64,000 nucleotides of DNA from a virus. Location: positions 25,923 through 89,922 of IMG/VR virus record IMGVR_UViG_3300018080_000148; one strand, given 5' to 3'. This document shows, one piece after another, positions 1-64,000 of the stretch. How positions within the stretch are numbered: position 1 is the first letter of the stretch; every line of letters begins with the position of its first letter. The notes beneath the pieces were generated by a model. The model was not told where the DNA came from. It was given only the letters and a program-made list of their open reading frames with translations, and searched no databases. The position numbers were made by a program, and so were the translations under genes.

Positions 1-4
1 AAGC

Positions 5-556
5 TCACGAAGCCTCTTCATCTTCAGCCAGTAATTCATCTTTTGTCCTAACCAATGCACCACTGCACATGGTCATTGTTTTCTCTCGCATCATCGTTAA
101 TGCTTCTTGAATTCCAACATCTGGCAATTCCGGCAAGCCGAACTTTTTCAAAACTTCAATCGGGACTATAATGGTTGAAGATTCATCTTCCTGTTTTTCA
201 AAATCTTCAATCACTTCAAGTTCATTACCTGGAATGTGTCCAATGTGCGGAAGGTCTTTACATGCCTCCCTCTCCCAGGAGCGGAAGTTCTTCTCGTGTT
301 CATAAGAATGAAAAACAACCGGTGTGATGACTACCTCGGCTCCACCATTGATTACCTGCAACCCCTGTGTGATGGTGCAATTACCATACACATCTTTAAA
401 GTCAAAACTCTCGGGGTCTATCCAAGTGGCCGCATCTTCCTCTTTGATGTGTACATCACAACGCCTAACATAAAGTGAACTGGAATGAGGGTATCGAATG
501 AACCTTTGTCCCTCAAGCTTCCTGAGGGCGTCCTTAGGAATCGCTTTGTTTTCCAT
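5..556 (-). CDS. hypothetical protein
   Basis: ORF 5..898; likely start MENKAIPKD at 556 (GGAG upstream), avoiding a long overlap with the next gene. Confidence 0.6.
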   Translation of the reverse strand: MENKAIPKDALRKLEGQRFIRYPHSSSLYVRRCDVHIKEEDAATWIDPESFDFKDVYGNCTITQGLQVINGGAEVVITPVVFHSYEHEKNFRSWEREACKDLPHIGHIPGNELEVIEDFEKQEDESSTIIVPIEVLKKFGLPELPDVGIQEALTMMREKTMTMCSGALVRTKDELLAEDEEAS

Positions 557-1181
557 GACAATCTCCACAAAGGTACTCGAACATGTTATTGGTGCCCCAA
601 AACAATTCTTTGCCGGTGTCTTGAGTTTTGCCACATTTGGAGCAATGCATCGGTCTGATTTTATGCTGGACCTCATCACACTTCTCTGAAAGCGCCCGCA
701 TCTTCTGAAACAACTCTGCACCATAAATGCGGCCCGTGTGTTTATCATCCGCTTCCTGGAACTCGCCTCGGAGCTTCTTCTGGATCTTTTTTCGTCGGCT
801 GCAACACGACCTTGTTTTGCGTTCGGCCCGAAGACCCTGCTGCTTGGAAGCAAAGTTGGCCTTAATCCCTTCCATGAGTTTGTGGCCCGCACTCTCATTC
901 CTGGTCTTTACCTGCACCGAAAAAGACTGCTTGTCACTCACCATTTCCTTGGGAACCTCTTTCCACTCCACTCCCGAGTCAATTCCCGCTCTTTCCAGTT
1001 TCCTCGCCACCTTCACATCTTTGGCTGCGATTTTCTTCGCCCGAGCTACATCCCCCGACGTGAGATTGTCCCCCCGAGTCAACTTGTAAGTCACCAGGGC
1101 ATCCTTCACTATCTCCAATACCTTCAGACGATTTTCCTCCTGCTTCTCCGCTTCCTGTAGCCAAAAGTTCTTGCTGCTCAT
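534..1181 (-). CDS. hypothetical protein with C-terminal Zn ribbon
   Basis: Start MSSKNFW with GGAGAG SD; CSKC...CGDC motif. Confidence 0.65.
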   Translation of the reverse strand: MSSKNFWLQEAEKQEENRLKVLEIVKDALVTYKLTRGDNLTSGDVARAKKIAAKDVKVARKLERAGIDSGVEWKEVPKEMVSDKQSFSVQVKTRNESAGHKLMEGIKANFASKQQGLRAERKTRSCCSRRKKIQKKLRGEFQEADDKHTGRIYGAELFQKMRALSEKCDEVQHKIRPMHCSKCGKTQDTGKELFWGTNNMFEYLCGDCHGKQSDS

Positions 1182-1428
1182 TTTCTCTCCTGAATAGCGA
1201 CCATAATTGCGGCAGGTCTCTCTTAAAGGCATTGACGAACTGGTGCCGCACCGGCCAGATCGCATAAACCATGAACAAGGGGAACGATATGGCAAACACA
1301 CCAACCCACCACATCCACATGGGCGTGATGGCCAGGGCAAACAAAATACACCCCAGCGCTATCACAATGTCAATCGTCTCATCCTTCAGACTCGTCCACC
1401 AAGATTTCTGGCGGTCCATCTTCCTCAT
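979..1428 (-). CDS. small membrane protein
   Basis: Two hydrophobic segments; C-terminal tail overlaps the downstream gene. Confidence 0.5.
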   Translation of the reverse strand: MRKMDRQKSWWTSLKDETIDIVIALGCILFALAITPMWMWWVGVFAISFPLFMVYAIWPVRHQFVNAFKRDLPQLWSLFRRENEQQELLATGSGEAGGKSSEGIGDSEGCPGDLQVDSGGQSHVGGCSSGEENRSQRCEGGEETGKSGN

Positions 1429-1837
1429 CTCCTATGTGCGCCTCGATTCCTTTTGCCTTAAGTTCTTCCTTGGCCCTCTTCTCAAGCTCATCGAGTTTTT
1501 CTTTCAGAGTCGTCAGCCCTTCAGCCTCCAACTCCTCATTGAGTTTTTTCTTCTCGCCCTCCTCCTTAAGATACTCTTCTTCCAAGGCTTCTAGAATCTG
1601 GTAATTCTTCTCTAGCTGCGCCCGAACCTCTTCCTCCCGCCGCTCATCACGCTCCTTCTGTTTTTCGGGATCATTGATGATGGGACGAATTTTCTCACGG
1701 GTTCTGTGGGCTGCCCGCTCGGCACGCTTCCTTGCACGATTATCGGCTTTGATTTTCTCACTCCGACGTTGAGCCTTCTTTTTCCTGTCAGCTTCCTTGC
1801 TATGCTTCTTGCGTTCTTTGAGTTTTTTGTTACCCAT
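1379..1837 (-). CDS. charged coiled-coil hypothetical protein
   Basis: K/E/R-rich; start MGNKKLK coupled to upstream stop. Confidence 0.6.
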   Translation of the reverse strand: MGNKKLKERKKHSKEADRKKKAQRRSEKIKADNRARKRAERAAHRTREKIRPIINDPEKQKERDERREEEVRAQLEKNYQILEALEEEYLKEEGEKKKLNEELEAEGLTTLKEKLDELEKRAKEELKAKGIEAHIGDEEDGPPEILVDESEG

Positions 1838-2468
1838 TAAACCTAATTGCCTCCACGGTTGTGCCGCCTTGCTCACGAGTGGGCAGCCAGATTGTCTTCC
1901 ACGTATTGGGCAGGCGATCATTCAATTCCTTGAAAACACGATCCTTCATGCGTTCAACGAAAGCCTCTGCCTTTTCAGTTGGAAGTTGACCAACTTCCAC
2001 ATAAAAGATCAACAGCCCCTCAAGAGGCGGCTGGTCCAACTCGGTCTTCTTGGCCTCTATGAAATTATAATACTTGGAAAGTGCTTCTCCAAGCTTCTTC
2101 TCGTCCACAATGTCTGGATGCTTCATTGGAGGGAGTTTTCTTTTAACTTCATCTTCAGCCTTAACTCTTTTCATGAACTCCTCCAACTCTTCACCTTCTA
2201 GCCCATCATACACTTCGGCGTTTGAGGGAACTTCCTGATAGTGGGAAACCAAGTGTTTGCAATAGGCGTTCGTGTCTATTGGGTGCTCTGCTGGCCTAGT
2301 CATATCGAGCATGTCATCCTCTACTGGATCGCAATAGCTGCACTTACAACCTTGTTTGTGATCGGCTGCAAGCTCGTCTCTATGCTTAAGCGAGTCCCTA
2401 TCAAGCTTCTTTTGATATTCCCCAATCCTGTTAGACTGTTCCTCCCAATAATTTTCCACACTGTTCAT
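1830..2468 (-). CDS. hypothetical protein
   Basis: 212-aa ORF in a tightly packed operon. Confidence 0.7.
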   Translation of the reverse strand: MNSVENYWEEQSNRIGEYQKKLDRDSLKHRDELAADHKQGCKCSYCDPVEDDMLDMTRPAEHPIDTNAYCKHLVSHYQEVPSNAEVYDGLEGEELEEFMKRVKAEDEVKRKLPPMKHPDIVDEKKLGEALSKYYNFIEAKKTELDQPPLEGLLIFYVEVGQLPTEKAEAFVERMKDRVFKELNDRLPNTWKTIWLPTREQGGTTVEAIRFNG

Positions 2469-2469
2469 G

Positions 2470-3237
2470 TTATCCCCTTAAATCTGGTACTCCGAATTTG
2501 TCATCCACCCCATCCCAAGCCAACGTTGGCTCTTCACCAGCCGGTGGGCCCTGATTCTCAAATGGACCATCCAACTTGCCCGGCAAGTTGAAGTGAATGC
2601 TGTTGATTGTTCTTTTTTGCCCTGCATCATCGACTGTTACATAGTCCATCCCCGCCTGCGCATTGGGATTGGGCTTCTCATCATAAATCGGGTACTTTTG
2701 CCCCCGAGTAAATGGAAGCCCTCGCTTGGCAATCTCATCCCGCAGAAAAGCGGGCGGATCAAACACCTCTTCCCGTAACGCACGACCAAGATTGACGGGC
2801 GCACGTGGCTGCGGAGCAGTCACGTTGGGTCTTCTTGGGGGAGATGCCCCTCCCTGCTGTTGAATAATTTGCCCCAGCAAGTCGGGATTCGCAGCCAACA
2901 AGGCCGCTAATTGATCTCTCGGATTAGACGACTCTTCCGGAGATTCTTCTGAGACCATGGCCGTGGGGCCATCGTCGAACTTGAACTTCTTGTTTTTAAT
3001 CATGAAGCCGTCATCGACTTCTCTGTAGTTCAACTTCTTCTTGGTGTACTCGTAGATCTCCACATCCGTCACTAAAATATTACGACGTGCCAATTGTGCA
3101 AAGATCTTGGCGGCGGCTGCCTCTAAAGGAATGTCGTCATTGGCTTTGCCCACTCGAACCTTCCGGGTCAACACTTCATCGCCATATTTTCCTTTTTCAA
3201 TTTCCTCCTGAAAATGAAATATCAGTTCATAACCCAT
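2470..3237 (-). CDS. hypothetical protein
   Basis: 255-aa ORF with GGAG SD. Confidence 0.7.
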   Translation of the reverse strand: MGYELIFHFQEEIEKGKYGDEVLTRKVRVGKANDDIPLEAAAAKIFAQLARRNILVTDVEIYEYTKKKLNYREVDDGFMIKNKKFKFDDGPTAMVSEESPEESSNPRDQLAALLAANPDLLGQIIQQQGGASPPRRPNVTAPQPRAPVNLGRALREEVFDPPAFLRDEIAKRGLPFTRGQKYPIYDEKPNPNAQAGMDYVTVDDAGQKRTINSIHFNLPGKLDGPFENQGPPAGEEPTLAWDGVDDKFGVPDLRG

Positions 3238-3245
3238 GTTGCTCC

Positions 3246-3785
3246 TTACCAGCTATCCACGCCTGCAAATTCGCCTCGATATTCATACTGATGGTACTCA
3301 CCAGTCAGATCATGCTGAGTCTTGGTGCGGACCTTCTGTGCGAAGATCTTCATCCTCTTGTAAAGACGCATGAAATGAACCAACTCCTGAGCATTGGGAT
3401 CAGACAAACCCATCTCTTCTAAGATGTCAGCGTCCGTGATCGTCGGCTTCTTCGGATCAAGAAACGCCTTGTGTCTAAACTTACTGTGTGACGAAGGGAA
3501 GGCCGACTGGTTTACAATCGAAAACAAGCCGGAATAAATCCCCACCAAAAGGGTTGTGAGCCTATTGGGCGGCTTGCCATCTATCACAGAAGACCTACGA
3601 GTGGCCTTTTCCCAACCATACTTGCGTTCATACTCGCCCGCATCCATGGTAAAGAATTCCTTGTTTTCCTCGGTCAACTCCTTGCAGTATCGATCAAGAT
3701 CCAGGTGTTGCCACCCAATTTCTTCTTCCCATTTCTTACGTGCGGCCTCTTCGTCAGCCTTGTTTTCCCATACGTTCTTAGCCAT
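3246..3785 (-). CDS. hypothetical protein
   Basis: Start MAKNVWE overlapping the upstream stop. Confidence 0.6.
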   Translation of the reverse strand: MAKNVWENKADEEAARKKWEEEIGWQHLDLDRYCKELTEENKEFFTMDAGEYERKYGWEKATRRSSVIDGKPPNRLTTLLVGIYSGLFSIVNQSAFPSSHSKFRHKAFLDPKKPTITDADILEEMGLSDPNAQELVHFMRLYKRMKIFAQKVRTKTQHDLTGEYHQYEYRGEFAGVDSW

Positions 3786-4737
3786 CTTCTTCATTCTCCT
3801 CGTTATTAGGTGAGTAACCATGCACTTGAATCCGTCCATAGAATTCCGGGAACGGCATGGCTTTGCCATACCTGGACATAATCCTCTCTTCCCGAACGTT
3901 CAGGCCGGGGATTTTCACAGGAGAAATAAAAAGAGTGACGTATGGGCAGTAGAAATACCCACTAGAATAAAAATCGCCCTTGTGCCCCACCAAAATCGTC
4001 CCCTCTTGACAAGATGGGTGTGCATAAACCTTTTGCCTGCCCATCGCACCTCTATGGAAACTCTTTATGTCAAACTCATCCTGTTCCAATAGAGTAGAGG
4101 CCAACTGTGGCGTAGTCAAAATCCAGGTGGGTTGACGACCACCTTGCTTTTCAACTCGGCCCATCGTCATTCGCAAGTGGGCTTCCAGGTCATCTCTGTT
4201 CTTCCATTGGTGTTCAGAAGTTGTTGGCGCATTCCTGGCCACGTCATTGATGACCTCCACGTTCATCTTGTTGACAAGCCACTCTGCATATTCAGCACAA
4301 GCCTCTGCTTCCGCATCTAGATTGTGATCTTCACTTGATGGCCGAGATGGCATTCGCTGAAGAGAAGCCGTCTTGGCTTTAACCGCACGAGAACGAATGT
4401 TACCATACAAGTCTCGATACGCAATAGAATGTTCGGCCCCCATCATTGTTTGGACCGAACCAATCTGAAAGCCAATAAAAGAAGACGGGTTGATGACCCT
4501 GCGGACAATGGGAATACTTACCCGCTTGAGATAAGGGAAGTATTCATTGAAAAATTCCGTAACTTCCTTCAGGTCGCCATGCGTTTCGTTGATGGTTCTC
4601 TGGCTATCTAACGCAAGAGCCACCTGTTCTTTCTCTAAGTTGTCTACGATCCCTCTTAACAATCCAGTGCTTTCCCAGAGATCTACTATTTGCTGTTTCT
4701 GACTCAAAATCCTTTCGTGTACTGATACTTCATCCAT
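3778..4737 (-). CDS. T4 gp23/gp24-like capsid protein paralogue (short)
   Basis: Motifs WESTGLL, SIPIVRRV, SVQTMMG, LDAEAE, ILVGHKG, GYFYCPYV, MSRYG match gp23 family; only 319 aa. Confidence 0.75.
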   Translation of the reverse strand: MDEVSVHERILSQKQQIVDLWESTGLLRGIVDNLEKEQVALALDSQRTINETHGDLKEVTEFFNEYFPYLKRVSIPIVRRVINPSSFIGFQIGSVQTMMGAEHSIAYRDLYGNIRSRAVKAKTASLQRMPSRPSSEDHNLDAEAEACAEYAEWLVNKMNVEVINDVARNAPTTSEHQWKNRDDLEAHLRMTMGRVEKQGGRQPTWILTTPQLASTLLEQDEFDIKSFHRGAMGRQKVYAHPSCQEGTILVGHKGDFYSSGYFYCPYVTLFISPVKIPGLNVREERIMSRYGKAMPFPEFYGRIQVHGYSPNNEENEEDG

Positions 4738-4749
4738 ACTGCCTCCTAA

Positions 4750-5376
4750 TTACCTTTCTATAAGTCCAACACCATATCTGGTGTTTACAACGGTTGGCTC
4801 CCGGCCTTGGACTTTACAGAAATCCCGAAACACATCTCCTGTCGGCTGATGGAAATTGACGTACTCCACCACGATCAGCCCACCCTCTTCCACATGCGGC
4901 CAAACCATGTCCATGTGCAGCCGCATTTTGTCATGTGTGGTTTCCTCATTGAACATCACCATGTCCCATTTCGTGGCTTGTAAAGCCTTGGTGAAATCGA
5001 CATCCATGAAATCCCCCACATGCACGTCCACGGCACGTGGGTTGGGATAAGCATCTTTTATGTTGGCAACACCCATCCGGGGAGAAAAATACTCATCCTC
5101 TTTTTCTTGGAAGCCAAGAAATGTTTCCACCGAACGACAGCTTTTCAAAAAACAGCCACTTAAAAGTCCGAGGCGAAATCCAATTTTCAGAAGAGATTTG
5201 GGGTGAATGTGTTTTCCCAAATGATAATAGAAAGGCGTGTAGGTATCATCTGTGTAAGCAAAGGTCCGACGAGACCTCTCCTCAATGACCCTCATGCGAC
5301 CCAAAAGAATGCGGGCGCTAATCAATTTTGCACCAAGCTCTTTTTCGAGCTTGGTTCGTAGCTCTTGAATATCCAC
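4750..5376 (-). CDS. class I SAM-dependent methyltransferase-like protein
   Basis: PKSLLKIGFRLG motif I-like; WPHVEEGGLIVV C-terminal strand. Confidence 0.55.
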   Translation of the reverse strand: MDIQELRTKLEKELGAKLISARILLGRMRVIEERSRRTFAYTDDTYTPFYYHLGKHIHPKSLLKIGFRLGLLSGCFLKSCRSVETFLGFQEKEDEYFSPRMGVANIKDAYPNPRAVDVHVGDFMDVDFTKALQATKWDMVMFNEETTHDKMRLHMDMVWPHVEEGGLIVVEYVNFHQPTGDVFRDFCKVQGREPTVVNTRYGVGLIER

Positions 5377-5500
5377 TCTTGACCTTTCTAAAATAAAGAG
5401 ACCCACCCCTATCGCCCTAGTTTACCGTTGAGGACTTGAGATGGGCTGGATATGTAAACCGGCAAAGCCGGGTAGTCCAACCTTTCGGTTATATAGAGAG

Positions 5501-6076
5501 CTACTTAATAATTTTTTCCCAACCCTTCCGCAGCATTTTTACCACATCCATGGCATCGGGAACCGCCGTATGCGTGACACCACGAGACTCTCCGATCCTC
5601 TTGCGGCACTCTGAACTGTCCGGAAGAGCCGTATCGCCCGCTCGAAGAAGTAGCATGCCCGGATCGAGGATGCGATGGCGGTACTTGACCCAATCGTCCC
5701 ACCCAGGCAACCGATTCAAGAACTGGAGATCGAAGGCGGCAAAGTTCTTGCCAGCAAAATTCACCTTCTCTTGATCTGGATAACCTGGATAGTGGTGACA
5801 CAACCAACCGTGAAAAATCTCGGGCACCTGTCCAGGCTCGTAGTAATCGTACCCCACTTCACGCTTAGCGATGCGCTTGAAGATGGCGGGGTGCATGGAT
5901 AATGCGAATGGCTCACCCTGGAAAATCGGGTGGACCACATAACAATGAAACTTTGGAAGCTCTTCAATGGGGCGTTGTTCCCGCAAATCGTCAACCACCG
6001 CCCCGATCTCGATGACTTGACACATGTAGGGATTCACCCCGGTCGTTTCAATATCAACACTTACATACTTCATCAT
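5501..6076 (-). CDS. DEDDh 3'-5' exonuclease
   Basis: VDIETTG, GKNFAAFD, HTAVPDA motifs. Confidence 0.85.
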   Translation of the reverse strand: MMKYVSVDIETTGVNPYMCQVIEIGAVVDDLREQRPIEELPKFHCYVVHPIFQGEPFALSMHPAIFKRIAKREVGYDYYEPGQVPEIFHGWLCHHYPGYPDQEKVNFAGKNFAAFDLQFLNRLPGWDDWVKYRHRILDPGMLLLRAGDTALPDSSECRKRIGESRGVTHTAVPDAMDVVKMLRKGWEKIIK

Positions 6077-6401
6077 TCGCTCCTATGAACTTAACAGGCT
6101 TGCCGAGATCTTCTGCTATCTTGATTTCGGCGTTAACACCAGTGGATTCTTTCCACCCGTCTAATGTCAGTATCCAAACCTCGTCCGACCATTCGATAAA
6201 AGATCGATCCAGAGCTTCCCAGTATTCCCACGTGCCAGGAAGAGAGCAGCGTGTAGCCACCGGATGGCAAGCGGTAATTGGAGAATAGACGATGTGCCCG
6301 GCATTCATAAGTTCGCCGGTTTTGTCTGTCACCGCCTCGAATCTGGCTTCCTTTACCTTTTCATCAGGATCGGAGTAGGGCACTCCCAGATATATTTTCA
6401 T
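6054..6401 (-). CDS. DUF1937 / nucleoside 2-deoxyribosyltransferase-like protein
   Basis: IYLGVPYS, VYSPI, GWKESTGVNAEI motifs. Confidence 0.75.
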   Translation of the reverse strand: MKIYLGVPYSDPDEKVKEARFEAVTDKTGELMNAGHIVYSPITACHPVATRCSLPGTWEYWEALDRSFIEWSDEVWILTLDGWKESTGVNAEIKIAEDLGKPVKFIGANDEVCKC

Positions 6402-6466
6402 GCTTCCATTCCCATTTAACATGTCCATCCATGATATTACATTCAAGAAATTGCATCAAGGCATAA

Positions 6467-6507
6467 AAAAAAGAGATCCTGCGAATCACGTCTTCACAGC
6501 ATCTCTT
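6467..6507 (-). terminator. intrinsic terminator
   Basis: AGAGATGCTGTGAA...TTCGCAGGATCTCT stem followed by T-run. Confidence 0.55.
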
Positions 6508-6711
6508 ACCCGGAAAATCGGGATGGTGTTCCCTGTTGGATCAGCATGAGTTGTAACGTTTCCATTATCCAACTCCCATGCAAGCTGGTGTCCTCCCATG
6601 GTGGCCAGTGACGCATTCGCATGGGCGGCGGCATCGGCCATTCTGCCACGGGATGAAGATGGACCTCAATCCAGGATTTTATGTGGACACGTTTTTTCCC
6701 AATGACCACAC

Positions 6712-6888
6712 CTAATATCTATGAATTACCACGTCGATTTTCACGAGCAAGTAATTTTGCCTCAGCTTATCGTAGAACACCCTGTAATATGCTCCGTCCT
6801 CTAGCTGCCAGCTTTTGCCAGGGTCTTTAAGTTGCTCGAAAAAATGCAGTTGTTCCAAGTGGTTAAGTCCCGTGGTGTCAAACTGCAT
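6712..6888 (-). CDS. small hypothetical protein (58 aa)
   Basis: Manual translation MQFDTTGLNHLEQ...; GGAGG SD; below the ORF-track cutoff. Confidence 0.55.
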   Translation of the reverse strand: MQFDTTGLNHLEQLHFFEQLKDPGKSWQLEDGAYYRVFYDKLRQNYLLVKIDVVIHRY

Positions 6889-6924
6889 TTATCCCCTCCC
6901 AGACAGTTGTGTTGCCACAAGTAT

Positions 6925-7425
6925 CTATGCGGGAGGATCGACAGCTTTCACAACTTCATCAACTTTTCGTTCTAAGTCCGGGTCTACTTTGGTCATAATG
7001 CGAGGCTGGATTTTGTCCATTTCCCGTCGCAGCATGTGGCCGTAAGACATGGCGTTGTCGTGGGCCTTGTCCATGGCCTTGAGAAACAACTGAAGTTTTT
7101 TGACGGCCCTTTTTCCGGCAATCACTTTCTTCTTGGCGTCCACAACTTTGGGATCACTCTTCGATTTTGCCTCGGCCAACTTATCGGACCCACCATCTTC
7201 CTTAAAACCACGGAATCGATCAGCATAAATCTCATCGTATTGCGTCTCGTACCACTGGAGGTAACTTTCGGCATCCGCTAGTTTCTGACCGTAGTAATTG
7301 TACCAAGTCGCCTCTTCTTGAAGGTGCTTGTTCAAACTAGCTTCATCAAATGTCAGTTGATCGGGGTTAAGGTTTACCTCACCCCCACCAATGTTCACTT
7401 TTTTCTCTTTGTCTGATAGGTCCAT
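6925..7425 (-). CDS. UvsY-like recombination mediator
   Basis: 166-aa helical protein beside the helicase; size and position typical of UvsY. Confidence 0.55.
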   Translation of the reverse strand: MDLSDKEKKVNIGGGEVNLNPDQLTFDEASLNKHLQEEATWYNYYGQKLADAESYLQWYETQYDEIYADRFRGFKEDGGSDKLAEAKSKSDPKVVDAKKKVIAGKRAVKKLQLFLKAMDKAHDNAMSYGHMLRREMDKIQPRIMTKVDPDLERKVDEVVKAVDPPA

Positions 7426-7484
7426 TACATGCCTCCAGTTATCTTATCGGGAGATTGTACCAAAAAAGGAAAACGTTCTAAAGA

Positions 7485-9221
7485 TCATTCCTCGCCAAAG
7501 AACTCTTTGTTGTATTTCTCTGCAATTTCTTCAGGAGTAGGGGCGGGCTCTATTATGGCATCCACCTCTTTGTCGGGCGCACCACCCACAAGCTGAGACA
7601 TGGCATCTTCGGGACTGACCTCCTGACGATCACGATGTTCCTGCTCCACCTTTGCCATCACCTTTTCAGCCTGCTTCTTCTTGAAATGGTCCATCCTCTT
7701 TTGTTCACGAAGGTTTTCTTCTGTTTTCTCAGCCGCCGTCGTTTCTCGCAGTTGATCGGCCTGATGCTTAATCCGTTTGTATTCCTGCTCACCAATCGTC
7801 TCTAACACAAGACGGAGAGGGTCCATTCTCAAATAGAATTTCTTCCCCTTTTTGCCGTGGCGGTGTTTGGCCACAAAACCCCTGGCGATGTTCAGGTCGG
7901 ACTCATCCCGTGTCTGGTTTAGCGTCCAAAAAGCATCCAAAGGACGAACCTGCCCAAAAGCATCAGCAAGGTTTTCATCATCGATCATGCCGCCTTCTCG
8001 TATGACTTCCTTGGCGCTCTTGTTGGGCTGCAAAGCCGTCAAAACGCAGACATGTTCGTCAACGGCAAAACTACGCAGGTCACGAACAATTCGATACTTC
8101 GACTCCCACCCCGGTATGCCAGGGTAATCCTTCATCTCGCCAACATAATCCACAATCACAAGATCAGGATAAAAACCATGAAGAAGAGACTGTTGAAAGT
8201 AAGACCTGAACTCCGAGAGTCCCATGTGACTCCCAGGAAACTGCTTAATGATTAACCGTTGACGGTCATCCCCGAATATGTCCCTGTTGTCCTCGATATA
8301 GTCATTCAACCCTTGAATAACCACACCTTCGTAATCCACAAGATTGTCGATGTTCATACCCGTTTCACGGGCTTTGTCAGCAATCTGAGCATCGAATCGC
8401 TGGGCAACTCGATCCCACGCTAATTCCAACGAGATGTAAAGTACCTTGTACCCCTTGTTCATGTTGGCCATAGCAGACCGCAACAAGGCCAAGGATTTGC
8501 CCACACCCGACAAACCCATCCAAGCCCCTATTTCACCTCTGTCCAAGCCACCGCCAGACAACAACCCATCAATTACATCAAACCCAGAAGAAAATACATC
8601 ATTCTGCTCCTGCTTCCGCTTCATCTCCGCATACCGTTCCTCAATGGTTTTGGGGTCAAAATAATCCAACCCAAGATCGGTGTTGCGGTCCACCAGAATG
8701 GCCTCATTGAGAATTTCCCGCACCTTATCCAAAGACGCCTCGTCCTCGGGGTTTTCCTTCATGATACGGCTACATGTGCCAAAGGCCCGCTTCATCGCCA
8801 TGCGCTGAGCGAACTTGACTATTTTGTCGAGAATGAAATCTCTCGACTCTTCCACGATGGAATAGTAGTCGTAGACAAGATTGAACTCTTGACGATAAAG
8901 TTGCTTAAAGTCCGCTTTCTTTCCTTCAATTACATCTTCCAACTGAACCGCCAAGAAAGTCTTCTTGGGGACGCTTCTGTATTTTTCAAAATAATTCAAC
9001 AGAAGCTTGGACACTACCTTGTGAACTTCATTCGTAAAATATTCCGGCTTAACCAATCCTAAACTCAGCGTCAGTAGCTTCCGATCCTTCAATAGCATGT
9101 TCAATAATTCACGCTGAAACTCCTCATCCCACTTGTAGTGGTCTTCATTCGCTGGAATGTCCGGATCGACGAAGCCATCCAGCATTCGCTCCTCTTCCGG
9201 CGTCAGTTCCATATCATCCAT
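7485..9221 (-). CDS. replicative DNA helicase (DnaB/gp41-like)
   Basis: Walker A GLSGVGKS, LYISLE, VIVDY, TALQ, KHRHG. Confidence 0.9.
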   Translation of the reverse strand: MDDMELTPEEERMLDGFVDPDIPANEDHYKWDEEFQRELLNMLLKDRKLLTLSLGLVKPEYFTNEVHKVVSKLLLNYFEKYRSVPKKTFLAVQLEDVIEGKKADFKQLYRQEFNLVYDYYSIVEESRDFILDKIVKFAQRMAMKRAFGTCSRIMKENPEDEASLDKVREILNEAILVDRNTDLGLDYFDPKTIEERYAEMKRKQEQNDVFSSGFDVIDGLLSGGGLDRGEIGAWMGLSGVGKSLALLRSAMANMNKGYKVLYISLELAWDRVAQRFDAQIADKARETGMNIDNLVDYEGVVIQGLNDYIEDNRDIFGDDRQRLIIKQFPGSHMGLSEFRSYFQQSLLHGFYPDLVIVDYVGEMKDYPGIPGWESKYRIVRDLRSFAVDEHVCVLTALQPNKSAKEVIREGGMIDDENLADAFGQVRPLDAFWTLNQTRDESDLNIARGFVAKHRHGKKGKKFYLRMDPLRLVLETIGEQEYKRIKHQADQLRETTAAEKTEENLREQKRMDHFKKKQAEKVMAKVEQEHRDRQEVSPEDAMSQLVGGAPDKEVDAIIEPAPTPEEIAEKYNKEFFGEE

Positions 9222-9355
9222 TATCTACCTCACAACATCTTTCATCGGGGGAGTGTAACCAATCTTTCCCACAAGCCACACTACGTAAGCATATTAACCC
9301 CGCAATTTCTGCATCGGGCATTATTATCGCTGGGAAGTTTTTAGTCAATGCGAAA

Positions 9356-9384
9356 CGCCCGCCCGGCAACAAGCCGGGCGGGCG
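9356..9384. terminator. GC-rich hairpin terminator
   Basis: CGCCCGCCCGGC-AACAA-GCCGGGCGGGCG. Confidence 0.6.
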
Positions 9385-9414
9385 CTGAAGAAGTCACAGA
9401 AGTGATCTGTGATT

Positions 9415-9975
9415 TTAGCCAACTCCGAGATAATCATACTCGGATAGGGACACTTGCCCTGATCTAAGAGATTTCTCTCGTGTTATTTTTTTGCCAGCCG
9501 CTTTTTGTTCGTTCCAAGTAATCGCCTTGCAGTACGCCTTAAATTTCGGGTGATCCAGTATTAACCCAGCCTTTCTCGATGGTCGCTCATGGGCTGGAAC
9601 GAGGGTGCGGACCAACTTCTCCAACAACCTCTCCTGATATATCCCGAACTTTTGCCGGTTTGCCCCATGCCTCGTTTTGTTCTCCCACAGCTTGATTAGC
9701 TCTCTAACCAGCCGCTTGAGAAAACGATCCTTCGCATGCTTCCGACACAATTCAAGGCATCGTTCAATGTACGTCTGCCTCTTGAAATACGACCCGGCCC
9801 TTAAAAGCGATATGCTCAAGTCCTGAAAGAAGTCCTCGGGATCTTCCGTATGGTTATTCTTGTCATTCTTCCTGATTAGCTGCCACGATTGGTACTTGGT
9901 CAGCTTCCCGTACTTGTCTTCCAACTCTTGAAATTCGTCTTCGCTTACAGGGAAACGCTTGTAGACATGCTCCAT
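9415..9975 (-). CDS. hypothetical protein (possibly sigma-like helical)
   Basis: 186-aa ORF between polymerase and helicase; GGAGG SD. Confidence 0.6.
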   Translation of the reverse strand: MEHVYKRFPVSEDEFQELEDKYGKLTKYQSWQLIRKNDKNNHTEDPEDFFQDLSISLLRAGSYFKRQTYIERCLELCRKHAKDRFLKRLVRELIKLWENKTRHGANRQKFGIYQERLLEKLVRTLVPAHERPSRKAGLILDHPKFKAYCKAITWNEQKAAGKKITREKSLRSGQVSLSEYDYLGVG

Positions 9976-9985
9976 AAGACCTCCA

Positions 9986-11296
9986 CTAAACTGTTTCTAG
10001 TTGATGCAGCCGCTCGCCGACCTTAACAGTGACCTTTAAGTCCAACCCAGCGTAAAGATCATCCGGCTTTTCCAACGTGTCTACGCACAGCCGAACATTC
10101 TTCTCCAGGTCTTTTTTCTTGACTGTCACCATATAACCGTCATGGACATGACATGCGATCCGAGCAAAGCCTTTCAAGGCATCAAACAACTGGACCAGCT
10201 TGTGCAAGCATACAATTGAGGCGGGCGCTTGCACCACGAAATTCCTGATTCGATGTTCTTTCCCATCAAACCTACGTCTTCGTCCATAGTGATCGTAGAC
10301 AAAGCCGTCGTAATCATTGGAATTCTGCTGATCTCTTACCCACGCCATGGCGGCGGGGAACTCTGCACAGACATTTGCTTTCAATCGCTCAGCCACCCAT
10401 TCATCGACTTTCAGCCTTCGAGAAAGCGTTTTCGTTCCCAATCCGTACATGATGGGTAGAAAAATTGATTTGCATACTTCTCGATAGGCGGGGCTACACT
10501 TAACACTAGTTATCCTCTCCCAAATAATTTTATACACATCTTCCCCGGTTTCCAAAATTTCTTTCAGAGCGGCATCTCTCGATAGCCACTGAAGAACCCG
10601 CACTTCCAAACTGGCGTAGTCCAAAACGATAAACATTAGGTCGCCGTATTCGCCCGGCAGGTAGTTGTGCATTTCATCTTTCGACAAGCTGTGAGGGTTA
10701 AACCCCTCCTTGAAGGCGTTGGAGCCTTTCAGCCTTCCATTCGCTTGCCCCTCTATCTCGTAGTGGGGATGAACCCTCCTTCGACCCCGCACCAATCCCG
10801 TTGATTCAATGGCAGGGAGAACCTCTTTGATGAGCGGAAGAAAAACTTGACCGTAGAGAGACTTGATCTGCTCCCACCGAGAGTATCGTGTCACCTTTGC
10901 CAGTCGCTCGGCTGCTTCTGCATAGTTCTCGGGACGATCCCCCTTGTATGCCATCAAGGATTCGAGCACTTTTAGATCGAGGATGGGGCGGCTGGTGACC
11001 AGCCTGTAGCCCGTTTTTCCGTAGAAGTAGGAGAAGATGTCCTTCAGTCCCCACCCTATCATCACGTTCTTGCAGTTCAGGTAGTGGGTGAACTTCGAGG
11101 CAAAAGACTTTAATTCATTTCCATCGAGGGGGAGAGGGTAATTGATAGCAACCTGTTCATTCGCCATGAAGAAGGCAGGTCTCTTCTTCGTCTTCAACTT
11201 CTGGTCAGGTCTTAAAGTGAAATCCCAAACATCTCCTCCAGGGGCAAAAAACATATTCTTGTCAACAAACGTCTCCAATGCCTCATTAGCATCCAT
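9986..11296 (-). CDS. family A DNA polymerase
   Basis: Motif A DYASLEVR, motif B REVCKSIFLPIMYG, NFVVQ, motif C HVHDG. Confidence 0.85.
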   Translation of the reverse strand: MDANEALETFVDKNMFFAPGGDVWDFTLRPDQKLKTKKRPAFFMANEQVAINYPLPLDGNELKSFASKFTHYLNCKNVMIGWGLKDIFSYFYGKTGYRLVTSRPILDLKVLESLMAYKGDRPENYAEAAERLAKVTRYSRWEQIKSLYGQVFLPLIKEVLPAIESTGLVRGRRRVHPHYEIEGQANGRLKGSNAFKEGFNPHSLSKDEMHNYLPGEYGDLMFIVLDYASLEVRVLQWLSRDAALKEILETGEDVYKIIWERITSVKCSPAYREVCKSIFLPIMYGLGTKTLSRRLKVDEWVAERLKANVCAEFPAAMAWVRDQQNSNDYDGFVYDHYGRRRRFDGKEHRIRNFVVQAPASIVCLHKLVQLFDALKGFARIACHVHDGYMVTVKKKDLEKNVRLCVDTLEKPDDLYAGLDLKVTVKVGERLHQLETV

Positions 11297-11379
11297 GTTA
11301 TCCCTCTTGTGGGGTATTCGCTGCTGCGCTTAAGTCCTCTTTAAAGCTCTTTATTTTCAAAAAAGGGCCGCTTCCCTTA

Positions 11380-11581
11380 GTGGATACCTAGTTCTTTAAA
11401 GAACTACCGAGTCCTATAAGGCCCGGAAAATCCACAAGGTTACGGCTCTTGTGTGGACACGTTTTTTCCCAATGACCACACCTTTCAATTTTCCCCGATT
11501 TGCACCTCGTTGAAGATCCTCGTTCTAGGCTACTGACCCAAGATTTTGGATTACTCTCTGACGAGAGAACTAGGTATCCAC
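11380..11581. repeat. 16-bp perfect inverted repeat in a long intergenic region
   Basis: GTGGATACCTAGTTCT (11380-11395) / AGAACTAGGTATCCAC (11566-11581). Confidence 0.9.
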
Positions 11582-11959
11582 GTAAACCCCTCCTTTTGGG
11601 AGGGGCAAGGACCAGGACGTAGCGACCATACAGGAAGCAGGACTAAGCTAAAGCAAATTCCCAACATCAACTACCTGTCCGGAGCCTGGAAGACAGTCTT
11701 GCGACTGCCCACTTGGTTTCACCAGGAAGAACGTTCACCCTCCTATTGCATACGCAGGTTAGGATCACTCATGGAGGTTTTAACATGATAGGTCAGCGCC
11801 CGCCGAGAGCTTATTTTTTCTCATTGAGCCTTTGCAAATCAGTTTATTTCCTCAATCGTGCGCAATTCTAATGCCAAACTGAACCCAAATCAAGTTCGAT
11901 TTGACGATTCTTTACACTTCGGCTATCATAGTGTTCATAATTGAAAATCTGGAGGAGCG

Positions 11960-12661
11960 ATGTACGATCTTGAAGCTATTCTTGAGTGGAACATGGACGA
12001 ATTGCAGGCCAAAGCCTACAAGATCGCCCTCATATGGGAAGAACTCACGAGAGAAGAGTTTCCAGATTATCAACACATTAGGTTGCGGCGGAAAGGAGAC
12101 CCTCGAAAGTCCATTTTGTTTAAGTATTGTCGCAAGCTGGTGATGGAAACACAAGGCATGATTGCGGATAGCGAGTATCGACTTTATGTCTTGGCCCAGC
12201 TTCACATCTTGAAAAACGCCAACCCCACCAACATTCACGCCAGGATTGATCCGGGCATTCTCTGCGGGCCGAGAGCTTGGCGGCGCTGGAAAAAATGGAA
12301 AGGGTTGTACGACAAGAAAAGAAGGGAGTACGACAACGACGTTGAAGTTGCGAAGATAACAACGCAGGTGTCGTCGATAGAAAAGGAATTGGAAAGAACC
12401 AAGAAGTTCTTTTTTGAAAAATATAATCGGGAGCCGACCTACCAGCAGATTTATCAGGCAATGCACGATCACACGATGATTCGGTGGGTTACGATTGACA
12501 GGGTGTCGCCTTATTACATTTTGATGTCACCTTATGTCGCTCGATCCCTGGAGGAGAGGGGGTTAGAGGAATTTTTTCTCTTCGACCTTAGTGTTTACCA
12601 AGAATCGATAACTCCAGAGATCGAGGACGTGTTTCATAAGGTATTCGATTACGAGTCTTAA
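11960..12661 (+). CDS. hypothetical protein
   Basis: 233-aa ORF with GGAGGAG SD, divergent from the polymerase. Confidence 0.75.
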   Translation: MYDLEAILEWNMDELQAKAYKIALIWEELTREEFPDYQHIRLRRKGDPRKSILFKYCRKLVMETQGMIADSEYRLYVLAQLHILKNANPTNIHARIDPGILCGPRAWRRWKKWKGLYDKKRREYDNDVEVAKITTQVSSIEKELERTKKFFFEKYNREPTYQQIYQAMHDHTMIRWVTIDRVSPYYILMSPYVARSLEERGLEEFFLFDLSVYQESITPEIEDVFHKVFDYES

Positions 12662-14127
12662 GCTTTGCCGAGCAATCTCGCCATTCTTTCTTCTTCTTCC
12701 CGATCTCGCTTGGCAGCCTCAACGCCTTTTCTGCCCTGCTTGGCCAATCTATCCTTGATTACATGTCTCACGTAATCAGGGTCTAGCTCCCTATCTTTCC
12801 CGAAATAGTGCAGCATTGATGGCTCCATTCCCATTCCCACGCCTTTATCGAGCGGCTCAAATTCGGACTCTCCTGGTCGGCGTCGTCTGTAAAATGGAAT
12901 TGAGGTAGCCGCATCCCCGCCCGGTTGGCCCATGCGGTATATTCTGTGGAGTTGTCTATACATCTTCTCTGGTGATAGTTGTAGATGTGTAGCGCTTGCG
13001 CCTAACCCCCCGCCCCTGGCCAGGGGAACGTCGAACTCTCCTGTGACGATGCCGCTCTTGGTCTTCTTTCCAGCCGATGGTCTTTTCTTGATGGGCCCTT
13101 GCTGTGACAACCACTGGTAGAAGGGGTCGTCCTTGTCTATGGCTGATCCCATTGGAAAATACACTCCCATTCCATGCTCAGACATGTATTGGTAGAAGCT
13201 TTCTACGAAATCTACCCAAACATCCCACAACTGCTTGGTTCCAACACCTCTTCCTTGGAGTTTTTCCAGGGTTTTAACATAGCGATCCACTTCCCCTGGA
13301 ATCCCCTTTTCAAGGGCAGCCGCCTTATCTCCTTTTACACTCCATTTCTGGGGATCGAGATCACCGGCCATATCTGGGAATACGGTGGAGTAGATGTCGA
13401 TGTTGTGCGTGTCAATGCATCCAGCCCTACCGAATAGTAGTTGGGCCATAAACCCGGCTTTTACTGGTTGCACTCCTGGCAATTTGGAAAGGTGGGCGAT
13501 GAGAGCCCTGTCGTCTCCCTTTTTGGCTAATGCGGGTAATGTTGTGAAATACTTCTCTTTATTAGACCATATTTGTGACACCGTGTCCAACTTCCATCCA
13601 CTTACCGTGTGCGCAAGTGAATGGTACTTGTCATCAAAAACCTTGACGATTTCTTGTAGTTGTTCTGGGGTTACTTTGTGAGGAAAGTAATGGTGCAGTA
13701 TTGCCATCATCGTGTTGAATCCATCCCAATGTTTTGGAAATGGCACGTTGGCCGAGAGCGGGGAAAACATCATCGTTTGGGCGAAGTTCTCCGGGCTACT
13801 CATGGCAAAGCTTTGTATCTTTTTGATGTGCCTTGCATATCCGCTAAGGGGTGTTATTGGGCACGATCTTTTGAGATCTTCAAAAGGAGGTTCGTATTTT
13901 GCGTCGTATGGCGGCGTCCATATTTCACCTCCAGGATCTCTTTCTTCAGGAGGGGGCACTCGTTTGGGTTCGGGAGTCGTGTCAAATAGGCTGCCTTGTA
14001 CATGTGTCGGCTTTTTCTTTTTCTTGCGTGCTGCTTCTTCTAGAACTTCACATAGACCAGTGCCCAGGCTGGACAATACATAGCCCCAACAAGCTTCTTC
14101 TATATTAAACCATTCCTTGAATTCCAT
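12658..14127 (-). CDS. putative virion protein with HhH glycosylase-like motif
   Basis: N-terminus MEFKEWF; LPGVQPVKA...CIDTH resembles HhH-GPD. Confidence 0.6.
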   Translation of the reverse strand: MEFKEWFNIEEACWGYVLSSLGTGLCEVLEEAARKKKKKPTHVQGSLFDTTPEPKRVPPPEERDPGGEIWTPPYDAKYEPPFEDLKRSCPITPLSGYARHIKKIQSFAMSSPENFAQTMMFSPLSANVPFPKHWDGFNTMMAILHHYFPHKVTPEQLQEIVKVFDDKYHSLAHTVSGWKLDTVSQIWSNKEKYFTTLPALAKKGDDRALIAHLSKLPGVQPVKAGFMAQLLFGRAGCIDTHNIDIYSTVFPDMAGDLDPQKWSVKGDKAAALEKGIPGEVDRYVKTLEKLQGRGVGTKQLWDVWVDFVESFYQYMSEHGMGVYFPMGSAIDKDDPFYQWLSQQGPIKKRPSAGKKTKSGIVTGEFDVPLARGGGLGASATHLQLSPEKMYRQLHRIYRMGQPGGDAATSIPFYRRRRPGESEFEPLDKGVGMGMEPSMLHYFGKDRELDPDYVRHVIKDRLAKQGRKGVEAAKRDREEEERMARLLGKA

Positions 14128-14135
14128 ACTTCTAT

Positions 14136-15650
14136 CTAGCTCCCGGCTGTAAGATTTGTTACTTTCACGATCACTCGTTCAGAACGAGGCTCGAAGGTGA
14201 TTGCCGTGCCGCTACGAGAGCCACCCGGCCTGTGATAAATCAGTTTTACGTAGGTGCTGTTGTCTATCACATCAACAGTTGCATCCGGTCTTGCCTTCAA
14301 TTTGGATTTGGGGTCCGAGGTGGCGATGAAGTCTTTTTGCATGTTTCCCGACCAATTTGCACCGCCTCTGGATGTACGAGCATAATTCCTAACGGCTGGG
14401 AGTGTGTCGTATCGCTCTCCCTTTGCTACCACCCCGGACATTAGGTCATTCAATAGTGCAACGAACTTCTTGGGATTTCCCTGGAATGCTTGGGCTGGCC
14501 TGCTGAGCAAGTCGATCACAGCTACCCTCCAGTCCTTGTAGTATGTGTCGTGCGCTGTGTTTGCCAACGCATTGCTCAAATCCCGGTCGAATTTCTGATC
14601 GCCACGCCCACCAAGAAGGTGGTAGGCGGGCAAGGGCCCGAGGCTGGCAATGTGAACTTTATGCTCCGTGGTGAATTTTACATTCCACCCCAACTGACTT
14701 CTTTCGCCCTGTTCTAATGCTGAACTACAAAACAAAACCAAATCGGCTGGATTATGTCTGACATCCGGCCAATCAGCTTCCCCACCGGTAAAAGCTATTT
14801 GATCCGGCTGACATTTAAGCACCTGTTGGCTGCGACGAAATATTTGATCTCCCAAGTCCCTAGCATTTTCCACGACCATGTGGTGCAAAAGATCGACAGC
14901 TTGTTGTTTCTTGGTGCGGAAATGAATCATCTTAGAAGCAATCTGTTCTAAGTACCTTTCTCGCTTTTTCTCAAACAAATCAACTGTTGTGGCACCATTG
15001 CCGAAATCAAATTCGTCCCTATCCACAAGCTTCCTGGTAGTTATGAGGTGAAGAAACACCTCCACCTCAAACAAATATCCAAGTTCTGCGCCAAACCTAC
15101 TTGCGCTTTGCCGAATAGCACGCTTAAAAGTATCCCATTCGCCAGTATTCCAGCCAGGATCGTTTAAGCCTTTTAGAGATGCAACGGCCCCCAACTCTTT
15201 TTCATTGGGTCTTGTTTCCAGCATAGGGTCGTTGTGAGCAGCCAACCGCATGGGACTAAGACTGCCCGCTCCTGTACGCATCGGCATACTAAGTGTAGCG
15301 GGCTCGGATGAGGCCCCCATTATCGATTCATAGTCGTTGGGGAATTGGAAAGACACCCTTCCTTGTTCGGACTCAAACTTCTGGAGAGTTCGTTGTTTTA
15401 CCTTGTTGAAAAAATCATCCAATCCCTCCTCCTCCTGCATCCACTCTTTGAAGCTTAGGGCTAGTTTGCGGAATTGGTTGAGGGGACGGTATGGGTTGGT
15501 GAGGATTTTGTTCACTTCTTTTTTGCCCTTTGCGTTGGTAAGCTTATCCCACGCCTTTCTCCGGGACTCACGAGTGTATTTCTTGAACACACCCGCCAGC
15601 TTTTCCATCATGTCCTGAATGGCTTCTTTTTGGCTTGATTTTTGTCCCAT
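14136..15650 (-). CDS. hypothetical protein
   Basis: 504-aa ORF with internal SFKEWMQEEE motif. Confidence 0.7.
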   Translation of the reverse strand: MGQKSSQKEAIQDMMEKLAGVFKKYTRESRRKAWDKLTNAKGKKEVNKILTNPYRPLNQFRKLALSFKEWMQEEEGLDDFFNKVKQRTLQKFESEQGRVSFQFPNDYESIMGASSEPATLSMPMRTGAGSLSPMRLAAHNDPMLETRPNEKELGAVASLKGLNDPGWNTGEWDTFKRAIRQSASRFGAELGYLFEVEVFLHLITTRKLVDRDEFDFGNGATTVDLFEKKRERYLEQIASKMIHFRTKKQQAVDLLHHMVVENARDLGDQIFRRSQQVLKCQPDQIAFTGGEADWPDVRHNPADLVLFCSSALEQGERSQLGWNVKFTTEHKVHIASLGPLPAYHLLGGRGDQKFDRDLSNALANTAHDTYYKDWRVAVIDLLSRPAQAFQGNPKKFVALLNDLMSGVVAKGERYDTLPAVRNYARTSRGGANWSGNMQKDFIATSDPKSKLKARPDATVDVIDNSTYVKLIYHRPGGSRSGTAITFEPRSERVIVKVTNLTAGS

Positions 15651-15669
15651 TTGTCCCTTTTGTGTCCCA

Positions 15670-16458
15670 TTAGTACCAATGCAGAGTGTTGGCTATTGTT
15701 TCAGTAATCTCTTCTCTTGGTTGAGTGGGACAGAAGTACCAGTCTGTATCTGTGGGCATGATCTCCCAACTGTGTCCTCGCCCCACTGCGGATTCCACGT
15801 TGTAGTTGGTCATGCGGATCAAGCCTGTCTGTGGATCGTAAGTGACGTGAGTTTGGTTTTCTTCTACCCTTTGCTGATCTTGAGCTTCGATTCCGTGGCC
15901 TCGTACCCCAAGTCGGATGATATAGCTGTTTTCATTCAATTTGCGGATACCCTCGAACATGAAAATAGACCGAGCGGTGCGCCGCACAGCGCTGGCGATA
16001 TTGGCCACCAAGGCTTCCATTTCATCGAAGTCGTGTTTGGCGGAATCGGGTGGTTTCTCGTCGATCTTTTCCAATGCTTCAAGAAGTTCGTGAGCCACAG
16101 CGTCTTCGTACCCGCCGTATCCTGTTTGGTCAACTTGATACACCTTCTTGGTGATCCATCTGGGGATGCCAGTTAGATCGACCGTCTGCTTTTCCAGCAT
16201 GATGTTCAGACCCGTGCCAATCCAAATTCGCACGGCTCCCGGCCCCTCACCCCAATGAAGTTCATTGACGAATTTGATACAGGGCTCTTTGTGTCCTAGT
16301 CTATGCATCTCCAGGTACTCAAGGAGCTTTTCGATGTTTATCTGTTTGACTGGCTTGTCGTCCTTCTTCTTGTTGTATTGCGGCTTGATGTCTTGGTCGA
16401 AGCCGAACACATCTCGGAATTCCTTTAATAACCAGTTCTTGAAGCTAAAGTTCACCAT
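15670..16458 (-). CDS. hypothetical (putative virion) protein
   Basis: N-terminus FSFKNWLLKE; CTAAATA upstream. Confidence 0.7.
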   Translation of the reverse strand: MVNFSFKNWLLKEFRDVFGFDQDIKPQYNKKKDDKPVKQINIEKLLEYLEMHRLGHKEPCIKFVNELHWGEGPGAVRIWIGTGLNIMLEKQTVDLTGIPRWITKKVYQVDQTGYGGYEDAVAHELLEALEKIDEKPPDSAKHDFDEMEALVANIASAVRRTARSIFMFEGIRKLNENSYIIRLGVRGHGIEAQDQQRVEENQTHVTYDPQTGLIRMTNYNVESAVGRGHSWEIMPTDTDWYFCPTQPREEITETIANTLHWY

Positions 16459-16503
16459 ACGTTATTTAGAATTGCATTCACTGTTTCTGTACTATATACT
16501 GTC

Positions 16504-16881
16504 ATGAAAAGATTTACTGTTTGGATGGAACAACGGAACGAAGCGGTTGTCAGAGACGCCATTGTGTCAAAAGTTCGCTCAGATCTCGGCGGTGGGGACG
16601 ACGATGAAGTCCTCCAGATGAGAACCACAGAACTGAGTAGCGAGATGCAGCGGGAATTGCTGAAGCTAGGGCCGGTAATGGATCTGGTCGATGATTCGCA
16701 AATCGATCAACTGATGGACTTTATGCGTCAAGAAGACACCACTGTAGGCACTTTGGTAGAAAAAATTCTGGGAGGAGGACCGAACCCTACGCCAGAACCG
16801 GAGTCTTTACCTCCAGAAACCAATCCGGCTATGGCTCCCCAACAAGTTCAGAGTACGCCTACGGGGACGGGATGGTCATGA
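16504..16881 (+). CDS. hypothetical (putative virion) protein
   Basis: N-terminus MKRFTVWME; CTATATA upstream. Confidence 0.65.
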   Translation: MKRFTVWMEQRNEAVVRDAIVSKVRSDLGGGDDDEVLQMRTTELSSEMQRELLKLGPVMDLVDDSQIDQLMDFMRQEDTTVGTLVEKILGGGPNPTPEPESLPPETNPAMAPQQVQSTPTGTGWS

Positions 16882-17516
16882 GGAAGTTTCACCAGTTTGT
16901 AGAAGAGAGAGAAAAAATGGCAATGCCAGGAGAGAAAGTGTGCATTATCATGCGAGGGCTGCCCGGCTCGGGCAAGTCCACCAAGATCAATGCGCTCTTG
17001 AAGAAATATGGTGGCGACTGGGATCACGTCTTCTCGGCGGATAACTACTTCATCCCCAAAACCCTAGAGAGAAGGGCCCGAGGAGAAGAGGTCTCTGCCG
17101 CAGATGAATTGGGGGAGTACACTAGCAATTGGAAGCCCGACCGATTGGGAGCGGCACATGGCAACAACATCAAGCAGGCTAAGGCTGCCATGGATCTGGG
17201 CATGTCGCCCATTATCATCGATAACACCAATGTTAAGCCTTGGGACTTTCAGAAGTATATCGAATACGCCGATAAGGTTGGTTACAAGATCATCTTCGAG
17301 GAGCCCACATCTCCCTGGTGGCTTGAGTACCGGCCTTACTTGCGTGATCGTAAGCTCGATCCTTCTAAACTGGATGAGTTCGCCGCCATCCTTGCGCAAC
17401 GAAACATGCACGGCGTCCCTCAAGCTACTATTCGTCGAATGATGGATAAGTGGCAGGACAACTTTGACTTGGACGTGCTTCTTGGAAAGAAGAAGCCGCC
17501 GAAGGACAAGAAGTAA
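16878..17516 (+). CDS. N4BP2/AAA_33-like P-loop polynucleotide kinase
   Basis: IMRGLPGSGKST, SADNYF, IIIDNTN motifs. Confidence 0.8.
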   Translation: MRKFHQFVEEREKMAMPGEKVCIIMRGLPGSGKSTKINALLKKYGGDWDHVFSADNYFIPKTLERRARGEEVSAADELGEYTSNWKPDRLGAAHGNNIKQAKAAMDLGMSPIIIDNTNVKPWDFQKYIEYADKVGYKIIFEEPTSPWWLEYRPYLRDRKLDPSKLDEFAAILAQRNMHGVPQATIRRMMDKWQDNFDLDVLLGKKKPPKDKK

Positions 17517-18956
17517 TCACATTGGGAAGTCAATCTCTTCCCGAACCTCAACGTCGTGGCCCTCCTCTTTGAGGATCTTGATTCGCTTCATGGAGTGGCC
17601 TTCTAGGTACTCGTTGATTTTAAAAATGAAATCGTAGTAGTTCAGGATGTTCTTGTCGCCCGCCACTCGGAGCCCACGACCCATCCTCTGTACTATTTGG
17701 TGGTCTGCTTGACCACCTGCGGCGTTGATTAGGTTGTGGACGAATACGTTGATGCCAGCATTGAAAATGCCCTGGGTGGCGATTCCCACCACATTTCCCG
17801 CCGAGGAAGTGAGTTTCTCAATAACATACTTGCGTGTGTCTAAATCGTCTTTACCCTGGACCCATAATGACCCTGGAATCATCTTGTTCAGGGTGTCTCC
17901 GTGCGGAAGTCGCTCCACCAAGATAAGTGTTCTGCCGGTGAGGGTTTTTGATAATCCCACCACCATTTTGTGGAAATAAATGTTTTCGGCTATACCTTTG
18001 GTAACAGCGTCCAAATAGATTTCATAGGGCAGATCGGGTTTGCTGACTATGTAGAATGTGCATTTCGATCCCGATAGAATGTCTCTTCCCTGCAATTCCT
18101 TGGTTGTTAGAACGCCGTCTTCGCCCGCCGTATCTGTTCGCATGATCGGCCCGAAGTATCCCTTGACGGCATACTTCTGCGTTTTATGTTGCCCACCATA
18201 CTTGAATGGTGTCGCACTCACCGCCACACGAACTGAACACGCCTTTAGCTTGTTGTAATACTTCTTCGGCGTCTTGGACATCATCTCGTGAATTTCATCC
18301 ACGATTAACGCCCGCACGTGCGGAAGTAACTTCTCTATCTTATGGAGGGACTGAACGGTCGCACAAGTGAATACGTTGGGGTCTTTGTGCTTGTCGTAGA
18401 GGCGACCGACGTTCTCGAACCCCCACGATCTCATGGCATCATAGTTTTGATCTACCAAACTTTTTCTGTTGGCGAGGATCAGGGTGGGAGTTTTTGGCGG
18501 CAATGCCTTCAGGATTCCCATCATGATTACGGTCTTGCCAGCCGATGTGGGAGCCTGTATCACCCCTCTCCTGTGTAGAAGCATCTGATTTATCAGATCA
18601 ATCTGATAATCATAGGGGTCTTTGTGCTTGTCTTCTTCGGGAAGCCATTCCCGGACTAACTTCTCGGTGATCTTCGGAATCCGAAATACAACTGGATTCC
18701 TCTTGTCTTTTAGTTGGTAACCCACTTTCCAGTGCCTAAGCGCAAGTTCCACCTCCGGAAGAAGACCTGTCAGAAACCTTCCCGTTTCTCTTTTGAAAAA
18801 GTCAATGTATCCATCCCACAGTTTTTGCTTGTACAGACGACTGTGCCAGTAGCCTCTTTCCTTCCATCGCAAGGCTCGCCACAAACCGTCTTTTACACGC
18901 TTGTCAGATTGCAGATATGAATAGCAGTTTTCAGCTACGATTATTGCCTGTTTCAT
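17517..18956 (-). CDS. uvsW: UvsW-like SF2 helicase
   Basis: APTSAGKT, DEIH, SATP, QRMGRGLR motifs. Confidence 0.85.
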   Translation of the reverse strand: MKQAIIVAENCYSYLQSDKRVKDGLWRALRWKERGYWHSRLYKQKLWDGYIDFFKRETGRFLTGLLPEVELALRHWKVGYQLKDKRNPVVFRIPKITEKLVREWLPEEDKHKDPYDYQIDLINQMLLHRRGVIQAPTSAGKTVIMMGILKALPPKTPTLILANRKSLVDQNYDAMRSWGFENVGRLYDKHKDPNVFTCATVQSLHKIEKLLPHVRALIVDEIHEMMSKTPKKYYNKLKACSVRVAVSATPFKYGGQHKTQKYAVKGYFGPIMRTDTAGEDGVLTTKELQGRDILSGSKCTFYIVSKPDLPYEIYLDAVTKGIAENIYFHKMVVGLSKTLTGRTLILVERLPHGDTLNKMIPGSLWVQGKDDLDTRKYVIEKLTSSAGNVVGIATQGIFNAGINVFVHNLINAAGGQADHQIVQRMGRGLRVAGDKNILNYYDFIFKINEYLEGHSMKRIKILKEEGHDVEVREEIDFPM

Positions 18957-19060
18957 GTTCTATTATGCCTTTAGCGCATACCCTCACATCCTCCGCAAGT
19001 CTATCAGTATCTATCGGTTTTGTAAACACGAATTTCGGCCTGGAGCACTTAAATAATGAC

Positions 19061-19621
19061 ATGGAGATAGTGCCAACAATCAAAAAGTTGAGAAACAATT
19101 ATGACTTGAAGACATGGTTCGGCTTCAAGGGCTATGTAGAAAAGAATATTGAGGATGTCTGCAAGGCATTAGACACGAGATGGTTGGTTTCGATCTGCGA
19201 TACATATGCTGATTTTGCAGAGCCCCATGAGGCGGCGTGCGCCCTGATAGTTGTTACTACCGTCAACATGGAGAAGTTGGCATTCTCCATCCGTGGGTCG
19301 AACAATTTTGATCGGCCTCCACGCCAACCATTGTGGGATGGAGTGGAATCCTATCTCCTTGCGAAAGGCGATATGATTCCCAATTTTTGTTTCCGGTTAC
19401 GTCGCACGCTCAAAGAATTCCCTCACCTGCTAAGAATTTATGAAACCGTGTGGAGAAGGATGGTGGCAGCCGAGAATACCAGTCTGGGAGTTATGCAAAA
19501 AGCAAACAGGTTTGACTTCAATCAACTTTTGACCAGCGATAAAGTGCCTCGTGCGATGACAAGGCTGCAAAAGTCTAAGATGAAATTGTTGGCCAATGTG
19601 AATAGGATTAAATTATCGTGA
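19061..19621 (+). CDS. hypothetical protein
   Basis: Start MEIVPT after TTAAATA. Confidence 0.6.
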   Translation: MEIVPTIKKLRNNYDLKTWFGFKGYVEKNIEDVCKALDTRWLVSICDTYADFAEPHEAACALIVVTTVNMEKLAFSIRGSNNFDRPPRQPLWDGVESYLLAKGDMIPNFCFRLRRTLKEFPHLLRIYETVWRRMVAAENTSLGVMQKANRFDFNQLLTSDKVPRAMTRLQKSKMKLLANVNRIKLS

Positions 19622-19627
19622 GGTAAC

Positions 19628-20011
19628 ATGAAAGCTGGAAAGATCTGGGGACAAACAGAGTTGATTCATGCTAATGGCTTGTTTGAATTTCATCGTGTGG
19701 AATACAAAGCTGGTTTCAGATGTTCGGAACATCACCATCAATACAAATGGAATGGGTTTTTCGTGGAATCCGGCAAGTTGATTGTTAGGGTATGGCAGGA
19801 TGAACAGGGTCTAGTCGATGAAACCACACTGGAAGCTGGCGACTTCACGATGGTGAAGCCGGGGAAGGTACACCAGTTCGAGGGCGTTGAAGATGGGGTG
19901 GCTTTTGAACTTTATTGGGCCGAGTTTGACCACAGCGATATTGTCAGGAGGACGGTTGGGGGGCGGGCTCCCAAGGCGGCAGCCAACAAGGATTCTCCAA
20001 ATCCCCCTTAA
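19628..20011 (+). CDS. cupin-domain protein
   Basis: KIWG, CSEHHH, PGKVHQF motifs. Confidence 0.8.
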   Translation: MKAGKIWGQTELIHANGLFEFHRVEYKAGFRCSEHHHQYKWNGFFVESGKLIVRVWQDEQGLVDETTLEAGDFTMVKPGKVHQFEGVEDGVAFELYWAEFDHSDIVRRTVGGRAPKAAANKDSPNPP

Positions 20012-20540
20012 ACTGATCTTTGCGAAACACTACAAGCTTGACACAGAGATCAACATGCTCTCCAACAGGGAAGTAAGTGTTTACGGCTCGAACTGGGCCG
20101 TTTAATCCCCTACCATCTTTGGCATAATCATGGAAAGCCAGCAACCCATCATCCTTTAGCTTGGGGATAGACACAAGAATGTCTTTTGAAACACTATCGA
20201 ACTTGTGGCAACCATCAATAAATGCCAAGTCAAAATGCTTGTCGGGCAACTGGGGGACAATCTTCTCGCTTCGCTCCCTGTGGTGAGTAATTTCAGGATA
20301 TGGCTCCACGTTCTCTCGAAATGTGTCATACCTAGCAAGATCTGCGCCCTCCCAAAATGGATCAATACAGGTGACTGATTTAGCCCCCCCTTGAATCATG
20401 GCAATGGCCGAAGCCCCAAAAGCACTTCCTATTTCCAATACGTCCTTGCCAGCAGCGTGTCGCTGTAGCATTTGCAACTCGTCTCGACGCACTAAAGCTT
20501 GAATCTTGCCCCAGTGTTTTCTTTTCAATGTATTTTCCAT
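19944..20540 (-). CDS. Methyltransf_24-like SAM methyltransferase
   Basis: VLEIGSAFGAS, FDLAFIDGCH, FHDY. Confidence 0.85.
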   Translation of the reverse strand: MENTLKRKHWGKIQALVRRDELQMLQRHAAGKDVLEIGSAFGASAIAMIQGGAKSVTCIDPFWEGADLARYDTFRENVEPYPEITHHRERSEKIVPQLPDKHFDLAFIDGCHKFDSVSKDILVSIPKLKDDGLLAFHDYAKDGRGLNGPVRAVNTYFPVGEHVDLCVKLVVFRKDQFKGDLENPCWLPPWEPAPQPSS

Positions 20541-20725
20541 GTTAATAGGAGAGTGTGGTGAATCTAATTGTAATCAAATGGCCGAATATCCCAATTATTT
20601 TTAGAATACGATTTGGCGAAAATCTAATTGGGTGAAAAGGTGCCTAAAACAAGGGGAAAACAGGGGCAATCTAATTTTTTGCATGTTAGTGAAATGTAAC
20701 AAATTTATAATTACTCTTCAACAAC

Positions 20726-20759
20726 AAAAAAAGACCGTCACGCTGGGCGTGACGGTCTT
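20726..20759 (-). terminator. intrinsic terminator
   Basis: AAGACCGTCACGC-CCA-GCGTGACGGTCTT followed by T-run. Confidence 0.8.
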
Positions 20760-20784
20760 GGCTGATTGTTAAAGTAGTGGTGGG

Positions 20785-21012
20785 TCAGCACACGTCGCCA
20801 CATCTACGCCCGTACAGTTCTGCGTTCACTGTGGCAAGAACCTTCTTGAGAACTGCACGCTCTAATTCATTGTCCATATCCGGCCCATGCAAGGCCATTT
20901 CTTGGATCAATCCATGGTATTGACGCAACCCCGCCCAGGCTTGGTCTCTCGTGGCGTTAAGCATTGCTGCTCGATCATCTGGGTTTTCCGGTGGGCTTTC
21001 CGGCACTGGCAA
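20785..21012 (-). CDS. hypothetical protein
   Basis: 75-aa ORF ending before the terminator. Confidence 0.55.
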   Translation of the reverse strand: MPVPESPPENPDDRAAMLNATRDQAWAGLRQYHGLIQEMALHGPDMDNELERAVLKKVLATVNAELYGRRCGDVC

Positions 21013-21208
21013 CTTCCTTTCTGATCTCTCGATCAGCTTCTCGAAGGTCTTCGGTAATATCCACTTCTTTTAATCCCTGCTTGAAGGCGGTAACAGACCC
21101 GCCCAGGGACCGCATTACGCTTGGAAGCCTGCTACCGAATAAAAGAAGCATTATTCCAGCGATAATCAAAAGCTCGGTGGGTCCGGGCATTCCGATGAAG
21201 GCGAACAT
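20975..21208 (-). CDS. tatA: twin-arginine translocase TatA/E
   Basis: GPTELLIIAGIMLLLFGSRLPSVMRSLGGSVTAFKQG TatA signature. Confidence 0.9.
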   Translation of the reverse strand: MFAFIGMPGPTELLIIAGIMLLLFGSRLPSVMRSLGGSVTAFKQGLKEVDITEDLREADREIRKEVASAGKPTGKPR

Positions 21209-21217
21209 GGGGAACCC

Positions 21218-21514
21218 TTATGCTTGATTGATTTCGGACGTAACCTTGAAACATTGTCGGCAGAGATAGTTGGCAATGGCCACGGAATCGTGTGGCCAAA
21301 AACCCTCCCCTTCGGGATTGAGCCGAGGAGGATCATTATCATGGATGCGGCAGATCGAAGCATCACCACCGGTCATTTCCATGGCCGTGAGGATCAGTTC
21401 GGCCTCTGCGCCGCAGTGGACGCATTTCATGGTCTCGGGCCAAGGGGCCTGCCAACTGGCGTCTACCCCCTTGTTGCCGATGTAAACATCTACGTGTTCT
21501 GCGGGTTCGCTCAT
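21218..21514 (-). CDS. Zn-binding hypothetical protein
   Basis: CVHC...CRQC. Confidence 0.6.
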   Translation of the reverse strand: MSEPAEHVDVYIGNKGVDASWQAPWPETMKCVHCGAEAELILTAMEMTGGDASICRIHDNDPPRLNPEGEGFWPHDSVAIANYLCRQCFKVTSEINQA

Positions 21515-21522
21515 TTTTTCTC

Positions 21523-22278
21523 TCAGCACATGTTGATGGGATTTTGACCCTTGGTGAACTCTCGGGCGACCGCTTCTTCGATGGGCTGAATGTTGAAGGC
21601 GTCAATCAAATAGCCCCGATTACCGCTCAAGCCGATAACCAAGGGATCAATCACTCTCGGCGGCGGCGGGATTCGTCTCTTTTCGATGTCCTCGTGGTAA
21701 GTCCACTTGTCAGCCTCTTCGATCAGGACCACGCTGTCGAATTTGTCTTTATGCGTCCTGATTTTTTGTCGGACTTCATGAGGGATCACACCACTGAAAC
21801 GACGGTAGATTTGAGTGGTGGCCCTAACCTGTACGAACGGGGTCCATCCGGTTCTTCTGCGAAGCCGCTTGGCACGCAGTTCCAGTCGCTTGACCACATC
21901 CTTGAAGTATTCGTCCAACACACTGGGGGGAGAGGTGGTGTGGGAGGAGGAGCCTCTGTCACGAAATTCCACCCTGAAACGACAGACCCCTTGGGGGTTT
22001 TCGTAGCTGCCTCTTCCGAAGATGTTGTAAACGGCGAAAGTCGGCCATGGGCCTCGTCGCATCTTCAAGAAACTCATGTCGATGGGGTTGAATTGTTGAG
22101 CAAGCTGAAAGTCAGCAATAGCGGCAGCCACTTGTTCTTCGGCGGCTGCTTCGACTGGAAGCATGTCTCTTCGCAGCCGCTTGAGGGATTCTAGGTCGTT
22201 TCCTGGGGCTTTATCACCCACGTGGGTTGTTTGGATCTGGGCGATCATGGCACCGGGTTTGGGGGTAGTAGCAAACAT
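21523..22278 (-). CDS. hypothetical protein
   Basis: Start MFATTP with AGGAG SD; C-terminal DPLVIG motif. Confidence 0.65.
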   Translation of the reverse strand: MFATTPKPGAMIAQIQTTHVGDKAPGNDLESLKRLRRDMLPVEAAAEEQVAAAIADFQLAQQFNPIDMSFLKMRRGPWPTFAVYNIFGRGSYENPQGVCRFRVEFRDRGSSSHTTSPPSVLDEYFKDVVKRLELRAKRLRRRTGWTPFVQVRATTQIYRRFSGVIPHEVRQKIRTHKDKFDSVVLIEEADKWTYHEDIEKRRIPPPPRVIDPLVIGLSGNRGYLIDAFNIQPIEEAVAREFTKGQNPINMC

Positions 22279-22313
22279 AACGCACTCCTTCACATGGGGC
22301 TGGGGAAAAACAG

Positions 22314-22399
22314 TGGCCGAGGCGGGACTTGAACCCGCACGGGCGTTACCGCCCACAGGATTTTAAATCCTGAGTGTCTGCCAATTCCACCACTCGGCC
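22314..22399 (-). tRNA. tRNA-Leu(TAA)
   Basis: Cloverleaf; CAGGA-TTTAAAA-TCCTG; long variable arm; no CCA. Confidence 0.95.
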
Positions 22400-22849
22400 C
22401 AACACTTTCGCTCGCAACTCTTCGAGTGTCATGTCGTGGTCTTTCTTGACCTCATTACACCGACTGCACAGTAGTTGCAAGTTGGACTCTTCTGTTTTGC
22501 CGCCTTTGGACTTGGGGGTTATATGATCCATGGTCATCAGGACCGCTCTGCCGCTCTTAAACACTCCATAGAGGTTGAAGTGAGGCGGTCTAGCACCACT
22601 GGATTCCAGCCAGAAAAACTTGCCTTCGACACCACAGCACGCACACTTTTGGGTGCGGCCCAAAAGCTTCATGCGTTCACCACTCATTTTCACATTGAAA
22701 GTTCGCCATTGACCATCAACCTGCGCACGAACCTTCCACCGTTTTGGCCCAATCCGATTGAGAACCGGGCTGAGCCAAAACTTGGCAATTCGCTTCATCC
22801 CTCTCGGGGTGGGGTCTTGGAGTTTTCTCATAGCGGGCCAATGCATCAT
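22346..22849 (-). CDS. HNH endonuclease
   Basis: CACC, DHITPKSKGG, NLQLLCSRCN. Confidence 0.85.
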   Translation of the reverse strand: MMHWPAMRKLQDPTPRGMKRIAKFWLSPVLNRIGPKRWKVRAQVDGQWRTFNVKMSGERMKLLGRTQKCACCGVEGKFFWLESSGARPPHFNLYGVFKSGRAVLMTMDHITPKSKGGKTEESNLQLLCSRCNEVKKDHDMTLEELRAKVLGRVVELADTQDLKSCGR

Positions 22850-23319
22850 TCCATTCCTTGTGCGATCTTTACCTCGTTGAGCAGTTCTTCGGACCAGACG
22901 GTCCACGTAGGGTCTGACCAGGGCGGGTCTTTGTTGATGTCGTCGGGATTGACTTTGAGCACACAGTAGTCACCATTTTCCACCTGATGAAACTCAATGA
23001 TTTTGACGTTTTTCTTGTAGTCGTTGCTTACATCATAGGCAGCAAGCGGACGACCGGTTTTCCCTTCTTTTACAACCGGCTCTCCCAATCGCAAATTGCC
23101 ATCCTCCATAACCCGCACTGTCTGGGCGGTAAAACCCAATTCAGTGTGAGGAAGCATAATTGCCCGCTCAATGTCGTCCGGTTCTTGGACGTAGTAGTTG
23201 CCGTCCTCATAGCGGCATTTGGTTTTTTCTGGCTGTTGTGTTCGCAGGTAGAAAACTGTTGCAAGAACGATCAACAGGGCCATGACGGCGAAAGTGAGGC
23301 CATTACGTAGCTTCGTCAT
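22846..23319 (-). CDS. membrane-anchored hypothetical protein
   Basis: N-terminal TM segment. Confidence 0.65.
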   Translation of the reverse strand: MTKLRNGLTFAVMALLIVLATVFYLRTQQPEKTKCRYEDGNYYVQEPDDIERAIMLPHTELGFTAQTVRVMEDGNLRLGEPVVKEGKTGRPLAAYDVSNDYKKNVKIIEFHQVENGDYCVLKVNPDDINKDPPWSDPTWTVWSEELLNEVKIAQGME

Positions 23320-23659
23320 CCTTCACCTCCTCAAAATGTTTCCCTTTATCTAAGTAAGCCAACTCCCTGATCCAATGGAGAAAATTGTGTCCGCCATGTT
23401 CTCCGGTTTTGAGAAAGTGTTGCTGCTTTGGGGTCCAAGCTTCATCGCCTTCGGGTTCTTCATCTTCACCAACAACTTCCCACACCTTTTCCTCTCGCCA
23501 GAATGGTGGATCAAAAACCCAAGAATGTCCACAATTCCAGCAGGTGATGCCCTCACAGACAAATTCTGTATCGTCCCGCTCGTCGAACTTGCCTTGATAG
23601 GCCCAGTTCGCCTTTTTGCACTCAGGGCACCAATCTTTAACCCACATGGAACCGTTCAT
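23303..23659 (-). CDS. Zn-ribbon hypothetical protein
   Basis: CPEC...CWNC; start coupled to upstream stop. Confidence 0.6.
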   Translation of the reverse strand: MNGSMWVKDWCPECKKANWAYQGKFDERDDTEFVCEGITCWNCGHSWVFDPPFWREEKVWEVVGEDEEPEGDEAWTPKQQHFLKTGEHGGHNFLHWIRELAYLDKGKHFEEVKDDEAT

Positions 23660-23871
23660 GCAACTTTCTCCGGGTATTTCTTGCCACAGATTGGGCAGTA
23701 GGTGGGGACTACGGTGATGGGTTTTTTGCGTTTCTTCTTGTCGATTTTTTCCACCGCCAGCAGGGGCAGTGACCGCATCCTGCCCCGCTCGAAGTCCATT
23801 TGCATGGTCGTCACAATGCGGGTGTTGTAATCTTCGAGGGCTTCTTGGGTTTTTTCCAAGCAATCACACAT
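23656..23871 (-). CDS. small Zn-finger protein
   Basis: MCDC...YCPICG. Confidence 0.65.
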   Translation of the reverse strand: MCDCLEKTQEALEDYNTRIVTTMQMDFERGRMRSLPLLAVEKIDKKKRKKPITVVPTYCPICGKKYPEKVA

Positions 23872-25240
23872 CTTCGTCTTCCTTGTTCTTCTCTTTAAGT
23901 TCCTTGGCCCACTCGGAGAAGTTTTCTTTGCTCAAATCGTCGTCCGTCGTGTCGGCAAAGTCCTGTAGCATTTCCGCAACGCTGGAAAAGGGACCGTGCA
24001 TTTCAGCCGTCCCTTCTTTTATCTCGTCCATGCGATCATGCATCTCTTCCAAGAACGCCTTATTGTCTTCGGGACCACCATGAAAGCTAATGTCCCAATA
24101 AACGGCGTCAATGATTTCTAGAAGAGTGAAGGGGTAGTGGCACTTCAGATGCAGAGTGTTTTTGCCTAAATCTGAAACCCACTCACGCACTTCCATTTCT
24201 GTGTTGATGGAGAGAGGGAGATGGACCAATTCGTTCACAGGCGTGTAAGAAACGCCGTAATTTTGTTCTTCGGGCGGCTCGTCTCCGGTTTCTGCGTAGT
24301 GCTTCAATAGGTCTTCGTCGCAGGGGCCGAGGCCGTGGAAGTCGTAGTTGAGATCGAGCGACACACGATGAGCACGGGATTTGTTCTTCTCTACCCAACG
24401 GTGAACTTCTCCAGTGCGATAAATCTCCAGGCGGTTTACCACCGTGTCCGGTTCACACGGCTCTTTGGCCTGCGCATGAAATTCGTCGATGGCTCGGCAC
24501 CACGAGTAACAAGAGATGAACTGTTTGAGATCTTCGTGAGCCTCAACGAAGTTGAACAGATCCCCCAGCGTCATGCCATCCACGTTGCACGTGTGCATCA
24601 AGTAGTTGATGGGATTGAAGATTTGCTCACCATCTTCATTGAACAACCCTTGCGGCATCAAAACCAACGATTTTTCGGAGTGGCTGCCGAAAAGGTGGTA
24701 GAGAAGATCAAGTAGGGTATATCCCCACTCGCTCGTGATCGTTTCCTTGCCGCAGAACAGTTCTACCTTTTCGTCGATCTTCAACGGAGCGTAGGGGTGG
24801 AGACAGGGAGTGTGATCGCTATCGTAGGTGGTTTTTAAAATCCCATCCTTGACTTCGAGTTTCTGAAAGAGGGTGATCGGGTCGTCGGAGATGGGGCCGG
24901 GTAATTCGTGGTAGATGTCGAAACCGGGCAAAAACCAGCCGGTTAGCCCCAAGAGAAGATCGTCGCCTTCCACAATTTCCATGATGTCACGAACGGAGAC
25001 ATCTTCAGTGAATTTGATGGGGTCACGCAGAGCGGCCCAGGTGTTTTTGGGCGGACTCTCTACGTCGAAGAAGAATTCCTCGACCTCTTCTTTGTCGGGC
25101 GTGGCCGAGACCACTTCCTTGGTCTCGTCGTTGATGACGGCCCAGAGGTTGCCCTGCTTCTTGACCGTGTGATCGCCTCGGCGATCAGAATTCCATCTAC
25201 GGAGGGTCAGTCCGTTGCGTGCTATCTGAAGATTTCTCAT
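23864..25240 (-). CDS. hypothetical protein with internal duplication
   Basis: 458 aa; repeated (Y/F)TLL(D/E) modules. Confidence 0.7.
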   Translation of the reverse strand: MRNLQIARNGLTLRRWNSDRRGDHTVKKQGNLWAVINDETKEVVSATPDKEEVEEFFFDVESPPKNTWAALRDPIKFTEDVSVRDIMEIVEGDDLLLGLTGWFLPGFDIYHELPGPISDDPITLFQKLEVKDGILKTTYDSDHTPCLHPYAPLKIDEKVELFCGKETITSEWGYTLLDLLYHLFGSHSEKSLVLMPQGLFNEDGEQIFNPINYLMHTCNVDGMTLGDLFNFVEAHEDLKQFISCYSWCRAIDEFHAQAKEPCEPDTVVNRLEIYRTGEVHRWVEKNKSRAHRVSLDLNYDFHGLGPCDEDLLKHYAETGDEPPEEQNYGVSYTPVNELVHLPLSINTEMEVREWVSDLGKNTLHLKCHYPFTLLEIIDAVYWDISFHGGPEDNKAFLEEMHDRMDEIKEGTAEMHGPFSSVAEMLQDFADTTDDDLSKENFSEWAKELKEKNKEDEDV

Positions 25241-26031
25241 CCGTGATTCCCACTTTCTCCAAAAACCAAATGGCGGACAGATTGTCCAGTATCTTTCAAT
25301 TCTCGGAGAGATTCAATCCCTATTTGCAGGTGTTGTGAGGTGAACTGTTGGGTCACTTCGTCATCCCCCTTGTCCGTTTTTACGCCTTCGGGGGTCATAG
25401 GCATGTCCGAGCATAGTAGGAAGGCGCTGTGCGGGATGTGATTGGCGAAGCTGACGATAAAGAAGGTTGCCGTCTCCATGTCAATGCCGATACACCGAAG
25501 TGAATGGAGATACTCCTTGAACTTCTCGTCATGCTCCCACAGTCGGCGGTTCGTTGTGTAAACCATGCCGGTGTGGTAAGCAAGTCCGTTGTCAGTGATG
25601 ACGTGAGCGGTAGCCTGCATCATCTGGAAAGATGGTAGGGCTGGAACCTCGGGTGGATAGTAGCTGTCGGATGTACCCTCGCCACGGATAGCGGCAATAG
25701 GAAGGATGAAGTCGCCGACGTTCACAAACTCTCTCAATCCTCCGCACTTGCCCAAGAACAACACAGCCTTGGGGTGGACCACCGATAGAAGGTCGCATAG
25801 GGTTGCCGCCATTGGCGAACCCATGCCAAAGTTGATGATCGTGATGCCGTCCGCTGATGTGGCGGTTTGCATGGGATTGCCAAGACCACGCATCTGACAA
25901 TCCTCAACCAGGGCGAACTCCTTCACATAGGAAATAAAATTGGTAACGAGGATATACCGGCCAAACCCATCCAAGGGCGTGTCGGTGTAGCGAGGCAGCC
26001 AATTTTCTGCTATTTCACTTTTGGTCTTCAC
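25237..26031 (-). CDS. amn: AMP nucleosidase (short type)
   Basis: KTKSEIAENWLPRYT, FGMGS, FLGKCGGL, IRGEGTSD, IDMETAT. Confidence 0.9.
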   Translation of the reverse strand: MKTKSEIAENWLPRYTDTPLDGFGRYILVTNFISYVKEFALVEDCQMRGLGNPMQTATSADGITIINFGMGSPMAATLCDLLSVVHPKAVLFLGKCGGLREFVNVGDFILPIAAIRGEGTSDSYYPPEVPALPSFQMMQATAHVITDNGLAYHTGMVYTTNRRLWEHDEKFKEYLHSLRCIGIDMETATFFIVSFANHIPHSAFLLCSDMPMTPEGVKTDKGDDEVTQQFTSQHLQIGIESLRELKDTGQSVRHLVFGESGNHG

Positions 26032-26197
26032 TGTCGCAAAACCCTTCGCCCAAGACATCGAATTCGTGGGTGTAACCATTTAACCCACGCTCTTGCCAGC
26101 AACCACAATCCCAGCGAACAGTGTCGCCTTCGTCGTAATTGATGATAATCCCCGTGCGGCAGTTGCCGCACGGGGATTCGGTGTTCATGAATTTCAT
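26015..26197 (-). CDS. small Cys-containing hypothetical protein
   Basis: 60-aa ORF filling the operon. Confidence 0.5.
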   Translation of the reverse strand: MKFMNTESPCGNCRTGIIINYDEGDTVRWDCGCWQERGLNGYTHEFDVLGEGFCDSEDQK

Positions 26198-26505
26198 TTT
26201 GGTCGTCTCGGAGGCTTTTTACCTTGCTTGTGGTTCGCCAGCAATTTCAAAAAAGCTTTGGCAAAAGCTGGCGGCAGTTCAACTTTTTGGCTCAGAAGGC
26301 CCATTGTCCCCTTCATGAGGGTGCCGTTACAGCCAAAATTGCAAATGTCGATTCCGCCATCCTCGAAGAGGTAGAAGTCGTACCAATTTCCTTCTACTTC
26401 GATTTCACCGAGAAATGTGGATGGGTTGGTTGGGTCGTAGCCAAACCGCTCGATTTTCAATGCCCGCTGTTCTTCCGGTGTCATTTGATTCCAGGGCTTT
26501 TCCAT
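26194..26505 (-). CDS. hypothetical protein
   Basis: 103 aa; AGGAG SD. Confidence 0.6.
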   Translation of the reverse strand: MEKPWNQMTPEEQRALKIERFGYDPTNPSTFLGEIEVEGNWYDFYLFEDGGIDICNFGCNGTLMKGTMGLLSQKVELPPAFAKAFLKLLANHKQGKKPPRRPK

Positions 26506-26556
26506 TGCGGGGTTCTCCTTGTGGAAATTGTAGCCCAGGAAGAGTGAATTGTAAAC

Positions 26557-26748
26557 GAGAGTCCCCGTAAGCCGGATTCTGTTCTATGCCGCCATTTATC
26601 TGTTGGCCACTACCCGGCGTCACAGGGTTGCTCACCCCCTCAGCCTGTTTGTGTTGCAACCTGGGTGGTGTGTGCGGGCGATGCCCTCCCACCGTGAGCA
26701 ATGTTGTCCGGACTTTCCTCACCGAAGTGCGGCGGCTCGGGACTACTC
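26557..26748 (-). ncRNA. rnpB: RNase P RNA, minimal (catalytic domain only)
   Basis: CR-I GAGGAAAGTCCGGAC, CR-IV AGATAAATG, CR-V ACAGAATCCGGCTTA; P1-P8 and P15-P17 pairings; TATACT -10 at 26757-26762. Confidence 0.92.
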
Positions 26749-26782
26749 TTAGACACAGTATAGCGGAAAAGGTTCGCCTCCC

Positions 26783-27922
26783 CTACTTCCCTTCCTCTTC
26801 CCCCTTACGACCGGAGGTTTGCTGTAAGTCGTGTGGCCGCAATTCTTTGCGGCATGCATGAACAGCAGCGGCAATCACCTGATGCATGTCGTAGTATTTG
26901 TAGGTTCCCAGCCGTCCACCAAAGATTACATCGGGCTCTTGCTTGGCAGCCTCCTGGTACTTTTTGCACAAGGCGTTGTTCTGTTCGTCGTTGATCGGGT
27001 AATACCGGGGTTCTCCCGGCTTCCATTCTTGCGGGTACTCGAATGTGAAGACGGTCTTCTCTTGTGTGCCGAACTCGAAGTGCTTGTGTTCAATGATCCG
27101 GGTGTGTTGCTTTTCTTCTTCGGTGTAGTTGACAACAGCGTTGCCCTGCATGTCTCCGGTAGACGTTACGTGTGTAAACCTTAGAGAACGATACTCCAAA
27201 GGACCGTGCATGTACATGAAGAACTCATCGATGGGGCCAGTGAACACCAACTTCTTGGCCAACCTCTGCCAATCTTCCCCTGGGGTGAATTTGCAATTCA
27301 GTTCAAGGTCAATGCCCTTTAGCATCTTTTCAACGATTTGGGTATAACCGCCGATAGGGATGCCCTGGTATCTATCCTTGTAGTAGTTGTCGTCATAAGT
27401 CAGTCGGATCGGCAATCGTTTTATGATGAAAGCTGGCAACTCCTTGGGATCTCGGCCCCACTGTTTCTTCGTGTACCCTCGAATGAATATTTCGTAGATC
27501 TCTTCGCCAACCTGAGACAGAGCCCATTCCTCTAAGTTGCTGGGGTTTTCACACGGCACACGGACAGACGCCAGTTTCTTTTCCGCTTCTTCTGGAGATC
27601 CCACGCCCCATAATTGATGGAGGGTCAATAGGTTTATGGGGAAGGAGTACATTCTTCTCTTGTATCTTACCTTTGGGCGGTTGACGAAGTGGTTGAACTC
27701 GGCGAACCGGTTTACGTAGTTCCAGATTTCGTAGCTGTTGGTATGAAAGATGTGAGGTCCGTGGCAATGTACGTTGATGCCGCCAACGTTTCTCGTATAG
27801 ATGTGCCCAGCCACATGCTTGCCTCTTTCCCAAACAAGGACTTTTTTGCCATTCATTGCCATTTCATGGGCGAAGGTGGCACCGTATAGTCCTGCGCCCA
27901 CTACAAGATAGTCGTATTTCAT
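26783..27922 (-). CDS. glf: UDP-galactopyranose mutase
   Basis: VVGAGLYG, HGPHIFHT, YTKKQWG, YQGIP, GRLGTYKYYDM. Confidence 0.95.
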   Translation of the reverse strand: MKYDYLVVGAGLYGATFAHEMAMNGKKVLVWERGKHVAGHIYTRNVGGINVHCHGPHIFHTNSYEIWNYVNRFAEFNHFVNRPKVRYKRRMYSFPINLLTLHQLWGVGSPEEAEKKLASVRVPCENPSNLEEWALSQVGEEIYEIFIRGYTKKQWGRDPKELPAFIIKRLPIRLTYDDNYYKDRYQGIPIGGYTQIVEKMLKGIDLELNCKFTPGEDWQRLAKKLVFTGPIDEFFMYMHGPLEYRSLRFTHVTSTGDMQGNAVVNYTEEEKQHTRIIEHKHFEFGTQEKTVFTFEYPQEWKPGEPRYYPINDEQNNALCKKYQEAAKQEPDVIFGGRLGTYKYYDMHQVIAAAVHACRKELRPHDLQQTSGRKGEEEGK

Positions 27923-27955
27923 ATTTAATAATTTCACCTTCTGCTATATACAATC

Positions 27956-28645
27956 ATGATAGATATGACGCACAATTTTTTCGATTCACATCCGGATTTT
28001 TATGAGGGCGACTATGCCAACCAACCTGAGGCTATGTCTCTTAGGTTCAAGGCCATCATTGGCGACAATGTTGAAATTATACGAGGAGCCAGAATAGTTG
28101 ACCTTGGCTTTTTTGATGGACGGTGGGGTTTTGCCGCATTAAAGAACGGAGCCCAGTTCGTTAGGGGGTACGATGCCAGAAAAGAAAACCTAGATCGAGC
28201 AAAGCATTTGTTCGAGAAGTATGGCATGAAGAACTATGAATTTGTACAACTCAATTTAGATACGCATCCAGAGGGAATTGTCGGCCACTACGATGTGGCG
28301 TTTGTTTTGGGGTTGATTTATCACACGGCAAATCACTTGTCGCTATTGAGTCACATAGTAGATACTGGCGTGAAACACATTATTGTTGATTCCAATGTTA
28401 TACGCAGTAATAAACCCACCGTGCTGTTGAAGTGGGAGAACACAAGCAAGTTGGCGTGTGGTTTTTCTGAAGTCGCAACAGTCCCCGTCGCTGTTCCGTC
28501 TGTAGGATCTCTTAAGCTGCTATTGAGCTATTTTGGCTTTAATCAATTGAGGTTTTTTGATTGGAGCAACATCCCCAAAAGCAACATAAGATCACTGGCT
28601 AAATATCGCAAAGGTGAACGAGTCACATTCGTGGCTTCTAAATGA
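27956..28645 (+). CDS. class I SAM methyltransferase
   Basis: RIVDLGFFDGRW, LGLIYH; paralogue of 37923..38588. Confidence 0.8.
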   Translation: MIDMTHNFFDSHPDFYEGDYANQPEAMSLRFKAIIGDNVEIIRGARIVDLGFFDGRWGFAALKNGAQFVRGYDARKENLDRAKHLFEKYGMKNYEFVQLNLDTHPEGIVGHYDVAFVLGLIYHTANHLSLLSHIVDTGVKHIIVDSNVIRSNKPTVLLKWENTSKLACGFSEVATVPVAVPSVGSLKLLLSYFGFNQLRFFDWSNIPKSNIRSLAKYRKGERVTFVASK

Positions 28646-28674
28646 AAAAGCCGTCGCCCAAAAGGGCGACGGCT
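28646..28674. terminator. intrinsic terminator
   Basis: AGCCGTCGCCC-AAAA-GGGCGACGGCT; T-run on the minus strand. Confidence 0.75.
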
Positions 28675-28822
28675 GTTATTTTCTAGGGGCCAGTTTTGAC
28701 ATTGCCCACGCTGAACTGAGCAGGATCACCCTCCTGGCCCCTGACCCCATTCCCGATAAGAATCGAGGTTCTAAGTAAATGGTCGGGTTCAGCGAACCCA
28801 GTTCGGGCTGTTCTATCTTATG
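28675..28822 (-). ncRNA. putative structured small RNA of unknown family
   Basis: TATAAT at 28830-28835, terminator downstream, several stems and a possible pseudoknot, no convincing ORF. Confidence 0.55.
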
Positions 28823-28843
28823 TATCCCTATTATATCAGATTC

Positions 28844-29194
28844 TCAGTGAATCCGAATCACAATCCCGCTTCCGTTGTAGTACCAGAAAAAGTTTGGGGG
28901 ATACGGCTTGTAGTAATACGGGTTGATGTAATACGGGTGCGGGTACGGTCGTGGTGCAGGTCGATACCAATGGTGATGGTAGAAATGTGGATTCAATCCA
29001 TGCCTTTGAAAACCAGGGTAGTACCCATGGTGGTTCATAAATGTGGCAGCCTTTTTGGGCGCATGAGTTGATGGCGTAGGTGGCTTTGGGAAATGCGCAG
29101 AAGCTCTTGGGTGTCTCACCGTTTGGGCTGCCGCCACTCCACCAAATAAAATTGCGACTGCAATGAATGCCGCTATTGCGTAAATCATTTTCAT
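28844..29194 (-). CDS. secreted His/Pro/Tyr-rich protein
   Basis: Signal peptide ending AAA-Q; low-complexity HYP tail. Confidence 0.65.
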   Translation of the reverse strand: MKMIYAIAAFIAVAILFGGVAAAQTVRHPRASAHFPKPPTPSTHAPKKAATFMNHHGYYPGFQRHGLNPHFYHHHWYRPAPRPYPHPYYINPYYYKPYPPNFFWYYNGSGIVIRIH

Positions 29195-29233
29195 ATTTAT
29201 CCTTTCTGTTCGCAGTTCTATATATTGTTGACA

Positions 29234-30202
29234 ATGAATATTCTAGCATCTACTACACGACAATGGAACTGCGGAGACGAATTCATTTTCTTTGGTGTTC
29301 GGAATCTCCTGGAAGAGTTTTACAAAGATAGCATCAATTGGGTTATCTATGATCGCAACCCCGACCTACACGACAAAGGCAGAATTTTGAGTGATAGTTG
29401 GAGGGGTCGTGGGCTAGATTACATTGATGAGATAGTTATTGCCGGATCTCCTCAGTGGTTCGGCAAATCGATGCGGGATCTTTTCGAGAAGGTTTTGAGT
29501 GATAAAAGAAGTCCTATTTTTCTAGGCATTGGTTTGGGCAGCAAGAATGATTCATTTGCGGGCAACGCACGTGACCTTGCCGTCCTTCGTCAGGCTGCTC
29601 TTATTACCACTCGTGATCCCCGTGCAAAAAAAGCTGTTGAACAACAAGCTGGAGTGTCAGCCATTTCGAGAGTATGTCCAGCTTTTTTCGCTTCCAAGTC
29701 TGCCAACATACGCAGAAGGAGTAGGGTAGGGTTCTGCTTACAAACAAATGCGGGCAGGGGTGGGCATGGAATCACCAAGGAGTTGATGGACGGCGCTATT
29801 GAGTTGTACAAAGACATTGGCGGAACGATCATCTGTCACTATATGGATGAATTTGAGTATGCCGCCAGAAACTTCAGTGATGTGGTTTATTCAAGCGATG
29901 CGGTGGATTATTTGGATATTTACAACCAGTTCGATGTGGTAATTAGTACGAGATTGCATGGTGCCATTTTGGCCCATTCACTGGGGATTCCGAGTTTTGT
30001 TTTAACCAGCGGGGATGGCAAACACACTCAAAGGTGTTCGGGTGCTGCGAACATGTTTCCCCATCTGGTTGCCACTGCGCCAAATAATGTGCCTGCCCTT
30101 CTCAAGGAATTGGACATAGAGGGGGTATCAAAGAGCATCGTTCTCTTCAAAGACCGAGAGAGGGTTAATTATCTTGAATTGTTGCAGGAGAAATTGAACT
30201 AG
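29234..30202 (+). CDS. polysaccharide pyruvyl transferase family protein
   Basis: WNCGDE, GIGLG, TTRD, STRLHGAILAHSLGIP. Confidence 0.85.
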   Translation: MNILASTTRQWNCGDEFIFFGVRNLLEEFYKDSINWVIYDRNPDLHDKGRILSDSWRGRGLDYIDEIVIAGSPQWFGKSMRDLFEKVLSDKRSPIFLGIGLGSKNDSFAGNARDLAVLRQAALITTRDPRAKKAVEQQAGVSAISRVCPAFFASKSANIRRRSRVGFCLQTNAGRGGHGITKELMDGAIELYKDIGGTIICHYMDEFEYAARNFSDVVYSSDAVDYLDIYNQFDVVISTRLHGAILAHSLGIPSFVLTSGDGKHTQRCSGAANMFPHLVATAPNNVPALLKELDIEGVSKSIVLFKDRERVNYLELLQEKLN

Positions 30203-30540
30203 TTTTTTTCTTTCTCTTTCATGGCCTCGTAGAGGATTTCTTCGATAGGGCGTTTAACTGTGTCGATCCATTTGGAGAGCACAGAAATGTTTGTGCCCAT
30301 ATCATGAATTGGTTCAGGCAAAACAATGGAAACACGATCTCCGACTTGTCCTAGCATGTCTACTGTTACCCAACCTCTTTTCCCTGGATCTCCCTCAATA
30401 GCTTCAACGCACCACCTTGTCATTTTAGCGATTTTTGATGTGTCTTCATCGAGGTGGATTCTTATCGTCCACATTTTGGTTGTGGCATTGTAGTCCATGA
30501 TGTCAACCACCAGGAGCCCTTTGGGGTTTAGCTTGTCCAT
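30199..30540 (-). CDS. hypothetical protein
   Basis: Start MDKLNPK with AAGGA SD after the tRNA. Confidence 0.6.
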   Translation of the reverse strand: MDKLNPKGLLVVDIMDYNATTKMWTIRIHLDEDTSKIAKMTRWCVEAIEGDPGKRGWVTVDMLGQVGDRVSIVLPEPIHDMGTNISVLSKWIDTVKRPIEEILYEAMKEKEKN

Positions 30541-30557
30541 AATTTTCCTTTCTATAG

Positions 30558-30637
30558 CGGAAGCGACAGGACTCGAACCTGCAACCCTTTCGGGCAACCG
30601 GCTTCCAACCGGCTTCCTCACCATTCGGATCGCTTCC
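30558..30637 (-). tRNA. tRNA-Ser(GGA)
   Basis: GCCGG-TTGGAAG-CCGGT; G73; variable arm. Confidence 0.9.
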
Positions 30638-30660
30638 GGCGTATATATCTAGGAGAGAAA

Positions 30661-31302
30661 ATGCAACAAAAATTCAAGTGGATAGCTGTACTCAATCAGT
30701 GTATTATAATAGTTCTGTTCATGAGGATGCAAACACCGGACCATCCGCCCGAGCATTACCTGGAATGGGATCACTACATTGCGCAACCTGATGGCATTAC
30801 TTGTGGCCCCACCAGTTGTGCCATGGTTATTAACTGGTATGGGAAGGAAGCGACAGTAAAAAGTTGCAAGGAGCAAGCCAGAACTAAATGGTTTGAGTAT
30901 CAAGGGCAAGAAGTGGGTATGTCTTTACCGGACTACCTTACCTTCTGCTTACGGTCGCACGGGGTTCCCGCCAAGTTGGAATCAGGAAATGCCCACAAAC
31001 TCAAATACTACGTTAGTGAGGGAAGGCCACCCATTGTTCTTCTGCGGAGTGGTGATCGCTATTGGCATTACGTGGTGGTGACCGGCTATGGCGACGGTAA
31101 GATAGTCACTGCGGACCCAGGCGGTGGTCGGCGAGAGGAGTTGGATGAAGAGGTATTTTTGGGGTCATGGGATTTCTCTTGCGACATGCGGGGCGATGTG
31201 GTGGAGGGGTTCGATCTATTTCGTTACATCGTGGAGCGTATCGCAGGAGTGGGCGGACACACAATGATTGTGCCCAGACATCAAAGAAAGGATTTGCCGT
31301 AG
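30661..31302 (+). CDS. C39-like cysteine peptidase
   Basis: QPDGITCGPTS, HYVVVTG, ADPG catalytic pattern. Confidence 0.85.
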   Translation: MQQKFKWIAVLNQCIIIVLFMRMQTPDHPPEHYLEWDHYIAQPDGITCGPTSCAMVINWYGKEATVKSCKEQARTKWFEYQGQEVGMSLPDYLTFCLRSHGVPAKLESGNAHKLKYYVSEGRPPIVLLRSGDRYWHYVVVTGYGDGKIVTADPGGGRREELDEEVFLGSWDFSCDMRGDVVEGFDLFRYIVERIAGVGGHTMIVPRHQRKDLP

Positions 31303-32012
31303 AACAAATTACATGTTTTTACAAACTCTCTCTTGTGACGACTGTTTGGAATGTCATCTAGCGTGAGATCTCTGGCTCTTCTTTCTTTCCCCTCCATTCC
31401 AGAGTTCGTTTTTTTATTCTCGTGGTAATTTCTTGGGAGGCGGTTCACGCCAATGAACTTTAACAACTCTTGTGTCGGCCCGCTTTCTATTTGGTGTCTG
31501 AAGTACGGGCGGTATCTTTTTTCTTCCATGATTAACCTGTGCCATTCCGTATAAAAGTAACACACCCTCGTGATTTGATCTGGCACGTGAAGCACTCTTG
31601 GCAAAGCCACTAGGATTTGATCGATCCATTTGTGTTGCCACCGAGGCGTGTTGTCTGCCAAGAAATTGTAGTCCAAAATCAATGAGCTTATTACCTTCAT
31701 TGGATGTCTTACGATGTGGAGCAAGGGGATGTCTTCCAGAATCGGCCATCTTAGAAATGGAACTGCCAGATAAGAACACTCAGCAACTATTTTGTTTACA
31801 TCAACCCACTTTGCATTTTCGCCCTCTTCCCTTTTGGAAACAAAACTCAGAATAGGCTTTTCTTTGCCCTTGAACACTTTTTTTACATGTTCTGCTCCTG
31901 CGCTTTTGAAAACACTTTCATGGCCGCATGGCATCCCCAAAGACGTGAGCAGTTTTGCAGTGTAGACGGTGCCGCTTCTCGGCGTACTGGTCGCAATCAA
32001 TCTTAGCTTCAT
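31281..32012 (-). CDS. sulfotransferase-like protein
   Basis: TPRSGT PAPS loop; CGHE; HIVRHPMKVISS. Confidence 0.7.
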   Translation of the reverse strand: MKLRLIATSTPRSGTVYTAKLLTSLGMPCGHESVFKSAGAEHVKKVFKGKEKPILSFVSKREEGENAKWVDVNKIVAECSYLAVPFLRWPILEDIPLLHIVRHPMKVISSLILDYNFLADNTPRWQHKWIDQILVALPRVLHVPDQITRVCYFYTEWHRLIMEEKRYRPYFRHQIESGPTQELLKFIGVNRLPRNYHENKKTNSGMEGKERRARDLTLDDIPNSRHKREFVKTCNLFYGKSFL

Positions 32013-32629
32013 TGAGCCTTTCTGTGTGTTATTCGGTCTTCTGTCTGACCATCAAATATTATGGGCCACAGCCTTTCTAGAAAGTGCGCTTCTTTGACAT
32101 TCCTTTGATAGTTAGTCGTTTTTATGACCTCCTCGTAGAATTTTTTCGACCTAAACAGAATGGCCTCTCGGGGAACCATGAATTGGGCTCCGCAATTGAA
32201 TTTGAATTTTTGTATTGGTGGCAAAAACCATTGGTCGGCGTATTCTCCCAAGTTTATCCTGCCCCATGGCCCCCATTTCCTTTCAATTTCCAATACCCTT
32301 GGGTTGGTGGCTGTTATCTTCGGATAGAATGGTTGATACGCATTAACAAACTGCAATTTTGCTATCTTTTGGGCGATATTGTGTTTCTTAACTGTTCTCG
32401 TATGGTCGAAGGGCCCTCCTTGTAAAAACAAAGTGAAATCTGTCAAATCGGAATAGTTTTCCAGTATGTGTCGGAGATATGTTTCTGCCTCCAGGCCCAG
32501 GTTGGGTATGTCTTTGTCTTTGTCATATACGATGCATCTGTACGGTAGAGATTTGGTCCACCTCACATCTTCCCGGTATTTGGCAACAACGATGGTTACT
32601 TGGTGTCGGGGCAACTTGAGCTTCAACAT
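32009..32629 (-). CDS. DUF3431-like glycosyltransferase-related protein
   Basis: VVAKYREDVRW, EAETYLRHI, GAQF, HFLERLW. Confidence 0.8.
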   Translation of the reverse strand: MLKLKLPRHQVTIVVAKYREDVRWTKSLPYRCIVYDKDKDIPNLGLEAETYLRHILENYSDLTDFTLFLQGGPFDHTRTVKKHNIAQKIAKLQFVNAYQPFYPKITATNPRVLEIERKWGPWGRINLGEYADQWFLPPIQKFKFNCGAQFMVPREAILFRSKKFYEEVIKTTNYQRNVKEAHFLERLWPIIFDGQTEDRITHRKAQ

Positions 32630-32685
32630 GCAATAAAGGAGCGAGATTTCCAGCTAATTTCCAATACAATAGAGTAGGAGATTAT

Positions 32686-33321
32686 ATGAAGATTGTTGCA
32701 TTTGTCCCCATTCGATTGAATAGCACAAGACTGAAGAATAAGAGCATTTTGCCGTTGGGTAACAAGCCTTTATGCTGGCACATTCTGAATACTCTAACGA
32801 AGGTCTTCAACGAGGTGTATGTTTACGCCAGTACGGAGCAAGTTATGGACTTCTCTCCAGAAGGCACGATTTTCCTCAAGAGACCCGCCGTTCTTGATCG
32901 AGATGAGACCTTAGGCATGGAAATCTACTCTTCTTTCGTTGGAGAAATAGACAGTGATTATTATTGCTTGGCGCATGTTACTTCGCCCTTCCTAACTGAG
33001 AAAACCTTGCAGTCGGGGGTTGATGCGTTGTTGTGTGGGCATGATAGTGCTTTTACAGCACGCCGGGAACAGACGTTTGCTTGGTTTCGCAACAAGCCGA
33101 TCAATTACGCCACCAATTTCATTCCCCGCACACAAGACATGGAACCGGTTTACATAGAGACCTCCGGCTATTACATGTTTGATAATCAAACGATAAAAGC
33201 AGGCCGAAGAATAGGTGGCAATCCAGCCATTATTGAAGTGGGCGCAGTAGAGGGATTGGATATAGATGAAGAAGGTGATTATGAGGTGGCAAAACTCTTT
33301 GCGAGAGGGTTGATTTCGTGA
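32686..33321 (+). CDS. acylneuraminate cytidylyltransferase family (NeuA-like)
   Basis: VPIRLNSTRLKNK, TSPFL, RTQD, LDIDEEGD. Confidence 0.85.
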   Translation: MKIVAFVPIRLNSTRLKNKSILPLGNKPLCWHILNTLTKVFNEVYVYASTEQVMDFSPEGTIFLKRPAVLDRDETLGMEIYSSFVGEIDSDYYCLAHVTSPFLTEKTLQSGVDALLCGHDSAFTARREQTFAWFRNKPINYATNFIPRTQDMEPVYIETSGYYMFDNQTIKAGRRIGGNPAIIEVGAVEGLDIDEEGDYEVAKLFARGLIS

Positions 33322-33326
33322 TTCTT

Positions 33327-34064
33327 CTAACAGAATGTTTTACGACAGAATTGGTGGAAAGGCACACGCTCGAATATCTCTAAAGCACCACCTTCTGTGG
33401 AATTGTAGATTTTCCTTCCACTTTTCTCAAATACTTTCTTGCATATCCTGTACATTACGAACACGGGCTCCCAGTTTTGTCTCCAATAGAAGTCTACTTT
33501 GCTTCCGTCAAAATGGTGAACTTTGTCTCCTCGGTAGTGGCAATCGCAGCCCAATAAATACACTTCATTAAATCCCATGTGGTAAGCCATTTGGAGGGCC
33601 AAAGCAACAACCGTGTAACCCTGGTAAATCCCATATCTCATGTCTCCCCACTTATTCCAGTCTGGCATCAATCGGAATCTTTGGTCATGTTCCGTAAAAC
33701 GACCTCCCGAATTAGGGCGAGGAGGTATGTAAACCAGGGACTCATCTTTGAGTTGTCGGCGAATGTAACTCACAAATAATTCTGTGCTTGTTTCTTTGCA
33801 TGCTTTTTTGATGCTTCGGTTGTACTTGTTCCAATAAGAAGGGTCGATGACACACAAATATTGCGCCCTCTTCATAGCGGGGTGTTTGTAAAAGGAGTTA
33901 ACGCCAATAATCACTTCATCGGGAGGAAGAAGCTGCACTGGGGTGCGATTGAGGGAGGGGCCGGTAGCGCAGATGAAACATCGTTGGCCTTTGTGAATAT
34001 CTAGATATTTGCTTAATCTAGGAGCAATCATGGGCGGTATTGGTTTCTTTTGCGCATACAGCAT
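33327..34064 (-). CDS. DUF115 / Maf-like glycosyltransferase
   Basis: CFICATGPSL, LQMAYHMGFNEVYLLGCD, IYNSTEGGALEIFER. Confidence 0.85.
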   Translation of the reverse strand: MLYAQKKPIPPMIAPRLSKYLDIHKGQRCFICATGPSLNRTPVQLLPPDEVIIGVNSFYKHPAMKRAQYLCVIDPSYWNKYNRSIKKACKETSTELFVSYIRRQLKDESLVYIPPRPNSGGRFTEHDQRFRLMPDWNKWGDMRYGIYQGYTVVALALQMAYHMGFNEVYLLGCDCHYRGDKVHHFDGSKVDFYWRQNWEPVFVMYRICKKVFEKSGRKIYNSTEGGALEIFERVPFHQFCRKTFC

Positions 34065-34068
34065 GTTG

Positions 34069-34701
34069 TTATATTGGTATCCTGTGGGTAATGCGGTCTT
34101 TTGTTTTTTGGTCGAACATTATTCGCCAGGATCGTTCCAAAAAATGACCCTCTACAGGGTTGATGTCGTAGTTTACGGTTTTGATTATTTCCTTGTAGAA
34201 TCGCAAAGAGCGAAAAAGGATGGCATCACGAGGCACGATGAAACACCCCCCGTTGGCGAATGTGAAGCTTTTAACTCGTTGTACCACAAACCACCGCTCT
34301 ATGAATTCGCCCACATTTACCCAACCCCACGGCCCGTAGCGAGGCTTCATGTGGAACACTCTTTGTTCACGACAACTTGGCCTCTTGAAGAACGGTTCGA
34401 ATTTGTTCGATAATTTATGCGACATTATCCTCTGAATAATGTTTGTCCTATTTATTCTCCTGCGAGCATCAACGTGCGGGAAGGGATCACCTTGGAGACA
34501 GATTAACCAGCGAGGCAGGTTTTCGTAATTGTTGATGATGTGTCGCAGGTAAGTCTCTGACTCACGCCCCACATTTTTTACATCCTTACTTTTGTCATAT
34601 ATGATGTAGGGCACCTGTTTTTGGACCACCCAAGATGAATCTTCTTTGTATTTGGCCACAACAATTAAAACGTCGTTGGCTCTTATCTTGGCGTGTAACA
34701 T
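34069..34701 (-). CDS. DUF3431-like protein (paralogue of 32009..32629)
   Basis: VVAKYKED, NVGRESETYLRHI, HFLERSW. Confidence 0.8.
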   Translation of the reverse strand: MLHAKIRANDVLIVVAKYKEDSSWVVQKQVPYIIYDKSKDVKNVGRESETYLRHIINNYENLPRWLICLQGDPFPHVDARRRINRTNIIQRIMSHKLSNKFEPFFKRPSCREQRVFHMKPRYGPWGWVNVGEFIERWFVVQRVKSFTFANGGCFIVPRDAILFRSLRFYKEIIKTVNYDINPVEGHFLERSWRIMFDQKTKDRITHRIPI

Positions 34702-34732
34702 AAAGCAATCTCCTGCTTTATGTAGTTCGCTG

Positions 34733-35350
34733 CTATTCGAAAGCTTTGATTAGTAAAGGTGCCAGATGCCGGTGGCTAGAATAGACCCTCCATATTATCA
34801 GATCGAGGTCGGCTGCACTTCTGCCACTCTTTTTGACAAGTTCGAGGTACTGTCTTTCGATTTCTTCGTACCGCTTTCTGGAGGTGGGGGTCGCTTTGGG
34901 CACGTCGTAGTCCAACGCCCTCATAAATTTGAGAACGTGTGTGTCCAAACCCGCCATTTCCAGGCCGGGCCGACTGTGCATCAGAAAGCAACTGGCTGTT
35001 TTGTACTTGATTCCTGGAAGTGCCACGAGATCCCATAGCGTGCAGGTTTTCAGATCAAGGCCGCTATTGGCGACGGCCTTGACGTACCGTGCTTTCTGGT
35101 TGTACGGCGACAGGGCGTACTCCTTGAACTTGAGAGCCAGAAACCATTCCGGTAACTGTTGGATTATTCCGAATGGTCTTCGCTTTCTAGGCGAGTAGCC
35201 AAGTTTTGAATGCGTCTCCTTCATGAAAGCTTCCAGCCGAGGTGCAATTGTCTTGGCCGTCTTGCCTGCCACACAGATCCAGAAAATGAGAAGCTCTTCA
35301 AGTTGATACCTGTTCAGCTTGAAGTTGGTAATCGTATCGGGGTTTACCAT
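34733..35350 (-). CDS. HhH-GPD DNA glycosylase/lyase (OGG-like)
   Basis: LPGIKYKTASCFL, LDTHVL, YEEIE, LDLIIW. Confidence 0.75.
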   Translation of the reverse strand: MVNPDTITNFKLNRYQLEELLIFWICVAGKTAKTIAPRLEAFMKETHSKLGYSPRKRRPFGIIQQLPEWFLALKFKEYALSPYNQKARYVKAVANSGLDLKTCTLWDLVALPGIKYKTASCFLMHSRPGLEMAGLDTHVLKFMRALDYDVPKATPTSRKRYEEIERQYLELVKKSGRSAADLDLIIWRVYSSHRHLAPLLIKAFE

Positions 35351-35359
35351 GATTTACTT

Positions 35360-36007
35360 TCATAAGTGCTTGCATGATTTACGGTTACATATAAACCGGA
35401 ATTCTTCGCAGAATCCTTTTACAAGAAATACCATACCTTCATAAAAATGCATTGACAGCAGTTGGCGGTCGAATGTCTCGTTGGCCTCCTCGTGCATTTT
35501 GAAATTTACAGAATCAATCAATTGCTTGAGGAACTCCACCGTGGTGCCTTGCCTACGAAGACCTCCTTCGTATCTCGGCCAATAGGACGTGTGTAAATCT
35601 TCTATGACATATGTTCCACCTATTGTCACATAGGGGAACAGTGTTGTGCAAGACGTAATTTGCTGATGCATTACATGTCCGCCGTCATCAATGATGATGT
35701 CAAACGGCCCATGCTCTTGGGCTACTTCCAGCAAAAAAGATTCATTGGCTTGGTCGCCCGTGTGAATTTTTATTTTGTCACCGTTGAATTGCTGACAAGC
35801 GGGGTTGATGTCTATGCCGATGATTTCTGCGTTGGGGAAATAATCCCTCCACATCAGAAGGGAACCGCCATGTTGAACCCCAATTTCCATGACTTTGCCT
35901 ACCCGCTCCCTGATGTCGGTGAAATGGCGATCATAGATCTCGAAGTAGTGTAACCATTTGTCTGATTGTAGGTTGCAACTTCTAAATATTTGTTTAAGAG
36001 TTTTCAA
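35360..36007 (-). CDS. class I SAM methyltransferase (sugar O-MT-like)
   Basis: MEIGVQHGGSL, GIDI, IIIDDGGH, YVIED. Confidence 0.85.
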   Translation of the reverse strand: MKTLKQIFRSCNLQSDKWLHYFEIYDRHFTDIRERVGKVMEIGVQHGGSLLMWRDYFPNAEIIGIDINPACQQFNGDKIKIHTGDQANESFLLEVAQEHGPFDIIIDDGGHVMHQQITSCTTLFPYVTIGGTYVIEDLHTSYWPRYEGGLRRQGTTVEFLKQLIDSVNFKMHEEANETFDRQLLSMHFYEGMVFLVKGFCEEFRFICNRKSCKHL

Positions 36008-36068
36008 CGAGCCCCCAACCTGTGAAGTCCGTGGTTATTATGAGTATATATGGTAACAGGAGGTGACT

Positions 36069-36236
36069 ATGACTGTTCTGATTAAAGTGGTTTTGGCGTT
36101 CATTTTGCCGCCACTCGCCGCCCTCATGCAAGTGGGATTGGGGCTCCACTTCTGGCTCAACATCATCCTGACCCTATTTGGATGGCTGCCAGGACTAATT
36201 CATGCTCTCTGGCTCGTGTTGAGCGAGCAGAAGTAA
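36069..36236 (+). CDS. YqaE/Pmp3 family membrane protein (55 aa)
   Basis: Manual translation ...AFILPPLA...FWLNIILTLFGWLPGLIHALW; GGAGGT SD. Confidence 0.9.
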   Translation: MTVLIKVVLAFILPPLAALMQVGLGLHFWLNIILTLFGWLPGLIHALWLVLSEQK

Positions 36237-36268
36237 AAAAAAGGCCCGCCGTAAGGCGGGCCTTTTTT
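36237..36268. terminator. bidirectional terminator
   Basis: A-run GGCCCGCC-GTAA-GGCGGGCC T-run. Confidence 0.85.
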
Positions 36269-37119
36269 CATTTCAGATCAGCCTCCGTTTGCCATTCCCC
36301 TTTCTCGTTTTTCCATATGCGAGCAGAAACCTCCTCACCTTTCAGCTTCTTGATTTGATCGCTGGGGATAAGGTTTTCATTCTTCAGCATACGTAGGATT
36401 GTGGGGATGACAACAGCGTCATCTTTGTGTCTCGCCGCCGCTTCTCGGATCGTCTTCTCCATCTCGACTTGCGATTGACAATTGATATTGTAGGCAATCT
36501 TCCAAGCGATGCTGTTGACGATACGAGGGAACAAGCGTGTCACAGACACATGTGCGTGGAACATGAATCTAGTTTCCACGAGTGTTCGGTTTCCATGCTT
36601 TCTAAACACCACCTCACCGTCACATCCCATGATACGGGCTTGTTGATAGGAGATTTGGTTTAACAGTACCAAGTGGAGTTTAGTGGATTCAGAACCCACC
36701 TCCATGTCGTGTCGGACATTAAAGGTGAGTCTGCCGATCTGCCTGTCGTCGATTCTGATTTTCGAAACTCCGATAGCACGGCCTTCCAACGCCATTGTGC
36801 TCAGGTTACACTTTACTTTCACTTCTTCCCAATTCTGCTCTAGGATTTCCACCTTTCTGATCTTAACTCCACGCTGTCCAACTGGAACGTTTTCTAGCTG
36901 GATGTTCCCTCTTTCATTCATTGAAATGCTGTCTTCCAGATCTTCTAGTTGAGATTGCAAGACCGAACCCATCACTTCGCCGTATGGCTGGTTGATGATG
37001 AACTGGCGTTTCAGATTAGGCTTCACGCACTGTGTTCGACGACACCCTGCATCGGCCTGCACTACTAGACAAGTAGCTACCAATAGCGCAAAGATTGCGC
37101 CTACAGAGAGTGCTTTCAT
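36268..37119 (-). CDS. secreted hypothetical protein
   Basis: Signal peptide (ADA cleavage); GGAGGAG SD. Confidence 0.7.
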   Translation of the reverse strand: MKALSVGAIFALLVATCLVVQADAGCRRTQCVKPNLKRQFIINQPYGEVMGSVLQSQLEDLEDSISMNERGNIQLENVPVGQRGVKIRKVEILEQNWEEVKVKCNLSTMALEGRAIGVSKIRIDDRQIGRLTFNVRHDMEVGSESTKLHLVLLNQISYQQARIMGCDGEVVFRKHGNRTLVETRFMFHAHVSVTRLFPRIVNSIAWKIAYNINCQSQVEMEKTIREAAARHKDDAVVIPTILRMLKNENLIPSDQIKKLKGEEVSARIWKNEKGEWQTEADLK

Positions 37120-37202
37120 CTCTCCTCCTATGGGTTATAGTTCGTCTCCAGAACTATTTATGGAGGAGCAGGTCAACAATTCCTATCGAAGTGCATATTA
37201 AC

Positions 37203-37862
37203 TCAGGCAGCTTCCTTTCCTATTGGGATAAACCACCTGCGATCCTTGTAAATTTTTATCACTTCTCTGAGGCTATGTTCTTGTTCCCACATGCTTTCCG
37301 TGGCGGCTTTATCTAATTCGCTTTCAACAATCTTCTTCAAGTTGCGGGTGTGAACAATTTTGTAGTGGATCGTCATCACCAGCCGTTGCTTCACCTTAGT
37401 TCGACTACCACATCTTTCGAGATGGGTAAATGTATCATAGGCTACTAATGTCCCCACCGGTTCTGTGAGCGATATAGTAGAATCCATCTTGTCCTTGGTA
37501 AAAATTACATGCTGACGCAGAGTTAGGATCTGTCCTTCTAGGTAGCCGTTTTGGTGTCTCACTGTGAACCATCCATCGGCTTCTACCATCCAGTTGGGAT
37601 CGAGGATGCGATTGAAGCCGACAACGATGTCCTCTTGCTTAGATTCAATCAATGTACCGTGCCCTAGCTCGACCATCTTCTTCATGGTCGGCGCTCGAAC
37701 GAGAACCCGTCGCACGGTGTCGAAGTCCTCGTTGATGTAGAATGTGCTTTCCTTGACTGACGTTGCCTCATATGGTGTGTAGATGTAAAACGAGAAAATG
37801 ATCGTGAGAATTATGAGCACGGCGAGGCTAATGGCGACCCCCGGCAGAATGTATTTCATCAT
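37203..37862 (-). CDS. membrane-anchored hypothetical protein
   Basis: N-terminal TM; GGAGGAG SD. Confidence 0.7.
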   Translation of the reverse strand: MMKYILPGVAISLAVLIILTIIFSFYIYTPYEATSVKESTFYINEDFDTVRRVLVRAPTMKKMVELGHGTLIESKQEDIVVGFNRILDPNWMVEADGWFTVRHQNGYLEGQILTLRQHVIFTKDKMDSTISLTEPVGTLVAYDTFTHLERCGSRTKVKQRLVMTIHYKIVHTRNLKKIVESELDKAATESMWEQEHSLREVIKIYKDRRWFIPIGKEAA

Positions 37863-37922
37863 GTCTCCTCCTTCTATCGTTATTAGCTCTACATATATTT
37901 AGAGCGCAATTAGGGAGGAACT

Positions 37923-38588
37923 ATGGGGTTTTTCGATCAAAGACCAATGCTCAGGGGGAAAATTGCAGCCCATCACAATAGGCTGGAATGTCGCTATCGA
38001 GCGATGCTTTTGTGGAATAGGATTTGGATCAAAAGACAGCGAATCCTAGACATCGCATCTTATAATGGCCGGTGGAGCTATGCCGCCCTGAACTTGGGGG
38101 CGAAGCATGTTACGGGCGTGGAAAAGAATCCCGCCTTCGTCGAACGTGCCCGAGCCAATATGGAGCAACTAGAGGCCAAAAAAGATGAATACGAGTTCAT
38201 CTGTGGTGACATTCACAGGGAAATCACCAAATTTGAGCCCGACCAGTTCGACACCATCTTCTGCTTTGGCTTCTTCTACCACACGCCACGGCATGAATTC
38301 CTGGTGGAGAAGATGGTTGCCTTGCAACCAAAGGCCATCATTATGGATACGCAGTTGGCCAAGCCCGGCCAGGGCATACAGTTCAACGACAAGCCGTATT
38401 ACGGTCGCCAAGGAAAGGTGCCTTACGGTGTCCTGCAAAAGATGTTCGGAACACGAGGCTACAAGATCGTCAAGCGAGCCAACTATAACCAGTTTAAGAA
38501 CCAGACTGAGATTTCTGATTACATTACAGGTGTAGGTGGCGGTCGAGTGACGCTGTTGATAAGACCCAAAAAAGACTTGGCAGAATAA
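37923..38588 (+). CDS. class I SAM methyltransferase
   Basis: RILDIASYNGRWSYAAL, FCFGFFYH. Confidence 0.85.
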   Translation: MGFFDQRPMLRGKIAAHHNRLECRYRAMLLWNRIWIKRQRILDIASYNGRWSYAALNLGAKHVTGVEKNPAFVERARANMEQLEAKKDEYEFICGDIHREITKFEPDQFDTIFCFGFFYHTPRHEFLVEKMVALQPKAIIMDTQLAKPGQGIQFNDKPYYGRQGKVPYGVLQKMFGTRGYKIVKRANYNQFKNQTEISDYITGVGGGRVTLLIRPKKDLAE

Positions 38589-38590
38589 AC

Positions 38591-38621
38591 AAAAAAGCCC
38601 GGCCTTTGGCCGGGCTTTTTC
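38591..38621. terminator. bidirectional terminator
   Basis: A-run GCCCGGCC-TTT-GGCCGGGC T-run. Confidence 0.85.
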
Positions 38622-39058
38622 TATGCCGTTTTCGCCTTACGGCGTTTTTTAGGGGCCTGTCGGTGTCGAAGCCGAGGCTTTTGACGGTCTTCGCTCTTTT
38701 TCATAGCCTCAAATTCGGCGACCCTTTGATTCCATCGCTTCTGAGTCTTTTGGGGATCTTCCATGAGGCTTTCGATAAACTGCTTGGCCTCCAACAGGCC
38801 GCAATCGGTGATCTGGCGGTAGAGTTTGATCGCCGGGATCTTCTGTCCGCTGGAAGCCAGTTTTTCAATTGCCCTGCGCTGACTAGCACTGACGTGAATT
38901 GGCGTGGGCCTGACTTCCATCAGCAACTCTTTGATGATTTCAATGAGTTGCCATTGGCCAACCGTACCGCCCAGTTCGGCGTCCTGGAGTTTCCTTCTGA
39001 TCTGATTGTATCTGACGATATTCATTTCTTCCTCAACTGTTGTTAATGCGGATGCCAT
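38621..39058 (-). CDS. protein with ribosomal L7/L12 C-terminal-like domain
   Basis: GQKIPAIKLYRQITDCGLLEAKQFIE. Confidence 0.7.
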   Translation of the reverse strand: MASALTTVEEEMNIVRYNQIRRKLQDAELGGTVGQWQLIEIIKELLMEVRPTPIHVSASQRRAIEKLASSGQKIPAIKLYRQITDCGLLEAKQFIESLMEDPQKTQKRWNQRVAEFEAMKKSEDRQKPRLRHRQAPKKRRKAKTA

Positions 39059-39243
39059 AGGCCATCGCCGAGAAGCAGGCGCATATGACGAAGAATGGGA
39101 TCATGACCCAAAATGGAATGTATGCCCCACACTTGATTGCAATCCCCAAGACGATGATGGGGGCGAATGCGATGCTCATGGCGGTAATGTATCTGGTCCT
39201 TGCCGAAAGGTTCCCCCCACCAGTCCAAAAAATCCCTTAACAT
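39043..39243 (-). CDS. small hypothetical protein
   Basis: Coupled ORF; frame uncertain. Confidence 0.35.
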   Translation of the reverse strand: MLRDFLDWWGEPFGKDQIHYRHEHRIRPHHRLGDCNQVWGIHSILGHDPILRHMRLLLGDGLWHPH

Positions 39244-39482
39244 GCTTCCTCTCCTGTGAAGGGTAGAACGATTGCGTACTGAGCGTAAAGGGTGACGGTC
39301 CTACCGACACCTCCCCGCTTTGTTGTCTTCGTTGGTCTGACTGATATACGGTCAATGTATTTGTTGGGAAATAGCTTCACTACCTCGCCGATGGTGTATT
39401 CGGTGCCAGCCGATGAGTTGGTACTGTAGAGGATTGTATCCCCCAACTTGACTTTCTTTCCGAATGCGCCTTTCATCCACAC
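39237..39482 (-). CDS. small hypothetical protein (SH3/KOW-like)
   Basis: GKKVKLGDTILY...IGEVVK. Confidence 0.6.
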   Translation of the reverse strand: MWMKGAFGKKVKLGDTILYSTNSSAGTEYTIGEVVKLFPNKYIDRISVRPTKTTKRGGVGRTVTLYAQYAIVLPFTGEEAC

Positions 39483-39661
39483 GCCTTCCAGTAGATCGGC
39501 CAGAGCAGGATTACTAGGAGCAGCGTGGTGGCGTCGGCTATTGGACCGTGCTTTCTACTGCCTTTGATGAGGAAGCCGATCCCGATTACGGCATAGATTA
39601 TAGCAATGATTGTGATCCACATCCACATGGGTCTATTCCTTCCGACCCATGATTTTAACAT
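39473..39661 (-). CDS. small membrane protein
   Basis: Two TM segments. Confidence 0.55.
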   Translation of the reverse strand: MLKSWVGRNRPMWMWITIIAIIYAVIGIGFLIKGSRKHGPIADATTLLLVILLWPIYWKACG

Positions 39662-39687
39662 GTATTTGGTTGGGAACCTACGAAAAA

Positions 39688-39903
39688 TCAGGCACCGCCT
39701 GTTTCTTGGAGGTATTGGAGGTATCTGTCACGTCTTTGTTTTTCATCGCCTTTCCAATGGCGACTTGTGCCGTCTGATAGCTTGTTGTTCAGGCAGTGGG
39801 CACAATTGACTTCATCCCACTCGTATCTTTGGTCTGTATCGGCCTGTTGAATGCTGCCGTCTGCCCACGGGCATCCGTGATAGAAATGAATTTTCATTGG
39901 CAT
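39688..39903 (-). CDS. small hypothetical protein
   Basis: WDEVNCAHCL motif. Confidence 0.5.
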   Translation of the reverse strand: MPMKIHFYHGCPWADGSIQQADTDQRYEWDEVNCAHCLNNKLSDGTSRHWKGDEKQRRDRYLQYLQETGGA

Positions 39904-39908
39904 GGAAG

Positions 39909-40370
39909 TTAGCTCAGTTTTGTTACAGTGCGGTTGTAATGCCACTGGCGGGCGAATTCCTCGGCCTGTTCTTCGTCGTCTTCTAGCCCCTCTGCTTCTT
40001 GTATGGCGTGAGCCAATTCATGAGCGATGGTGGTCTCCACCCCAAGTTCTACAGGCAGGTCGTATTTTTCGCAGGCACCTCTAATTGCCTCAGTATCCAG
40101 AACGATTACGGGCTCTGAAACCGTGCCGTTAGAATACCTGCCCAGTTTGCCACCAAGAGAATGAGGTGCGGCATAGAACACGGTGAAATTCTTGAAAAGC
40201 CGCAGTTGTGGCAAAAGTTTTTCTCTCATTTCCAGGACCGTCTTTTCGACGATACCCTTCATGTCCTTGTTGGGCGATTCGTGTGGCTCATAATCCCATT
40301 CGGGATCGTAATCATGTGTCCGGTCGTCGTACCGATAAAGCCACTTAGAAAAACTCATTTCCACCTCCAA
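39909..40370 (-). CDS. zincin-like metallopeptidase-domain protein
   Basis: HELAHA...EEQAE (HExxH + E). Confidence 0.7.
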   Translation of the reverse strand: MEVEMSFSKWLYRYDDRTHDYDPEWDYEPHESPNKDMKGIVEKTVLEMREKLLPQLRLFKNFTVFYAAPHSLGGKLGRYSNGTVSEPVIVLDTEAIRGACEKYDLPVELGVETTIAHELAHAIQEAEGLEDDEEQAEEFARQWHYNRTVTKLS

Positions 40371-40372
40371 AG

Positions 40373-40457
40373 TACCCAGGGCGAGACTCGAACTCGCACC
40401 CCCGGAATGGGGACTAGGCCCTCAACCTAGCGTGTCTACCAATTCCACCACCTGGGC
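40373..40457 (-). tRNA. tRNA-Leu(GAG)
   Basis: CTAGG-TTGAGGG-CCTAG. Confidence 0.95.
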
Positions 40458-40893
40458 GTATGAATTTCTTTTTTATTTTTGTCCTAATGGGCTTTTCTGG
40501 CGTTTGGCAATCCAACCTACTTGGGCTGCCGTAGTGGCCCAATATCTCTTCTCCTGATTTAATATCACGGTTAAAAATATATAGCACCCTGCCGTCATCT
40601 GTCTGGACTAAAGTCGCATTTTGTTGTCGCACGGTCGGTGCCTGATTGACGATGCCCCCAATTCCCATGGGAACCAAGCTGTGCTCTCTGCCATCGGCAA
40701 AAAACTTGTAGTTGTGAGCGTATTGTGTGCAGTTGTCTTCAAGAGACCCGTATTTCACCTTGGCTCCGATAACCTCGATGAAATCCCCTTTCTTCAGATC
40801 TACCAGGGCAAAGACGCCTCGGCCTGCATTCGGGATCGTGGAGGCTGCTATCCGGTATTTACGAAGGTTTTCTTCGGGCTCTTGGAAAATCAT
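40414..40893 (-). CDS. SET-domain protein
   Basis: STIPNAGRGVFA, RDIKSGEEILGHYG. Confidence 0.85.
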   Translation of the reverse strand: MIFQEPEENLRKYRIAASTIPNAGRGVFALVDLKKGDFIEVIGAKVKYGSLEDNCTQYAHNYKFFADGREHSLVPMGIGGIVNQAPTVRQQNATLVQTDDGRVLYIFNRDIKSGEEILGHYGSPSRLDCQTPEKPIRTKIKKKFIRPGGGIGRHARLRA

Positions 40894-40905
40894 TCCTTAA
40901 TAGAG

Positions 40906-41029
40906 TGGCCGGGACTGGAATCGAACCAGTGACCTTTGGGGGAACAGCTTGAGAGGTAACTATGAGCCTTTCGGCGTCGTGCAATCAAGCGTCTTGTCCC
41001 AATGCTCTACCAACGTGAGCTACCCGACC
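40906..41029 (-). tRNA. tRNA-like gene with ~50-nt anticodon-loop insertion (isotype uncertain)
   Basis: Intact acceptor, D and T arms; 57 nt between the anticodon stem strands. Confidence 0.75.
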
Positions 41030-41229
41030 TTATTTTTGCCCTCCCAACTGACTCCGTGCGTCACGCTGAGGTAACGACACAATTCGTCGGCTGCGTCTTG
41101 GGGGAGAGAGGCAATTCTGTCACCAAGCTCCCGAATGTAATCTTCCTCAAAAGCAGTTCCAGTGGTTGTTGTAGGCGGTTTGATTCCATCGCCTTGTGTT
41201 TGCGTACAACCGTATCCGTTCATAGACAC
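41020..41229 (-). CDS. small hypothetical protein
   Basis: 69 aa; AGGAG SD. Confidence 0.55.
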   Translation of the reverse strand: MSMNGYGCTQTQGDGIKPPTTTTGTAFEEDYIRELGDRIASLPQDAADELCRYLSVTHGVSWEGKNKVG

Positions 41230-41257
41230 CGCTCCTATTGATGGGGTTCGTTTTTAG

Positions 41258-41337
41258 TGAGCAGGGCAGGAATTGAACCTGCAACTACTGGTTGCGACAT
41301 CGGCTTTGTAACTGGTGGACTTTCGCCCACACCGCTC
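41258..41337 (-). ncRNA. tRNA-like RNA (non-canonical D and anticodon arms)
   Basis: T arm GCAGG-TTCAATT-CCTGC and acceptor stem present; D arm replaced by a GAAA hairpin. Confidence 0.6.
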
Positions 41338-41375
41338 ACTCTCCAGCGTGCTTACCAGAGCACCTCCCGCCCAAT

Positions 41376-41564
41376 TTAGCCGCCAAATTGGACTCGTGCG
41401 TAATCTGTCAAAAGGTGATGGATTCTTCGATGTGCCACTTTTTTGGCGTTAAAGTCTGCCAACTTGCCACCGAGGTAGGCATCAAGCAGTTCTTGGTCAG
41501 TCAATAACTCGGCCATGTCTGCGTTGATACTTCTGATTTTCGCTTTCGATACGTTGATAGACAT
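41376..41564 (-). CDS. small hypothetical protein
   Basis: Start MSINVSK. Confidence 0.55.
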
Positions 41565-41595
41565 CCTTTTTTCCTTATGCGGGCGGGGGATGTAG

Positions 41596-41679
41596 TGCCC
41601 CTGGCAGGACTCGAACCTGCACGGCCTTGCGGCCACAGCATCCTGAATGCTGCGTGTCTACCATTTCCACCACAGGGGC
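41596..41679 (-). tRNA. tRNA-Leu(CAG)
   Basis: CAGCA-TTCAGGA-TGCTG. Confidence 0.95.
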
Positions 41680-41680
41680 A

Positions 41681-41920
41681 TTAGCTTGGGGGTGGGAACC
41701 CCGGATTGTCGTTCTTCTTTTTCTGTTTATCATCCTTGAATGTTGGTGTCCACGCCAACATGATCCAACATGTGATCCCAAACACTGCCAGTGTTACCGA
41801 AATCGACCACGGCAACATATTCACCTTCTCGGTCATCTTGAAGGCAACGGCGTCGGCTACGCCGAAGCCTCCTACGCAGATGGCCACTAAGATGGCAACA
41901 CTCTTTACAATTTTTATCAT
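41681..41920 (-). CDS. small membrane protein
   Basis: Two TM segments; GGAGAGG SD. Confidence 0.6.
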   Translation of the reverse strand: MIKIVKSVAILVAICVGGFGVADAVAFKMTEKVNMLPWSISVTLAVFGITCWIMLAWTPTFKDDKQKKKNDNPGFPPPS

Positions 41921-41934
41921 GGACCTCTCCTAAG

Positions 41935-42016
41935 TAGCCCCGGAGGGAGTCGAACCCTCACGCCTTGCGGCACTGGATCTTAAATCCAGCGTGTCTACCG
42001 ATTTCACCACGGGGCC
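41935..42016 (-). tRNA. tRNA-Leu(TAA)
   Basis: CTGGA-TTTAAGA-TCCAG. Confidence 0.95.
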
Positions 42017-42044
42017 TTGCAACCGTTTTCCCCACTAGCCACAC

Positions 42045-42218
42045 TTATGGTGGAACGGCAAACATGCTGTAACATTCGATGCTCCGCTCCCTAAGGTCTC
42101 TTTGTTCTTCTTTGGAAAGCTTCTCGCAATCCTTGCAGGGTCCGTCACCGTTGAAGTGCTCTTCGGCGTACACCTCTAAACAGATTGGGCACTGAAATTG
42201 TATGGGGCCGAGGCTCAT
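42045..42218 (-). CDS. small Zn-finger protein
   Basis: CPIC...CKDC. Confidence 0.5.
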   Translation of the reverse strand: MSLGPIQFQCPICLEVYAEEHFNGDGPCKDCEKLSKEEQRDLRERSIECYSMFAVPP

Positions 42219-42222
42219 TGTT

Positions 42223-42816
42223 TTACCTGGGGTTTTGTGCGCTTTCAATCAAGTGTGTTGTTGGATCAAGTAGGCCGAATGGTTGGCTCTCACCTTTCTC
42301 CCACACGCCGTTGCTCAGGAAGCCGTGGCGATGCATGGCAAGGTGGAGCATGGAGGTTGGTCTGCCCTTGTCCTTCTTGAGCACTCGTTTGACGTGCCCG
42401 ATCAGGTCGCCTTGTCGCACCTCTTTTTCCTGAATGTAGAACTTTTGTTTTCCCTCGACGGTGGATTCCCCGATAACTCGAAAGCCGTGGTGCTTGATTT
42501 CCCCATAAACTACGATCCCGCTATTGCCCGCAACTGATACGGCCCATGTGTTCTCCCACCAATCACACCCCGCCACTTTGCCCGTGAATGGCCGAATGTG
42601 GCAAAGCACTCCATCTTCTACGGCGAAGACTTCAGTTCCTTCAGGACAATAAAGATCCACGCCCTTGTGAACGTCATGCCGCCGCTCGATGCCAAAAGCG
42701 CCGACATGCGGCTTGATGGGTATCTCCACTTCCGAAGTAATGTCGATATACTGAAAAGACATCGAGTTGGAAGTGGGCCCTAACTTCTTCATCTTCAATG
42801 GAAACAACCAAGTCAC
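42223..42816 (-). CDS. M23 family peptidase
   Basis: HKGVDL, VFAVEDG, VRQGDLIG, MLHL, DPT. Confidence 0.8.
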   Translation of the reverse strand: MTWLFPLKMKKLGPTSNSMSFQYIDITSEVEIPIKPHVGAFGIERRHDVHKGVDLYCPEGTEVFAVEDGVLCHIRPFTGKVAGCDWWENTWAVSVAGNSGIVVYGEIKHHGFRVIGESTVEGKQKFYIQEKEVRQGDLIGHVKRVLKKDKGRPTSMLHLAMHRHGFLSNGVWEKGESQPFGLLDPTTHLIESAQNPR

Positions 42817-43078
42817 TGACCTCTCCTCTCACGCTGCGATAGAGGAAATCCTTCTCCACCAAAATATACTCATATTTACGCAAAAAGCGCCGTCCAGCCA
42901 GCCAAGCGGCAACGGTGCGGTGGTGTCCATTTTCGATTGCCATCGTACCGTCCGCCAGTCGAGCTATTTGGATTGGTTCTACGTATCCACCTTGCCTTAT
43001 CTCTTCCACTAGCTTCGGCAACTGGTGTGCTCGATTCAACCGGTGTTGTGTTGTTTTAAGTTTTGCAATGTCTATCAC
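42674..43078 (-). CDS. ParB/Srx N-terminal-like protein
   Basis: IENGHHRTVAAW. Confidence 0.65.
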   Translation of the reverse strand: MIDIAKLKTTQHRLNRAHQLPKLVEEIRQGGYVEPIQIARLADGTMAIENGHHRTVAAWLAGRRFLRKYEYILVEKDFLYRSVRGEVSDLVVSIEDEEVRAHFQLDVFSVYRHYFGSGDTHQAACRRFWHRAAA

Positions 43079-43443
43079 AGGCCACCCGCTCCATCTTGTT
43101 TGAGTCGCCTTTTTAGATTAGGGAATGGAACCTGTTCTACCTTGTAGTTGTGGCGAAGGGCATCTTCCATCCTTTGTGCGCCTCGCCTATTTGTCGAGTG
43201 GATGATGACCTTCTTTATTTGCGGCCTTTCTTGAGCAAGCCATTTTGCGGCTACTGCTCCATTTTTGCCCTCGTAACCCGGTGCCTCTTCCAAGTCGTGA
43301 TCGAGTAGGGCTAAATCCCATTCTCCTAGCACGACTCGACGCTTCAGGTCTCTAAATCTCCTACACACAATGGCGTAGGGGAAGTGTTTCAGGAGAAATT
43401 CCAACCGCACCTTCCAACGGTCTTCCAAAATTATTACGTTCAT
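43075..43443 (-). CDS. cyclic-phosphate-processing receiver-domain protein
   Basis: ILED, LLDHDL, IIHSTN..GAQRM signature. Confidence 0.75.
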   Translation of the reverse strand: MNVIILEDRWKVRLEFLLKHFPYAIVCRRFRDLKRRVVLGEWDLALLDHDLEEAPGYEGKNGAVAAKWLAQERPQIKKVIIHSTNRRGAQRMEDALRHNYKVEQVPFPNLKRRLKQDGAGGL

Positions 43444-43445
43444 AG

Positions 43446-43530
<85 letters not shown>

Positions 43531-43556
43531 TTGTTTTTCCCCACTAGCCACACTTA

Positions 43557-44048
43557 TTACGCCGTTTCCCCACGCATGAACCTGCGAGCCATCTGCCAAC
43601 CCCTTTCTGTTGCCTCAAACCTCGCCACTGGCGAACTTTCTCTGCCGAAGTGTGGGTCGATTTGCTTGGCGTCATCGGCTGGGGCGTTGCCCTCGTAAAC
43701 CATGATCTTGTGGCTGTTCGGACAGTTTGGGTAATGAACCCACAGAGCCGTCCAGTAACACTCTTCTGCCCGCCGCAGGATCGTGAACACCTCTTCCTTC
43801 TCGTCGATCATCTTGATCGCTTGAAGATGTTCTGCCTGGATCACGAAATCCACGTCAGGGTCAAAGTCTGTCAAGTCGTTCATGCCGACCGCAAACAACA
43901 CCTTGTCGTCGTCCACATCAGCCAACACGATCACATCGCTTTTTGGTCCGCCCAAGAATTGGAATCTGCCAATTCTCTGAGGGTGGTGTGGGTGACCCGA
44001 TACAACCTTGTACTGTGTGTCATAGACCAGATTCATTCTAGACTCCAT
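43557..44048 (-). CDS. hypothetical protein
   Basis: 163 aa; IDPHF...PVARF motif. Confidence 0.65.
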   Translation of the reverse strand: MESRMNLVYDTQYKVVSGHPHHPQRIGRFQFLGGPKSDVIVLADVDDDKVLFAVGMNDLTDFDPDVDFVIQAEHLQAIKMIDEKEEVFTILRRAEECYWTALWVHYPNCPNSHKIMVYEGNAPADDAKQIDPHFGRESSPVARFEATERGWQMARRFMRGETA

Positions 44049-44311
44049 TCGTTGGGATGCGCCACTTCCAGTTCTTGCTCAGGAAGCCTTTCCTGATACA
44101 CTTCTTGGATTGACTGCCGCACCTTGAGCTTCTCTTCCATCGTCAACTCTCGATGAACCGTAAACTTCATCGTGACGATCTCACTTCTGAGACTCATCTT
44201 TTCGGGAAAGCCGAAACCGTGCATGGTCTCGTTGACCGAATCAACTATTTCCCCAACCGAGGAAAAGACCTTGCCCAGATTGCACGTGATGGGAATGAGA
44301 TACGTTGGCAT
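44033..44311 (-). CDS. hypothetical protein
   Basis: Start MPTYLIP with AAGGAG SD. Confidence 0.6.
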   Translation of the reverse strand: MPTYLIPITCNLGKVFSSVGEIVDSVNETMHGFGFPEKMSLRSEIVTMKFTVHRELTMEEKLKVRQSIQEVYQERLPEQELEVAHPNEWSLE

Positions 44312-44326
44312 GGTTTGCTCCTTCAG

Positions 44327-44408
44327 TAGCCGGGGCGGGACTCGAACCCGCACGCCTTGCGGCACAGGTTCCTAAAACCTGCGTGTCTGCCAATTTCACC
44401 ACCCGGCC
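44327..44408 (-). tRNA. tRNA-Leu(TAG)
   Basis: CAGGT-TTTAGGA-ACCTG. Confidence 0.95.
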
Positions 44409-44493
44409 TCACCGCCTTAGGGCTGCTTCGTTTCCGACCTGACCCGGTTCGGCGGCTAGACTTCGTTGACGACCTTGCGGAAGCCAACGACAG

Positions 44494-44658
44494 TCATGTT
44501 TCGTTCGTAAACACTTTGTGGATCTGAAAGCGAAGTATCGATAGCTCACGTGGGTGCTCACACTCCTCTTCCACCCATGCCTGAGCCTCTTCGTAGGTGT
44601 TTCTTTCTGCCCTGATTGTCGTCGAACCCCATTCTGTCACAATAAACTTCACTTTCAC
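44494..44658 (-). CDS. small hypothetical protein (54 aa)
   Basis: Manual translation MKVKFIVTEWG...; AAGGAG SD. Confidence 0.5.
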   Translation of the reverse strand: MKVKFIVTEWGSTTIRAERNTYEEAQAWVEEECEHPRELSILRFQIHKVFTNET

Positions 44659-44668
44659 GATTGTCTCC

Positions 44669-45004
44669 TTACATCGTCATTTCGTCAACATGCCCCGCAC
44701 TCACAGGGTCGTCGCCCTGGATAGCTGCGATTTTCTCGGCTGCCTCGTTGAGAACTTTGCTGATCTCCAACGCTTTTTCAAAATTCTGCTCCGTCCGCTT
44801 CGCCATCTCGGACAAATACACGGTGGAGAGATTCTGCATGAGTCCTATCATGCGGAAGTTGCACGCCATCATGGCCTTCAGTAGGTAGTCTTCTTGCGGA
44901 AACATGTTTTTATTGTACCCCATGACTAGATAGTTGTGAACCAAGTCTTTTGGTACTATCATCGAGAGGCCCGCCCCCATGGAAACGGGGTGGGCCTTGT
45001 TCAT
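44669..45004 (-). CDS. hypothetical protein
   Basis: Start MNKAHP just after the tRNA. Confidence 0.55.
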   Translation of the reverse strand: MNKAHPVSMGAGLSMIVPKDLVHNYLVMGYNKNMFPQEDYLLKAMMACNFRMIGLMQNLSTVYLSEMAKRTEQNFEKALEISKVLNEAAEKIAAIQGDDPVSAGHVDEMTM

Positions 45005-45007
45005 GAG

Positions 45008-45102
45008 TGGGCCGGGCTGGAGTCGAACCAGCGACACCTGGATTTTCATTCATGGGGTTGCCTGACCCCTGTCCAGTGCTCTACCAACTGAGCTACCGAC
45101 CC
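45008..45102 (-). tRNA. tRNA-Phe(GAA) with 22-nt anticodon-loop intron
   Basis: CTGGAC[AGGGGTCAGGCAACCCCATGAA]TGAAAATCCAG; removal gives a 73-nt canonical tRNA. Confidence 0.85.
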
Positions 45103-45107
45103 ATATT

Positions 45108-45320
45108 TTAGCAGCAATCAATATAAACCAATGGGTCCATATCGGGGTCCATTTGGTGACCGTTCTTGAGATTGTGGGCGACTTTATATCCCACTGTGCG
45201 AGCAAACCGTTCAAGATCTTCGTGAGTCACCCCATCGAATACTCTTGCATCTTGGTCCCACTTTTTTTTCAGATCATCGTGAACAGACTCGCCTGCCAAT
45301 GCTGTGCTATATGCGCTCAT
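45108..45320 (-). CDS. small hypothetical protein
   Basis: Start MSAYST with AAGGA SD. Confidence 0.55.
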   Translation of the reverse strand: MSAYSTALAGESVHDDLKKKWDQDARVFDGVTHEDLERFARTVGYKVAHNLKNGHQMDPDMDPLVYIDCC

Positions 45321-45341
45321 TGCGTTTTCCTTTCTGAAGAG

Positions 45342-45426
45342 CGGAAGCGGAGGGAGTCGAACCCCCAAGGCGGTTAAGCTCGTCCCGGTTCGAGCGGGGT
45401 GCAGTCGCCAATCTGCTTGCGCTTCC
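45342..45426 (-). tRNA. tRNA-Ser(CGA)
   Basis: CCCCG-CTCGAAC-CGGGA; G73. Confidence 0.9.
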
Positions 45427-45427
45427 G

Positions 45428-45727
45428 TTACTGATCGTATCCAACATTTGATGCTTCATCGATTTCTACATCGATGCCTCGGTCAGTGACCCAAAGACTA
45501 TGTATCAGCCGCCCGATGACGGTGCTCTCGAAGTCGTCCAGTTTGGGGCGGATCTCTCCGATTTGGTCCATTAACGGGTCGGCCAAGTCATCTCGGTCAT
45601 TGGCCAAGTGTTCGTTTGCCTCAACGATCAGTTTGATGCAGCGTTCATAATTGCTCGGTCTTCCACGTTTCGTGGTTGACTTTGCCGCTGTCTTTTTCTT
45701 CGTCGTTTTCTTCTTCGCCATTATCAT
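45428..45727 (-). CDS. hypothetical protein with basic N-terminus
   Basis: AKKKTTKKK...KRGRP AT-hook-like. Confidence 0.6.
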   Translation of the reverse strand: MIMAKKKTTKKKTAAKSTTKRGRPSNYERCIKLIVEANEHLANDRDDLADPLMDQIGEIRPKLDDFESTVIGRLIHSLWVTDRGIDVEIDEASNVGYDQ

Positions 45728-45830
45728 AATCCTCTAGCAAAAAGTGTAGTATAGTACGCACTTGCGCACATTTTTCGCCAAAAGGATTACGACTTTGACG
45801 TTTTAAGTCAAGGCCAACTTCTATACCAAA

Positions 45831-45843
45831 TTGTCAAAGATCA
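45831..45843 (-). promoter_or_regulatory. boxA-like antitermination site
   Basis: TGATCTTTGACAA on the transcribed strand within the tRNA array. Confidence 0.65.
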
Positions 45844-45867
45844 AATCAAGCTGGCATTGCCAGCAAG

Positions 45868-46004
45868 TGGGAGAGGTAGGAGTCGAACCTACAAGCCCTT
45901 TCGGGCGTCACGTTTACAGCGTGCTTACCTTGCCAATGGTTGTATGCTTCTAATGTAGGGGACGGTTGCCCGTCCAAGTCTTGAAAGCGTTTAGTTACTC
46001 TCCC
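45868..46004 (-). tRNA. tRNA-Tyr(GTA) with ~54-nt D-arm insertion
   Basis: Acceptor GGGAGAG/CTCTCCC; CACG-CTGTAAA-CGTG; variable arm; 137 nt long. Confidence 0.8.
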
Positions 46005-46008
46005 GTTG

Positions 46009-46125
46009 TGGACCGAGCAGGAGTTGAACCTGCATCCTCGCCTTCCAGGGCGCTATGTTACTCGCTGAATCACCGGCGTATTATGTACACTAGCCCACCG
46101 GCTATCAGTTACACACCATCGGTCC
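46009..46125 (-). tRNA. tRNA-like gene with ~45-nt D-loop insertion (anticodon TGG or GGA, atypical loop)
   Basis: Acceptor GGACCGA/TCGGTCC; T arm intact; CGCC-CTGGAA-GGCG. Confidence 0.6.
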
Positions 46126-46127
46126 AG

Positions 46128-46206
46128 AGTCGCCGGGAGGATTCGAACCTCTTACCACGAGTTTTGCAGACTCGCTCCGAGCCATTAGGATTTAGGTTCC
46201 GACGAC
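46128..46206 (-). tRNA. tRNA-Cys(GCA)
   Basis: CGAGT-CTGCAAA-ACTCG; U73; ~7 extra nt after the acceptor 5' strand. Confidence 0.8.
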
Positions 46207-46776
46207 ATTCAGCTTGTTGCCTTTGGGTAGGTAGTAAAATTTCCAATTCTTGAATGTTTCTGCCATACATTTTTTCCTGAGTTGTTCTACTGGGAACTTC
46301 TTAGGGAAGGTGTGTATGGTGCGATGACAATTGGGGCACACTACTACCAAATTATCATGTGAATCTGTTCCTCCTTTTTTCTTGGGCACAATATGGTGGA
46401 TGTCGCATGCTGCTTCATTCCACCCACACAGTACGCACTTAATCTTTGCTCTCTTGAGGATCTTTTGCTGTGTTCTTTTTGAAAACTCAAGTATGCTTTT
46501 GGCGTCTTCTTTGCAATATGCTACTTTCCTTTTACATTGTTCGCAGTGTTTTTTCCTGCTTTGACGGATCTTTTTACTCTCGAATGCTTTCCCGCATTTT
46601 TCACAAGTGTATTTGTGTAGCTCGTGGGGGTGCGATGCTGCCCATGCGGCAACCGAACTAGCAATTTTTTCTCTCGTTTGTTTGTTGTGACTTCTGCTCT
46701 TGGCGCACGATTCACTGCAAAATCGCCCGGAGCCAAATGTCCCATCATGTTTTTTGTTGCATTTTTCACACTTCAT
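46192..46776 (-). CDS. HNH homing endonuclease with Zn-finger/NUMOD-like N-terminus
   Basis: GSGRFCS, CVLCGW, DIHHI, NLVVVCPNCH. Confidence 0.9.
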   Translation of the reverse strand: MKCEKCNKKHDGTFGSGRFCSESCAKSRSHNKQTREKIASSVAAWAASHPHELHKYTCEKCGKAFESKKIRQSRKKHCEQCKRKVAYCKEDAKSILEFSKRTQQKILKRAKIKCVLCGWNEAACDIHHIVPKKKGGTDSHDNLVVVCPNCHRTIHTFPKKFPVEQLRKKCMAETFKNWKFYYLPKGNKLNVVGT

Positions 46777-46852
46777 TGTTCAGCCTCCGATTTATCTATC
46801 GGAAACTGAACTTGTTTTGAGTGTAAAAAAATTCACATTTTATCAGGTTCAG

Positions 46853-46938
46853 TGGGCCGAGAGGGACTTGAACCCCCAAGCACCTTACGGTGACGTGGTT
46901 TACAGCCACGGACGCTACCAATTACGCTCTATCGACCC
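46853..46938 (-). tRNA. tRNA-Tyr(GTA)
   Basis: CGTGG-CTGTAAA-CCACG. Confidence 0.9.
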
Positions 46939-47210
46939 TACTCTTTCTTGGGCGGCTCCTTCGGCAAGGAGTCACCTGTGTTGTCTCTATGTCTCCTTAT
47001 CATTTGTTCTGGTGTATCGGGGATTTCAGTCGGCTCTCCTGCTGATAAAACCACCCAACCATTTGTCCAGTGTCCGTAATCGTCTTTCAGCTTGACGACG
47101 CCCCCAACCTTTGCAAACTTCTCTGGGATGTATGACACCATCGTGGAGATGCCGGTTCGGGTTTTTCTTTCCATATAACACTGGCAATACTTTACGGTTT
47201 TCTTGCTCAT
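46938..47210 (-). CDS. hypothetical protein
   Basis: 90-aa ORF between tRNAs. Confidence 0.6.
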   Translation of the reverse strand: MSKKTVKYCQCYMERKTRTGISTMVSYIPEKFAKVGGVVKLKDDYGHWTNGWVVLSAGEPTEIPDTPEQMIRRHRDNTGDSLPKEPPKKE

Positions 47211-47235
47211 TTTCGCATCGTAATGCTCCTTTCAG

Positions 47236-47318
47236 CGGAGGCGACAGGACTCGAACCTGCAAGGCTTTCGCTCGACGGTTTTCAAGACCGCTGCCGTCGC
47301 CAATCGGCTTGCGCCTCC
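47236..47318 (-). tRNA. tRNA-Ser(TGA)
   Basis: GCGGT-CTTGAAA-ACCGT. Confidence 0.93.
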
Positions 47319-47375
47319 TCGCTAGGGCCGAGGGGCGGTGGATCGTCCATGCCGCCCGAGGGCCCGTATAGTTTG

Positions 47376-47723
47376 TTATGGATGCACCTCAAAGTGAATC
47401 CCAGAGCCATGGCTTCCATGGTGGCTCCCATTTCGGCAGTACGGACAAGTGCGATAATCACGCCCATGACGACAGTTGTTGAAATCATGTCGGCAGTGAG
47501 GGCAGCTAACCGCACTGTAACCGTGCCTGCACCTATATGCGTTTCGGCAGTGAGGACATGTTCGATAATCATATCCGTGACGACATCTGGCTACGTGTGG
47601 CTGATGATGTCCACGTTCAATAATTACCGGCCTTTGCTGCCTTGGCTGGCAGTCGTGATGACAGGAACAACCTGTCACGAAAGCCAGCAACAGTAGAACA
47701 AATAACGAAGTGACAACTTTCAT
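47376..47723 (-). CDS. lipoprotein with three CRHG-x5-CPxC repeats
   Basis: Lipobox-like VTGC; His/Cys repeats. Confidence 0.7.
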   Translation of the reverse strand: MKVVTSLFVLLLLAFVTGCSCHHDCQPRQQRPVIIERGHHQPHVARCRHGYDYRTCPHCRNAYRCRHGYSAVSCPHCRHDFNNCRHGRDYRTCPYCRNGSHHGSHGSGIHFEVHP

Positions 47724-47773
47724 CTTCCCTCCTATTGAAAGAGTCCGTCACTTGTATCTACTGTTATTACTAG

Positions 47774-47845
47774 TGGAAAGGGTAGGAATCGAACCTACGA
47801 CGCCCTGGTGTTCAGTCAGGCGCTCTACCACTGAGCTACCTTTCC
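47774..47845 (-). tRNA. tRNA-Phe(GAA)
   Basis: CCTGA-CTGAACA-CCAGG (atypical C37, 31-39 mismatch). Confidence 0.85.
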
Positions 47846-48009
47846 ATTGCTCTTTGGTTTAGTCTCCTGTTTTCCTTTCTCTTCTCTTTCTTGGCCACAC
47901 GACTTTCGCTGACCTTTTTCTGGTGAGCAAACCACCCCGCCCAGTCCATACGGCCAGTCGGCATGCCGCCACCGGAACCGGGCATCTTCTTGATACGTTT
48001 GTATCGCAT
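47836..48009 (-). CDS. small basic protein
   Basis: Start MRYKRIK with GGAG SD. Confidence 0.5.
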   Translation of the reverse strand: MRYKRIKKMPGSGGGMPTGRMDWAGWFAHQKKVSESRVAKKEKRKENRRLNQRAMER

Positions 48010-48022
48010 GGCTTCTCTCCAG

Positions 48023-48111
48023 CGGAGGGCATGGGAATCGAACCCACCGCTCCCCGTAGGGAGCACCTGCTTTCCAAGCAGGCCCGGCTAACCAATATCC
48101 GGCTACCCTCC
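48023..48111 (-). tRNA. tRNA-Ser(GGA)
   Basis: CCTGC-TTGGAAA-GCAGG. Confidence 0.93.
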
Positions 48112-48203
48112 AAGTTTAGTTGCAACTTTCAATTGAAGTTGCGACTTTCAATTCCATGCAGCCAAATGTAACAAAAGTGTTATATTTGGCTACACTTAAC
48201 AAG

Positions 48204-48291
48204 CGGAAGCGACAGGAATCGAACCTGCACCGGTAGTTGGCCGGAACGCTTTAGCAGAGCGCCGCTACGAACCAATATTAGCCTCGCTTCC
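48204..48291 (-). tRNA. tRNA-Ser(GCT)
   Basis: GCGCT-CTGCTAA-AGCGT. Confidence 0.93.
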
Positions 48292-48498
48292 ATCTTCGAT
48301 GTCTCTCAGAGCCACGTATGCTCGCCACCAAGGGCGATTGGGCCTGAAGTCATCATTCAGTTTCGTTCTGCTCCCATCCTCGTGTATCTGGAAGATGTCG
48401 TTTCCGTCTTGTTCTACTTCTATTCCCAGTTTCCAAGCTAACTCGTGACAGTTCTTCTTGAAGTCAGCCTCTACTCCTGATCCCCATTCCCATCGCAT
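48265..48498 (-). CDS. small hypothetical protein
   Basis: 77-aa coupled ORF. Confidence 0.55.
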   Translation of the reverse strand: MRWEWGSGVEADFKKNCHELAWKLGIEVEQDGNDIFQIHEDGSRTKLNDDFRPNRPWWRAYVALRDIEDGSEANIGS

Positions 48499-48905
48499 AA
48501 AGCCTCAACCGTTTCCTGAAGTTCCTCAAGCGTGTAGCACGCTCTTGCATTCCTTGCGCCCTCTCCCTCTCTGAACACACCCGCCCAGGCTGTTTCGTCG
48601 CCCGGTTCACTCCCGAACGGAAAGATCCTGATTACGATGTTGCCGATGCGACCGCAGATCAGGTCTCTCTGTTCATAAGAGATAGCGCCCTGTTCACGAA
48701 TCCACTCGACGGCATCTTGCATCAATTGTATCCTCCGATCAATTCGTTTCATAATTCCGCCGATCTTGCTCGCCGCCTCGCCGAACGAGGCGGCGAGCTT
48801 TTGATCGGCGTCTGACTTCGCCTGCTCCTGTTCGTCTCTGTGCTCGGCGGCACTTTGGTCCAGGACGTGCGTGACGAGGTTCAGTTGCTTTGTCAGTTCG
48901 TCCAT
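48471..48905 (-). CDS. hypothetical protein (first gene after the attenuator)
   Basis: 144 aa; coiled N-terminus. Confidence 0.65.
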   Translation of the reverse strand: MDELTKQLNLVTHVLDQSAAEHRDEQEQAKSDADQKLAASFGEAASKIGGIMKRIDRRIQLMQDAVEWIREQGAISYEQRDLICGRIGNIVIRIFPFGSEPGDETAWAGVFREGEGARNARACYTLEELQETVEALCDGNGDQE

Positions 48906-48918
48906 TTTTCCCTTTTTT

Positions 48919-48965
48919 AAAAACCAAAAGCCCCCTGGAACGGCTCTGATCCGTTCCAGGGGGCT
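48919..48965 (-). terminator. attenuator terminator (3:4 hairpin)
   Basis: 15-bp stem AGCCCCCTGGAACGG/CCGTTCCAGGGGGCT followed by TTTGGTTTTT. Confidence 0.9.
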
Positions 48966-48992
48966 CGACCCTACTTATGTTATTCCCCGTCG

Positions 48993-49094
48993 TCAGTCTG
49001 GAACAGATCCTTCACCGTCGCTGCTAAATAGCAACGAGGATAAAAGGTGTGAACAATAGCAGTTCAGACTGCGTAGCGGGGAGACTCGATCCAT
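48993..49094 (-). CDS. attenuator leader peptide (33 aa, Ser/Leu/Cys/Tyr/Phe-rich)
   Basis: AGGAGA SD; MDRVSPLRSLNCYCSHLLSSLLFSSDGEGSVPD; overlaps alternative stems. Confidence 0.8.
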   Translation of the reverse strand: MDRVSPLRSLNCYCSHLLSSLLFSSDGEGSVPD

Positions 49095-49128
49095 TTCTCT
49101 TTCTCCTGCACGTAATGGTGCTATCTGT

Positions 49129-49157
49129 ATTATATGCCGCAAACGGCAATTTTTCAA
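49129..49157 (-). promoter_or_regulatory. sigma70-type promoter of the tRNA operon
   Basis: TTGAAA-17 bp-TATAAT. Confidence 0.8.
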
Positions 49158-49167
49158 CCCTAAAAAT

Positions 49168-49404
49168 TCACCGATTGTCTTCCTCTGAGGGGATAGACGC
49201 TTCTGGCGGCGAAAGGTTCGGGGTTTCTGGAGAAATTTCTGGACCTTCCAGAATCGCTCTGGCGGCATCATTCCCCAGGCAAGCTTCGGTGAGGATTGCC
49301 ACACACAACCTGTTCATGGAATCCGCACGTGTATCGTGGACCAGTTCTTTGACGGCGGCGTGGAGATTAGGAGTCATCCGAACTGTTACCACTCGCTCCT
49401 TCAT
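49168..49404 (-). CDS. ribbon-helix-helix (Arc/HicB-like) DNA-binding protein
   Basis: VVTVRMTPNLHAAV...SMNRL. Confidence 0.65.
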   Translation of the reverse strand: MKERVVTVRMTPNLHAAVKELVHDTRADSMNRLCVAILTEACLGNDAARAILEGPEISPETPNLSPPEASIPSEEDNR

Positions 49405-49624
49405 CCTTTTGCTTCCTTATGTCGTAGGAGACGGATTTGACGACGATGGGTACGCCGTCAATATCGTCGGGGATTCCATGTTCTTCTTGGGTAGTCCCTT
49501 CGGGGATGCGGACGGTGAGAACAAAGCCGTCATCTGCGGGCGACCCGATGATCCCTGCCATCAGATTGGGAAATTTACTTTTGAAAGTGGTCTTGGCGGC
49601 ACGAACTTCTTCGAGGGTTGGCAT
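49367..49624 (-). CDS. hypothetical protein
   Basis: IPDDIDGVPIVV; GGAG SD. Confidence 0.6.
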   Translation of the reverse strand: MPTLEEVRAAKTTFKSKFPNLMAGIIGSPADDGFVLTVRIPEGTTQEEHGIPDDIDGVPIVVKSVSYDIRKQKDEGASGNSSDDS

Positions 49625-49628
49625 CGGT

Positions 49629-49937
49629 CTACTCCATGAAAACGAACCACAGGATCAGCAGTTGAATCAAAACTAGCCAGAAGAGCAGCGTGGCCGCACT
49701 CCGAAACTGACGCCAGAATATTCGCTTTCCGATTCGTTCTACCGTATCGGCAAACTCCTCTTTCGGCAACCCCAGTTCATTGAGTCGCCAGTTCAGTTGC
49801 ACATCGGTCAGCTTCCCATCGGCATACAGGATGCCCAGGAGGTAGATCTTTCGCTCTCGTTCGTCACGGAAGAAACTCAATCGACGCCTCCGACGCTGAC
49901 GCTGCGAACAGCGGTATTGCGGTAGAACGTGTACCAA
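49629..49937 (-). CDS. small membrane protein
   Basis: C-terminal TM; start uncertain. Confidence 0.45.
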   Translation of the reverse strand: MVHVLPQYRCSQRQRRRRRLSFFRDERERKIYLLGILYADGKLTDVQLNWRLNELGLPKEEFADTVERIGKRIFWRQFRSAATLLFWLVLIQLLILWFVFME

Positions 49938-51118
49938 GTGTTGATGTCGCCTCCCAAGTCCTCGTGTTCGTCGTGTCGCAAGGTTGCCCCCTTTGCAAAG
50001 ACGCCTTCTGGACTGATGCGACCTTCGCCAGAAGCGCCAACGTAATGCTTGTTGGACAGGGGGTCTTGTCGGGGCAGGAACAAATTGAAATCTCCGTCCC
50101 TATTCCAACTGCCGCTCGAATCGTCGAAGAAAGCGAAGCAATCTTCTTCTTTGGGCACGTCTTTGGTTTTCACGGGCACGGCAAACCATTCGCCCTGTCG
50201 CAGGGTGCCGGGGACTTTTGCTTCGTCGGGCACTAAATCATCGAATGCCTCTTGGACCGTTTGCGGCTTTCCAGTCAACTCACAGCCAAAGTAGGTCTCC
50301 TCATCTTGTCCCAAGAGGAAGTAAACCGGCGTTTCGTAATCGTTGTCCCTTACGACGACGGTGGCTGACTGGTGGAATACATAGCGACCACTTTGGAGGA
50401 TCAGGGTGAAGCCAGACGGCGGCACCAACTTGTCTTTTGTACGGAGTTTCTTTTCCGCTTCGGTCAATTCCTGTGACCTGTCGGGGGTGTAGTCCACGAC
50501 TTCGACCACGCCATCACTGAGGGCTTTGCACAATTTGCTGTAATTTGTGGCTTGTTTTGCCCAGTCGTTTTCCCACCTAGAGTAGACCAGCCGACCGAGA
50601 CACTGCAAGCTGAGTGTGGGGAAGTTGAACTTGTCCAATTCCACATCCCCATGTAAAGAGGAGGCGGGTTTGATGCCGTATTCTTCATCGCCATTCAACA
50701 GGAGTGGAAATGCGCAGTCGCTTGCCTCGGGCGACAACATCTTTGTGCCGAAGGGCAGGACGACGCCGCCTGGAGGGGCATTGGCTTGTGCATAGAGGCT
50801 GTTGGGACCGCTTCCATAACCGGAATAGCGTTCTCTGGGAGGTGTGAGTTTGGCGAAGCCAAAGCCAAATTGGCGAATGCCGCCATCCCGGTGAACCTTG
50901 AACATGTGACCGATGTCGGCGCTCCAAACCACAGGATCACCATCGTGCTCCATGACATATTCGCCAGTGCGAATGAAGTGGCTGAGCGAGCAAGTCAGCA
51001 CCAGTTGGAGGTCTTCGTGATACTCCTCGAACCTCTTTTCGCCTTTGACGACGTTGGCGCTGTAAAGGCGCTGGAGCTTCGCCACGTCACTCTGGTCGGA
51101 TAGATTCCATACGCACAT
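49877..51118 (-). CDS. hypothetical phage protein
   Basis: Start MCVWNLS with AGGAGG SD; RQGEWF, HDEH motifs. Confidence 0.7.
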   Translation of the reverse strand: MCVWNLSDQSDVAKLQRLYSANVVKGEKRFEEYHEDLQLVLTCSLSHFIRTGEYVMEHDGDPVVWSADIGHMFKVHRDGGIRQFGFGFAKLTPPRERYSGYGSGPNSLYAQANAPPGGVVLPFGTKMLSPEASDCAFPLLLNGDEEYGIKPASSLHGDVELDKFNFPTLSLQCLGRLVYSRWENDWAKQATNYSKLCKALSDGVVEVVDYTPDRSQELTEAEKKLRTKDKLVPPSGFTLILQSGRYVFHQSATVVVRDNDYETPVYFLLGQDEETYFGCELTGKPQTVQEAFDDLVPDEAKVPGTLRQGEWFAVPVKTKDVPKEEDCFAFFDDSSGSWNRDGDFNLFLPRQDPLSNKHYVGASGEGRISPEGVFAKGATLRHDEHEDLGGDINTWYTFYRNTAVRSVSVGGVD

Positions 51119-51233
51119 TTTGGTCCTCCTTAGATCCACCCCTGGGCAAATGCGAATACTAGAACGAAGAATCCTATGAGTAGAAGCTCGATGAAGCATC
51201 CCATCACAGGATTGGTTGGTTTTCTACGAGGCA

Positions 51234-51551
51234 TCAAATCGGCTCCACACAGAACAAGAGTGATGTGCCGTCATCGAAATCGACGTAAATTCCTTCTCCA
51301 CCAATGCCGAATTTTTGCACCCCTTCACTCGCTTCGACCTCCAAGGAAACAAAATCTTTCTGTTTCACTTCGACCCTCACAACCTTAGGGTCGTCCGGAC
51401 CAACCCAGAAAGACACATCGCATGTAAGCGATGATGCATGATCGCTATTGCCCTCCGCTTCCACGTGCCGAATCATTTTGTGGAACAGCTTCTTCAGTTC
51501 CGACAACTCTTCTGCTGTTTGCACTGAAAAGTAAGGGTCAAATTGCAGCAT
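51234..51551 (-). CDS. hypothetical protein
   Basis: 105 aa; GGAG SD. Confidence 0.6.
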   Translation of the reverse strand: MLQFDPYFSVQTAEELSELKKLFHKMIRHVEAEGNSDHASSLTCDVSFWVGPDDPKVVRVEVKQKDFVSLEVEASEGVQKFGIGGEGIYVDFDDGTSLLFCVEPI

Positions 51552-51566
51552 CTCAGATCTCCATTA

Positions 51567-52454
51567 TCAGGCCGAATCCCGCACGTCCCGGATTATACGT
51601 TCCAGATTACGAATGTTTTCGCTGAGGTAGGCGTAGTAGTCAGTATCGGTAACGTCGTCCCTTTCCATTAGTTTTTGTTCTTGCCGCATTCCTTTCAGCG
51701 CCACGTCGCCGTCAAACTCCACTCCGTTGATGTACATCTTGAATGTAACGGTGGGTATGTTGTGTTTTTGGGCTTCCTCGAATTTGACGTTTTCTGACAA
51801 GCCTAGCAGGGCAACCAAAGGAAGGATGATGGCTGCCATCCACCAGCCGTAGTAGATGAAAAAAGGTACAACTCCTATCAAACAACAGAGGGTCACCCGT
51901 TTTGCATATTTGGTGGACTGCTCCCAATTACCGCCCATAAACCATGTTAACGCACACCGCATCAATCGCCCTCCGTCGAGCGGATAAACAGGGATTAGAT
52001 TGAGGCCCAAAAGAATCCAGTTGAATTTGTAGAACATCCACACCAGGGACATCCACCCATCTGATCCCCAAACCAGCAGGGGCGGGACCACGAGCATCAA
52101 CAGGAATACGTTGACCAAAGGTCCGCATAGTGTAATCCAGAATTCGTGCAGGTGATTCTTCCTCCAATCTTTGTTTCCCCCCCCGTTCCCAATAATGGCG
52201 AAGCCGCCAAATGGATGCAGCATAATCTCTTTGATTTGGTATCCCAGTTTTTGTGCGGCAAGGGAATGACCAAACTCATGCATCAACACCACGGTGTAGA
52301 TGACGCTAAAAAAAGTGAAAATGATACCGACGACGATCAGCCTGTCCAGAATCGCCCCGTCGAATCGCAGTGCTCCCATCAGGCACCACATGAACACCCA
52401 GATCCACCAGAACGAGGTGAGTACGACTTTTATCCCGAAGATTTTAAAACTCAT
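51567..52454 (-). CDS. site-2 protease (M50)
   Basis: HEFGH, GPLVN, NLIPVYPLDGGR, TM segments. Confidence 0.9.
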   Translation of the reverse strand: MSFKIFGIKVVLTSFWWIWVFMWCLMGALRFDGAILDRLIVVGIIFTFFSVIYTVVLMHEFGHSLAAQKLGYQIKEIMLHPFGGFAIIGNGGGNKDWRKNHLHEFWITLCGPLVNVFLLMLVVPPLLVWGSDGWMSLVWMFYKFNWILLGLNLIPVYPLDGGRLMRCALTWFMGGNWEQSTKYAKRVTLCCLIGVVPFFIYYGWWMAAIILPLVALLGLSENVKFEEAQKHNIPTVTFKMYINGVEFDGDVALKGMRQEQKLMERDDVTDTDYYAYLSENIRNLERIIRDVRDSA

Positions 52455-52870
52455 TTGGTCTCCTTACCCAACGCCCTTTGTGTGGCTCGTATGGAGCCTG
52501 ATAAGAACGCATTGTGCATAGCTATCTTCACGATGTCTCGGTGTTCTACCGGAAGATTCGATAGCCAGTGCTTACCCTGCCCCTTGGCGAATTCATTCAG
52601 GTATGTTTGAAATTCCCCATCAGCCTCCATTAGCACGATTGCTTTTCGTCTCGCTTCTCTCGTCGATTGGCGAGCCTCTTTCAAAGCCCTGGGCAGCCCA
52701 TTCATCTCCAGAGCTTCCTTGGAGTGGCCGGGCGCTCGCTCGCACTTCTCGATCTTGGGTAGATCCATTTGACTTGCGAGTGTGTTGATGGCACCGCCAT
52801 CTACGGCTTTCACGTAAAAGTCGTAGCCGCCAATTGTGACTCGGAATGTCTTGAGTCTAGTCCAGGACAT
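52451..52870 (-). CDS. hypothetical protein
   Basis: 139 aa; GGAG SD. Confidence 0.65.
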   Translation of the reverse strand: MSWTRLKTFRVTIGGYDFYVKAVDGGAINTLASQMDLPKIEKCERAPGHSKEALEMNGLPRALKEARQSTREARRKAIVLMEADGEFQTYLNEFAKGQGKHWLSNLPVEHRDIVKIAMHNAFLSGSIRATQRALGKETK

Positions 52871-53093
52871 TTTTTCTCCAAAGGCCCTCCCCGCCGTGGT
52901 TATGGCGAAGCCGGGGGAGGGGGCGACTTCTGGAAACGTCGGCTCACGGAGTTAGAACCGGGCGTCGGCCAAATGCAACCTAACGCTCTTCCACCGCACT
53001 CACGGCTTACGGGCTCTGTCGCTGAGCGCAGCCGCACCATGCAAAACTCGTCCAGCGACTTCGGGGCGAAGCTGCCCGAATCTCGTTGTCTAA

Positions 53094-53122
53094 ATTGTAG
53101 CCCAGCAAAGAGTTGATGTAAA
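53094..53122 (-). promoter_or_regulatory. sigma70-type promoter
   Basis: TTTACA-17 bp-TACAAT. Confidence 0.55.
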
Positions 53123-53502
53123 ACACGAATTTTTCTGTCACGGTCCTGCATATACGTGTCACGAGGGGGACATATAGACGAGGAACTTATCGGAAAGGGA
53201 TTTCGGCGTTATCTCCCTTCTGCGGGGAAGATTTTTCGTATTTTCCGACCTTTTCTGATGCAGGTTACCGGTTTGGTCCCCCATTAGAGATTAGAGGGAG
53301 GAGGGTTTTCGTGGACCTTTGCATCGCCCAAACGTCTGGTTAAGGGGCAAACGTAGTGTTGGTGGAGGAAATTCGTGCCCCGATAGCCTTGTACATGCGA
53401 GGTACAGCATAGGACTTAGCCCCTGCCCGTAGCAGTTTTTTCTCTACCGGCGCTAACTCGTGTAACGGTTGTTCGTATATATCTATAGAAAGGAGTTGTG
53501 CA

Positions 53503-53898
53503 ATGTACACGACCAAGGATGAATTCAAGAATGTGGACGTGGAGTACGTCCGGTACAAGTTCATTGAGCAGTTGGGATTCGTGCCGCCCATGAACTTGGA
53601 GTTTCCCTGTACAATCCTGATCGACAAGAAAGTTTTCCTGTCGGTCAACCCGGCTTTCTGTGCCCCGCTCTACATGCAACATTATGAGGTGTGGGGGCCG
53701 TCGATGGATGTGGAATACAATGGCGACAAATACGCAGGTTTTGAAAAAGCTGTGGAGAAGGCCATCGAACTTTGGTTGATTCCACCTCCCGGTGATGGCG
53801 ATAACGATTGCGACTTCCCGCCCGATTGTCCCATGCCGAGCGATTCCATCAAGCCCAAGGTGGAAGAAAAAAGAGAATGCTTGGCAACCGCCCTTTAG
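53503..53898 (+). CDS. hypothetical protein
   Basis: 131 aa; AAGGAG SD. Confidence 0.65.
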   Translation: MYTTKDEFKNVDVEYVRYKFIEQLGFVPPMNLEFPCTILIDKKVFLSVNPAFCAPLYMQHYEVWGPSMDVEYNGDKYAGFEKAVEKAIELWLIPPPGDGDNDCDFPPDCPMPSDSIKPKVEEKRECLATAL

Positions 53899-54257
53899 TC
53901 AACCAGCGTTGCCTTGTCAGGATCTACAAGAATGACAACGTAAAGCGGCCCCAGTGGCGTTGTGCGGACGTTGATGGCACTATCGTACCCTTGTGCTTCT
54001 AGTTCACCCACCGCTTCGGGATCGCCTGCTATACTGTCAAAACGACTCCATTCTTCATCATCAACAATTTTTGGATTTTGGATGTCGAGCTTGAAAGCTG
54101 CAACTGGGCCGTAGGTTTTGGCGAACAGTTCGTTGCTGATAAAGAAACTCGGGCCCGTTAGTTTTTTCGGGTCGCCCGTGCGTGCCCCACGATACATGGT
54201 CATGCCACGAACTGCTTCAGCTTCTTTGTTCTCAAGAAATTGGGCGAAGTTTTTCAT
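53895..54257 (-). CDS. ADP-ribosyltransferase-like putative head protein
   Basis: MKNFAQFLE; MYRG...FFIS...AKTYG...GYDS. Confidence 0.55.
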   Translation of the reverse strand: MKNFAQFLENKEAEAVRGMTMYRGARTGDPKKLTGPSFFISNELFAKTYGPVAAFKLDIQNPKIVDDEEWSRFDSIAGDPEAVGELEAQGYDSAINVRTTPLGPLYVVILVDPDKATLVD

Positions 54258-54281
54258 GCTGTTATTTAGTCGCAGGAAATG

Positions 54282-54312
54282 AAAAACGCCCACGCAGCAT
54301 GCTGCGTGGGCG
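54282..54312 (-). terminator. intrinsic terminator
   Basis: CGCCCACGCAGC-AT-GCTGCGTGGGCG plus T-run. Confidence 0.75.
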
Positions 54313-54344
54313 CTATATTCCACGATTATAGCGCTATGGCGCTA

Positions 54345-55271
54345 TTACGCATTTTGGTCCGTCTTCCACGCCACCGGCTTGCTGGCGGCGAAGTAGCCGG
54401 TGCCTTCGTTTTGCTCGGGCGGCTGCACGTAACTTTGTCTGGGGGTGGCCACACCGAATGTGTCGCCCCTGGCAGCACCGCCCCACACGTTTCCACCGCC
54501 CACGACTTGATCGGGCGGGCTTGGCATCACCGGGGGCTGCGTCGGCGGCTGGAGGGCGCTGGTGCCGATGGTCTGGTCGGAGGCCGAGGTGACCGAATCG
54601 TTCACACCGGCGTCTTCGTAGTTGGCACAGGCTTCCAGGTTGTCGGAGTGAAGACCCATAGACATGCCTTTCACCCCAGTGGCACGAGCGGCCATGTATC
54701 TCCTCATCTTCTTGGCGCTTTCTTTCATGCCGCCACGAGTCCGCACGGCGTCCTGGTTGCTCCAGGCTGCCATGTTGGAGATCGGGATAGCGGTCTGCTC
54801 GGACAACTGTTGCAGGTAGCGTTCGCTGCAACCCATGTATGAGAAGGTCCAGTCGCCGGTCTTTTGGCGAGCGTCGATTTTTTCTTTCAACGCTTCCGCT
54901 GACACGTGCTTGGACGAATTCTCGCAACCGTCCGAAATGATGATGACCAGGAAGGAGGTATCTTTGTCCATCTGGACCGTCTCGGACAACTTGTCGATGG
55001 TGTAGCCGACCGCATCACGCAGAGCCGTGCTTCCACCGGTGTGATAATCTTCCACCGCTGCTTCAGCGATAGAATCGACAGGCTCGTTCCACAGGTGCTC
55101 GTACACTTCGCCGTTGAAGGTCACGAGGGAAACGAAAATGTCTTGGTCTTTGGCGTCTTCCTTGAACTGTTGAACGTGCTCGTTGAATCCTTCAACGGTT
55201 TGGGCTCGGGTGCCGCTCATGGAACCGGATTTGTCCAGAATGATTGCGGCGTAGGTTTTCTGCTTACTCAT
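54345..55271 (-). CDS. von Willebrand factor A domain protein
   Basis: ILDKSGSM MIDAS, TALRDA, IISDGCENSS. Confidence 0.9.
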   Translation of the reverse strand: MSKQKTYAAIILDKSGSMSGTRAQTVEGFNEHVQQFKEDAKDQDIFVSLVTFNGEVYEHLWNEPVDSIAEAAVEDYHTGGSTALRDAVGYTIDKLSETVQMDKDTSFLVIIISDGCENSSKHVSAEALKEKIDARQKTGDWTFSYMGCSERYLQQLSEQTAIPISNMAAWSNQDAVRTRGGMKESAKKMRRYMAARATGVKGMSMGLHSDNLEACANYEDAGVNDSVTSASDQTIGTSALQPPTQPPVMPSPPDQVVGGGNVWGGAARGDTFGVATPRQSYVQPPEQNEGTGYFAASKPVAWKTDQNA

Positions 55272-55315
55272 CTTATTGTTTACCTTTCAGAATCGCTTTT
55301 GTCTTGGTTTGAGGG

Positions 55316-55348
55316 AATCCACCCCGGCCACATGCCGGGGTGGATTTT
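55316..55348. terminator. hairpin terminator
   Basis: AATCCACCCCGGC-CACAT-GCCGGGGTGGATT. Confidence 0.6.
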
Positions 55349-55355
55349 AAAATTC

Positions 55356-56480
55356 TCACTGGGGCCGCTTTCCTTTGCGGGCCATGTTTACTCGCAAGGG
55401 GCCAATCGTACCACCACCTTGCTTGTATTGTCGATAGCGTTGTTGACTCAACTGCTGGGCCCACTCCAGATTGGAAGTGCTTCGGTCAGCAGTGTTGCCG
55501 TAGTAGTTGGAAACGGGATTCGGCGGCTGGAACCACTGAACACGTTTCCCATCGTCAAAAGGGCCACCTGCGCCTCCCGACGCAGGGTCCGCCTGATTGA
55601 CGGGAATCGGGGACGGCGAGAGAGTGACCAACAGGTTCGGCAGGTCGTTCCGCTTCTGGCGGTCGTCGAACTGGACGGATGCTTCCTGGTAGCGTTCACG
55701 CAGCGTCTTCATGGGATCGCTGGCAGTTGTAATCATGTCCAGGATGTAGTGGCCGTCTTCACGTTGAGTCATGCTGTAATCACCGGATTCAATCATGACC
55801 CGAACGAATTGTCGGACCTCGGTGCTGATCCCGGCCCAACTTCGGTTGAGTTGGTCACAGCTACCATCGGGGCGAAGCGGTCGGCCAGGGTACAGCGGGT
55901 TTTCTTCGGCGTATGCGTCGGGCAGATCGCCGATGTTGTGAACCCGCTTGCCTTCGTAGGTTTGGCGGGGCGGGTAGCCTTGCTTGACTTCCATCAGGAG
56001 TATCAAAGAGGCTTCGATGTCAACGATCCTACCCTGCGAGTACACCAAGAAGGGGTGGCCCTTGGAGAGAGACCGAAGTCTCGTGCCGACTGGACTGTCG
56101 GGTTCCTCGGGATCGAAGGCTTCGAGCAGTTCCCGTGGGGACATGCGGTGGGCTTTCTTCGAGGAAACGTAAGCGGGTACGGGCTGGTCGCCCGCCTCTT
56201 CTTTCTTGCCTTCCTTGGGCGGTCGCCAAGACGTAGCGATATTCTTCGCAAGACCTTCCGGTTCGGGCAAATCGGAGTCTCTAGTCGTTGCGGGCGCAAG
56301 GACTTTCAGAATTTGCGACCAACTGAGACCCTGGAGTGCGTCTTCGGTATGAGCACCGAAGGCTTTGAGAGATTGGACGAACTTGTTTTCGTCCACGTAG
56401 CCGGGGTTGCCTTCCCCGACTGCATCGTTGTGCTCACGGATGTGAGCAAGCGCAGCATCAAGTTTTTCTTGGTAAGCCAT
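55356..56480 (-). CDS. hypothetical protein
   Basis: 374 aa; AGGAGGT SD. Confidence 0.75.
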   Translation of the reverse strand: MAYQEKLDAALAHIREHNDAVGEGNPGYVDENKFVQSLKAFGAHTEDALQGLSWSQILKVLAPATTRDSDLPEPEGLAKNIATSWRPPKEGKKEEAGDQPVPAYVSSKKAHRMSPRELLEAFDPEEPDSPVGTRLRSLSKGHPFLVYSQGRIVDIEASLILLMEVKQGYPPRQTYEGKRVHNIGDLPDAYAEENPLYPGRPLRPDGSCDQLNRSWAGISTEVRQFVRVMIESGDYSMTQREDGHYILDMITTASDPMKTLRERYQEASVQFDDRQKRNDLPNLLVTLSPSPIPVNQADPASGGAGGPFDDGKRVQWFQPPNPVSNYYGNTADRSTSNLEWAQQLSQQRYRQYKQGGGTIGPLRVNMARKGKRPQ

Positions 56481-56609
56481 GCCTACCTCCTATATGTAAC
56501 TGCTTCTACTTCTACTACGGTTTGGGGCGACGAGCCCGACGCACCGCTAGGCGTCTACAGTATTCTAGGCAACTTTCCGGATTTGTCAAGGGTGCAGATA
56601 TATAGGAGT

Positions 56610-57152
56610 ATGGAGAAATTGAATTTTCGGCAGTGGCTAGAGATAGCCGGAACTGGCAAATACAGCGATCTGGTTCCGGGTTGGCGGGGCGGTCCCAAGG
56701 GCCCGTATGCCGATCCGAAGAGAATGCCCAGTGATCCCATGTTCTGGCGAAATCATGATTTTCAAAAACAATGGGCAGCAAGAGAGCTAGAAGATGCTAA
56801 AAAGCGGCACGAGCTAGATCCGGAGGATGAAGACAAGAGAAAAGGTTTTGCTCAAGCCACCGCAGATGCTCTATGGTCGGCTATGCCCGTTGTCCCCGAT
56901 AGCAAACCACGGGGGGAGTATGAGGGGTACACCAATTGGGACACTTGGGCTGTGGCGTTGTGGGCCAACAATGAAAGAAAGCACTATGAAGCTACCCGAA
57001 TGAAACCGGCTGCCTTCTTGAAGAAATACGCCTTGCGATACAAAAGGGAAATTTACCGTTTCTACAGTGACGAAGAGGGTGATGAATCACGTCAAGTCGA
57101 TTTCGACATGGTGAATTGGGATGAACTGGCCGAGGATTTCAGCGCCGAGTAA
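56610..57152 (+). CDS. putative head protein
   Basis: MEKLNFRQWLE; GYTNWDTWAVALW; TATATA and AGGAG upstream. Confidence 0.7.
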   Translation: MEKLNFRQWLEIAGTGKYSDLVPGWRGGPKGPYADPKRMPSDPMFWRNHDFQKQWAARELEDAKKRHELDPEDEDKRKGFAQATADALWSAMPVVPDSKPRGEYEGYTNWDTWAVALWANNERKHYEATRMKPAAFLKKYALRYKREIYRFYSDEEGDESRQVDFDMVNWDELAEDFSAE

Positions 57153-57494
57153 TCAAGGGTTGGTCGGGGCGAAACCATGGTTCCGCTGGATCAACTGCTG
57201 CATGTGGCCCAGCATGACGGTGGTGAAGTAGTTGAACATCTTCCCCTTTTTGATCTTGTCGGGGTCGAGCTTTCGCATCTTTAACCACGCCAGTTCGATA
57301 CACTCGCCGATCACCGTATCTCGCCAAACTGAATTGCATTCCGGCCAGCAGTTTTGTACGAGCAGGGTCGCCATTAACTCAAATGCATACTCCAGATCCG
57401 GATCGGGTGGAAAAACGTACATTCCTTCTTCAACCAGATCCTCGAAACGATGCATTGCTTCATTTCGAGCATAATCAATCCAAAAGTTCTTCAT
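57153..57494 (-). CDS. truncated gp55/sigma-region-2-like protein
   Basis: LDPDKIKKGKMFNYFTT resembles the phage late-sigma FDP..K..AFNYFT motif. Confidence 0.5.
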   Translation of the reverse strand: MKNFWIDYARNEAMHRFEDLVEEGMYVFPPDPDLEYAFELMATLLVQNCWPECNSVWRDTVIGECIELAWLKMRKLDPDKIKKGKMFNYFTTVMLGHMQQLIQRNHGFAPTNP

Positions 57495-57768
57495 GTGCCT
57501 TCCTCAGCCAGAAGTTTGAGCGATCTACCTTGAAGCAAGTGGCGTCTTCCGGGGCATGCTCCGAGCAAAAATACTCGAAGTGTGGATTACGTCTGGAATA
57601 CGTTGCAGGTTCACCGCACTCTTGGCAATTAGCCATCAGGCGATGACTTTCTAGCAAGATGGCGGTGTGGCTGCGGACGTATTCGTCTCGGGTATCTTGC
57701 AGGACGGGAATTCCCCAGAGCTTTTCCAGTTTTTTCGCTTCTTCTAGCAACCGTTTGTTAAAGGTCAT
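57475..57768 (-). CDS. capsid N-terminus-like peptide fused to a Zn finger
   Basis: LLEEAKKLEKLW...DEYVRSHTAILLESHRLM followed by CQEC...FCSEH. Confidence 0.55.
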   Translation of the reverse strand: MTFNKRLLEEAKKLEKLWGIPVLQDTRDEYVRSHTAILLESHRLMANCQECGEPATYSRRNPHFEYFCSEHAPEDATCFKVDRSNFWLRKAHEELLD

Positions 57769-57800
57769 GCTCTATTGTAGTGGTTTATTTTCAAAATTCA

Positions 57801-58406
57801 TCAAAGTCCCAACACGATTTTGGCAACCACCTGCTTGTCTGGGCTGTCGTGGTAGAGGTATTTGTACTGGAAGCGGGTTTCTTCCAAGAATTCCAGCCAC
57901 GCCTTCATTTCATGCCTTGCATAGTGGGGGTAGTTTATCAATTCGTCGAACAGCAGGATCGTGCTTTTGCGAATGAAGGGGCGGATGTGCTTCAACACTG
58001 TTTTGGTCGATGAATAGAGATCGCAGTCAATGTGGCAGAGGGCTATCGAAGACGGGTAGCTCTGAAAGAATTCCGGCAGGGTGTCTTCATACCAGCCTTT
58101 GATGAATTTCACGTTGTCGGGAGCGTGGGGCACTTTGCCTTTGGCACTGAAGGAGCCTTTATCAAATGTTCGCTTTGCGCCCCGCCAAGCTTCTGGCAGT
58201 CCCTCGAATGAATCGAATCCGTAGATCGTTCTCTCGGGAAGAGCATTAGCCAGCAGATTGATGGACCTGCCTTCCCACACACCGAACTCAAACACGTCGC
58301 CCGGCCTCTCTAGTGCCTTAATTGCGTTTTGCCTGAGCGATGGCCTGTGTGGGCACCTACGTGCTTCTCGGAGTATCCTCAGTCTCTCTTGACGTGGGTT
58401 GTTCAT
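57801..58406 (-). CDS. TylF/MycF/NovP O-methyltransferase
   Basis: EFGVWEGRS, GFDSFEGLP, KGWYEDTL, HIDCDLYSS. Confidence 0.9.
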   Translation of the reverse strand: MNNPRQERLRILREARRCPHRPSLRQNAIKALERPGDVFEFGVWEGRSINLLANALPERTIYGFDSFEGLPEAWRGAKRTFDKGSFSAKGKVPHAPDNVKFIKGWYEDTLPEFFQSYPSSIALCHIDCDLYSSTKTVLKHIRPFIRKSTILLFDELINYPHYARHEMKAWLEFLEETRFQYKYLYHDSPDKQVVAKIVLGL

Positions 58407-59278
58407 CAAAATCCTAGCACCCTTTTTGTCCATTCTTCGCCCAGATAGTCCCTCGTGGATTGGCGAAGCCCTTCGGCATCCGAGCTTGTCTTCCATTTTT
58501 CCATGTATTCATCTTGCCATTTGTGGGTCAGGTTCGGATGTTTGCGTGCTTCTTTATAGAGCTTGGCGGACCTTTCGAGTTGCCAGCCCAACATGTTCTT
58601 GAATTGCTCGTCTTCCGGCTTGACGGTCATGGCCAGTGTTAATGCATACACGTCGAATTCTCGCATGAAGAGAACTGTGTCCCACCGTTGTTGGGTCCAA
58701 CCTTGGCTCTCGGTCATGTCGATGGCACATGCAGTCCCACCGGCGTAGGCGATCCACTCGTCGAAGATGTAAATGGGTTCCGAGTTGAAGTATTGTTGTT
58801 GTTGACGCAGGTAGAGGTTGTACGTTCTGCCTCGCAGTGATTTGGGGACGTTGTTAGCGACGGTGTTCAACGTGGTGTTGAGATCTTCCACCCACACCAT
58901 TTTGTCATCCATGCAGTAGATGCCGTATTTGTTGGACTCTCTTTTGCAAATGCCGTGTAATGTTTCGTGGACTTCCGTGCATGGTCCGTTGCCGCTGTAA
59001 CTTTCGCTGCCGCTGGCGTGATTCATGACATCGATCCAGATGTCGCATTTTCCGCTCGTTCGATTCCCCTTGGGTGGGTAGTTCGTCCATTTTGGTTCGT
59101 ACCTTTTTACTTCTGGCTCTGGTTCTGGCTGTGGTTCTTCCGGCTTCGGCTTTTCCGGTTCTACTATTTCGTTGTTGATGTTGCTCTCCCCCGGTGGTTT
59201 TTCTCGAAATCCTCGCAAGGCAATCCCAGCGATAAAGAAAAAGTTCACCACAACCACGATTACCAATAATTTTTTCAT
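58406..59278 (-). CDS. membrane-anchored zincin-like protein
   Basis: N-terminal TM, PE linker, HETLHG...DEW. Confidence 0.7.
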   Translation of the reverse strand: MKKLLVIVVVVNFFFIAGIALRGFREKPPGESNINNEIVEPEKPKPEEPQPEPEPEVKRYEPKWTNYPPKGNRTSGKCDIWIDVMNHASGSESYSGNGPCTEVHETLHGICKRESNKYGIYCMDDKMVWVEDLNTTLNTVANNVPKSLRGRTYNLYLRQQQQYFNSEPIYIFDEWIAYAGGTACAIDMTESQGWTQQRWDTVLFMREFDVYALTLAMTVKPEDEQFKNMLGWQLERSAKLYKEARKHPNLTHKWQDEYMEKWKTSSDAEGLRQSTRDYLGEEWTKRVLGF

Positions 59279-59327
59279 CTCCTCTCCTTCCGCATTTTAC
59301 GTCTCCCCTATGCTATATAATGGTGCT

Positions 59328-59801
59328 ATGAAGACTTTCGATGAGTTCTTGATGTTAATGGAACAAGACCCCCTTGGGGGAATGGGTGGTCCGCCGCCTC
59401 CTCTTGGTGGCCCTCCAGGCATGGGCGGTCCTCCGGGTTTGGGTGGTCCTCCGGGTGGCCCTCCAGGAATGGGTGGTCCTCCAGGTGGCCCTCCGGGAAT
59501 GGGTGGCCCTCCAGGCGGTGCGCCCGGTGGCCAACAACCGCCAATGAAGGTTGAACCTCAATCCGTTTGGGACGTGTTGGAAAAGATTCTTACAGGTAAG
59601 AAAGTTGAAGAGCCGCAAGAGAAGCCACAGCAACCACCTCCTGGTGCGGCTCCTCCAGGAATGGGTGGTCCTCCAGGTGCTCCTCCAGGAATGGGCGCTC
59701 CTCCAGGAATGGGTGGTCCTCCAGGAATGGGTGGTCCTCCTCCGGGTCCACCGCCCGGTGGCGCTCCACCTCAACACTTAATGGGTACACCTGGATTCTA
59801 A
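59328..59801 (+). CDS. Gly/Pro/Met-rich repeat protein, putative head protein
   Basis: MKTFDEFLMLME followed by PPGMGG repeats. Confidence 0.75.
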   Translation: MKTFDEFLMLMEQDPLGGMGGPPPPLGGPPGMGGPPGLGGPPGGPPGMGGPPGGPPGMGGPPGGAPGGQQPPMKVEPQSVWDVLEKILTGKKVEEPQEKPQQPPPGAAPPGMGGPPGAPPGMGAPPGMGGPPGMGGPPPGPPPGGAPPQHLMGTPGF

Positions 59802-59859
59802 AACACATTCCTGCTATACTCCCTTACTCCCATGTAAGCGACCATGTAGGAATGAATGA

Positions 59860-60993
59860 ATGAAATGGCTCATAACTGCTGACATCCATGTTCACCATCA
59901 CAAAAAATCCGCCGAGCGATTACAAGATTGCTTGGATGCACTCAACTGGGTTTTTCAGACCGCTGTAGAGAAGTCGGTAGAGCACATTATCGTGGCGGGC
60001 GATCTGTTTTACGACAGATTCAAGATCGATGTGCCAACTTATCAGAAGACCTTTGAGATTTTCAAGAAGTACACCGACAAGCATGATTTTGGAGTGTGGC
60101 TGTTAATTGGCAACCACGACATGTTCATGCACAAAGAGTGGGACATCTCTTCTATGGTCCCACTGAGCGGCATTCCTTCTGTTACCGTGATTAACAAGCC
60201 TTGTGTCATCCCCATTGGTGGCGTGCCCGCTGCCTTTCTTCCTTACACTTCTGATCCAATTGCTGATTTAGCAAAGATCGAAGATAATTGTTCGCCCGCT
60301 GACATCCTTTTCGGGCACGTGGCGTTGGACAATGCTGTGCTGAATCCCCTGTACAACACCACGTCTGAAGTGCAGGTTGAAAATGACGGTGACATGGTTA
60401 AAGTTGATTCGGGGATTTTTGAAAAATGGAAGCAGGTTTTTCTCGGTCATTATCATGCTGCTCAAACACTTGGCAGTAATGTGGAGTACGTCGGCTCACC
60501 ATTGCAGCTTTCATACGGTGAAGCCTTTCAACCAAAACACGTGATAATTTACCATCCAACTGCCGATATTAAAGAATACGTGGAGAATGATTTTAGCCCC
60601 AAACATTTCATCATTCGGCGCAATGAAGTGGACAAGTATGACGTGGCTGGAAATTTCGTAAAGTTGCTGGTTGATGGAATGGATGAAGTCGGATTGATGA
60701 ATACCAGGAAGGAATTTTTGGAAGAGTTGGGTGCCAAGACATTCGATGTGAAACCTCCCGATAATGGGAGGGGCCAGAAGGATGATGAGGTAATGGTAGA
60801 GAATGCACGAGCGATACTTGATAACGAGTTTGAGATCTTCAAGCGATACATCGAAGAGGTGGAAAAGAAAGATCCCGAATCTCTCGAAGGGCTGGAAAAA
60901 GATCGACTAATGGAGTTATGTCAAAAAGTAATTGACGCAGCACGTAAGCGTGAAGAAGGGAAAGACGAAACTCATGAGGAAATTGAACTTTAA
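59860..60993 (+). CDS. recombination nuclease gp47/SbcD/Mre11
   Basis: TADIH, AGDLF, IGNHD, LGHYH, YVGSP. Confidence 0.92.
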   Translation: MKWLITADIHVHHHKKSAERLQDCLDALNWVFQTAVEKSVEHIIVAGDLFYDRFKIDVPTYQKTFEIFKKYTDKHDFGVWLLIGNHDMFMHKEWDISSMVPLSGIPSVTVINKPCVIPIGGVPAAFLPYTSDPIADLAKIEDNCSPADILFGHVALDNAVLNPLYNTTSEVQVENDGDMVKVDSGIFEKWKQVFLGHYHAAQTLGSNVEYVGSPLQLSYGEAFQPKHVIIYHPTADIKEYVENDFSPKHFIIRRNEVDKYDVAGNFVKLLVDGMDEVGLMNTRKEFLEELGAKTFDVKPPDNGRGQKDDEVMVENARAILDNEFEIFKRYIEEVEKKDPESLEGLEKDRLMELCQKVIDAARKREEGKDETHEEIEL

Positions 60994-62989
60994 GTACCTC
61001 GCCGCCACCAATTTCGTATGTTTCGGGCCGGAAGGTGTCCAGATAGACCTGACCAAGAAGGGCCCGGTTACGCTTGTGCGGGGTGACAACTTGGATGTTG
61101 TGGAAGACGAAGAGCGGGTCGCCAGCAATGGCGTTGGCAAGAGTAGTCTTGCCGACATTCTGGTTTTCACTCTTTTTGGTAAGCCCATCAAGAATCCCAA
61201 GAAACTGAAGCTGGCCGATCTGATTCACAACAAACACAAGAGTAAGGGATTTCGCACCGAGGTGCGATGGGATCAATATCGTGTGGTGCGAACTTTCCGA
61301 AAATCTCAGAAAGTTCGTCTCTATGAGTGGAATGAAAACGCTGATGAGGAGGCAGATCGCTGGAAGGATATTTCTCCTGGTGGCAATACGCCCACACAAG
61401 CGGAAATTGAAAAAGTGCTGGGAATGACTTTCGAGTCATTCGTAAACGTGGTGGTTTTCACGGATAACAATGCAGGGACATTCTTGGAAAGTGATGCCGA
61501 ATCCAAGAGGAAGATCATTGACAACCTTCTAGCCCTTAATCGCTTCGGTTTATTGCGTGATGTGTCTAAGGATTTTCGCAAGAAGGCAAATGCGGAAACC
61601 AAAACGCTCAAAGCGCTTGTGGAGCAGATGACTGATACTTTGGAAACCTACAAAGATCGCATTGGTGGGATTGAAGAGAACCAGAAGAAGTGGCGGGTAG
61701 AAAAGCAGCGTGAACTAACCGCTTTACACAATCAAAAGTCCGCTCTCCAGGATCAACTCAAGGTAAAGAGCGATCAGGGCGCTGCGTTGGCGGCATATGA
61801 AGCGGCCCAAGACGAGACTAAAGAACTGTCGGCCAAAATCCCAGATTTGGAACAGAAAGAGGGCGTGGTTACCAAAGCCACAAGCCAAGTGCAAGTTGCC
61901 GTGGAACAACTCCGAGGGCAGAAAAACAAATTGGCTTTGGAAATTCAGACGCACCGTTCTTCTCGACAGCACGCCCAAGACGCAATTGGAAGAAAACAAA
62001 AAGAAATTGCCAAACTTGAGTCTCAAGAAGAAGGGGCAATTTGTCCAACTTGCTATGGGGAGGTGAAGCAGGAGAACTATATAAAGGTAGTGGATGCTCT
62101 TCGTCGAGAGATACAAGAGCAAGAAGATGTGACAGCCACAGAAGATGCGGCCATTACCGGCCTTGAAATGAAAGTAGCTGAGGTCGATGCTGCGATTAAG
62201 AAACAGAATGGCAATTTGCAAGTGTGCAAGACCAAGGGTTCTGAAATCAGCAAAAGACTGACAGAAATACGAAGGAAGTTAAGCGAGTTGGCAAAGATTA
62301 GGAAACCAGAAGCCAACGTTGATGAGGCGATATTATTGCAGAGGATCGCACAGATCGATGAGCAAACAGTTGCCAAGAAAACCGAAGCAGAAGGTCCGAC
62401 GCCCTATGATGAAATTCTCGCATCTGCGAAAGAAGATGTGGAAAAACAGCGTGCCGCCTGCAAAGTCAAAGAGGGCGAATTGACAGAAGCCGAAAATGAT
62501 TGTCGCTATTACAAGTTTATGGTTCCGGTGTTTGATACGGAGATTCGTAGCTTCATAATAGATGACATTCTCCCCGGCTTGAACAATAAAGTGGCCTACT
62601 GGCTCCAGTTCCTAATCGACGGTAAGATTCAATTAAAGTTCGACAATCAGATGGGCGAACACATTGATAGGAATCCGCCCGATGGAGACCCCTTTGTTTA
62701 CTACGCCATGTCCGGTGGCGAGCGACGACGAATAAATTTGGCCGTCTCTCAAGCGTTCGCTTACATCATGATGTTAAGTGCTGGCTGTTGCCCTTCTATA
62801 GCTTTTCTCGACGAGGTAACCACCAATGTTGACCCAGTAGGGGTTGAGGGAATTTACCAAATGATTCAAGAGCTTGCTCGTGACAAACAAGTGTTCGTTA
62901 CCACTCACGATCAAGGTTTATTGGAAAAGTTGGGCGGTTGTGATCGCCTCGTTTTGCAGAAAAAAGACGGCTTTACTAAGCTCGTCTGA
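60974..62989 (+). CDS. recombination ATPase gp46/SbcC/Rad50
   Basis: NGVGKSS, CPTC hook, MSGGE, FLDEV, TTH. Confidence 0.92.
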   Translation: MRKLNFKYLAATNFVCFGPEGVQIDLTKKGPVTLVRGDNLDVVEDEERVASNGVGKSSLADILVFTLFGKPIKNPKKLKLADLIHNKHKSKGFRTEVRWDQYRVVRTFRKSQKVRLYEWNENADEEADRWKDISPGGNTPTQAEIEKVLGMTFESFVNVVVFTDNNAGTFLESDAESKRKIIDNLLALNRFGLLRDVSKDFRKKANAETKTLKALVEQMTDTLETYKDRIGGIEENQKKWRVEKQRELTALHNQKSALQDQLKVKSDQGAALAAYEAAQDETKELSAKIPDLEQKEGVVTKATSQVQVAVEQLRGQKNKLALEIQTHRSSRQHAQDAIGRKQKEIAKLESQEEGAICPTCYGEVKQENYIKVVDALRREIQEQEDVTATEDAAITGLEMKVAEVDAAIKKQNGNLQVCKTKGSEISKRLTEIRRKLSELAKIRKPEANVDEAILLQRIAQIDEQTVAKKTEAEGPTPYDEILASAKEDVEKQRAACKVKEGELTEAENDCRYYKFMVPVFDTEIRSFIIDDILPGLNNKVAYWLQFLIDGKIQLKFDNQMGEHIDRNPPDGDPFVYYAMSGGERRRINLAVSQAFAYIMMLSAGCCPSIAFLDEVTTNVDPVGVEGIYQMIQELARDKQVFVTTHDQGLLEKLGGCDRLVLQKKDGFTKLV

Positions 62990-63122
62990 TGTGCCAAAAT
63001 GGCGCTCATTCCCTTACTAATGTAACTCGACATTATTATTGTCGAAGGCATAATTTTTTTGAATTCATAAGACTTGATACAAAGCGTATGAGAAAAATCC
63101 ATCATGAGAAAGAGGGAGTGCT

Positions 63123-64000
63123 ATGTCGATAAAGGCTTTGCAAGATTACACGTACTATTCCAAGTACGCACGTTACAATGAGAAAGCGAGAAGGAGAGAA
63201 ACATGGGGAGAAGCGGTAGACCGAGTGATGGATATGCACTTGAAACGCTATCCTCAAATGGCTGATGAAATTGAGTGGATAAGACCGCTGGTGAAAGAAA
63301 AGAGGTTCTTGGGTTCGCAACGTGCCCTTCAGTTTGGCGGCAAGCCGATTGAGAAGATTAACGCAAGAATCTACAACTGCATTTCGTCATATTGTGACAG
63401 GGTACGTTTTTTCCAGGAGTGTTTTTGGCTTCTCCTGTGTGGCTGTGGCACGGGGTTCTCTGTTCAGCGACATCATGTAGATCGCATTCCCGCTTTTCAT
63501 TCACAGGCGGGCAAGGGGTCAACCAAAATCTTTACAATCCCCGATTCGATTGAGGGGTGGGCGGATTCGCTCGGCATTCTTTTGGCCACATATTTCCCAC
63601 ACCCCGATCATCCGGATTGGGAAGGCTACACAGTAGAATTCGATTTCTCTTTAATCCGACCTGCGGGATCAACACTCTCGTCGGGTGTCGGAAAAGCCCC
63701 AGGGCCAGATCCCTTGAAGAAGGCGCTGGACCGTATTCGCAAGTTTCTCGATGAACGACTTGAGATGGGCTTGGAAAGATTGCGGCCAATTGATGCATAC
63801 GATATTTGCATGCACGCTTCCGATGCGGTGTTGTCAGGTGGGGTGCGACGAAGTGCGACCCTGTGCTTGTTTTCCCCCGATGACAAGGAGATGGCAACAT
63901 CCAAAACTGGCAACTGGATGTACGACAATCCTCAGCGAGCCCGCTCAAATAATTCGGCTCTCTTGATTCGCAGCGAAACGTCAAAGGAAGAATTCCTTGA
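63123..64000 (+). CDS. ribonucleotide reductase large subunit (class II/NrdJ-like), 3' partial
   Basis: Manual translation SKYARY..RRETW..SQRALQFGG..IYNC..LLLCGCGTGFSV..SGGVRRSA. Confidence 0.88.
   Translation, partial: MSIKALQDYTYYSKYARYNEKARRRETWGEAVDRVMDMHLKRYPQMADEIEWIRPLVKEKRFLGSQRALQFGGKPIEKINARIYNCISSYCDRVRFFQECFWLLLCGCGTGFSVQRHHVDRIPAFHSQAGKGSTKIFTIPDSIEGWADSLGILLATYFPHPDHPDWEGYTVEFDFSLIRPAGSTLSSGVGKAPGPDPLKKALDRIRKFLDERLEMGLERLRPIDAYDICMHASDAVLSGGVRRSATLCLFSPDDKEMATSKTGNWMYDNPQRARSNNSALLIRSETSKEEFL

Follow-up and report, generated by a model that had tools for sequence, protein, structure and literature searches.

A 192-nucleotide phage gene for a bacterial-type RNase P RNA essentially reduced to the catalytic domain

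A window of 64,000 nucleotides from a viral record, the whole stretch of DNA analysed here, carries on its minus strand a gene whose RNA product, judged by its alignment, is homologous to RNase P RNA and is of the bacterial type (class A), essentially reduced to the catalytic domain. RNase P RNA counts as a ribozyme universal to cells, with a two-domain design that serves as a textbook example. With a probability of roughly 0.65, this phage gene encodes an active RNase P RNA that consists of the catalytic domain only and would work together with the RnpA protein of the host. The record itself is an 89.9-kb fragment of a T4-like huge phage with an estimated completeness of 18%, and it contains the miniature gene in a single copy. 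The phage origin that an earlier note on this DNA had proposed is borne out by the record, an IMG/VR virus record that encodes a Gp23-like capsid protein, a DnaB-like helicase, PolA and SbcCD.

The minus-strand RNA aligns from end to end with RF00010, the Rfam family of bacterial class A RNase P RNA. Using an E-value threshold, cmscan returns an untruncated match at 26553-26748(-) that covers model positions 1-367 with 72.4 bits (E 3.9e-22). This score falls short of the RF00010 gathering score of 100 bits, and an Rfam scan at gathering thresholds reports no RNase P RNA at 26557-26748. The deficit arises because some 25 nt stand in for approximately 140 positions that the model assigns to the specificity domain (S-domain), and because P18 is lost. 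Bacterial class A was the best Rfam family, with one lower-scoring match from the same clan, in a context that is that of a T4-like bacteriophage. The Infernal search against Rfam that the earlier note had suggested as a check thus confirms its phage RNase P RNA of about 190 nt at 26557-26748, visible with the E-value threshold and not with the gathering threshold, and these two coordinates are the exact ends of P1. Our model of the phage family, R1, matches the window over 26556-26748 with 184.4 bits (E 6e-50), by construction, as the present copy is part of the R1 seed alignment. The RNA strand has a folding energy of -78.2 kcal/mol versus -65.4 +/- 4.1 kcal/mol for shuffled sequences (z -3.1), with 1 of 200 shuffles doing as well. 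The features are as follows, with RNA position n corresponding to window coordinate 26749-n.

26557..26748, minus strand: miniature RNase P RNA gene, 192 nt from P1 end to end (RF00010 and model R1)
26757..26762, minus strand: TATACT, a -10-like hexamer 9 nt before G1 (read from the sequence)
26738..26748 with 26557-26567, minus strand: P1, RNA 1-11 / 182-192 (pairing across relatives)
26731..26736 with 26588-26593, minus strand: P2, RNA 13-18 / 156-161 (covariation)
26720..26729, minus strand: minimal P3, CAC-UUCG-GUG, 3 bp and a UUCG tetraloop, RNA 20-29
26706..26720, minus strand: CR-I, GAGGAAAGUCCGGAC, including the 5' strand of P4 and the bulged U37, RNA 29-43
RNA 34-41 / 174-180, minus strand: P4 with bulged U37 (pairing across 45 sequences)
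RNA 43-46 / 89-92, minus strand: P5, CAAC/GUUG
26694..26701 with 26628-26635, minus strand: P6, UUGCUCAC/GUGAGCAA, an 8-bp pseudoknot with the P17 loop, RNA 48-55 / 114-121
26664..26693, minus strand: S-domain remnant, P7 GGUGG/CCACC, an asymmetric loop (GA opposite GCACACA) and a 4-bp hairpin, RNA 56-85
26654..26657, minus strand: J5/15 GCAA, in which A94 is the E. coli A248 equivalent, RNA 92-95
26608..26653, minus strand: P15-P16-P17 arm, RNA 96-141 (pairing and covariation)
26612-26614, minus strand: L15 GGU, equivalent of E. coli G292 G293 U294, RNA 135-137
26593..26601, minus strand: CR-IV / J18-2, AGAUAAAUG, RNA 148-156, equivalent of E. coli 328-336
26567..26583, minus strand: CR-V, AACAGAAUCCGGCUUAC, including the 3' strand of P4, RNA 166-182, equivalent of E. 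coli 346-362

Every catalytic-domain element is kept, including P1-P5, the P4 and P6 pseudoknots, P15-P17, and CR-I, CR-IV and CR-V, the last three matching the RF00010 consensus letter for letter where cmscan aligns them. All the helices and conserved regions named in the earlier note were found in the RF00010 alignment and tested on relatives. Positions were mapped to E. coli rnpB through RF00010, which places CR-I at E. coli 61-75 and makes the bulged U37 the equivalent of U69. E. coli M1 RNA (rnpB, RF00010) shares this catalytic domain, including the U69 and A248 equivalents and the GGU of L15, but it is a cellular RNA of 377 nt, whereas the RNA described here is phage-encoded and 192 nt long. 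The peripheral elements differ in both directions: P3 takes up 10 nt compared with about 40 nt in E. coli and the P18 site only 6 nt where E. coli has 28 nt, whereas P6, whose pseudoknot is a class A trait, has 8 bp instead of 4.

The gene belongs to a family. Exact-pattern scans recovered members of 153-294 nt in 67 distinct viral contigs besides the present record; the patterns yielded 13 real viral contigs, 41, and then 9 and 16 from two more, while the very first pattern, GGAAAGTCCGG-N100-130-ACAGAANCCGGCTTA, gave no matches, and at one P4 position covered by it the present copy is alone among 45 sequences in having a C-G pair. With R1, all 45 distinct sequences score 83-192 bits, the present copy being third, and 19 viral sequences outside the seed score 83-144 bits and 17 later loci 55-126 bits. 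Full-length bacterial RNAs (62 sequences) reach merely 18-70 bits, and E. coli rnpB is undetected by R1 at E <= 0.01. One member, L089, was missed by cmscan at E <= 0.001, yet obtains 164.8 bits with R1. We rejected L085 (R1 19.2 bits) as a chance pattern match in AT-rich coding DNA, and the T4 stable RNAs rnaC and rnaD as relatives, their best R1 score being 2.9 bits with filters off. In the viral copies, 82-196 nt separate CR-I from CR-IV, versus 230-330 nt in 44 of the 45 measurable bacterial-genome loci; the exceptional forty-fifth is a mini form on a 6.8-kb MAG contig. The 3' signature, GAUAAAUG-N5-AUAGAACANAAYCC, is also present in 63 bacterial loci, mostly of Bacteroidota and Leptospira/Spirochaetia. 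Standard annotation misses the genes of this family because their scores lie below the Rfam threshold, and a public phage record of 735,411 bp holds an unannotated copy. In blastn searches against GenBank phages, neither the 192-nt RNA nor the 159-nt L090 RNA gave a match, and the L091 RNA, alone among the queries, matched LR756501/LR756503.

What do the relatives reveal about selection on the RNA? In the family alignment of 45 sequences, 89.2% of 2357 cells are paired versus 62.3% in shuffles, with 0 of 500 shuffles reaching 89.2%, double changes are found at 47 of 56 pairs, and the covariation score is 0.615, whereas shuffles give 0.177 and slid partners 0.07-0.15. In P1, 9 of 10 pairs have changed on both sides and 83.9% of cells are paired; in P2 all six pairs covary (98.5% paired); and P15, P16 and P17, each of which covaries, are 89-96% paired. 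P4 was left out of the model that built the alignment, and its 7 pairs are nevertheless paired in 100% of cells, with 3 of 7 covarying and U37 invariant. In 31 of the 45 members, the P6 segment forms an uninterrupted run of 6 or more pairs with the P16-P17 region, versus 24% of shuffled segments, and P6 is lengthened to 7-8 bp in many copies; its complementarity is kept although the paired sequences are unrelated between lineages. Conservation of CR-I, CR-IV and CR-V over the 45 relatives is in parts forced by the search patterns, and the A248-equivalent position, an A in 42 of 45 sequences, was forced to GCRA by two of them. The GGU of L15 is in no search pattern, and its three bases are retained in 43, 43 and 40 of the 45 sequences. 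Judged by these substitutions, the structure of the phage family is maintained through compensatory changes.

These data bear on whether the gene might be a functionless, decaying relic of a captured host rnpB, or resemble RNase P RNA by chance. The score under the Rfam cut-off would fit this, as would the patchy occurrence of the gene among relatives (3 of 49 records related by helicase, which sum to roughly 7.8 genome equivalents by CheckV). However, the match has an E-value of 3.9e-22 across the whole RF00010 model, dozens of divergent copies keep all helices through compensatory change, every copy has lost the same functional modules (P8-P14, frequently along with P18), and there is one RNA copy per locus. 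We consider a relic or a chance resemblance highly improbable, and indeed already contradicted by the R1 scores and the covariation.

The earlier note had described the RNA as lacking the specificity domain, which goes somewhat too far: a stub of 30 nt, formed by P7, an asymmetric loop and a hairpin, remains of the 156 nt present in E. coli (87-242). The RF00010 alignment of the 192-nt RNA shows P8-P14 with CR-II and CR-III, and P18, to be absent. Stub positions G57, G60, A62, A80, C81 and C84 show no variation in a family alignment and, given several such invariant or near-invariant positions, the stub is probably functional. A T-loop in the stub was considered by analogy with type T RNAs (PMC13462272), but the family consensus, G-U-U-N-N-(N)-A, is a poor fit to a canonical T-loop. 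The present copy, with GCACACA, departs from this consensus in having C75 and A76; a U occupies these positions in 27 and 31, respectively, of about 42 sequences.

How could such a reduced RNA act? In the mechanism that we favor, the transcript would fold into an active site centered on P4 and bind the acceptor stem of pre-tRNAs, with the GGU of L15 pairing with a 3'-CCA while the A248 equivalent lies adjacent to the site of cleavage. Host RnpA would be recruited, since no phage rnpA was found. The lengthened 8-bp P6 may make up for the lost interdomain braces, the loss of P18 is proposed to follow from that of its partner P8, and through the conserved stub the RNA may still touch the tRNA elbow weakly. 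The RNA would cut the 5' leaders off the many pre-tRNAs of the phage, and probably off host ones too, and may add to or replace the host RNase P RNA during infection. That the phage uses a ribozyme of its own with host RnpA in this manner, to take over or boost the 5' maturation of its tRNAs with relaxed recognition of the tRNA elbow, seems to us about an even bet. The earlier note had likewise proposed that the ribozyme may process atypical pre-tRNAs of the phage without T/D-loop recognition.

The window contains 13 tRNA genes, and an SRP-RNA-like gene adjoins a tRNA at 44409-44474, within a tRNA array. A same-strand tRNA lies within 20 nt of the RNA in 24 of 44 loci of the family and within 160 nt in 27 of 44. 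Unlike those 24 relatives, the present copy stands alone, its nearest same-strand tRNA being 3.8 kb off. None of the 13 tRNA genes encodes CCA, and a search of the 90-kb fragment gave no CCA-adding enzyme, so that GGU could come into play only once a different enzyme has added CCA. The hexamer TATACT, which the earlier note had called a dedicated -10 box, is indeed found in the 34-nt gap between the stop codon of glf and the RNA, and is a putative promoter element, no sigma-70-type site being called there for want of a -35 match. The promoter scan called neither promoter nor terminator for the 192-nt RNA.

Precursors of 4.5S RNA are classical substrates of RNase P. An active ribozyme could have another main task, either acting in cis on the tRNA behind it or processing non-tRNA substrates, for example the SRP-like RNA or mRNAs of the phage. 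A gap of 0-9 nt between the end of the RNA and a tRNA, seen in many relatives, would keep enzyme and substrate tethered, and the SRP-RNA-like gene next to a tRNA would offer a substrate of the second kind. We nonetheless hold a different main task to be unlikely: no tRNA lies within 160 nt of the RNA in the present copy, in the copy of the 735-kb GenBank phage or in 17 of the 44 loci, which means that action in trans must be possible, and no computational sign sets special substrates apart.

CR-IV, CR-V, P2-P3 and P15 are protein-binding regions in bacterial holoenzymes, and all are kept in the phage RNA. A search of the genome for rnpA, also put forward in the earlier note, was run and gave none in the 90-kb fragment (Pfam Ribonuclease_P, 0 of 1); the same Pfam family was found in none of the 44 carrier records, 9 of which are at least 90% complete. 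We rejected the 103-aa ORF just downstream (26194-26505) as a protein cofactor: it matches nothing in Pfam or PHROG, and tblastn against 201 loci gave no homologue with E below 0.8. The retained protein-binding regions and the lack of a detected rnpA in this record and the 44 carrier records would equally suit a sponge or decoy, a poor enzyme that binds host RnpA by its intact catalytic domain and so starves the host RNase P or re-programmes host tRNA maturation; the earlier note had raised such a role as titration of host RnpA. The missing S-domain would also be in line with this, since its removal is described to lower activity (PMC5839562), and such a role is discussed for the camelpox RNA (PMC3001073). 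A decoy, however, has no need for the substrate-binding GGU or for the A248 equivalent, the conservation of which favors catalysis over a pure decoy, nor does it need to sit in tRNA arrays, as the copies within 20 nt of a tRNA do. Moreover, phages with dozens of tRNA genes presumably need more 5' processing capacity, not less. We thus rate the decoy as quite unlikely and prefer an active ribozyme that works with host RnpA.

Comparable reductions have been described in other settings. Type T archaeal RNase P RNA is reported to miss most of the S-domain and P18 while keeping P6 and P15-P17, its S-domain remnant being essentially one stem (PMC13462272, PMC7191817, PMC5839562), for which a model places a T-loop in contact with the tRNA elbow (PMC13462272). 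Type T and phage RNAs are alike in having the S-domain cut down to a stem and in lacking P18. However, the type T RNA is archaeal and has Pop5, Rpp30, Rpp29 and L7Ae as partners, whereas the phage RNA appears bacterial in type by its best Rfam family and occurs in bacteriophages, with no match to Pfam Ribonuclease_P in their records, and the stub of the present copy has no obvious T-loop; the two reductions look independent and convergent. An engineered C-domain of the E. coli RNA, named Eco CP RPR, is described to cleave both in the presence and in the absence of C5 protein (Mao et al. 2018, PMC5839562), and according to the same source its activity relies on a "P6-mimic", P18 is dispensable once the S-domain is absent, and taking the S-domain away slows E. 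coli RNase P RNA approximately 120-fold (PMC5839562). Eco CP RPR has the same architecture but was made in the laboratory, whereas the phage RNAs are natural, under selection, equipped with a longer P6 and a conserved stub, and predicted ribozymes.

Among viruses, camelpox, a poxvirus, is described to encode an RNase P-like RNA that is similar to bacterial and archaeal RNase P RNA, was reported to lack pre-tRNA processing in vitro, and has been discussed as a decoy (PMC3001073). It is a single case from a eukaryotic virus, likened here to the phage RNA by description only. The RNase P RNAs of CPR bacteria, as reported by Lui et al. (2021, PMC8172020), also fall below Rfam thresholds and do without P12, P13, P14 and P18 and, once, P15. 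These RNAs are cellular and retain the S-domain, in contrast to the 30-nt stub of the phage RNA.

We found no paper on a phage-encoded RNase P RNA in a literature search that covered the main texts of openly available papers. The terms "RNase P", "ribonuclease P" and "ribozyme" have 0 occurrences in the main text of Al-Shayeb et al. 2020 (PMC7162821), and "phage", "virus" and "viral" have 0 occurrences in the P finder paper (PMC7191817). If our reading is true, this would be the first catalytically active RNase P encoded by a virus, and a natural enzyme that, with 192 nt here and 153 nt in relatives, lies below any cellular bacterial RNase P RNA in size. The family would then be a natural experiment on how far the RNase P ribozyme can be pared down, providing natural minimal ribozymes of graded sizes (153-294 nt) for structural and mechanistic work, which could test the laboratory conclusions on P6, P18 and the S-domain described in PMC5839562. 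S-domain reduction would be shown to occur in phages besides the Thermoproteaceae archaea, and tRNA 5' processing would be added to the translation functions of large phages.

The miniature RNase P RNA gene spans 192 nt on the minus strand, from 26748 down to 26557, and its two ends pair as P1. Under an E-value threshold, cmscan aligned 26553-26748 (minus strand) to RF00010, the bacterial class A RNase P RNA model, at 72.4 bits (E 3.9e-22) over model positions 1-367, not truncated, which is the kind of Rfam search the earlier note had suggested; the match was recovered when the whole record was scanned. The score lies below the RF00010 cut-off of 100 bits, and at gathering thresholds the window yielded only tRNAs, one tRNA-Sec-model match and one small-SRP match, with no RNase P RNA. 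The shortfall arises because S-domain (specificity domain) blocks of 15, 15 and 110 model positions are matched by 6, 4 and 15 nt, 23 positions of P18 by 1 nt, and P3 is shortened to a stub. The minus strand folds more stably than shuffled sequence (z -3.1), a value equalled by 1 of 200 shuffles.

E. coli numbering was transferred by aligning E. coli rnpB to the same model; RNA position n is window position 26749-n. All helices and elements first read from sequence alone are present in this alignment and mapping. The S-domain, described in the earlier note as lacking, is indeed reduced from the 156 nt of E. coli, but a conserved 30-nt remnant is still there.

Elements of the miniature RNA (RNA numbering)
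1-11 / 182-192, P1
13-18 / 156-161, P2
20-29, P3, CAC-UUCG-GUG (about 40 nt in E. coli)
29-43, conserved region CR-I, GAGGAAAGUCCGGAC, E. coli 61-75
34-41 / 174-180, P4, bulged U37 equivalent to U69
43-46 / 89-92, P5
48-55 / 114-121, P6, 8 bp with the P17 loop
56-85, S-domain remnant, 30 nt (156 nt in E. coli, 87-242)
92-95, J5/15, GCAA, A94 equivalent to A248
96-141, P15-P17, GGU 135-137 equivalent to G292 G293 U294
142-147, former P18 site, 6 nt (28 nt in E. coli)
148-156, CR-IV, E. coli 328-336
166-182, CR-V, E. coli 346-362

Positions G57, G60, A62, A80, C81 and C84 of the stub are invariant in one alignment of family members (A1), and the stub of this copy deviates from the family consensus. 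Family forms of 153-166 nt have no stub whatsoever; P18-like inserts are present in some larger forms and absent from small ones.

The structure of this RNA is under selection. In an alignment of 45 sequences, standard pairs fill 89.2% of 2357 pair cells as against 62.3% in column shuffles, a level reached by none of 500, and in 47 of 56 pairs both partners have changed. Covariation scores 0.615, compared with 0.177 after shuffling and 0.07-0.15 with partners slid by 1-3 columns, and a 26-sequence MAFFT alignment gives the same picture. The model behind the alignment contained P1-P3, P5, P7 and P15-P17, which biases these helices in its favour, but neither P4 nor P6. All P4 cells are paired (100%) and three of its pairs covary (one of them as A-U 28, G-C 13, U-A 3, C-G 1); this copy alone among the 45 carries the bacterial C-G at the variable pair. 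For P6, 31 of 45 sequences retain a run of 6 or more contiguous pairs, versus 24% when the 5' segment is shuffled, and they do so with sequences unrelated across lineages (UUGCUCAC, GGCAAGUG, CAAGAAG, CCGAGUG, GCAAGGAA, GUUGAG). The invariance of CR-I, GCRA and CR-V is partly ascertainment, since search patterns forced parts of them; the L15 GGU, absent from every pattern, is retained in 43, 43 and 40 of the 45. That the RNA is a relic is very improbable.

How widespread is this RNA? Among 49 records related by their helicase (35-45% identity), two gave full-length RF00010 matches (273 and 261 nt) and three matched our own model, so the gene is patchy within this clade. The 3' signature common to these copies, GATAAATG-N5-ATAGAACANAAYCC, matched 14 viral contigs, 13 of them real, and cmscan gave end-to-end RF00010 matches of 161-294 nt in 10 of 12 new loci searched. 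The same signature occurs in bacteria at 63 loci, chiefly from Bacteroidota and Leptospira/Spirochaetia, where its distance from CR-I is 230-330 nt in 44 of the 45 that were measurable, versus 82-196 nt in viral copies. The 45th is a 228-nt mini form (L116, 391-618) that adjoins three tRNA genes; the 6.8-kb contig bearing it was binned with a Planctomycetia MAG and is probably phage DNA assigned to the wrong bin, or part of a prophage. Three patterns spanning CR-I, GCRA and CR-V with differing gaps matched 41, 9 and 16 viral contigs. This record aside, family members occur in 67 distinct viral contigs altogether; because the census relied on exact patterns, it is too low for the family as a whole, and some conservation figures are skewed. 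The longest carrier record measures 476 kb. Nine carriers have a completeness rating of 90% or more, the complete ones being 96-470 kb long, and direct terminal repeats are present in six of the carrier records overall.

A covariance model built from 26 window-like sequences (R1) gave each of the 45 distinct sequences 83-192 bits (184.4 for this copy) and 17 later loci 55-126 bits, the smallest full-length matches being 153 nt; 62 bacterial loci reached only 18-70 bits. LR756501.1, an unannotated 735,411-bp 'uncultured phage' in GenBank, holds a 227-nt member (L205 2993-3219, about 181312-181538, minus strand; R1 score 104.4 bits). Its surroundings contain no tRNA gene up to 3 kb away, and a P4 pair that is invariant elsewhere in the set has changed in it, with compensation, from G-C to C-G.

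The source record is an IMG/VR virus entry of 89,922 bp, from which the window takes bases 25923-89922; CheckV puts its completeness at 18%, so that the whole genome would measure roughly 500 kb. Among its products are a Gp23-like major capsid protein, a DnaB-like helicase, a polymerase of family A and an SbcCD-like pair. The RNA occurs in it once, in a 277-nt gap flanked by two genes on the RNA's own strand.

Features of the window around the RNA gene
26783-27937, minus strand, UDP-galactopyranose mutase gene, upstream (Pfam GLF, E 1.5e-77)
26555-26527, minus strand, promoter-like TTTACA-17-TACAAT, sigma-70-like (10/12 matches), overlapping the RNA 3' tail and facing the 103-aa ORF
26194-26505, minus strand, 103-aa ORF, downstream, no family matched
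40372-48291, 22313-22399 and 30557-30637, minus strand, tRNA genes (13 in all, ARAGORN)

TATACT, the dedicated -10 box proposed earlier, does stand 9 nt upstream of G1, but the promoter scan called no sigma-70-type site for the RNA, and no terminator was called for it either. The 103-aa ORF has a basic C-terminus; as a protein partner of the RNA it was ruled out by synteny.

The genome search for rnpA proposed in the earlier note returned none in the RNA's own record, and Pfam Ribonuclease_P (RnpA) was likewise not found in 44 carrier records; the control was positive in 10 of 14 named genomes. Because the record covers just part of a genome, little is proved by its lacking rnpA or a CCA-adding enzyme; the nine near-complete carrier genomes weigh more heavily. 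Given this absence, the RNA presumably relies on the host's RnpA or on an unrecognised protein, or acts by itself. That it instead serves as an RnpA decoy we consider improbable.

Of 44 other loci, 24 have a tRNA gene on the same strand no more than 20 nt from the RNA, often 0-9 nt away on either side, and 27 have one within 160 nt; seven have distant tRNAs only, and ten fetched loci have none. Here the nearest same-strand tRNA is 3808 nt off, which makes this copy a stand-alone gene outside any tRNA array. That the RNA acts chiefly in cis or on other substrates is unlikely. CCA is encoded by 0 of 13 window tRNA genes versus 263 of 433 in other loci, a pattern that varies between phages, and the CCA-adding enzyme domain PF01743 was not found in the 90-kb fragment.

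The 13 tRNAs are Leu (6), Ser (5), Tyr and Phe only, nearly all long-variable-arm types. Directly upstream of tRNA-Leu 44326-44408, in the array, lies a small-SRP-RNA match (RF00169, 44409-44474, minus strand; 41.9 bits, cut-off 40, model 1-97) that contains the motif of domain IV, GGUCAGGUCGGAAACGAAGCAGCC; the phage may encode here a minimal 4.5S-like RNA, which tRNA 5' processing would set free. Rfam tRNA matches without an ARAGORN call at 45008-45102 and 40906-41029 (minus strand), one with a 28-nt anticodon-loop insertion and the other 124 nt long, may be intron-bearing tRNA genes, and 47237-47318 (minus strand; tRNA-Sec model 48.6 bits against 47, ARAGORN tRNA-Ser(tga)) is probably an ordinary long-arm tRNA. 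Two carrier phages have CUA-anticodon tRNAs (ARAGORN 'tRNA-Pyl'; L089 3246-3318, L175 2041-2114), amber suppressors that hint at recoding of a stop codon, and in three carriers tmRNA genes share the tRNA-rich region with the mini RNA (L084 6-363, L164 929-1353, L189 1020-1389).

The RNA is probably (about 65%) an active endonuclease that trims pre-tRNA 5' ends in trans with the help of host RnpA. All the parts that in bacterial RNase P build the active site and grip the acceptor stem, 3' end and protein have been kept; the S-domain proper and the elements bracing it have been lost. According to one study (PMC5839562), the E. coli catalytic domain (C-domain) alone cleaves with or without the C5 protein, requires a P6-like pairing (P6 in E. 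coli being 4 bp, G82-C85 with G276-C279) and can dispense with P18 once the S-domain is removed, S-domain loss costing about 120-fold in rate in type A and about 25,000-fold in type B. The pattern of kept and lost parts in the phage RNAs agrees with that described there, and with P6 lengthened and P18 gone in small forms they appear to be a natural version of this laboratory C-domain. The S-domain remnant of archaeal type T RNAs is modelled with a T-loop in contact with the tRNA elbow (PMC13462272); the 30-nt stub, in which no T-loop is obvious, could play a similar role.

Full-text literature searches, covering main texts outside subscription journals, found no paper on a phage-encoded RNase P RNA, and 'RNase P' is absent from the main text of the huge-phage study of Al-Shayeb et al. 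2020 (PMC7162821). Lui et al. 2021 report only tRNAs and a tmRNA from their own megaphages (PMC8172020), the paper on a tool for annotating rnpB restricts minimal forms to archaea (PMC7191817), and the camelpox RNase P-like RNA is reported as inactive (PMC3001073); this last is the sole viral precedent in the literature searched. Particular to this window are the lack of any CCA-encoding tRNA gene, the bacterial C-G pair in P4 and the stand-alone setting of its miniature RNase P RNA.
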